Source: Thermodesulfobacterium commune DSM 2178 (GTDB taxonomy: Bacteria > Desulfobacterota > Thermodesulfobacteria > Thermodesulfobacteriales > Thermodesulfobacteriaceae). Taken from it: a DNA stretch of 32,000 nt. Positions 1 to 32,000 of this stretch are shown piece by piece (the stretch's first letter is position 1; every line of letters starts with the position of its first letter). The DNA lies in the NCBI RefSeq assembly GCF_000734015.1, contig NZ_CP008796.1, forward strand, positions 360,001 through 392,000. The letters run 5' to 3'. The translations under genes were made by a program, and so were the position numbers. Below the pieces are notes generated by a model. It saw nothing but the letters and a program-made list of their open reading frames with translations. It was not told where the DNA came from and made no database searches.

Positions 1-546
1 ATCTTGATGGCAGAAAAGGCGGTAGGAAACGAACCTTTTGCTGTGTTATTAGGAGATGACCTGGTAGATGCAGATCCCCCCTGTCTCAAACAGATGTTAG
101 AAGTTTATCAAAATTTGTTTTCAAAAAGTTCTGAAATAAGCCTTATAGGAGTTGAAGAGGTAACCTGGGAAAATGTTTCTAAGTATGGGATTATCGATGG
201 CGAAAGGGTAGGGACCGACCTTATAAAGGTAAAAAAAGTGGTAGAAAAACCTAAACCAGAAGAAGCTCCTTCTAATTTTGCTATCATAGGACGTTATATT
301 TTAAATCCTATAGTGTTTGATTATCTTAAAAGAATTCCTAAGGTCAACGGGGAATATCAGCTTACAGATGCTATTCAGCTTATGATAGATGCAGGACACG
401 AGGTATATGCCTATTTATTTAAAGGAAAAAGGTTTGATACAGGAAACAAAGAAGGTTTTTTCCAGACTATTCTTCATTACGCATGTAAAGACCCTAGGCT
501 TGAGGCAGTTTTAAGAAGTTTTTGCCAAGAACGCTTCGGTTTTTGA
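1..546 (+). CDS. galU: UTP-glucose-1-phosphate uridylyltransferase (GalU), C-terminal ~180 aa; the 5' end lies upstream of the window
   Basis: Frame is open from nt 1. Translation carries GalU hallmarks (EPFAVLLGDDL, VEKPKPEEAPSNFAIIGRYIL, NGEYQLTDAI). The TTG/ATG at 4-9 are internal codons rather than a real start. Confidence 0.85.
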   Translation: MLMAEKAVGNEPFAVLLGDDLVDADPPCLKQMLEVYQNLFSKSSEISLIGVEEVTWENVSKYGIIDGERVGTDLIKVKKVVEKPKPEEAPSNFAIIGRYILNPIVFDYLKRIPKVNGEYQLTDAIQLMIDAGHEVYAYLFKGKRFDTGNKEGFFQTILHYACKDPRLEAVLRSFCQERFGF

Positions 547-568
547 GATAAAAAATTTTAAACCTTAA

Positions 569-2926
569 ATGTATCTTGTTGAGGTAGTCCTTCCTTTACC
601 TTTACATCAAACTTTTTCTTACTTAAGTGACAGGTTCATCCTTCCTGGGGTAAGGTGTATTGTTCCTTTTAGAAACTCAAGGTTAATAGGGATTGTACTA
701 AACTGTGAGTTAGTTGAGGGGAACCTCATCGATAATTCTCCTTTTACTTACAAAGAAATAGAAGAAGTAATAGACAAAGAACCTATCGTGCCTCCCAAGA
801 TGTTTCCTTTTTTTGAATGGGTTGCAAATTATTATCTATGTGCTTTAGGTTTGGTTTACAAAATTGCCCTTCCCTCTGGGATCTTTAGTCTTCCTAAAAA
901 ACGAATTTTTCTTACCTCACAAGGAAAAGAGGCTTTGAAAAAAGGAGATCTTCCTGAGGTTTTTTCTTTGATAAAAACAAAAGGATATGAGTTTAAGAGT
1001 TTTCTTAGAAAGACCAAACTTTCTTCTAAAGAATTGCAGAAATGGAAAAAACAAGGATTGATAGAAATTCAGTACTATTTTCCAGAAGTAAAAATTCCCA
1101 CTGAAGTTTTTATTAAATTAAAGCCTAGTCTGTCAGAAGAAGTTATAGAAAAAAACGAAATATTACGTTATATCAATAGATTAAAAGAAGTTCCTGAGAA
1201 AATTTTAAAAAATCTTTTTTCTTCTAAAGAGGTAAACAAGTTAATCAAGAAAGGGTTTTTGGAGCGGGTAGAGTATTTGAAAATGAGAAAGATTCCTATG
1301 TTTATGTCTGTTCCAGAAAAGTATGTTTTGACTCCTTTACAGAGAAGAGTTTTTTTAAACATTAAGGAAAGACTTGATAAAGGGGGTTTTTATCCTATTT
1401 TGCTTTTTGGGGTTACAGGGAGTGGTAAGTCTTTAATATATTTAGAGGCTATAAAGGAGGTCTTAAATCAGGGTAAAAAAGTCTTAGTTCTGGTTCCTGA
1501 GATCGCGTTAACCACTTATATGGAAATGTTGTTGCTTAAGCATTTCAAAACAGAGATAGCGGTTCTTCATAGTGGTCTTTCAGCAGGAGAAAGATTTAGA
1601 GAGTGGCAAAGAATTGTTAAGGGTGAGGTTAAAATCGTGGTAGGAGCAAGGTCTGCTATTTTTGCTCCTATAGAAGGATTGGGATTGATAGTAGTGGATG
1701 AAGAGCATGATCCTTCTTATAAAGAGGAGACTCTTCCCTGTAAATATAATGCGAGAGACCTTGCTTTGGTAAGAGGGAGCTTAGAAAACATACCGGTAAT
1801 TTTAGGTTCAGCTACCCCAAGCATAAAAACTTTTTACAAGGCTGTTGAAGGAAAATATGACCTTTTGGTTCTAAAAGAACGTCCTTATACACAACTTCCA
1901 GAGGTTCGTCTTATAAAAAATCCAGGTTTTAAGCTGATTACTTCATCTTTAAAAAAGGCTATAGATGAGGAAATTGCCAAAGGAAAATCGGTATTTTTAT
2001 ACCTTAACCGGAGAGGATATGCCCCTTTGGTTAGGTGCGAAGATTGTCATCATCTTTGGGAATGTCCTAATTGTGGTATTCCTTTAACTTATCATAAAGA
2101 AGAAGATAGCCTTTTATGTCATTATTGTGGTTTTGAATTCACTAAAACTTTAGTCTGTCCTGTTTGTAAAGGGACTAACTTAAAGTTTTATCGTGCAGGA
2201 ACAGAAAGGGTGGAAGAAGAGTTAAGAAAGATTTTTCCAGAAGTAGAGATAATACGATTAGATAGGGATAGTATCAATACAGAAAAAAAGTTTTTAAAAA
2301 TCATGGAAAAAATTTACCAACCTATTCCCAAAATTATCGTAGGTACCCAAATGGGGGTTCATGGGCACAACTTTCCAGGGGTAAGTTTAGTAGGAGTTTT
2401 AAGGGCAGAGGAGGGCTTGTTTATTCCTTCTTATAAAGCTGCAGAAAGAACATTCCATCTCCTTACCCAGGCAGCAGGTCGGGCTGGAAGAAAGACCGAA
2501 AGAGGTAAGGTTTTTTTCCAAACCTCTTTAGAGGAACACTATGTTATAAAGTATGCCTTAACCCAGGATTACGAAAGTTTTTATAAAGAGGAAATAGCCT
2601 TAAGGAAGGCTTTTTTGTTTCCTCCTTTTGTAAGGCTAACAGTTATAAGAGTAGAGGGTATAAAAGAAGAAATAGTAAAGCAAGAAAGTATTAAAGCTAA
2701 AGAATTTTTAGAAAAAATTATAGAGGACGAAGGATTAGAAGGGATTTGGGTGATAGGCCCCTCTCCTTGTCCTTTTAGAAAGTTAAAAGGTTTTTATCGG
2801 TGGCATATTCTTATCAAGTCAGAGAGTTATAAAAAAATTAACCAAGTTTTAAGAAGTTTTTTGGGTAAGTTTAGGGTAAAAGGTTTAAAAATAACCTACG
2901 ATATAGACCCAGAAGACCTTTTATAA
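569..2926 (+). CDS. priA: Primosomal protein N' / replication restart helicase PriA
   Basis: 785 aa. Walker A GVTGSGKS, DExH box VVDEEHD, and the PriA-specific Cys-rich zinc module CEDC..CPNC..CHYC..CPVC inserted in the helicase core. Confidence 0.9.
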   Translation: MYLVEVVLPLPLHQTFSYLSDRFILPGVRCIVPFRNSRLIGIVLNCELVEGNLIDNSPFTYKEIEEVIDKEPIVPPKMFPFFEWVANYYLCALGLVYKIALPSGIFSLPKKRIFLTSQGKEALKKGDLPEVFSLIKTKGYEFKSFLRKTKLSSKELQKWKKQGLIEIQYYFPEVKIPTEVFIKLKPSLSEEVIEKNEILRYINRLKEVPEKILKNLFSSKEVNKLIKKGFLERVEYLKMRKIPMFMSVPEKYVLTPLQRRVFLNIKERLDKGGFYPILLFGVTGSGKSLIYLEAIKEVLNQGKKVLVLVPEIALTTYMEMLLLKHFKTEIAVLHSGLSAGERFREWQRIVKGEVKIVVGARSAIFAPIEGLGLIVVDEEHDPSYKEETLPCKYNARDLALVRGSLENIPVILGSATPSIKTFYKAVEGKYDLLVLKERPYTQLPEVRLIKNPGFKLITSSLKKAIDEEIAKGKSVFLYLNRRGYAPLVRCEDCHHLWECPNCGIPLTYHKEEDSLLCHYCGFEFTKTLVCPVCKGTNLKFYRAGTERVEEELRKIFPEVEIIRLDRDSINTEKKFLKIMEKIYQPIPKIIVGTQMGVHGHNFPGVSLVGVLRAEEGLFIPSYKAAERTFHLLTQAAGRAGRKTERGKVFFQTSLEEHYVIKYALTQDYESFYKEEIALRKAFLFPPFVRLTVIRVEGIKEEIVKQESIKAKEFLEKIIEDEGLEGIWVIGPSPCPFRKLKGFYRWHILIKSESYKKINQVLRSFLGKFRVKGLKITYDIDPEDLL

Positions 2927-3033
2927 AGTAAATGTAACATATACATAGGTAGTTATGTCTAAAATTTAAAAACAAGATAAGTAAAAAAGATTAGGTATAT
3001 AGTTTTTCAATGAAAATTTGACGGAGGAGGTCT

Positions 3034-3345
3034 ATGAAAATTCTTATTATTATCACCAGTAGCGATCCTGAAATTATATACCATGCTATGAGGTTAGCAA
3101 ATGTTGCTTCTCAAAAAGGAGAGGAAGTTTCGGTTTTTATGTTAGGAAAAGCTGTTTTATTTGAAAAGCTTTCTAACGAGCAGTTTAACATAATGGAACA
3201 AATAAATACTTTTCAAGGAGATTTTTATGCCTGAGGTGTATGTTTAAAGGCTCATGGGCTTGAGCCTTCTTCCACTTGTCCAGTAGCCTTTATGGTAGAT
3301 CTTTATGAGCTTGTTAAAGAGGCAGATAAAGTTTTAACTTTTTAA
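3034..3345 (+). CDS. DsrE-like small selenoprotein (~103 aa) with in-frame UGA (Sec) at 3232-3234. The ORF track shows only the first 66 aa.
   Basis: Strong RBS GGAGGAGG sits 5 nt before the ATG. The frame stays open 36 codons past the TGA, to TAA 3343-3345. The junction reads FYA-U-GVC-LKAHGL, a UxxC redox motif at the position of the conserved Cys in DsrE/DsrF-like proteins. The N-terminus MKILIIITS...RLANVA..G.EV.VFMLG.AV is typical of the DsrE fold. A hairpin follows the TGA by 13 nt. Confidence 0.75.
3247..3268 (+). promoter_or_regulatory. Candidate bacterial SECIS hairpin for the UGA at 3232
   Basis: Perfect 8-bp stem aaggctca (3247-3254) / tgagcctt (3261-3268) with a 6-nt G-rich loop tgggct. 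The loop lies about 23-29 nt from the U of UGA, comparable to the E. coli fdhF SECIS geometry. Confidence 0.6.
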
Positions 3346-3372
3346 AAATAAAAACCAAAACTATAGATAAGG

Positions 3373-3402
3373 TTTACATTTTTTAAAAAAGACATATATT
3401 AT
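3373..3402 (+). promoter_or_regulatory. Candidate sigma70-type promoter for the ClpX-like gene
   Basis: TTTACA (3373-3378), 17-18 nt spacer, ATATTA/TATTAT (3396-3402). The -10 ends only ~10 nt before ATG 3413 and no Shine-Dalgarno lies between. Confidence 0.3.
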
Positions 3403-3412
3403 AAAAGTTGAT

Positions 3413-5026
3413 ATGATAAAAACTTCAAAGGTCAAGATAGAAAAACTGTCTTCTGAGCGGTTTTCTTCAGTATATCAATTTGACCTTAAACCTCTTGAGT
3501 TGGAAAGTTTTTTAGACGAATATATAGTAGGACAAAGAGAGGCTAAGGCGATCATTGCTACCAAGATATGTACCCACTTTCAGAAAATTAAACATTATGT
3601 TTTAAAGAGAAATGAGGATTTTGATTTTGTGAAAAACAACCTTCTTATCATAGGACCTACTGGAGTTGGTAAAACCTATATGATAAAGTTAATAGCCAAG
3701 AAAATAGGAGTTCCTTTTGTAAAAGGGGATGCAACCAAGTTTAGCGAGACAGGTTATGTGGGAGGTGATATAGAAGATTTAATTAGAGAACTTTATTGGG
3801 AAGCAGAAGGAGATCTTGAGAAAGCCCATTATGGAATGATTTTTTTAGACGAGATAGACAAGATAGCCTCTAGCGGAGAAACTATAGGACCAGACGTTTC
3901 TCGTACAGGAGTACAAAGGGCTTTGTTAAAACCTTTAGAGGAAACAACGGTAGAGATAAAATTCCCACCTGAGGCAGGTTCTGGGTTTGATCGTAAAGAT
4001 ATTTTTGATAAAACTCGTAAAAGAAAGATAATTCTAAACACTAAGCATGTTCTTTTTGTAGCGAGTGGTGCTTTCCAGGGTTTAGAAGATATCATTAAAA
4101 AAAGGCTAAAAAAACAAAATATGGGTTTTCTTTCTGAAATAGAAGATAGATTAGAACAAAAATTAAACTATTTAAAATTTGTCTCACCAGAAGACCTTGT
4201 GGTTTATGGTTTTGAAAGAGAGTTTGTAGGGAGATTCCCTGTTATTGTTGTATTTGATCCTCTTTCTGAGGAAGATCTTTTTGAAATTCTTGCGAATCCT
4301 AATAGTCCTATGGTTTTAAACAAAAGAAAAGATTTTAACGTTTATGGAATAACCTTAGCTTTTTCTAATGGGGCTTTAAGAGAAATTGCCAAAGTTAGTG
4401 CTAAAGAAAATACCGGGGCTAGAGCCTTGGTGATGGTATTGGAGAGAGTTTTAACCCCATATGAAAGACTCTTACCTTCTAAAGGGTTTAAACATCTTGG
4501 GGTAACTGAAGAGATGGTAAAAGACCCTGAAGGGGTCCTTCAAGCTATGTTAAACTCTCCTAAAAGTGACCGTTGGAAAGAAATCTTTAGGGCGTGTCTT
4601 TTAGAGGAAGAAGAAAGGTTTAAACGTTATCTGAATTCAAAGGGTATTTTTAAATCCGAAAGTTCTTTCGAGTTAACGCCTAAAAGGGTTGAATTGCTTT
4701 TTGATTTTTACTTAAACGAGGCTATTGAACTGACCAAAGGGTGGGAAAAACTTTGTTATGTATGGCAACAAGTTAAAAATTATGAAAAATTTTTCGAAAA
4801 TAGATATAATTTAAAGATTTGCTTTTCAGATGATGCGATAGACTTCATCATGGAAAGAGCTATAAAAAAGGAAACCGGTGTTTTTAGTATTTGTGAAAAA
4901 CTTATGTCTCGTTTAAAAGATGAGCTATTTTATTTAAAGGATGTTTGGGAGATAAAAGAAATTACCATAACCTCAGTTGCTTTTAAAAATCCAGAAAGAC
5001 TTTATAAAGAAACCCTAAAAAATTAA
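3413..5026 (+). CDS. ClpX-family AAA+ unfoldase paralog lacking the N-terminal C4 zinc-finger domain, with a ~160-aa C-terminal extension
   Basis: Collinear with ClpX: Walker A GPTGVGKT, pore-1 loop GYVG, Walker B IFLDEIDK, MGF in place of the IGF loop, Arg-finger region EFVGRFP, sensor-2 TGARAL. There are no Cys pairs in the first 60 aa. The extra tail spans roughly 4535-5023. Confidence 0.85.
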   Translation: MIKTSKVKIEKLSSERFSSVYQFDLKPLELESFLDEYIVGQREAKAIIATKICTHFQKIKHYVLKRNEDFDFVKNNLLIIGPTGVGKTYMIKLIAKKIGVPFVKGDATKFSETGYVGGDIEDLIRELYWEAEGDLEKAHYGMIFLDEIDKIASSGETIGPDVSRTGVQRALLKPLEETTVEIKFPPEAGSGFDRKDIFDKTRKRKIILNTKHVLFVASGAFQGLEDIIKKRLKKQNMGFLSEIEDRLEQKLNYLKFVSPEDLVVYGFEREFVGRFPVIVVFDPLSEEDLFEILANPNSPMVLNKRKDFNVYGITLAFSNGALREIAKVSAKENTGARALVMVLERVLTPYERLLPSKGFKHLGVTEEMVKDPEGVLQAMLNSPKSDRWKEIFRACLLEEEERFKRYLNSKGIFKSESSFELTPKRVELLFDFYLNEAIELTKGWEKLCYVWQQVKNYEKFFENRYNLKICFSDDAIDFIMERAIKKETGVFSICEKLMSRLKDELFYLKDVWEIKEITITSVAFKNPERLYKETLKN

Positions 5027-5039
5027 AGGGTATGGTTAT

Positions 5040-5396
5040 ATGATTTACTTAGCCCTTTCGGAAGATTTGTTTAAGAAGTTAAAAGAGGCTTTAGAAAAAC
5101 ATAAAATTAGATATAAATTAATAGAAGACGGAGAGACCCTACTTAAATTAGCTAAAAAAGAAAAACCTAAGTTAATTATTTTGGAAAAAGATATCCCTTT
5201 GTTAGATGGATTTGCTACGACTTTACTTTTGAAGTCTAACCCAGAAACTCAAACCATACCTATAGTGGGGGTTTGTAAAGTTCCGTTAAAAGAAGAAGAA
5301 CATAGGGCTAAAGATTGTGGTTGTGATGATATTTTGGTTTATCCTTTTAAAGAAGAGGAATTTTTAAACAAAGTTTTAAAGTACATAAAAAAGTAG
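5040..5396 (+). CDS. Stand-alone receiver-like (CheY-fold) domain protein; atypical or pseudo-receiver
   Basis: 118 aa with receiver-domain layout. KLIILEKDIPLLDG aligns to the canonical DxxxxD-x-x-MP-x-x-DG segment with Glu at the phospho-acceptor position. IPIVGVC has Cys where the conserved Thr/Ser sits. DDILVYPF has Tyr where the conserved Lys sits. Confidence 0.7.
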   Translation: MIYLALSEDLFKKLKEALEKHKIRYKLIEDGETLLKLAKKEKPKLIILEKDIPLLDGFATTLLLKSNPETQTIPIVGVCKVPLKEEEHRAKDCGCDDILVYPFKEEEFLNKVLKYIKK

Positions 5397-5409
5397 AGGT
5401 AGAAAAGTA

Positions 5410-6594
5410 ATGATAGGAATTTCTAAACTTTACTGTGGAACGATAGAGGCTTCAGACCCGTTAAGGTATGGAAGGCACTCGAAAAACCTTCCATCCCATC
5501 TTCTTCAATTTTCAGCAGATAAAAAACCAGTGGTAGTGTGGAACGTAACCAAGGCTTGTAATCTTAGGTGTATTCACTGTTATGCTAAGGCAGACAACAA
5601 GCCCCATCCAGAAGAACTTACAACTCAAGAAGGCATGGCTTTGCTGGAAGATTTAGCTCAATTTGGAGTGCCTGTGGTTTTATTTTCTGGAGGAGAGCCT
5701 TTGGTAAGGTCAGATATTTTGGATTTGATAAGAAAGGCTGTAGAGTTAGGAATGAGGGCTGTGCTTTCTACCAACGGAGTTTTGATAGATGAACCTTTAG
5801 CCAAGGAACTTAAAAAAATAGGGCTTTCTTATGTAGGAATTAGCCTTGATGGGTGGAAGGAAGTACATGATAGGTTTAGAGGAGTAAAAGGGTGTTTTGA
5901 TAAAGTTATTTCTGCTATAGAAAACTGTAAGAAAGAAGGAATAAAAGTAGGTTTAAGATTTACAATTAATAAACTTAATGCCCAGGAAATTCCCAAGGTG
6001 TTTGATTTGGTTGAGGAACTTTCTATTCCAAGAATATGTTTTTATCATTTAGTATATGCCGGAAGAGGTAGCTCTTTGATTGATATGGATTTAGACCATG
6101 AGGAAACTCGATATTGGGTAGACTACATCATAGACCGCACCAAAGAATTACATGATAAGGGACATAAAGTAGAAGTGTTAACCGTAGATAATCATGCCGA
6201 TGGTCCTTATCTATATCTTAGGATGAAAAGAGAAGGAAATCCCAGGGCAGAGGAGGTCTATGAACTTCTTAAGATGAATGGAGGTAACAACAGTGGTGTG
6301 GGTATAGGATGTATTTCCTGGGACGGAGAAGTTCATGCAGACCAGTTTTGGAGGCACTATTCTTTTGGTAACGTAAGAAAAAGACCTTTTAGTCAGATCT
6401 GGACAGATCTTTCAGATCCGTTGATGGCTAAACTTAAAGAGAAAAAGAAATATGTTAAGGGAAGATGTGCTGCTTGCAAGTTTTTGGAAGTATGTGGTGG
6501 AAACTTTAGGGTGAGGGCAGAGGCCGTTACAGGAGATGTTTGGGCCCCTGACCCAGCTTGTTATTTGACTGACGAAGAGATAGGTATAGCTTAA
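5410..6594 (+). CDS. Radical SAM / SPASM-twitch enzyme of the NirJ/AhbC/AhbD (alternative heme or heme d1 biosynthesis) type
   Basis: CNLRCIHCY (CX3CX2C) plus the GGEPL SAM-binding motif. The C-terminal auxiliary-cluster motif CAACKFLEVC...C has roughly CX2CX5CX21C spacing. The N-terminal LYCG..DPLRYG...LPSHLLQFS leader resembles NirJ/Ahb-type enzymes as I recall them. The subfamily is not resolvable by eye. Confidence 0.8.
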   Translation: MIGISKLYCGTIEASDPLRYGRHSKNLPSHLLQFSADKKPVVVWNVTKACNLRCIHCYAKADNKPHPEELTTQEGMALLEDLAQFGVPVVLFSGGEPLVRSDILDLIRKAVELGMRAVLSTNGVLIDEPLAKELKKIGLSYVGISLDGWKEVHDRFRGVKGCFDKVISAIENCKKEGIKVGLRFTINKLNAQEIPKVFDLVEELSIPRICFYHLVYAGRGSSLIDMDLDHEETRYWVDYIIDRTKELHDKGHKVEVLTVDNHADGPYLYLRMKREGNPRAEEVYELLKMNGGNNSGVGIGCISWDGEVHADQFWRHYSFGNVRKRPFSQIWTDLSDPLMAKLKEKKKYVKGRCAACKFLEVCGGNFRVRAEAVTGDVWAPDPACYLTDEEIGIA

Positions 6595-6615
6595 AAATCT
6601 ACGAAGGAGACCTTT

Positions 6616-7206
6616 ATGAATAAGATAGAAAGAGCTCTGATAAGCGTTACAGATAAAAAGGGAGTAGTGGAGTTAGCTAAAGAGCTTGAAAGCTTAGGTA
6701 TAGAAATCATCTCTACCGGTGGTACAGCCAAGGTTTTGAGAGAAGCTGGGGTTAAAGTGGTAGAGATTAACGAAGTTACAGGTTTTCCTGAAATATTAGA
6801 AGGAAGAGTAAAAACGTTACACCCACATATTCATGGAGGAATTCTTTTTAAAAGAGATAACCCAGAGCATGTAGAAACTATCAAAAAACTTCAGATAAAA
6901 CCTATAGACTTGGTAGTGGTAAACCTTTATGCCTTTGAAAAAGTTGTAGAAAAAGGAGGAGACTTAGAAGAGGCTATAGAAAACATAGACATAGGAGGTC
7001 CTACTTTACTTAGGGCTTCTGCCAAAAATTTTAAATATGTTACGGTAGTGGTAGACCCAGAAGATTATGAAAAGGTTCTTGAAGAAATAAGAACTTATGG
7101 TAACACCACCCTTAAAACCAGATTTGAGCTTGCTAAGAAGGTGTTTGCTTTAACCAGTCGTTATGATAGAACCATCCTTGATTACCTTTCAAGGTTTAGT
7201 GTATAA
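6616..7206 (+). CDS. purH: IMP cyclohydrolase: stand-alone N-terminal (MGS-like) domain of PurH, without the AICAR formyltransferase domain
   Basis: 196 aa that closely follow the PurH N-terminal consensus as I recall it: [58 protein letters not shown]. The ORF stops at the domain boundary and aroD starts 4 nt later. Confidence 0.85.
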
Positions 7207-7209
7207 AAT

Positions 7210-7914
7210 ATGTTTTGCGTTTCTTTAGCTAAACCAAACATTAGTCAAGTTTGCGAACAGATAGAAAAATTTTCAGAAATAACAGACCTTTTTGAAATAA
7301 GAATTGATAGTTTAGAAAATCTTTCAAAAGATGAAATTCTAAAAGTTTTTTCCTATCCCTTTAGGTTTATCTTTACTTTAAGAACTTATCGAGAAGGGGG
7401 AAAAGCACAGCTTTCCCCTCAGTCTTATATAGATTGGATTCTATGGGCCTTACAACAACCTTTTTATCTGGTAGATGTAGAATGGCGTTATTTTAAGAGA
7501 TATTATGAAAAATTTAATTTAACTACTTCTTTTTATGATAAATATGATAAAATTTTAGTTTCCTATCATAACTTTAACCGAACCCCTGAAAAGGGGTATC
7601 TAAAGAGGATGTTACGTGAGATGGGGGAGAAAGGAGTTAAAAAGGCCAAGATTGTGACCATGGCTAAGGTTTTTGAAGACAGTTTAAGACTTTTAGACGT
7701 AATAAGATTTGCCAAGGAGTTAGGAATAGAACTTATAACCTTTGGTATGGGAGAGGCCGGGAGGTTAAGTCGGGTGTTATGTTTACTTGCTGGATCACCT
7801 TTTACTTATGTAGCACCTTCTAAGGAAGAGGCAGTAGCACCTGGACAAATCGACCTTTTAACTGCTAAAACTATATACTCTAACCTTTTAGACCATTTAC
7901 CTAAACCTTCTTGA
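7210..7914 (+). CDS. aroD: 3-dehydroquinate dehydratase, type I
   Basis: 234 aa. FEIRIDSL, the SYHNF..TP motif with the catalytic-His region, and a K(A)KIVTMA segment consistent with the Schiff-base Lys region. It sits at the head of aroE-aroA-aroK. Confidence 0.8.
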   Translation: MFCVSLAKPNISQVCEQIEKFSEITDLFEIRIDSLENLSKDEILKVFSYPFRFIFTLRTYREGGKAQLSPQSYIDWILWALQQPFYLVDVEWRYFKRYYEKFNLTTSFYDKYDKILVSYHNFNRTPEKGYLKRMLREMGEKGVKKAKIVTMAKVFEDSLRLLDVIRFAKELGIELITFGMGEAGRLSRVLCLLAGSPFTYVAPSKEEAVAPGQIDLLTAKTIYSNLLDHLPKPS

Positions 7915-8750
7915 GGATAAGCCTAATGTATGATGTATATGGAGTAATAGGATATCCTGTTAAACATTCTCTATCTCCGGTTATTCATAACTTAGGGTTT
8001 AAACTTTTGGGACTTAAGTCAGTTTACGGCACTTTTGAAGTCTCTCCTGAAAACTTTGAACAAGCAGTCATAGGAATCAAAGCCTTAGGAATTCAAGGAT
8101 TATCTGTAACAGTTCCTTATAAAGAACGCATTATGAAATACTTAGACGAAATAGATAAAACTTCTTCTGAAATAGGGGCTGTAAATACGGTTGTGGTAGA
8201 AGAAGGGAGGCTTTTAGGTTTTAACACAGATTGGATAGGGGTGTTAAGGGCTTTTGAAGAAAATGGGATAACCTTGAAAGGCAAACAAGTGGTAGTAATT
8301 GGTGCAGGAGGGGCGGCTAAGGCAGTAGTTTATGCGGTAAAAAAGGCTGAAGCAAAAGAAATAGTGATTTATAACAGAACTTATCAAAAGGCGGTTGAAC
8401 TTGCTCAAAAATTTGGTGGTGTACCCAAACCTTGGGATGAGTTAAACAAGGCTGAAGGAGAGATTATCATCCAAACCACAAGTGTAGGATTAAATTCCAA
8501 AGAAAGTGTAGTTGGACCAGAGGTACTTTTAAGGTTTAAGGTTGCGATGGATTTAGTTTATTCACCCCTCAAAACCACTTTTTTGACCTATGCTGAGGAA
8601 AAAGGTTGTAAGGTCATAGACGGCCTTCAAATGTTATTTTATCAAGGTATTGAGCAACTTAGACTTTGGACTAAAAAAAGTTTATCTCAAGAAAGTTTAT
8701 CTATCATTCAAAAAGAGCTTTATGCCGAAGTACAGAGGAGACAAGCTTAA
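7911..8750 (+). CDS. aroE: Shikimate 5-dehydrogenase
   Basis: GYPVKHSLSPVIHN, SVTVPYK, GFNTDWIG, GAGGAAKAV. The start is either TTG 7911, overlapping the aroD stop as TTGA, or ATG 7926. Confidence 0.9.
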   Translation: MRISLMYDVYGVIGYPVKHSLSPVIHNLGFKLLGLKSVYGTFEVSPENFEQAVIGIKALGIQGLSVTVPYKERIMKYLDEIDKTSSEIGAVNTVVVEEGRLLGFNTDWIGVLRAFEENGITLKGKQVVVIGAGGAAKAVVYAVKKAEAKEIVIYNRTYQKAVELAQKFGGVPKPWDELNKAEGEIIIQTTSVGLNSKESVVGPEVLLRFKVAMDLVYSPLKTTFLTYAEEKGCKVIDGLQMLFYQGIEQLRLWTKKSLSQESLSIIQKELYAEVQRRQA

Positions 8751-10033
8751 TGAAAAGTGTTAAACCTATACTTCCTCTAAAAGGTTTAAAAAAAATTGAG
8801 ATAGAATTACCTTCTTCTAAGAGTTTAACCCAAAGGGCTTTGATTTGTGCTTCCTTAGCAGAGGGGAAGTCTCAACTGGTAAATCCTTTGATAAGTGAAG
8901 ATACCTTGCTTTTAAAAGACGCTTTGGTTGCTACTAACATAGAGGTTAAAGTAGTTGAGGAAGAAAAACTTTGGGAGATCAAGGGAAGTTTTCCTCCTTT
9001 ACTTTCAGGTGTAAAGGTTTATTTAGGGAATAATGGTACAGGTTCAAGATTTTTCTTAAGTTATGCCTGTTTAGGGAAGGGAAGTTTTATAGATATTTAC
9101 GGAAAGCCAAGGCTTCATGAAAGACCGGTAAAACATTTGGTAGAGGCTTTAAGAAAATTAAACGCAAAAATCGAATGTTTAGAAAAAGAAGGGTATTTTC
9201 CTATACGGGTAAAATCAAACGTTCTCAGGTCTGAAAACATCGTCTTACCAGGAGATGTGAGTAGTCAGTTTGTGTCTTCGTTATTGTTAATAGGGCCTTA
9301 TCTTCCTAACGGTGTAGAGATTTTGATAGAAGGACCATTTTTCTCACGTCCTTACGTAGAGATTACCTTAGAGGTTATGAAAGAGTTTGGAGTTGAGGTT
9401 TATGCTGAAGAAAGATATTTTAAGGTAAGTCCTGGTAGGTATAAACCATCGGTGTATGAAGTTGAGGCTGATGCCTCAAGTTCTTCATATTTTCTAGGTT
9501 TACCTTTGATTTTAGGTGAAGGAGAGGTAGTAGTCAAAAACTATAATTATTTTTCTAAACAAGGAGATACTAAGTTTATAGAGTTTATCAAAAAGATGGG
9601 AGCTTGCGTAGAACCTCTTTATCCTAAAGGTGTAAGGGTAGCTTTTAAAGGAAGACCTAAGGCCGTAGAACTTGACTTAAAGGATACCCCAGACCTTTTT
9701 CCTACGATGTGTGTTTTAGGGGCTGTAGCTGAAGGCAAAACGATCCTTAAAGGGGCTCCACATCTTAGGTTTAAAGAAACAGACCGTATAAAAGCTATGG
9801 TGACTGAATTACAGAAGATAGGAGTTAATGCTCAAGAACTTCCTGACGGAGCTGTGATAGAAGGTACCCAGGATTTTCAGCCCGCAGAGATAGAAACTTA
9901 TGATGACCACCGAATAGCTATGTCCTTTGCCCTTTTAGGGTTAAAGACCGGAAAGATTAAAATAATAAACCCTGAATGTGTAACTAAATCTTTTCCTGAT
10001 TTTTGGGAATATCTGGAAGCTCTTTATGGATAA
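8750..10033 (+). CDS. aroA: 3-phosphoshikimate 1-carboxyvinyltransferase (EPSP synthase)
   Basis: 427 aa. LPSSKS.TQRAL, LGNNGTGSRF, DHRIAMSFALLGL. The ATG overlaps the aroE TAA by 1 nt (TAATG). Confidence 0.93.
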   Translation: MKSVKPILPLKGLKKIEIELPSSKSLTQRALICASLAEGKSQLVNPLISEDTLLLKDALVATNIEVKVVEEEKLWEIKGSFPPLLSGVKVYLGNNGTGSRFFLSYACLGKGSFIDIYGKPRLHERPVKHLVEALRKLNAKIECLEKEGYFPIRVKSNVLRSENIVLPGDVSSQFVSSLLLIGPYLPNGVEILIEGPFFSRPYVEITLEVMKEFGVEVYAEERYFKVSPGRYKPSVYEVEADASSSSYFLGLPLILGEGEVVVKNYNYFSKQGDTKFIEFIKKMGACVEPLYPKGVRVAFKGRPKAVELDLKDTPDLFPTMCVLGAVAEGKTILKGAPHLRFKETDRIKAMVTELQKIGVNAQELPDGAVIEGTQDFQPAEIETYDDHRIAMSFALLGLKTGKIKIINPECVTKSFPDFWEYLEALYG

Positions 10034-10568
10034 GGTGTTATTAATAGGTTTTAGGGCGGTAGGCAAAACTACCGTAGGTAGACTCCTTAGTAGAGCTTTA
10101 AATTGGGATTTTATAGACACAGACCAAGAGGTTCAAAACATTTCCGGGAAAACGATAAAAGAGATAGTCGAAACCGAAGGATGGGAGACTTTTAGGAGGA
10201 TTGAAAAAGAGGTTTTGGTGAGATTGGTTGATAGAAAAAAAATAGTGATTGCTTTAGGTGGGGGAGGAATTTTACATCAACAAGAAATCAAAGCTTTAAA
10301 ATCAAAAGCATTGGTTGTATGGCTTAAAGCCTCACCTGAAACCATTATAGAAAGAATGCTTAAAGATGAAAAAACCCTAAAAGAAAGACCTAAGCTTACC
10401 TCTGAAGATTTAACTTCAGAGGTTCTTCAAGTTTTAAAATTGCGAGAGCCTTTATATCGTGAGTTTGCAGACTTAAGTATAGATACCGAGCAAAAGTCTC
10501 CAAAAGAGATACTGGATTTAATCCTTAAACAATTGAAAAACCAAAATATGGTAGGGGAAATTATATGA
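10026..10568 (+). CDS. aroK: Shikimate kinase
   Basis: P-loop GFRAVGKTTVG followed by D.D (FIDTD), ETFRR.E and LGGG motifs. Overlaps the aroA end by 8 nt. Confidence 0.85.
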   Translation: MDKVLLIGFRAVGKTTVGRLLSRALNWDFIDTDQEVQNISGKTIKEIVETEGWETFRRIEKEVLVRLVDRKKIVIALGGGGILHQQEIKALKSKALVVWLKASPETIIERMLKDEKTLKERPKLTSEDLTSEVLQVLKLREPLYREFADLSIDTEQKSPKEILDLILKQLKNQNMVGEII

Positions 10569-11212
10569 AGATAGAAAGGTTAATTGTAGGAAGTTTTGAG
10601 GTTTGCTGTTATATCGTCTATTGTGAAGACACCAAAGAAGGAGTTATCATAGACCCTGGGGCAGAAGACCCAAGAATTTTAGAGTTAATTAAGACTTTGG
10701 GTATTAAGGTAAAAGTTATTTTAGGTACCCACGGACATCCTGATCATGTAGTAGGTGTTTCCTTTTTGAAGGAAGCTTTAAACGTTCCATTTGGGTTGCA
10801 TGAGGAAGACGACAGGTTTTTTCAAGATAAAAACAATTTTTCTTTTTTTAGGTCCTGGGGTTTTCCAGAGAATCCAAAAGCAGACCTTAGGTTAAAAGAA
10901 AGTGATGAAATTGTTTTTGGAAAGGAGAAAATAAAGGTCATACATACGCCTGGACATTCTCCTGGGTCGATATGTTTTTATAATCAAAAAGAACAGGTTT
11001 TGTTTACAGGAGATACTTTGTTTGTGGAAGGGGTGGGGAGGGCAGATTTACCAGGGGGTAATTTTTTTCAGATGATGGACTCTATCAAAAAAAAGATCTT
11101 AACCCTACCTGAGGAAACCTCTATTTTTCCAGGACATGATTATGGATCTAAACCTGTATCTACGATAGGAGAGGAAAAGAATAACAATCCCTTCTTAGAA
11201 GAAATTTTATAA
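10565..11212 (+). CDS. MBL-fold metallo-hydrolase (glyoxalase II / GloB-like)
   Basis: HGHPDH (HxHxDH) metal motif, later TPGHSPGS and GDTLF. ATGA overlap with aroK. Confidence 0.85.
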   Translation: MKIERLIVGSFEVCCYIVYCEDTKEGVIIDPGAEDPRILELIKTLGIKVKVILGTHGHPDHVVGVSFLKEALNVPFGLHEEDDRFFQDKNNFSFFRSWGFPENPKADLRLKESDEIVFGKEKIKVIHTPGHSPGSICFYNQKEQVLFTGDTLFVEGVGRADLPGGNFFQMMDSIKKKILTLPEETSIFPGHDYGSKPVSTIGEEKNNNPFLEEIL

Positions 11213-12514
11213 CCTACCTATTCCTTCGTAGCTAAACCCTAAGGATTTTACCACCGAAGGTTCATAAATATTTCTCATGTCTATGATTAGAGGATTTTTC
11301 ATCACCTTTTTAAGTTGAGAGAGGTCTAAAAATCTGAATTCATTCCATTCGGTAAGAAGTACCAATCCATGTGTTTCAGCAGCACAGTTTAAAGGATCAG
11401 AGGCATATTCTATGTTAAGTCCTTTGGCAGCTATTTTAAACTCTTCCATAGCTACAGGGTCATAAACCTTTACTTTTGCCCCTTTTTCTAAAAGTACGGG
11501 AATGATAGATAAAGCAGGGCTTTCTCTGACATCGCTTGTATTAGGTTTAAAAGAGAGTCCTAAAACTCCTATAGTCTTATCCTTTAAGTCTCCTAAAAAT
11601 TTTTCTAATTTTTCTATTACTCTTAGTTTCTGTTTTTCGTTAACTTCTATTACTGCTTCAAGGAGTCTAAAAGGTGAACTTACTTTTCTTCCTTGATGGA
11701 TAAGAGATTTTACATCCTTAGGTAGACAGGAGCCTCCAAACCCAGGCCCAGGATTTAGAAATTTAGACCCTATTCTTGGGTCTATTCCTATACCTTTAGC
11801 TACAGTAGTCACATCAGCTCCTACTTTTTCACAAAAATTGGCGATTTCATTGATAAAAGAGATTTTAGTAGCTAAGAAAGCGTTGGTTGCGTACTTGATA
11901 AGCTCAGCTGTTTCAAGGTTGGTTATGATAAAAGGAGTTTCTGCTAAATATAAAGGACGATAAATGTCTTTTATGATAGCAATGGCATAGGAACTTTCCC
12001 CTCCGATAACCACCCTATCTGGATGCATAAAATCTTCTACAGCAGAGCCTTCTCTTAAAAATTCAGGATTAGAAATTATATCCACAGCTACAGAGGTCTT
12101 TTTGTTTGAATCTATCAAGTTTTTGATCCATCTGTTGGTTCCTACCGGTACCGTACTTTTGGTAACGATAACCTTATATTCATCGATGATCTCGGCTAAA
12201 GATAGAGCTACTTCTTTTATTTGGGAAAGGTCTGCAGAGCCATCAGGATTAGGAGGTGTTCCTACACAGATAAAGACTACCAAGGAATTTTTCACTGCCT
12301 CTTCTAAGTTTGTAGTAAAAAACAGTCGATTTGCCTTTACGTTCTTTTTTACCAATTCTTCTAAGCCAGGCTCGTAAAAAGGTATGATCCCATTTTTTAG
12401 CTTGTTTATTTTTTCTTCGTCTTTATCTACACAAAATACTTTCATTCCAAAGTCTGCTAACCCTGCACCAGAAACTAACCCTACATATCCTGTCCCTATG
12501 ATGGTAATGTGCAT
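11207..12514 (-). CDS. ugd: UDP-glucose 6-dehydrogenase
   Basis: 435 aa. N-terminal Rossmann motif GTGYVGLVSGA, catalytic-Cys motif GGSCLPKD, and C-terminal UDP-binding domain. Confidence 0.9.
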   Translation of the reverse strand: MHITIIGTGYVGLVSGAGLADFGMKVFCVDKDEEKINKLKNGIIPFYEPGLEELVKKNVKANRLFFTTNLEEAVKNSLVVFICVGTPPNPDGSADLSQIKEVALSLAEIIDEYKVIVTKSTVPVGTNRWIKNLIDSNKKTSVAVDIISNPEFLREGSAVEDFMHPDRVVIGGESSYAIAIIKDIYRPLYLAETPFIITNLETAELIKYATNAFLATKISFINEIANFCEKVGADVTTVAKGIGIDPRIGSKFLNPGPGFGGSCLPKDVKSLIHQGRKVSSPFRLLEAVIEVNEKQKLRVIEKLEKFLGDLKDKTIGVLGLSFKPNTSDVRESPALSIIPVLLEKGAKVKVYDPVAMEEFKIAAKGLNIEYASDPLNCAAETHGLVLLTEWNEFRFLDLSQLKKVMKNPLIIDMRNIYEPSVVKSLGFSYEGIGRL

Positions 12515-12542
12515 CTTTTACCTCTTAAGTCAGTAATTTAAA

Positions 12543-13655
12543 TTATGAACGTTTTTTTTGAGTGTTAGAATCCTTAACCGTTATTTTGGTATTTTTTTTC
12601 TTAGTTTTAGCCATCTTTGTTTTTAGCTTAGAAGTTTTTTGGGTTTTTAGGGCCAACGTTTTGTCTTTCCTGTTCTTGGTAGTTTTTTGGGCGAATTTGT
12701 TAGATTTTTTAGAACTTTTAGCTACCGATTTTGCTTTGAAAATTTTGCTTTTAGATACATGATGCATCGGAATTTGTGAGGTTACCACTGTGTTAAGATA
12801 TAAAGGTTCTGCTTGGTTTTCTAAAACTAATCTGCTAAACTTGATTAGTTCTTTAGAATCACGCCAAAGGCTTTCTCTTGAAGGAGCTCCAAGTACAGAG
12901 GTTATGATTAAACGATTGTTAAGCTGAAAAGCTGTTACCAAACAATGTTTAGAAGCCCTGGTAAAACCAGTTTTTCCACCTAACACATAACCTTTTAACT
13001 CTGGATCTTCTAAGAGGTTGTTAGTGTTTTTAAGTACAAGCACCCTTCCGTTTTCAGAGGCTATAATTTTTGTAGGAGTATGGATGATTTCCTTTATTAA
13101 AGGATACTTAAGAGCTTGATAAAGAATCAAGGATAATTCATAGGCGGTGGTATACTGTCCAGGAGCAGGTAACCCAGAAGCAGAAGTAAAATGAGAATTC
13201 TTTAATCCTAATTCTTTTGCTTTTTGGTTCATGTAAAGAGTAAAGTTTTCTTCAGAACCTGCCACTTCCTCTGCCAGAGCTACCGCAGCTTGGTTAGAAG
13301 ATTTCATAAGCAGTAGATACAGAAGGTCTCTTACTGTGTAAACTTCTCCTTCTTTTAAAAGAGGGGCAACACTCTGGGTTTCAGCTGCATTTTTAGAAAT
13401 GGTTACTTTTTTGTTTAAAGAGAGTTTGTCTAAAACCACCATTGCTGTAACCAATTTTACCGTGCTTGCAGGAGGTATTCTAAGGTTAGGATTTTTGGCA
13501 AAAAGAACTTTTCCTGTAGTTGCATCCAAAGTAACGGCAGTTATAGCGCTTATTTCAGATAAACTGTTAATCTCTTCCGTTAATCCTTGTTTTCCAAAGA
13601 GGATTAAGCAAAAAAACAGTATTAACCCTAAAAATTTTTTTATATTTTTTTTCAT
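12543..13655 (-). CDS. Serine-type D-Ala-D-Ala carboxypeptidase (PBP5/DacA-like, peptidase S11) with signal peptide and a lysine-rich C-terminal tail
   Basis: Signal-like N-terminus MKKNIKKFLGLILFFCLILF. SxxK (ASTVKL), SxN (KSSNQ) and KTG (GKTGFT) motifs. The last ~80 aa are K/T/S-rich low complexity. Confidence 0.85.
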   Translation of the reverse strand: MKKNIKKFLGLILFFCLILFGKQGLTEEINSLSEISAITAVTLDATTGKVLFAKNPNLRIPPASTVKLVTAMVVLDKLSLNKKVTISKNAAETQSVAPLLKEGEVYTVRDLLYLLLMKSSNQAAVALAEEVAGSEENFTLYMNQKAKELGLKNSHFTSASGLPAPGQYTTAYELSLILYQALKYPLIKEIIHTPTKIIASENGRVLVLKNTNNLLEDPELKGYVLGGKTGFTRASKHCLVTAFQLNNRLIITSVLGAPSRESLWRDSKELIKFSRLVLENQAEPLYLNTVVTSQIPMHHVSKSKIFKAKSVAKSSKKSNKFAQKTTKNRKDKTLALKTQKTSKLKTKMAKTKKKNTKITVKDSNTQKKRS

Positions 13656-13901
13656 TTTTTCTCCTCCTTTTTTTACCTTTTAATTAAATTTAAAGCTAAA
13701 ATTTAAAAAACTTTAAAAGCTTTAAAAAATATAGTTAAAACTTCAAAGATTTTTTAAAAATTACCATAAAAAACCAAAAAAGTCAAATATTAAAAAACGA
13801 TAAAACTTTAAAAAAAACAAAGAATGGTTAAAATTTAATAAGAAACAGGGTTTATTTAACTAAATTACTATATTATTACGACTATTTAGAAGTTTCTGAT
13901 T

Positions 13902-15620
13902 ATGAAAAACAAAGAAGTAGCTGATATCTTATCTAAGGTAGCAGCCCTTTTAGAGATAAAGGGGGATAATCCTTACAGGATTAGGGCTTATCAAAGGGCA
14001 GCTCAAGTTATAGAGTCTTTATCTCAGGATGTAGAAGTGCTGGCTCAAGAAAATAAGTTGGAAAAACTTCCTGGAATTGGTGCAGATTTAGCAGGTAAAA
14101 TCAAAGAGATTTTGCAAACAGGAACCTTAAAACTTTATGAAGAACTAAAGTCAGAAATACCACCGGTGCTTCTTACTTTTTTAGAAATCCCAGGACTTGG
14201 GCCAAAGAAAGTAAAGGTGCTTTATGAAAAGTTAAACATTTTAAGCTTAGACGAGTTGGAAAAAGCCTGTAAAGAGCATCGATTGGCTAAACTTCCTGGT
14301 TTTGGAATAAAAACCGAAGAAAATATTCTAAAAGGAATTAAACTTTTTAAAGAAAAAAGAGGAAGAAGGCCTTTAGGAGAAATTTTACCTATAGCAGAGG
14401 AAATAGTCCAAACTCTTAAAAATATAAGTCCTGTGGAACAGATTGCTATAGCCGGAAGTATAAGAAGAAGAAAAGAAACTGTCAAAGACATCGATGTGCT
14501 TATTACGTCTCAAAAGCCAGAGCAGGTAATGAAAAAGGTCACTGAACTACCTTTAGTGGAAGAGGTAATAGCCTTTGGAGAAACTAAAACAAGCGTTAGG
14601 TTAAAAATAGGTGTTCAAATGGACATAAGGGTAGTGGCTCCTGACTCTTGGGGAGCGGCTTTAGCTTATTTTACAGGTTCGAAGGCCCATAATATTAGAA
14701 TAAGAGAACTTGCCTTAGAAAAAGGTTTAAAAATAAATGAATATGGAGTTTATAAAGGTGAGACTAAAATTGCTGGAAAGACTGAAGAAGAGATTTATCA
14801 AGTGTTAGGTCTTCCTTTTATACCTCCTGAACTTAGAGAAGATCGTGGCGAAATAGAAGCAGCTCTTGAAGGAAGATTGCCTAAGTTGGTAGAGTATCAG
14901 GAAATAAAAGGAGATGGACATGTACATTCAAAATATAGTGACGGCACGGCAAGCTTACCAGAAATCGTTCAAAAAGCTGAAGCAATGGGGCTTGAATGGG
15001 TGATAGTTTGCGATCATTCTCAAGGATTAAAAGTGGCGGGAGGTATACCTGTAGAAGACCTTTTTAAGAAAAAAAGAGAAATAGAAGAAATAAACAAAAG
15101 GTCCAAAAAGGTTAAACTGATTTTTGGAGCAGAGGTAGACATACTTTCAGATGGTTCTTTAGACTATCCTGATGAGGTGTTGAAAGAGATAGACTTTGTG
15201 ATTGCTGCTATCCATACAGGTTTTCAGCAATCTGAAGAAATAATTACCCAAAGGATTATCTCTGCTTTAAAACATCCTTTAGTTCATGCGATAGCCCATC
15301 CTACAGGTAGGGTCATCGGAGAAAGAGAACCTTATGCCATAAACCTTCTCAAAGTAATAGAAGTAGCTGCTCAATACCAAAAAGCTTTGGAAATAAACGC
15401 TTATTATAAAAGGTTAGACCTAAATGATGTCAACGTAAGAGCAGCCATAGAAAAGGGAGTTCCTGTTATCATAGGTACTGATGCACACTTTATAGATCAG
15501 ATGGATTATATACACCTGGGGACAGCTACTGCAAGAAGAGGTTGGTGTGAAAAAAGACATGTTTTAAATACTCTTTCTTATTCAGAGCTTATATCTTGGT
15601 TAAAGAGGTTAAGACCATAG
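13902..15620 (+). CDS. polX: Family X DNA polymerase with C-terminal PHP phosphoesterase domain (PolX)
   Basis: 572 aa. HhH motifs (LPGIGADLA, IPGLGPKK), the Pol-beta catalytic segment GSIRRRKETVKDIDVLI plus MDIRVV, and a PHP domain beginning GDGHVHSKYSDG. Confidence 0.9.
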   Translation: MKNKEVADILSKVAALLEIKGDNPYRIRAYQRAAQVIESLSQDVEVLAQENKLEKLPGIGADLAGKIKEILQTGTLKLYEELKSEIPPVLLTFLEIPGLGPKKVKVLYEKLNILSLDELEKACKEHRLAKLPGFGIKTEENILKGIKLFKEKRGRRPLGEILPIAEEIVQTLKNISPVEQIAIAGSIRRRKETVKDIDVLITSQKPEQVMKKVTELPLVEEVIAFGETKTSVRLKIGVQMDIRVVAPDSWGAALAYFTGSKAHNIRIRELALEKGLKINEYGVYKGETKIAGKTEEEIYQVLGLPFIPPELREDRGEIEAALEGRLPKLVEYQEIKGDGHVHSKYSDGTASLPEIVQKAEAMGLEWVIVCDHSQGLKVAGGIPVEDLFKKKREIEEINKRSKKVKLIFGAEVDILSDGSLDYPDEVLKEIDFVIAAIHTGFQQSEEIITQRIISALKHPLVHAIAHPTGRVIGEREPYAINLLKVIEVAAQYQKALEINAYYKRLDLNDVNVRAAIEKGVPVIIGTDAHFIDQMDYIHLGTATARRGWCEKRHVLNTLSYSELISWLKRLRP

Positions 15621-17930
15621 GTGAAAAGAGAGTACCTTGAGCTACAACAAGTTTCAACCCATAATCTCAAAGGGTTTGACCTTAAAATTCCATTAAACGC
15701 TTTAGTCCTCATAACTGGACCTTCAGGCTCTGGAAAGAGTTCTCTTGCTATAGATACTATCGCCCAAGAAGGAAAAAATCGACTTTTAAAGATTTTGAAT
15801 TATGATAAAGAATTTTACGTAACTACTTCTTATCAAGCTACTTTTTCTTCTTCTATGCCTCCTGTTTTTGCATTGGCTCAGGGTGTAAGAAATTGGTTTC
15901 CCTATAAAACCGTGGGAGAGTTTTTAGGATTGGTTAAGGTTTTAGAGGTTTTATTTTTACTTGAAGGAGAGGTTTTTTGTGCTTCCTGTGGGGCTTTTAA
16001 CCGGGTACATTCTATCTCCCAGGTTATTTCTTGGTATGAAACCTTAAAAGAAGGAACTAAATTTTATTTTTTAGTTCCACTTTTAGAAATTACTCCTAAA
16101 GCCATCGAATATTTAGTTTCTCAGGGTTTTGTAAAATATCTTATAGATGACAGAGAAATAGACCTCTCAGAAGAACAACTGCCTCAAAGTTTTAAAGAAG
16201 TTTTTTTGATTTTAGATAGGATGGTTAAAGAAGGGAAGGGTAGAGATAGGTTGGTTGAAAACTTAAGAATTAGCTTTTCCCTTAGTAACGGAAGATTTTT
16301 CTTAAAAACTACCGAAGGTCTTCAAGCTCAGTTTAGTTTAAGGCCTGTTTGTTTTCGTTGCGGTAGCATTCTACCGGTAGGTTGGTCTTATTGTAAAACC
16401 TGCGGAGGTAGAGGTTATAAACAAAAGGTAGCCTGTGACACTTGTGATGGATTAAAGTTAAGAGAAGAAGTTTTAAAAAGCAGGATAGGAGATTTTAGTA
16501 TAGAAGAAATCTTAAGGTTAGACCTTAAAAATTTTAAGGAGTTTTTGTCAAGGTTTTCAGAGATAAAAGGTTTAGACACGTTCATAAAGTCTTTACTATA
16601 TAAGTTAGAACAGGCTGAATTTTTGGAAATAGCTTATCTTAGCCTTTCTACTCCTGTGTTTAAGCTTTCTGTAGGGGAGAAGAAGCTGATAGAGGTTTTG
16701 CAGGTTTTAACCGCAGATCTCACTCACTGTCTTTTTATCCTTGATGAACCTACGTTAGGGCTTGAAGTAGAACAGCGGGTTAAAGTGTTAGAATTTTTGA
16801 AAAATCTTGTTAAAAAAGGAAATTCATTGTTAGTCGTAGAACATGATCCTTTTTTTATCTATGAAGCTGATTTTATCATCGAGTTAGGTTTTGAGGGAGG
16901 AGAGAAAGGGGGATACTTAGTAAAAGCAGATTTTAATCCTTTGTATTTTGAAAAAAATTGCACCTTAACGTCAGCTTATTTTTCAGGAGAAAAAAGGATT
17001 GTCAAGAAAGAAAAGACAAGAGAAACTGAGATACTTGAGTTCTCCTTACCTTTGGGTCGGGTTAAGATTCTTTCTAACCGGATAAATCTCATTTACGGAA
17101 GGCCTGGGAGTGGTAAAACCAAAGTGTTTCACCAACTTTTCGAGTTTTTAGTCAATCAGGATAAACAGGTGGTTTTCAGTGATCTCTCAGTTTTTAGAAG
17201 AAAAGAGGATTGGGTTATCCAGTATCTAAACCTTTGGGACTTGTTAAGAGAAGTTTTGTCTCAACTTCCTTCGGCAAGGGTAAAAGGTCTTACCAAAAAA
17301 CATTTTAGTTTCACTTCCAAAGAAGGAGTTTGTGTAGGTTGTAAGGGTAAAGGAAAAAAAATTTACAAAGAAGAAGAAACTGTGATAGAAGTTTTGTGTG
17401 AAGAATGTTTGGGTAAAAGATTAAGTTTAGAGGTATTAAACTTAGAATACAAAGGTTTTAAAATTTTTGAAGTTTTAGATTTTACTATAGAAGAGGCCTT
17501 TCAGGTTTTTTCAAACCTACCTAAGGTAAAAGAAAAGTTGATGCATCTAATAGACATCGGACTAGGGTATCTAAAACTTTCTCAAGAAGTTCAGACCCTT
17601 TCTGGAGGAGAAAAAAGTAGGCTTTCTTTAATAAAAAATTTAACTGAAAAAAAACAGGTGGAATATGTTTTTTTAGAGTTTCCCTTCGAAGGGTTACATT
17701 TAGAAGATATAAACAGACTTCATCAGTGGATAGAAAAAATGGTTGCAAAACCTATGACTTTTATTATCTTAGAGACAAACCCTTTAGCTTTATTTTTGGC
17801 TGATTTTTTAACAGAGGTTAAACACCAGAAGATAATTTTTCAAGGTTTTTTTGAGGACTGGCTAAAGGCTCAACCTGAAACACTTAAAGAAAAATTTGCG
17901 TTTTATCAACGGTTTGTGGCTAAATTTTAG
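15621..17930 (+). CDS. UvrA-like ABC ATPase paralog. It is shortened to 769 aa and its second nucleotide-binding site is degenerate.
   Basis: GTG start immediately after the polX TAG, with AGAGG 12 nt upstream. NBD-I has GPSGSGKSSLAIDT, LSVGEKK, LFILDEPTLGL, VVEHD. Zinc modules are CASC...CFRC..CKTC..CDTC and CVGC...CEEC. NBD-II has GRPGSGKT and LSGGEKSRLSL, but its Walker B reads VFLEFPFEGLH and its H-loop IILETN. Confidence 0.8.
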   Translation: MKREYLELQQVSTHNLKGFDLKIPLNALVLITGPSGSGKSSLAIDTIAQEGKNRLLKILNYDKEFYVTTSYQATFSSSMPPVFALAQGVRNWFPYKTVGEFLGLVKVLEVLFLLEGEVFCASCGAFNRVHSISQVISWYETLKEGTKFYFLVPLLEITPKAIEYLVSQGFVKYLIDDREIDLSEEQLPQSFKEVFLILDRMVKEGKGRDRLVENLRISFSLSNGRFFLKTTEGLQAQFSLRPVCFRCGSILPVGWSYCKTCGGRGYKQKVACDTCDGLKLREEVLKSRIGDFSIEEILRLDLKNFKEFLSRFSEIKGLDTFIKSLLYKLEQAEFLEIAYLSLSTPVFKLSVGEKKLIEVLQVLTADLTHCLFILDEPTLGLEVEQRVKVLEFLKNLVKKGNSLLVVEHDPFFIYEADFIIELGFEGGEKGGYLVKADFNPLYFEKNCTLTSAYFSGEKRIVKKEKTRETEILEFSLPLGRVKILSNRINLIYGRPGSGKTKVFHQLFEFLVNQDKQVVFSDLSVFRRKEDWVIQYLNLWDLLREVLSQLPSARVKGLTKKHFSFTSKEGVCVGCKGKGKKIYKEEETVIEVLCEECLGKRLSLEVLNLEYKGFKIFEVLDFTIEEAFQVFSNLPKVKEKLMHLIDIGLGYLKLSQEVQTLSGGEKSRLSLIKNLTEKKQVEYVFLEFPFEGLHLEDINRLHQWIEKMVAKPMTFIILETNPLALFLADFLTEVKHQKIIFQGFFEDWLKAQPETLKEKFAFYQRFVAKF

Positions 17931-17947
17931 AAAGAGGGAGGTTTTTT

Positions 17948-18946
17948 ATGGATGTAAGAGTAGGAGGTATTTTATTAGGTCTCTTGTTGGTTTTGGGAGA
18001 GTATTTTGGTTCTCCTTGGGGTATTACTAACCAATCTTTTCTTAATTTATTTGTTCTCTGGTTAGGAGCTTTTTTTTCTGCCAATCTTTTTAAAGAGTGT
18101 GGCTTAAGAATACCGGCTAATCAAGAATGGACTAAAAGCCTGATTGCTGGTGTTTTAATGGGTATAGGAGCATTTTTAGCAGCAGGAGACAACGTTACCG
18201 CTTTTTTAATGCCCTTTATTAACCTTTCTGCAGGTTCTTTGGTGGTACTGGTTGGTTTATGGATAGGAGGGTTGATGGGTATAAAATATCAGCTAAAAGA
18301 GTTAGAAAAAAAACAGCAAGTTAAAGCAATACAAGTAAAATTTCCCAAGTTAAATCCTCTGTTGGCTTTGTTAAGCTTTGGGGTTTTAGTTTGGTTGTGC
18401 TTTAAGTCATGGGTCTTTGTTTTTTGGGCAGCCATAGGAATGGTTCTACAGAAAAGCAACTGGTGTATGGTGAATACGCTAAAAGAACCCTTCTTTTCAG
18501 AAAAAAACATAAATACCCAAAGTGTGGTTTTAACCTTAGGATTAGCGGTTTTAGGTATATGGGGACTCAAGTTTTACCAGGTATTAGAACCCTATACCTA
18601 TGTTTTACCAAATTTTGGAGTGATAGGTTTTATCGGTGGGATAATCTTTGGGTTAGGGATGTTGCTAGGAGGATCTTGTGGAGCAAGTCTCTTTGCGAAA
18701 TCAGGAGAGGGGGACCTTAAATCTTTTATTACTTTAGGAGTTTTACTAAGCTGTTATAAAGTTTTAAACTCAACCATTTCTCTTTCTTTCTTACAAGAAG
18801 GGCTAAAAAATCTAAACATTTATCTGCCAGATTATTTTGGTTATCCAGGGGCTCTTTTAATTTCATTGGTTGTGTTAGGTCTTTGGTTGACTTTGAGTTG
18901 GTGGAATGTTAAAACCAAGAAGTTGTTAAAGCGTTATTATCTTTGA
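17948..18946 (+). CDS. Polytopic membrane protein, YeeE/YedE-like (putative sulfur- or selenium-compound transporter family)
   Basis: 332 aa, about 8-10 hydrophobic segments and an internal two-fold repeat. NWCMVNTLKEP and GGSCGASLFAKSGEG resemble the RFCLTGGFR and AGGCATGTWYRAGEG motifs of E. coli YeeE as I recall them. The RBS GGGAGG precedes the ATG. Confidence 0.55.
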   Translation: MDVRVGGILLGLLLVLGEYFGSPWGITNQSFLNLFVLWLGAFFSANLFKECGLRIPANQEWTKSLIAGVLMGIGAFLAAGDNVTAFLMPFINLSAGSLVVLVGLWIGGLMGIKYQLKELEKKQQVKAIQVKFPKLNPLLALLSFGVLVWLCFKSWVFVFWAAIGMVLQKSNWCMVNTLKEPFFSEKNINTQSVVLTLGLAVLGIWGLKFYQVLEPYTYVLPNFGVIGFIGGIIFGLGMLLGGSCGASLFAKSGEGDLKSFITLGVLLSCYKVLNSTISLSFLQEGLKNLNIYLPDYFGYPGALLISLVVLGLWLTLSWWNVKTKKLLKRYYL

Positions 18947-18991
18947 GGTGGTTTATTTTAACTTTAGTAGTTTTATCAAGGTATAAGCAAG

Positions 18992-19042
18992 AAAAACAGC
19001 CCCTGATATCCTTATCACCCATAAATACCAGGGGCTGTTTTT
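18992..19042. terminator. Bidirectional intrinsic terminator between the convergent YeeE-like and hpt genes
   Basis: 14-bp perfect inverted repeat aaaaacagcccctg (18992-19005) / caggggctgttttt (19029-19042). A GC-rich core is flanked by an A-run and a T-run, so either strand reads stem plus U-tract. The loop is unusually long at 23 nt. Confidence 0.7.
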
Positions 19043-19067
19043 AAGATAATTCCAGATAAATTGCTTT

Positions 19068-19601
19068 TTATTCATCTTTTACTACCTCATAAACCTCAGA
19101 GAGATGTCTGTAGCGTTCAGCAAAGTCTAAACCATATCCTACTAAAAACCCTTTTTCTACTTCAAAACCGATGTAATCTACCGGCACATCTACTTCTCTT
19201 CTTTCTTTTTTGTTGATGAGAGCACACACTTTAAGGGTTTTAGGGTTTAACTCTTTAATCCTTTCATACAAAAATTTCAAGGTAAGTCCGGTATCAACAA
19301 TGTCTTCTACGATAATTACGTTTTTGCCCTCTACAGGTAATTCTAAATCTTTTACCAATTCAACATTTCCAGAAGATTTATCAGAAAGTCCATAACTTTT
19401 AACCCGAACAAAATCAACCTCTACATTAGGATTTTTAATGTGCTTAACAAGGTCTGAAAGAAACATAAAAGCTCCTTTCAACGTACCTATGAATACTACC
19501 GGTTCTTCATTAAAATCATTATCAATTTTATTCGCTAACTCTTTTATTTTGTGTAAGATATCTTTTTCAGATATAACAAGTTTTTGTTGAGGTTTTTCCA
19601 T
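19068..19601 (-). CDS. hpt: Hypoxanthine(-guanine) phosphoribosyltransferase
   Basis: 177 aa. PRPP-binding motif VIIVEDIVDTGLTL and C-terminal GYGLDF..RYR.L. Confidence 0.9.
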   Translation of the reverse strand: MEKPQQKLVISEKDILHKIKELANKIDNDFNEEPVVFIGTLKGAFMFLSDLVKHIKNPNVEVDFVRVKSYGLSDKSSGNVELVKDLELPVEGKNVIIVEDIVDTGLTLKFLYERIKELNPKTLKVCALINKKERREVDVPVDYIGFEVEKGFLVGYGLDFAERYRHLSEVYEVVKDE

Positions 19602-19613
19602 GTTAGTCCCTCG

Positions 19614-22025
19614 TTATATGTCTAATTCTCTGTATTCTAAGGCGTGTTTGTAGATAAATTCTCTTCTTGGTTCTACGTTTTCTCCCATAAGGATAGAAAA
19701 AAGCTCATCTGCTTTTTCAGCATCTTTGATGGTTACTTGTTTTAAAACCCTTTTTTGAGGATCCATCGTGGTTTCCCATAACTGTTTTGAGTTCATCTCT
19801 CCTAATCCTTTATATCTCTGTACAAAAAGACCTTTTTTTCCCTCTTCTCTAAGATAAGAAAGGATTTCAGAAAGAGAGAAAAACCAGTTATCCCAAGACT
19901 TTTTTTCTCCTTTATACTCTATGTGAATTGTATGTCCCAGATTGGGTTTCAGGTTGGCAAATATTTTTAAAGCCTCCCGGTAGTCTCTTTCTAAGATTAG
20001 CTCTGGTCCCACCAAACAGGAAACTGTAGCTTCTTTTTCAGAGAAAACGAAAAATTCATAGTATTTTGGATTATAACTACTGGATTTTATCTTGGAAACT
20101 TTAAATCCCGCTTTTTGACAGTCTGTAGCTACCTGTTCTATCTTGGTTAGATCTTCAAAATAGGTAAGATTGTCAAAACCTGCCTGAAGTAGAATTAGTA
20201 CTACCTGAGGGGGATAGGTTTTTTTAAGTAGGTTAAAAAGCAGTCTATCAAGTTTAGCACAATTAAGGAAGAAAGATTTGAAATCCTTTAATAAAAAGGT
20301 TTGTTGATCTTTAGTAAAAGAGATCTTTACATTTTCTGCCAACCTATTCATGATATACTTATCTAACTCTTCGTCGTTTTTTAGGTAAACTTCTTTTTTG
20401 CCATCAACCACCCTATAAAGAGGAGGTTGAGCTATAAAAATCCAGCCTCTTTCTATCAACTCAAACATCTGTCTGTAAAAAAAGGTTAGTAAAAGGGTTC
20501 TTATATGAGATCCATCTACGTCAGCATCCGTCATGATGATTATTTTATGATATTTACATTTGTCTGGGTTAAAACTCTCAGGACCTATCCCAGTTCCTAA
20601 AGCTGCTATCAGACCTTTTATTTCTTCTGAAGAAAGCATTTTTTCTATGTTAGCTTTTTCTACATTAAGAATTTTTCCTTTTAAGGGAAGGATGGCTTGA
20701 AATCTTCTGTCTCTTGCCTGTTTGGCAGAACCCCCTGCAGAATCTCCCTCTACGATAAAAAGTTCTCTTTTTTCTGGATCTTTTTCTGAACAGTCAGCCA
20801 GTTTACCAGCTACGATGAAATCTTCTATTTCACTTTTTTTTCTCACAAGTTCTTTAGCCTTTCTTGAGGCCTCTCTTGCCTTGGCAGCTATTACCAGTTT
20901 TTGGATGATTTTTTTTGCTTCTCCCGGATTTTCTTCGAAAAATTTTAAGATTCCTTCATAAACTATTGATTCTACGATAGGTTTTACTTCGCTGTTTCCA
21001 AGCTTCATTTTGGTTTGTCCTTCAAACTGGGGATCAGGCACTTTAAGGGAGATTACGGCACAAAGTCCTTCTTTTACGTCCTCTCCTTCGATTTTTATCT
21101 TAAACTGCTTGGGAACTTTGTCATCTGAAATATAGCGATTTATGGCTTTAGTAAGGGCAGCTCTAAAACCTATAACATGTGTGCCGCCTTCTTTGGTAAA
21201 GATGTTGTTTACATAGCTGTAGATGGTCTCTGTATAGCCTGAGTTATATTGTAGCGCTACCTCTACTTTTATGTTTTCTTTTTCTCCTGCAATGTATATT
21301 ACTTTAGAATGAACAGGATTTTTTTTAGCGTTTAATGTCTTGACTAACTCTACGATACCTCCCTTATAGTGAAACTTTTCTGTATAACCTATTCTTTCAT
21401 CTACAAGATAAAGTTTTATGTCTGGGTTTAAATAGGCTAATTCCTTTATCCTTCTTTTTACTATATCTAAGTCAAATTCTAAATCTCCGAAGATTTCTTT
21501 ATCAGGCTTAAACCTAACTAAAGTCCCCCTTTTTTTGGTTTCTCCTACTACTTGTACAGGGCCGTCTGGAATCCCTCTTTTATAAGTTTGCCTGTAGATT
21601 TTTCCATCTCGATAAACCTCAGCTATCAACCATTCTGAAAGGGCATTTACTACTGAAACTCCTACTCCATGAAGTCCACCAGAGACTTTATAAACTCCGT
21701 GGTCAAATTTTGCTCCTGCATGAAGTCTCGTCATAACCAGTTCCAACCCTGAAACTTTTTCTTCTGGATGAATGTCTACAGGAATGCCTCTTCCGTTATC
21801 CTCTACACTGGCAGAACCGTCCTGATGGATCCTGATCCAGATTTCAGTAGCAAACCCTGCTAAGGCTTCGTCTATGGCGTTATCTAAGACTTCCCAAAGC
21901 AGATGATGAAATCCTGAAACATCGGTAGACCCTATATACATCGCAGGTCTTGTTCTAACACCTTCTAAACCTGATAAAACTTTAATACTTTGAGCTTTAT
22001 ACTGAATGTTTCTCTCTGTCTCCAT
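19614..22025 (-). CDS. gyrB: DNA gyrase subunit B (long form with the insertion in the Toprim/tail region)
   Basis: 803 aa. GHKL ATPase motifs (EVLDNAIDEA, GLHGVGVSVVNALS), QTKMKLGN, Toprim EGDSAGGSAKQARDR, PLKGKILNVEKA, MTDADVDGSHI, and C-terminal RYKGLGEM. Confidence 0.95.
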   Translation of the reverse strand: METERNIQYKAQSIKVLSGLEGVRTRPAMYIGSTDVSGFHHLLWEVLDNAIDEALAGFATEIWIRIHQDGSASVEDNGRGIPVDIHPEEKVSGLELVMTRLHAGAKFDHGVYKVSGGLHGVGVSVVNALSEWLIAEVYRDGKIYRQTYKRGIPDGPVQVVGETKKRGTLVRFKPDKEIFGDLEFDLDIVKRRIKELAYLNPDIKLYLVDERIGYTEKFHYKGGIVELVKTLNAKKNPVHSKVIYIAGEKENIKVEVALQYNSGYTETIYSYVNNIFTKEGGTHVIGFRAALTKAINRYISDDKVPKQFKIKIEGEDVKEGLCAVISLKVPDPQFEGQTKMKLGNSEVKPIVESIVYEGILKFFEENPGEAKKIIQKLVIAAKAREASRKAKELVRKKSEIEDFIVAGKLADCSEKDPEKRELFIVEGDSAGGSAKQARDRRFQAILPLKGKILNVEKANIEKMLSSEEIKGLIAALGTGIGPESFNPDKCKYHKIIIMTDADVDGSHIRTLLLTFFYRQMFELIERGWIFIAQPPLYRVVDGKKEVYLKNDEELDKYIMNRLAENVKISFTKDQQTFLLKDFKSFFLNCAKLDRLLFNLLKKTYPPQVVLILLQAGFDNLTYFEDLTKIEQVATDCQKAGFKVSKIKSSSYNPKYYEFFVFSEKEATVSCLVGPELILERDYREALKIFANLKPNLGHTIHIEYKGEKKSWDNWFFSLSEILSYLREEGKKGLFVQRYKGLGEMNSKQLWETTMDPQKRVLKQVTIKDAEKADELFSILMGENVEPRREFIYKHALEYRELDI

Positions 22026-22066
22026 AGCCTCTACAGCACCTTTAGATAATTTTTTTTAAGTTGAAA

Positions 22067-23182
22067 CTATAAAACCATAGGCATTAGTAAATACAAAAAC
22101 CCTTCGTCTCTATAACCGGTTAAAATAGCAGGGGTTTTCCCTACACCTATTTTCATCTCTACTTCTTCGGACTTCATTATTTGTAAGGCATCAAGTAGGT
22201 AGTCAGCGTTATAGTTAACCACCATAGGTTCTCCTTCATATTCTCCGGGGATCCTTATTTGAGCTTTACCCATTTCGGTTTCTTGTGAAGTAAGAATAAC
22301 CTCCTTAGGTAACAATTCTAAGGTTACAGGTTTAAAACGTTCGTTTACCACCAAAGAAACCCTTTTTAACGCATCTATAAAAAGTTTTCTGTCTATCCTT
22401 AAAATGTTTTGATACTCAGAGGGTATTACCATTCGGTAATCAGGATAAGGCCCTTCTATGGTTCTTGCAAAAAAGAGTGCCGTTGAGGTCCAAATAACTA
22501 CATAATTATTAGTAAATCCTAACCTTATCAAAAGCTCATCTTCGGCAATTTCTTCTATCTGTTTAGCTGCCTTTTTGGCTATGATAAAACCTTCTGGAAA
22601 GTTTTCTATCCCACTAACCTCTCTGTCTAAAAGGGCTAATCTGTGCCCATCTGAGGATACAGCCCTAAGTTTACCTTCCTCTTTTAGAGGTTCTAAATAA
22701 ATTCCAGCTAAAACAAACCGCGTATCCTCTTTAGAAGTACAGAAAGCTGTAGTGTCGATAAGTTCTGCTAAGGTTTTTCCAGGGATCTCTACTGAGTGTT
22801 CTTCTCCAAACTCTGGTAAACTTGGAAAGTCTTCCCCATCCATGATGCTAAGATTGTATAAAATTTTTTCTTCTTCATCTTTTATAACCAGTTTGTTTTC
22901 ATCTTTTATAAAGTAAAGGGTGTCTTCCGGAAAATTTTTCACTATTTCGTATAATTTTTTAGCTGAAACACAGAAGGGAGCTGAAACCCCTTCTATTTCA
23001 GCAAAAACTTTACCTTTATACCCTATCTCAAGGTCAGTAGCCGTAAAATAAAGGGTGCTTTCTTCTAAGTTTGGTTCTATTAAAACCATAGAAAGTACTG
23101 CCATTGAAGCCTTTTTATCTGATACTTTTTCTATGTTTTTGAGGACTTTTTCTAACCTGGAGGTATCTATTTTCGCCTGCAT
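22067..23182 (-). CDS. dnaN: DNA polymerase III beta sliding clamp
   Basis: 371 aa with three-domain beta-clamp length and pattern, and a C-terminal ...YLLMPMVL end. Lies immediately upstream of gyrB. RBS AGGGGG is 5 nt before the ATG. Confidence 0.88.
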   Translation of the reverse strand: MQAKIDTSRLEKVLKNIEKVSDKKASMAVLSMVLIEPNLEESTLYFTATDLEIGYKGKVFAEIEGVSAPFCVSAKKLYEIVKNFPEDTLYFIKDENKLVIKDEEEKILYNLSIMDGEDFPSLPEFGEEHSVEIPGKTLAELIDTTAFCTSKEDTRFVLAGIYLEPLKEEGKLRAVSSDGHRLALLDREVSGIENFPEGFIIAKKAAKQIEEIAEDELLIRLGFTNNYVVIWTSTALFFARTIEGPYPDYRMVIPSEYQNILRIDRKLFIDALKRVSLVVNERFKPVTLELLPKEVILTSQETEMGKAQIRIPGEYEGEPMVVNYNADYLLDALQIMKSEEVEMKIGVGKTPAILTGYRDEGFLYLLMPMVL

Positions 23183-23210
23183 ATATGCCCCCTGCTACCA
23201 GTTTGGTCTT

Positions 23211-23219
23211 ATTATAACA
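23211..23219 (-). promoter_or_regulatory. Candidate extended -10 promoter element for dnaN
   Basis: The minus strand reads TGtTATAAT about 28 nt upstream of the dnaN ATG. The -35 (actgca) is poor. Confidence 0.3.
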
Positions 23220-23242
23220 TAAATTTAGTGATTTGCAGTTGT

Positions 23243-24625
23243 TTAAGAAAAACGTCTTAAGATTTCTCTTGCTACTATCACTCCTGATACTGAAGCTTGA
23301 ATTAACCCTCTGGTGATTCCTGCTCCATCCCCTGCAGCAAAGAGATTCCTAATTTCTGTTTCTAAAACAGGGCTTAGATTTATCCTTAGGCTATAAAACT
23401 TAACTTCTACTCCGTAAAGCAGCGTATAGGGAGAGGCTATACCTGGTATAACTTGATCAAGTGCTTCTAACATTTCTAAAATATTTACCAGATATCGATA
23501 AGGCAGTACAAAACTTAAGTCTCCAGGGGTTGCGCTTTTTAAGGTAGGTTGTACTAAATTTTTAGCTATCCTTTTTTCGTTTGACCTTCTACCTCTTTTT
23601 ATATCTCCTAATCGCTGGACCAAGACCCCATTTCCTAAAAAATTGGCCAATTTAGCGATGTTTTTTCCATATAAGACAGGTTCTTTAAAAGGTTCGGTAA
23701 AATATGTGCTGCAAAGGATAGCAAAGTTGGTGTTTTCTGTTTTTTGATTAGCATAACTATGTCCGTTTACCGTCCATATACCGTCTATGTTTTCCATAAC
23801 CACTTCCCCATAAGGATTTACACAAAAAGTTCTTACTTTATCATCAAAAGTTTTTGAGAAATAGACAAACTTAGGCTCATAAACTTTGGACGTAAGGTCT
23901 TCCATTATAGCAGCAGGAACTTCTACCCTTACTCCAATATCTACAGGATTGATAGTTGTAGATAGTTTAAGTCTTTTACATTCCTTTTGCACCCATTCAT
24001 TACCAGACCTACCAGGAGCTATAACCACAAAAGAAGCGAGAATCTCTTTTCCGTCTTTTAATCTTACCCCATTTACCTGGTTTTTAGAAACAAGAATTTC
24101 TTCCACCTCAGTTTCAAAAAGAAGCTCTACTTTATCTTTTAGGTAGTTTTGTAGGTGAGTTAACACCTCTCTACATTTTTCAGTACCTATATGTCTTATT
24201 TTAGAAGGGATAAAAAGAAGCCCATTTTTGGTAGCCTCAGTAGTAATTTTTTTGATGGTTATCTCATCAGGAGCATAAAGTGTTTCAGGTGCACCAAAAC
24301 TAAGATAGATTTTGTCTACATAATCTATCAAGGCTGAAAGTTCATTAGGGTCTAAATATTCGTTTAGAAATCCGCCTATTTCTCTCGAAAGATTAAGTTT
24401 TCCATCACTAAAAGCCCCGGCTCCTCCCCATCCGCTTATAATGTTACAAGGGATACACTTTGCACATTTTCCTACTTTAAGGGTAGGGCACTTTCTTTTT
24501 TCTATACTTTTTCCTTTTTCTATGATAAGGATCTTTAGATTTTCGTTTTTTGAAAGCTCTAAAGCCGTAAAAATCCCTGCCGGTCCAGCTCCAACAATCA
24601 CCACATCATATTTTTTTTGTTTCAT
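23243..24625 (-). CDS. FAD-dependent oxidoreductase of unknown physiological role (COG2509-type NAD(FAD)-utilizing dehydrogenase)
   Basis: 460 aa. N-terminal dinucleotide fold YDVVIVGAGPAGIF, a Cys-rich segment KCPTLKVGKCAKCIPC, GWGGAGAFSDGKL, and C-terminal AAGDGAG. Confidence 0.75.
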   Translation of the reverse strand: MKQKKYDVVIVGAGPAGIFTALELSKNENLKILIIEKGKSIEKRKCPTLKVGKCAKCIPCNIISGWGGAGAFSDGKLNLSREIGGFLNEYLDPNELSALIDYVDKIYLSFGAPETLYAPDEITIKKITTEATKNGLLFIPSKIRHIGTEKCREVLTHLQNYLKDKVELLFETEVEEILVSKNQVNGVRLKDGKEILASFVVIAPGRSGNEWVQKECKRLKLSTTINPVDIGVRVEVPAAIMEDLTSKVYEPKFVYFSKTFDDKVRTFCVNPYGEVVMENIDGIWTVNGHSYANQKTENTNFAILCSTYFTEPFKEPVLYGKNIAKLANFLGNGVLVQRLGDIKRGRRSNEKRIAKNLVQPTLKSATPGDLSFVLPYRYLVNILEMLEALDQVIPGIASPYTLLYGVEVKFYSLRINLSPVLETEIRNLFAAGDGAGITRGLIQASVSGVIVAREILRRFS

Positions 24626-24633
24626 ATTAAAAA

Positions 24634-24662
24634 ACTATACCACAGGCTAAAAAATAAATCAA
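24634..24662 (-). promoter_or_regulatory. Candidate sigma70-type promoter placed for a leaderless or near-leaderless transcript of the FAD-dependent oxidoreductase gene
   Basis: The minus strand reads TTGATT (24662-24657), 17 nt spacer, TATAGT (24639-24634). Only 8 nt (tttttaat) separate the -10 from ATG 24625, with no Shine-Dalgarno. Confidence 0.4.
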
Positions 24663-24750
24663 ACCATCACTAAACAGTAAGTTTTCCCATCCAGGCGTGA
24701 TAAAGGTTTAGGAGAAAAAATTTTCTTGAGCCTTTTAGGGGTTGAATTAA

Positions 24751-24779
24751 AGCTGTAATAATTTTGGTTTTTTACAGCT
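24751..24779 (-). terminator. Possible weak terminator hairpin at the end of ldcA
   Basis: 8-bp inverted repeat agctgtaa (24751-24758) / ttacagct (24772-24779) with a 13-nt loop. It overlaps the ldcA stop codon and is followed on the minus strand by only TTTAATT. Confidence 0.3.
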
Positions 24780-25635
24780 ATAGTTCTTGTGAAAAAATAG
24801 CCTTATCTTTAAAAACTTTCAACCTTCCCTTTTTTCCTAAAATAAAAGGAAAATTGTCTGAGATATGTCCTACAGAAAATCCATAGCCTATAGGAATATC
24901 TTTTTTTAAATAAAGAGAGAGAGTCTGTAAAATAGGTTTTATGTCTGTTATTCCCAAATCTCCCAAGGCTAAACCTTTTAGGTTTCCCCTACTAACAGTA
25001 AAAATTAACTGAAGAAGAAACCTTTCTATACGATAAGGTTTTTCGTTGATTTCTTCTATAAAAAGAATGAAAGGTTCTTCCATAAGAGGAAAATAGGGGG
25101 TTCCACAAAGACCGGCTAACGTAGCTAAATTCCCTCCCAATACCACCCCTTCAGCCACCCCTTCAACCCAACCCTTTCCCTCTAAAACTAACTTAGTTTT
25201 TTTTCGCAAAATTAAATCTAAAAGTTCTCCCCAGGCCTTTGGGTTAAGTTTGTTTAAACTAACCACATTGGGAGCATGTATACCTGATTTTTTAAACCTT
25301 TTATAGAGATAAACATGAAGGGCGGTGATGTCACTAAAACCTATCAAACAAGGCTTATGTAACAGGTTTTCGTTGTCTGACAAAAATTCATCAAGATAGG
25401 GAAGAAGTTTAAGACATCCAAAACCTCCTCTTACTGCCCATAGGTAGTCCCATTTAGGTTCGGTAAGAAATAAAGCTACTTCTTTAGCTTTTTCGTAAGG
25501 AGTTTTTGAATTAAAGTTAACAAAAGATTGAATCTCAATTTCATTAATTTTAAAAAATTCAAGAGCTTTCTTATATTCTTCTGGGGCAGGAAGACTTGCC
25601 GGAGAGAAGATGGCTATTTTAACCGGGCTTTCCAT
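24778..25635 (-). CDS. ldcA: LD-carboxypeptidase (muramoyl-tetrapeptide carboxypeptidase, peptidase S66)
   Basis: 285 aa. Nucleophile motif GFSDITAL, the acidic IEEINEKPYRIERFL segment, and the GH(ISDN)FP..LG histidine motif. Confidence 0.83.
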   Translation of the reverse strand: MESPVKIAIFSPASLPAPEEYKKALEFFKINEIEIQSFVNFNSKTPYEKAKEVALFLTEPKWDYLWAVRGGFGCLKLLPYLDEFLSDNENLLHKPCLIGFSDITALHVYLYKRFKKSGIHAPNVVSLNKLNPKAWGELLDLILRKKTKLVLEGKGWVEGVAEGVVLGGNLATLAGLCGTPYFPLMEEPFILFIEEINEKPYRIERFLLQLIFTVSRGNLKGLALGDLGITDIKPILQTLSLYLKKDIPIGYGFSVGHISDNFPFILGKKGRLKVFKDKAIFSQEL

Positions 25636-26384
25636 AGGAAATAAAGGCCTTCTAACGTAAGATAAGGGTCGATTTTTTCTATGGTGGTTGTAAGTGGGAC
25701 TAAAAACTTGGCTAAACCACCCGTGGCTATAACCTTAGGATTGCTACCCATCTCTTCAGAAAGTTTTTTAACCAAGGTATCTGTTAGTCCAGCAAAACCT
25801 ATCAAAAGTCCACTTTTTAGGGCTGAAATAGTATCTTTCCCTATAGCCTGAGTAGGGGGTTCACTTAAATCTATTTTAGGAAGCTTGGCAGTGCCTTTAA
25901 AGAGGGCTTCAGTAGAGATAAAAATCCCTGGAGCAATAGCACCTCCAAGATAAACTCCCGTTGAAGAGATACAGTCGAAGGTTATGGCTGTACCAAAATC
26001 AACTATAATCAAAGGCCCTTTATATTTTTCCCATCCTGCGAGAGCGTTAACTAACCGATCTGCCCCTACCTCACATGGATAAAGAAGGTCTAAAGGAATG
26101 TTGACCGTTTCGTGGTTAGCAATCAAAACCTCTTTGGCTAACCACCTTTTACCTACTTCGACCCACCAGTTTAACACAGGAGGAACTACACAAGCTATCG
26201 ATATTCCTTCTAATTTTTTAAATTCTATTTGATAAAGATCTAGATAAGTCTTTATTTTTACCAAAAGCTCTTCTGCAGAAACAGGAACAAAGGTTTTAAA
26301 GCTAAAAAGAGCCTTTAATCGTCCGTTTTCCTCAAAAACTCCACAGGTAGTAGCCGTATTACCTATGTCTACGGTAAGAAGCAT
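25614..26384 (-). CDS. coaX: Type III pantothenate kinase
   Basis: 256 aa. MLLTVDIGNT, EVGADRLVNA, IVDFGTAITFD, ATGG. Confidence 0.9.
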   Translation of the reverse strand: MLLTVDIGNTATTCGVFEENGRLKALFSFKTFVPVSAEELLVKIKTYLDLYQIEFKKLEGISIACVVPPVLNWWVEVGKRWLAKEVLIANHETVNIPLDLLYPCEVGADRLVNALAGWEKYKGPLIIVDFGTAITFDCISSTGVYLGGAIAPGIFISTEALFKGTAKLPKIDLSEPPTQAIGKDTISALKSGLLIGFAGLTDTLVKKLSEEMGSNPKVIATGGLAKFLVPLTTTIEKIDPYLTLEGLYFLWKARLK

Positions 26385-26402
26385 AGGTTGTCTTACCTCC
26401 CT

Positions 26403-27215
26403 TTAACTAAGTTTTTTTACCAACCAGCAAACCCAGTTTTGAGAAGTTCTCCTTATAACCATTTCAAGGGGAAGGGTTGAGATTTTTTCTAAAAGTTCTT
26501 TTTCCATATCCAGGCTAAATCCTGAAAGTAGGTAATACTTTGCCTGCCAAAAATGCTCGTTTTCAAAGAGTTTAAGTAATAAAAGTCGATAAAGATTCCC
26601 TAATACCAATTCAGCTTTTATAGGTAACAGGTCCAAGATATTTCCTTGTTTTAACTCCGCCTGATTTCTTAAACCGTTAAGTTCTAAATTATGTTCGGTA
26701 ACCTTTATACATAAAGGATTAAGGTCAACCGCGGTGACGTTAGCACCTAACTTTGCCCAAAAAAGCGTTAAAATACCACTGCCACACCCTATATCTAACA
26801 CATGCTTAGGTTTGTCAAACTTGGTATAAAGCTCCCAACTTAACTCAAGCATCATAGCGGTGGTAGGATGCTGTCCCTCTCCAAAAACTACGCTTGGGTC
26901 AAAGACTAAATCCCAGTTTCCCTCAACCCAAACAGGAGCTATGGTGAGATTTCCTACTTTTATAGGTTGGGGAAACCGGTTTTCATTCCACTCTTTATAA
27001 GGGATAACTTGCTTATCATAAACCTCTAATTCATATTGTTCAACCAATTTTTCTATCAACTCCTCTTTGGGACGGTGAAAAAATAATATACCCATTCCAT
27101 CTTCTTCCCAAAAACCTATAAAATCTTCGTCTTCAAGTTGGTGCAATTTAGGATGGGAAGGTTTAACCATATAGGTGTAAAGATTTTGATAATTTTTGTG
27201 CTTACCTTTTAACAT
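26403..27215 (-). CDS. prmA: Ribosomal protein L11 methyltransferase
   Basis: 270 aa. FGEGQHPTT (PrmA FGTGxHxTT motif) and SAM motif VLDIGCGSGILT. Confidence 0.85.
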   Translation of the reverse strand: MLKGKHKNYQNLYTYMVKPSHPKLHQLEDEDFIGFWEEDGMGILFFHRPKEELIEKLVEQYELEVYDKQVIPYKEWNENRFPQPIKVGNLTIAPVWVEGNWDLVFDPSVVFGEGQHPTTAMMLELSWELYTKFDKPKHVLDIGCGSGILTLFWAKLGANVTAVDLNPLCIKVTEHNLELNGLRNQAELKQGNILDLLPIKAELVLGNLYRLLLLKLFENEHFWQAKYYLLSGFSLDMEKELLEKISTLPLEMVIRRTSQNWVCWLVKKLS

Positions 27216-27252
27216 ATTTTCAAAATATTGCTTTTAATATTTTAAAAATTTT

Positions 27253-28494
27253 TTAAATCTCAGCAATCAAAAAGCCAAAAAACAAAATTAAAATAAGGTT
27301 CATTACCAAAAAGATGATAATTTGGGTTCTGTTTTTTATATAGAATTTTTTAAAATTAAAACCCTCTAAAGAAGCTTGTTGTAAAAAACAGACCCTTTCA
27401 AAAATACCGTAATGATGCCAGTTTTTTTTATAGATTTGTCCTGAAATTTCTCCTATTTTAAGAAGAGAAGTAATTATACCTTTCGGGTTACCAAGTACGG
27501 TTAAAGCGTAAAAATCGGCCTCTCTCTCAAGCTGTCTTAAAAAATAACCGAATATATATCTTAAGTAAAGATATGAGGAAAAAACCAAAACCAGGGCGCT
27601 AAGGGTTTCTGTATAATAAGAAGGTAAACTTTTTAAATACATTACAACCTTTAAACCTAAAAGCTGGTCAAAAAAAGAAAACAAGCAAAAAATCGATGTT
27701 AGATATAAAGGAAGTCCTAATAAAACTAAAAGTAACCAAAAAGCATGTTTATTTTTTATGTGTGCAAGTTCGTGAGCTAAAACCCCTATAAGTTCTTCTT
27801 CGTTGAGAAGGTCTAACAGAGGTTGAGAAAAGAAAATATATTTAAATTTAGGAAAAAAACCTATTACTCCAGCTGTATAAATTTTTTTGCCAAAGTCTTT
27901 AAGTACATAAATTTCCTTTATTTTAACCCCAAAGGTTTGAAAAAACCTAAAAACTAGTTCTCTTGTTTTTATGTCTTCTAATACCTTTACCGGAAATAAT
28001 CTAATCATAAAAACCGGAGAAATAAAAAGCACCAGAAAAAAGATTAAAGGATAGGCATAACTTTCCAGTTTAAAATTAAGGATATCCAAAACATTTTCTA
28101 TCAAAATCAAAGTGATTATAGGGCTCATCATGCCAAGAATTATTTTTAAATAAGCCAAAGAAAACCCAAAAAGAAAAACCCTTATTAGTACTACATAGTG
28201 TAAAAACCACAAAAAACCTAAAAGAGAAGAAAAATAATATCGATTTAAAAAGGATTTAAAACCAAACAGCCCAAGGTCAACCACAAACAAAACCAGCATA
28301 AACAGGTTAAAAAAATTAATCCAAAAGCCTGAAAGTTTTTGAGGTTTTAAAAATTTTTTAAATAGAATAAGAGTTAAAAAAAAGAAAATTTCTTTAAAAA
28401 TAAAAATAACAGGAGAAAAACTTGGATTAGTTTCTGGAAAAAGTTCAAAAAGTATAAAACCTATCCAAAGATAGATAAGTTCTTCATAAAACAC
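27253..28494 (-). CDS. Integral-membrane M48-family zinc metalloprotease (HtpX/Ste24-like)
   Basis: 413 aa and very hydrophobic. HELAHIKNKH (HExxH) with downstream EREADFYA. GTG start abuts the pheA stop (TAAGTG). Confidence 0.75.
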   Translation of the reverse strand: MFYEELIYLWIGFILFELFPETNPSFSPVIFIFKEIFFFLTLILFKKFLKPQKLSGFWINFFNLFMLVLFVVDLGLFGFKSFLNRYYFSSLLGFLWFLHYVVLIRVFLFGFSLAYLKIILGMMSPIITLILIENVLDILNFKLESYAYPLIFFLVLFISPVFMIRLFPVKVLEDIKTRELVFRFFQTFGVKIKEIYVLKDFGKKIYTAGVIGFFPKFKYIFFSQPLLDLLNEEELIGVLAHELAHIKNKHAFWLLLVLLGLPLYLTSIFCLFSFFDQLLGLKVVMYLKSLPSYYTETLSALVLVFSSYLYLRYIFGYFLRQLEREADFYALTVLGNPKGIITSLLKIGEISGQIYKKNWHHYGIFERVCFLQQASLEGFNFKKFYIKNRTQIIIFLVMNLILILFFGFLIAEI

Positions 28495-29571
28495 TTAATT
28501 TTTCCCTTTGGGATAAGAGCCTAACCAAATTACCTGTAAACAGTGGTTTTTCATCTCTTCTATACATTCTTGTAATATAGGCTCCTGGATATGGCCCTCA
28601 CAATCAAGAAAAAAGATATATTTCCAGGGTTCATTTTTAGAAGGCCTGCTTTCTATCTTGGTTAAGTTTATCTTTCTTTTAGCAAAGCACCCCAGCACCT
28701 CAAACAAAGCTCCAGGTCTGTCTGAAACACTAAAAATCAGAGAAGTTTTATCCTCGCCAGTAAATGGAACTTCTTCTTTTCCGATAATCCAAAACCTGGT
28801 TGAGTTACCTTTTATGTCTTCGATGTTTTTAGCTACCACCTGAAGATGGTATAACTTGGCAGCCATAAGACTTGCTATGGCGGCAACTTTTTCGTCCACA
28901 GCTGCCCATTTAGCAGCAAGTGCTGTAGAAGGTACAGTATCCACAGGTACTGAAGGTAGTTTTTTTCTTAACCATTTTCTACACTGAGCTATAGCTTGAG
29001 GATGAGAGAGAACTTTTTTAATATCTTCAAGTCTTCCGGTTTGATTTAACAGATGGTGCGAAATAGGTTGATAGACTTCTCCACAGACTTTTAGACCATA
29101 TTCATATATAGCATCAAGGGTAGTAGTTACTACCCCTTCGATAGAGTTTTCTATAGGCACTACCCCAAACTTCACCCTCTCGCTTGCTACTTCTTCAAAT
29201 ACGTCTAATATGGTTTCAACAGGGATGAGCTCAGCAGAGGTACCAAAATATTCTAAGGCGGCGATGTGACTAAAGGTAGCTTCAGGTCCAAGATAAGCTA
29301 CCTTGATTTTTTCTTGAACACTTCTACAGGCTTTTATGATTTCAGAGTATATTACTTTTAAAGCTTCTTCAGGGAAAAAACCTTGGTTTTGCTTAAGAAT
29401 TCTTCCTAAAATTTCTTTTTCTCTGCTAAGGTCGAAGCTTTGAAACCCAGCCTTTTCTTTTATCTTTCCGATGGTTTTAGCTAACTCTAAACGTTTTTTA
29501 AGTAGAGAAAGCAGTTGCTCGTCAATCTTATCTATTTTTTGCCTTAATTTTTTTAGATCTTCTTTATTCAT
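28495..29571 (-). CDS. pheA: Bifunctional chorismate mutase / prephenate dehydratase (P-protein)
   Basis: 358 aa. N-terminal CM helix pattern (LRQKIDKIDEQLLSLLKKRLELA), PDT domain with NSTRFW (TRF), and ACT domain with IESRPSK (ESRP). Confidence 0.9.
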   Translation of the reverse strand: MNKEDLKKLRQKIDKIDEQLLSLLKKRLELAKTIGKIKEKAGFQSFDLSREKEILGRILKQNQGFFPEEALKVIYSEIIKACRSVQEKIKVAYLGPEATFSHIAALEYFGTSAELIPVETILDVFEEVASERVKFGVVPIENSIEGVVTTTLDAIYEYGLKVCGEVYQPISHHLLNQTGRLEDIKKVLSHPQAIAQCRKWLRKKLPSVPVDTVPSTALAAKWAAVDEKVAAIASLMAAKLYHLQVVAKNIEDIKGNSTRFWIIGKEEVPFTGEDKTSLIFSVSDRPGALFEVLGCFAKRKINLTKIESRPSKNEPWKYIFFLDCEGHIQEPILQECIEEMKNHCLQVIWLGSYPKGKN

Positions 29572-29572
29572 T

Positions 29573-29800
29573 TTAAGAAGAGATTATCTTTAATGCCCTT
29601 AAAAGTTTGGTCATAACCTTTCGAGTATTTCTTTTTTCAAAACATTCTTTACACAAATAAGCACCTCTACCTTGAAGCTTTTTTTCAGGGTCAAAAACCA
29701 AAGCCCCTCCCTTATTTACAAACCTAAAAAGCTCAAACTTAGGTGCCTTCTTTTTACAAAAGGCACAGGTCCTTTCAGGGATGTGTCCTTTTTTAACCAA
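29573..29800 (-). CDS. ylxR: YlxR/RnpM-family (DUF448) RNA-binding protein
   Basis: 75 aa. RTCAFCKKK and GRGAYLC motifs. Overlaps the nusA end by 8 nt, the canonical position. Confidence 0.85.
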   Translation of the reverse strand: MVKKGHIPERTCAFCKKKAPKFELFRFVNKGGALVFDPEKKLQGRGAYLCKECFEKRNTRKVMTKLLRALKIISS

Positions 29801-31058
29801 TTTGTTCTTTTTTAGCCTTTTCTAAAATCTGGGTTACTTGGTCTAAACTTAATTTGGTAATCTCTGCTATTTTTTCAGCAGGGGTTTCTAAAAGGGTCTT
29901 AAGGTCTTTTATTCCTGCTTCGTACAAGTGTCCGGCAGTTTCGTCTGATAGTCCCGTTACTTTAAGAAGCTTTAAAAACTCAGGCTCTTGTCTTCTTAAA
30001 AATTGAGTTTCGCTTAGTATGTCTATCTTCCATCCTACAAGTTTAGAGGCAAGTTTAACGTTTTCTCCCTTTTTTCCTATGGCAAGAGAAAGTTGATCAT
30101 CAGGCACTACTACCTCTAAAAGTTTATTTTTTTCATCTACTATTACTTTACTACACTCTGCTGGAGCTAAAGCATTGTAGACAAACTTGGCTGGGTCTGG
30201 ATCCCATAGTACTACGTCAATCTTTTCTCTATATTCTCTTTTATCTCCTTTTGAGGCAAGGTTTATCTCTTCTAAGATTACCGAAATCCGAGAACCTCTA
30301 ACCCCAATGCAAGCCCCTACAGGGTCCACATGCGGGTTGGTAGAGGTAACAGCAATTTTAGTCCTTGAACCAGGTTCTCTGGCTACAGCTACTATCTTTA
30401 CAATCCCTTCTTGTATTTCAGGGACCTCTTTCTCAAACAGCTTTTTCACAAAAGCAGGATGAGAACGGGAGACCACCAATTGAGGTTCCTGTTGCCTGTA
30501 AACCTCTATCAATAGCGCTTTTAGACGAGTTCCTCTGATGTATTTTTCTCCTGGGACTTGTTCTTCTTCAGGTAAAAGGGCTTCAGCCCTACCCACAGAA
30601 AGGATCACTCCTCTTTTATCAAACCTGTGGACATAACCACTTACAATATCTCCCAGCTTATGTTTAAACTCTTCATATACGACCTGCTTTTCTGCTAACC
30701 TTACCTTTTGAGAAAAGAGTTGTTTGACTATTTGGGCAGCAATCCTTCCAAGTTCTTGAAGTTCTATCTTTTCTCCTATCAAGTCTCCTATCTTTGCATC
30801 TAATCCCATTTTTTGTAGCTCTTCTAAAGACACCTCAGTTTCAGGGTTAGAAACCTGAGATACCACTTCTTTTAATCTATAAATTTCGATCGTTCCGTTT
30901 TCCTCGTTGTACTTTACCTCAATCTTGACTTTACTACCAAACTTTTTCTTGGCTGCAGTTTTTACCCCTTCAAGCAAAGCTTCAATCAAAATTTCTTTAG
31001 AAAGCCCTTTTTCTTTACTTAAAGCTTCTATAACTTTTTTTAGTTCTCCTTGTTGCAT
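29793..31058 (-). CDS. nusA: Transcription termination/antitermination factor NusA
   Basis: 421 aa. N-terminal domain, S1 (GDIVSGYV), KH1/KH2 (DPVGACIGVRGSRI, LAIGKKGENVKLAS) and one short C-terminal HhH-type repeat. Confidence 0.95.
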   Translation of the reverse strand: MQQGELKKVIEALSKEKGLSKEILIEALLEGVKTAAKKKFGSKVKIEVKYNEENGTIEIYRLKEVVSQVSNPETEVSLEELQKMGLDAKIGDLIGEKIELQELGRIAAQIVKQLFSQKVRLAEKQVVYEEFKHKLGDIVSGYVHRFDKRGVILSVGRAEALLPEEEQVPGEKYIRGTRLKALLIEVYRQQEPQLVVSRSHPAFVKKLFEKEVPEIQEGIVKIVAVAREPGSRTKIAVTSTNPHVDPVGACIGVRGSRISVILEEINLASKGDKREYREKIDVVLWDPDPAKFVYNALAPAECSKVIVDEKNKLLEVVVPDDQLSLAIGKKGENVKLASKLVGWKIDILSETQFLRRQEPEFLKLLKVTGLSDETAGHLYEAGIKDLKTLLETPAEKIAEITKLSLDQVTQILEKAKKEQIG

Positions 31059-31074
31059 AAAGGTATGCTCCTTT

Positions 31075-31542
31075 TTAAAATTTTAACTCTGGTTGAAGAT
31101 TAGCTTTTTTAATCTCACCTAAAGGCAATCTCCAAACCTTTTGATCTACCTCTAACAACAAAAATTCTTCTTCAATCCCTAAAATAATGCCTGAAAAATT
31201 TTTTCTTCCTTCTAAAGGAGTTTTTAAAACTACTTTAGCCTTTTCTCCACGAAACCTTTCAAAATCTTCCTTTTTTACCAGTGGCCTCTCAATTCCAGGA
31301 GAAGAAACTTCTAAGTTATAAGAATGGTGAATAAGGTCTTCTTTATCTAAAATTTTACCTACTATTTCACTAATCTTAGCGCAATCTCCTATGGTAACTC
31401 CACCAGGTTTGTCGATAAACAACCTTAAAACCCAACCTGTTCTTTCTCTTTTCCATTCAAGGTCTACAAGCTCTATCCCCTTTTTTAAGATAGGGGTCTC
31501 AATAAGCTCTCTAATTTTTTCTTTTAAGTCCTTTTCTATCAT
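31075..31542 (-). CDS. rimP: Ribosome maturation factor RimP
   Basis: 155 aa. LEVSSPGIERPL motif. Lies directly upstream of nusA. Confidence 0.9.
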   Translation of the reverse strand: MIEKDLKEKIRELIETPILKKGIELVDLEWKRERTGWVLRLFIDKPGGVTIGDCAKISEIVGKILDKEDLIHHSYNLEVSSPGIERPLVKKEDFERFRGEKAKVVLKTPLEGRKNFSGIILGIEEEFLLLEVDQKVWRLPLGEIKKANLQPELKF

Positions 31543-31565
31543 TTTGCCCTTAAAAATAAAATAAG

Positions 31566-31637
31566 AGCGGGCGACGGGATTCGAACCCGCGACCCCCAGC
31601 TTGGGAAGCTGGTGCTCTACCCCTGAGCTACGCCCGC
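31566..31637 (-). tRNA. tRNA-Gly (anticodon CCC); no encoded CCA
   Basis: The minus strand folds by hand as GCGGGCG-TA-GCTC-AGGGGTA-GAGC-A-CCAGC-TTCCCAA-GCTGG-GGGTC-GCGGG-TTCGAAT-CCCGT-CGCCCGC-T. It is a 72-nt cloverleaf with a 7-bp acceptor stem, GG in the D loop, TTCGAAT in the T loop and a U discriminator. Confidence 0.92.
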
Positions 31638-31652
31638 TTTTTATAAGATAAA

Positions 31653-31680
31653 ATTATAAATTATTTCTTCAGTTTGGCAA
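31653..31680 (-). promoter_or_regulatory. Candidate sigma70-type promoter for tRNA-Gly (and probably the rimP-nusA operon)
   Basis: The minus strand reads TTGCCA (31680-31675), 16 nt spacer, TATAAT (31658-31653). The -10 ends 15 nt before the mature tRNA 5' end. Confidence 0.45.
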
Positions 31681-31750
31681 GGTTGTTTTTTATTAAGTTT
31701 GTATAATCTACTTGAAAAAAGGAGCATTACTTTTAAAATCAAATATGTAG

Positions 31751-32000
31751 ATGAAAAAAATCAAATTCATTTTTAAAAATCTAAGTTTAAGTACAAAGTT
31801 TACCTTGTATCTTCTGTTTGTTATTACTCTTTTCTGTTTTCTTTTTTCTACGATAATTTATTATTTTTTAAAAAATCAAGCAATGGAAGAGGCAAGAAGA
31901 GAAGCTGAACTCTTAATTACTCAAATAGATGCCTTAGGTGATTATGTAAAAGAAGAGTTAAGACCTTCTCTTTTTAGATTTTTTAAAGAATCAAACATAA
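31751..32000 (+). CDS. N-terminal fragment (83 codons, runs off the window) of a membrane-anchored protein, possibly a sensor or signal-transduction protein
   Basis: It has no stop in the window and is absent from the supplied ORF track. ATG 31751 gives MKKIKFIFKNLSLSTKFTLYLLFVITLFCFLFSTIIYYFLKNQAMEEARREAELLITQIDALGDYVKEELRPSLF. That is a basic N-terminus, one TM helix, then a helical segment resembling the start of periplasmic sensor domains. No good SD; the function call is weak. Confidence 0.4.
   Translation, partial: MKKIKFIFKNLSLSTKFTLYLLFVITLFCFLFSTIIYYFLKNQAMEEARREAELLITQIDALGDYVKEELRPSLFRFFKESNI

Follow-up and report, generated by a model that had tools for sequence, protein, structure and literature searches.

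A TGA-interrupted gene of Thermodesulfobacterium commune DSM 2178 is predicted to encode a DsrE/YchN-fold selenoprotein of 103 residues

The DNA analyzed in this study is a stretch of 32,000 nucleotides of the Thermodesulfobacterium commune DSM 2178 genome (hereafter the window). Among the genes encoded there are those for GyrB (AIH03680.1) and NusA (AIH03688.1), as well as HL41_01920, a short gene on the + strand whose neighbours in T. commune are priA and a gene for an AAA+ ATPase. HL41_01920 begins with an ATG at position 3034, which is preceded by a Shine-Dalgarno-like sequence, GGAGGAGG, at positions 3023-3030 (+ strand); both features were read directly from the window sequence. The flanks of the gene were inspected and no clear promoter or terminator was found in them. 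The open reading frame (ORF) is closed by a TGA at positions 3232-3234, and translation bore out the observation of the first-pass annotation (made from the sequence alone) that beyond this triplet the same frame stays open for 36 further codons, up to a TAA at positions 3343-3345. The complete product reads ...GDFYA-U-GVCLKAHGLEPSSTCPVAFMVDLYELVKEADKVLTF.

The coding sequence proposed here (3034-3345, + strand) is thus interrupted by a single in-frame UGA, and its assignment to a DsrE/YchN-fold selenoprotein of 103 residues is based on the translation, the match to Pfam DsrE and 80 collinear orthologous loci. Three positions of the predicted protein deserve attention: (i) the UGA itself (3232-3234, + strand), which corresponds, by column comparison with relatives, to a predicted selenocysteine, U67, the first residue of a U-G-V-C motif, (ii) Cys70 (codon TGT, 3241-3243, + strand), the putative resolving partner in this UxxC motif, and (iii) Cys82 (codon TGT, 3277-3279, + strand), which belongs to a conserved C-P motif and would be the third conserved thiol. 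A separate ORF downstream of the TGA was ruled out, since no in-frame start codon occurs between the TGA and Met87, the first one available. TGA terminates 4 of the 26 long ORFs of the window and therefore the genetic code is standard; an alternative code, in which TGA would specify Trp or Gly, was rejected for the same reason. A search for other TGA-interrupted ORFs across the window yielded antisense shadow ORFs only.

In GenBank and RefSeq, HL41_01920 is listed as a 66-aa "hypothetical protein" (AIH03668.1 / WP_038060014.1) covering just positions 3034-3234, which is the truncation that had been anticipated for any standard gene caller. These entries agree with the alternative that the TGA is a true stop, that the product has 66 residues and that the 111 nt downstream are an untranslated remnant or the tail of a decaying pseudogene. 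The same truncation is found in other members of the family. When 5.8 billion proteins were searched, 115 of the 120 relatives among the matches listed were seen to stop at the TGA position, being 66-67 aa long or N-terminally extended equivalents, so that ~95% of the family entries among these matches end at the UGA. Five of the 120 are full-length; these include P0001, with Cys at the critical column (codon TGT), P0002, whose "W" is a TGA translated with another code, and P0005, with a genuine TGG. A few family entries are read through as Trp by callers that apply another genetic code. A search of NCBIfam gave no family match, only a weak similarity to the YedF model, and because this collection holds no model that recognises the family, annotation pipelines will go on truncating its members. 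In the genome of the type strain, HL41_01920 / WP_038060014.1 should read 103 residues with U67, not 66.

A comparison at the level of genomic DNA was made by scanning one genome per GTDB species, which gave 133 relatives, of which 80 loci were kept. Together with the window, these constitute a set of 81 sequences from many families of the Desulfobacterota (the Desulfovibrionales being represented by L040, L063 and L068), plus other phyla. The tblastn alignment spans the junction in all 80 loci (residues 1-103 in 76, 2-103 in two and 1-100 in two), and every one of them has a TGA at the column, followed by conserved codons, as expected of homologues whose alignment continues through the junction. 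At the internal stop, TGA occurs in 81 of 81 sequences and TAA or TAG in none; the terminal stops of the same sequences are TGA (38), TAA (34) and TAG (9). Exactly 36 in-frame codons follow the internal TGA in 80 of the 81, the exception, L005, having an extra TAG.

For the three codon positions, pairwise identity averages 0.83/0.87/0.46 over the 60 codons 5' of the UGA and 0.87/0.90/0.56 over the 36 codons 3' of it, while beyond the terminal stop it is 0.25 at each codon position. This pattern indicates that the segment 3' of the UGA is translated and under purifying selection. The TAA at positions 3343-3345 (+ strand) is the true stop, since the orthologues all end at the same column after ...TF and identity beyond it drops to 0.25. 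Homologues ending at the TGA with no conservation downstream had been named in advance as the pattern that would count against a selenoprotein; database entries do mostly end there, but in the genomes the downstream codons are conserved. For the reading of the TGA as a true stop, the coding-type selection on these codons in 81 sequences, the frame and length kept in 80 of them and an internal stop that is TGA every time are difficult to accommodate.

A different explanation for the TGA would be an error of sequencing or assembly at a TGT or TGC codon. The close orthologues L086 and L087 have TGT at this column, a difference of one base from TGA. However, the complete genome of the type strain has the TGA, and so do five metagenome assemblies of T. 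commune (98.9% identical over 13 kb), which have identical sequence downstream and differ within the gene at one codon only, that immediately preceding the UGA (GCC for Ala in the window, GTC for Val in the assemblies). As these five independent assemblies of the same species share the TGA, which is moreover found in 80 other species-level genomes, a sequencing error is excluded for practical purposes.

To examine which residue is replaced at the UGA, 1.84 billion cluster representatives were searched with a profile, and 459 matches were obtained. Many of these are cut at profile position 66 and many others are full-length (106-107 residues, 31-50% identity). In 82 aligned full-length relatives, column 67 is occupied by Cys in 73, Trp in four, Ser in four and Gly in one, and the consensus reads ...I-x-A-C-G-T-C-L-K-x-R..., in good agreement with the A-C-G-x-C...(R/H) signature that the first-pass annotation had given when it placed the TGA on a conserved redox Cys. 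The UGA therefore corresponds to the first Cys of a conserved CGxC motif. Other columns of the motif are likewise conserved among the 82 relatives: Cys occupies column 70 in 79 and column 82 in 65, with Pro as the residue after column 82 in 55, and column 74 has Arg in 63 and His in 16. His74-Gly75 is invariant in the Sec forms but varies in the Cys forms.

The proposed DsrE fold was corroborated by Pfam. When Cys is substituted for the stop, the read-through product matches DsrE (PF02635) along the full profile (positions 1-116 of 116), with 46.2 bits. For the 66-aa product the score is 24.9 bits (profile positions 1-48), barely above the gathering threshold of 22.7 bits, which would suit the view that the TGA is a true stop; yet this product is without the last helix and the last strand of the fold, as well as the entire CxxC site. 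Considered together with the selection on the downstream codons, a 66-residue product is very unlikely.

For structural comparison, the Cys-form orthologue P0001, which is 68% identical to the window protein, was modelled with AlphaFold2. The model obtained with an 82-sequence alignment has a pLDDT of 95.3, compared with 53.8 when only 5 sequences were used. Its first half consists of a strand (2-7), a helix (12-27), a strand (31-36) and two helices (38-46 and 53-59), and its second half of a strand (63-67), two helices (68-73 and 87-96) and a strand (99-102). The top eight Foldseek matches of this model in the PDB are all DsrE, YchN or DsrF proteins (TM 0.71-0.86). Those with TM 0.81-0.86 are 3pnx (Swol_2425 "DsrE"), 1jx7 (E. 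coli YchN), 3mc3 and 2hy5_A; in 3mc3, a Sulfolobus DsrE/DsrF-like protein, the single Cys aligns to the residue 67 column. By sequence profile the closest solved relative is YchN (E = 8e-8), which has CKTC on the U/C-x-x-C columns, where BT1422 has C-Q-D-C. A shallow profile used in the PDB search had set the CxxC two residues off register, and a deeper profile fixed this. In the model, residue 67 lies at the end of a strand and caps a helix, and this predicted arrangement is well matched to a CxxC-type site that carries a reactive chalcogen.

Downstream of the UGA, an apical hairpin (3247-3268, + strand) is formed by an 8-bp stem, whose arms AAGGCTCA (3247-3254) and TGAGCCTT (3261-3268) are perfect complements, and the loop UGGGCU (3255-3260), with G at loop positions 2-4. 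The hairpin had been described in the first-pass annotation as lying thirteen nt after the TGA; its 8 bp and its loop were as described, but the gap from the TGA to the stem is 12 nt, and that to the loop 20 nt. Perfect 8-bp hairpins with loops of 4-8 nt occur at only 7 start positions in the 32 kb (35% G+C), and the chance that one starts in a given 12-nt window is ~0.003. Its placement also corresponds to that of a bacterial SECIS element, as had been suggested. The published bacterial SECIS model (PMC13188914) has a loop of 3-9 nt, an upper stem of 4-16 bp, a G within the first two nucleotides of the loop, a UGA-loop distance of 16-37 nt and an MFE <= -7.5 kcal/mol; the respective values for the window hairpin, 6 nt, 8 bp, G at position 2, 20 nt and -11.6 kcal/mol (apical hairpin alone), agree with it in every respect.

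The hairpin is also supported by constraint at synonymous sites. Where two sequences share an amino acid, they also use the same codon in ~0.45 of cases along the gene, compared with 0.82-1.00 at codons +5 to +11 (K-S-H-G-L-E-G, which form the hairpin), except for Leu +9 at 0.57. The means for hairpin and rest are 0.67 and 0.43-0.46, respectively (Mann-Whitney p = 0.0009). The family is a clear teaching example of how a SECIS element within a coding sequence constrains synonymous sites and amino acids alike.

Base pairs were counted explicitly over the aligned SECIS regions. The majority structure is an interrupted stem that begins right after the UGA, corresponding to a SECIS region at positions 3235-3276 (+ strand) of the window, where only the apical hairpin is clear. 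In this structure 85.6% of the cells are paired, as opposed to 36-48% when the partners are slid by 1-3 columns, and its covariation score is 0.140, as opposed to 0.04-0.08 in the slid controls. Compensatory changes were observed for columns 9-44 (GC 23, CG 10, UG 5) and 19-36 (UA 64, GC 9). The hairpin proved to be kept in the orthologous loci, with an apical stem that differs in sequence by lineage at a constant offset and with G25-G26 in the loop every time. Most Desulfobacterota have AUCCC(A)C/G(A)GGGAU as the stem; T. commune shares GGCUCA/UGAGCC, 1 nt out of register, with a Thermodesulfobacteriaceae MAG, and a further group of thermophiles has GGCC/GGCC containing a bulged A. Because the window stem is shifted by 1 nt relative to the majority register, it is largely other lineages that contribute to the covariation counts; within the species, the hairpin sequence is identical in the five other T. 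commune assemblies. The conservation of GG in the loop is not independent of the protein, since these nucleotides form part of the codon of the invariant Gly75.

The 59 nt that follow the UGA have an MFE no lower than that of shuffled sequence (z = -0.29), and the evidence for the element therefore lies in the comparative data and not in stability alone. The Cys-form orthologue retains the hairpin sequence. In four distant Cys-type genes the folding energy at the hairpin offset ranges from -0.9 to -7.8 kcal/mol, compared with a median of -6.4 for the Sec-type loci, and two of these four genes fold moderately there. Searches of Rfam at gathering and permissive thresholds gave no match at the locus, and this silence may reflect a collection without a model suited to bacterial SECIS elements. 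In the 81 aligned SECIS regions, RNAalifold did not detect a consensus stem, a miss that is likely due to a frequent A-A mismatch at columns 23-32 and to the register differences. At the level of sequence comparison, the results presented above demonstrate the structure of the gene and selection acting on both its protein and its RNA.

Genes for the selenocysteine machinery (selA, selB, selD and tRNA-Sec) were found neither in the window, whose only tRNA gene is that for tRNA-Gly, nor in the ~10 kb on either side of it, a result that would also agree with a true stop at the TGA. As selA/B/C/D are not in the window, support for the machinery comes from the literature and applies to the genus. 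In Table S2 of Peng et al. 2016 (PMC5029168), 5 selenoprotein genes are given for T. hveragerdense, 4 for T. thermophilum and 3 each for T. geofontis and Thermodesulfobacterium sp. OPB45. The GyrB proteins of T. hveragerdense and T. thermophilum fall into the same 90% cluster as T. commune GyrB. With HL41_01920, a small selenoproteome (3-5 members being listed for related species) gains one member.

In Thermodesulfobacteria isolates that carry the selC* tRNA(Cys), Mukai et al. report complete selA/B/C/D sets, and they allow, with low probability, for an occasional reading of UGA as Cys (PMC5389517). This bears on the possibility of a recoded UGA at which residues other than selenocysteine are sometimes inserted: Cys could be delivered by a tRNA-Sec-like selC* tRNA(Cys) whose anticodon is UCA (maybe together with a SelB paralogue), or Trp by near-cognate read-through, resulting in a Cys, Trp or mixed product. 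The selC* tRNA(Cys) genes reported from Thermodesulfobacteria isolates have GCA or UCA anticodons, and a UCA form inserted Cys in response to UGA when assayed in E. coli (PMC5389517). Furthermore, Cys functions at the position of residue 67 in relatives, and the homologue L099 has a genuine TGG at this column. Nevertheless, the same selC* genomes reportedly contain the complete Sec machinery, and UCA anticodons are linked to a selB*/cysS* arrangement that is described from Deltaproteobacteria, not from Thermodesulfobacteria (PMC5389517). The strict retention of TGA and SECIS in 81 of 81 sequences, although Cys is only one base change away, is what selection for selenocysteine predicts, and a functional protein with Trp at a catalytic Cys/Sec position is improbable. 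Recoding to Cys or Trp thus appears quite unlikely.

Taking all of these data into account, positions 3034-3345 very probably constitute a single gene, whose product is a selenoprotein of 103 residues with the DsrE/YchN fold and with selenocysteine at the UGA at 3232-3234. We infer that selenocysteine is inserted at this codon and that the T. commune genome encodes the machinery for it. According to the E. coli paradigm, the mRNA downstream of the UGA would fold into the SECIS hairpin (apex 3247-3268) as the ribosome reaches the codon, and SelB-GTP with Sec-tRNA(Sec) would bind the G-containing apical loop and deliver selenocysteine; translation would then resume for 36 codons, up to the TAA at 3343. 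The fold and the motif suggest a redox or chalcogen-carrier role for the product. Its chemistry could involve a selenenylsulfide/selenol-thiol redox couple or, alternatively, the protein could act as a carrier of a bound chalcogen, e.g. a persulfide, and Cys82 might provide a third ligand.

The DsrE-like proteins are a recognised family of selenoproteins, as the first-pass annotation had stated. DsrE-like selenoproteins with a UXXC motif were described from Sargasso Sea data by Zhang et al. 2005 (Genome Biol 6:R37; PMC1088965) and in Desulfovibrio vulgaris by Zhang et al. 2006 (PMC1794560), and they are covered by more recent reviews (PMC9312934, PMC13188914), with WP_014524487.1 as a representative. 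HL41_01920 shares with them PF02635, the UxxC motif (here U67-G-V-C70), a Sec-UGA followed by a bacterial SECIS and a distribution centred on sulfate-reducing Desulfobacterota, and it would fall into the same subfamily as WP_014524487.1. It differs in that the T. commune member is unrecorded as a selenoprotein, and in its SECIS stem, which has another sequence and is shifted by 1 nt. HL41_01920 is, then, a new, mis-annotated member of the DsrE-like UxxC family described since 2005, and it opens no new mechanism.

Among proteins with this fold that use Cys, E. coli YchN (1JX7) is similar in structure (TM 0.82), has C-K-T-C on the U/C-G-x-C columns and shares the C-terminal ...DKVLTF. However, it has Cys instead of Sec, is only ~20% identical and offers no mechanism. 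DsrE of DsrEFH and TusD of TusBCD (2HY5, 2D1P) also have the same fold (TM 0.81 to 2hy5_A), and their catalytic Cys78 presumably occupies a strand-to-helix position comparable to that of residue 67. In contrast to HL41_01920, these proteins form heterohexamers with the products of adjacent partner genes and have a single active Cys, not a CxxC. A conserved gene neighbourhood was sought over the 80 loci and none was found; since, in addition, HL41_01920 is flanked by priA and the AAA+ ATPase gene and by no genes for the partners DsrF/DsrH or TusC/TusB, its product is not a relay subunit of the DsrEFH/TusBCD type. SaoD (the CD2369 family) is another DsrE-related protein, with an invariant CxxC and one invariant Cys, which is reported never to be a selenoprotein and is encoded in a nine-gene SAO locus (bioRxiv 10.1101/2022.07.06.499078). 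A CxxC-type pair plus an extra Cys is also present in the window protein (U67, C70 and C82), but the latter uses a predicted Sec and its gene is without a SAO-type neighbourhood.

The C-G-x-C motif is shared, furthermore, with YedF (TIGR03527, 'sulfurtransferase-like selenium metabolism protein'), in which a CGXC is located in a DsrE-like domain at the C-terminus (PMC5322559) and whose family is tied to SelD and selenium metabolism. The match to TIGR03527 is far below the family cut-off of 110 bits (12.8-21 bits, E = 3e-4 to 0.08), and the window protein, unlike YedF, is free-standing, Sec-using, 103 residues long and without the N-terminal SirA/TusA-like domain. One may speculate, at fairly long odds, that the family is a free-standing, Sec-using counterpart of the YedF CGxC domain that handles a chalcogen or metalloid (Se, S or As) and is not a general redox protein, and that in selC*-carrying Thermodesulfobacteria the UGA is perhaps read as Sec or as Cys depending on selenium supply.

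Finally, some genes found next to members of the family may be mentioned as hints for a chalcogen- or metalloid-related reading. ArsR-type regulator genes are located upstream in 9 of the 80 Sec-type loci, and SAM-methyltransferase genes adjoin two of the four Cys-type relatives examined.

Among the Sec forms of the DsrE/YchN-fold protein, the dipeptide His74-Gly75 (window 3253-3258) is invariant, and the GG of the SECIS apical loop is provided by the Gly codon GGN. In the alignment of 82 full-length relatives (A5; mostly Cys forms, residues numbered after the window protein), only 15 of 82 sequences have Gly at residue 75, and 63 of 82 have Arg at residue 74. Since His-Gly is invariant in the Sec forms and not in these mostly Cys-form relatives, the amino acids at positions 74-75 seem to be dictated by the SECIS element. 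The T. commune apical hairpin (window 3245-3271) ranks third in stability among the 81 orthologues, with -12.3 kcal/mol at 37 C (vs. a median of -6.4) and still -4.4 kcal/mol at 70 C. Such stability may reflect adaptation to high growth temperatures.

The sole difference within the gene between strain DSM 2178 and five related assemblies lies in the codon preceding the UGA (window 3229-3231), which is GCC (Ala) in the former and GTC (Val) in the latter. Across the 81 sequences, synonymous conservation is raised at this codon (0.79) and at codon -4 (0.75), hinting that the sequence context before the UGA affects recoding.

The majority SECIS hairpin sequence, AAAUCCCACGGUCUGGAGGGAUC, is kept by the Cys-form (TGT) orthologue P0001 at its two loci (L086, 1068-1130 and L087, 338-400), which suggests that this protein is the product of a recent Sec-to-Cys replacement. 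Protein P0005 has a genuine TGG (Trp) codon at the Sec column (locus L099, 699-701), together with several unusual substitutions, while the 'W' of protein P0002 (locus L098) at this column is encoded by TGA, the gene caller having used a code in which TGA specifies Trp.

Additional in-frame stops were observed in two orthologues. The nearest one to the window by SECIS type (L005, Thermodesulfobacteriaceae MAG JBMSAU010000076.1) carries TAG at codon 72 (6214-6216), five codons past the Sec-UGA, versus Lys (AAG/AAA) in other orthologues; an assembly error and a pseudogene are among the possible explanations. In a Desulfobacterales MAG orthologue (L058, 3079-3081), TAG is in frame at codon 13, which specifies Glu in every other orthologue, and is probably an error or the mark of a pseudogene.

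Genes for SAM-dependent methyltransferases adjoin two of the four Cys-type relatives that were inspected (L094, 39-593 and L096, 539-1111). In nine of the 80 Sec-type loci (e.g. L033), the gene just upstream is, judged by eye, a putative ArsR-like HTH regulator gene. These neighbours weakly hint at a role of the family with metalloids or reactive sulfur.

In the window, the selenoprotein gene is followed immediately 3', on the same (+) strand, by genes (3413-6594) encoding a 537-residue AAA+ ATPase (AAA_2/ClpB_D2-small), a stand-alone response-regulator receiver and a radical SAM/SPASM protein, whose order is kept in the related strains L081-L085. A gene 15 kb from the selenoprotein gene (17948-18946, + strand) encodes a membrane protein of 332 residues that belongs to the YeeE/YedE 'sulphur transport' family (PF04143, 95.7 bits), for which movement of sulfur or selenium compounds has been proposed in the literature.
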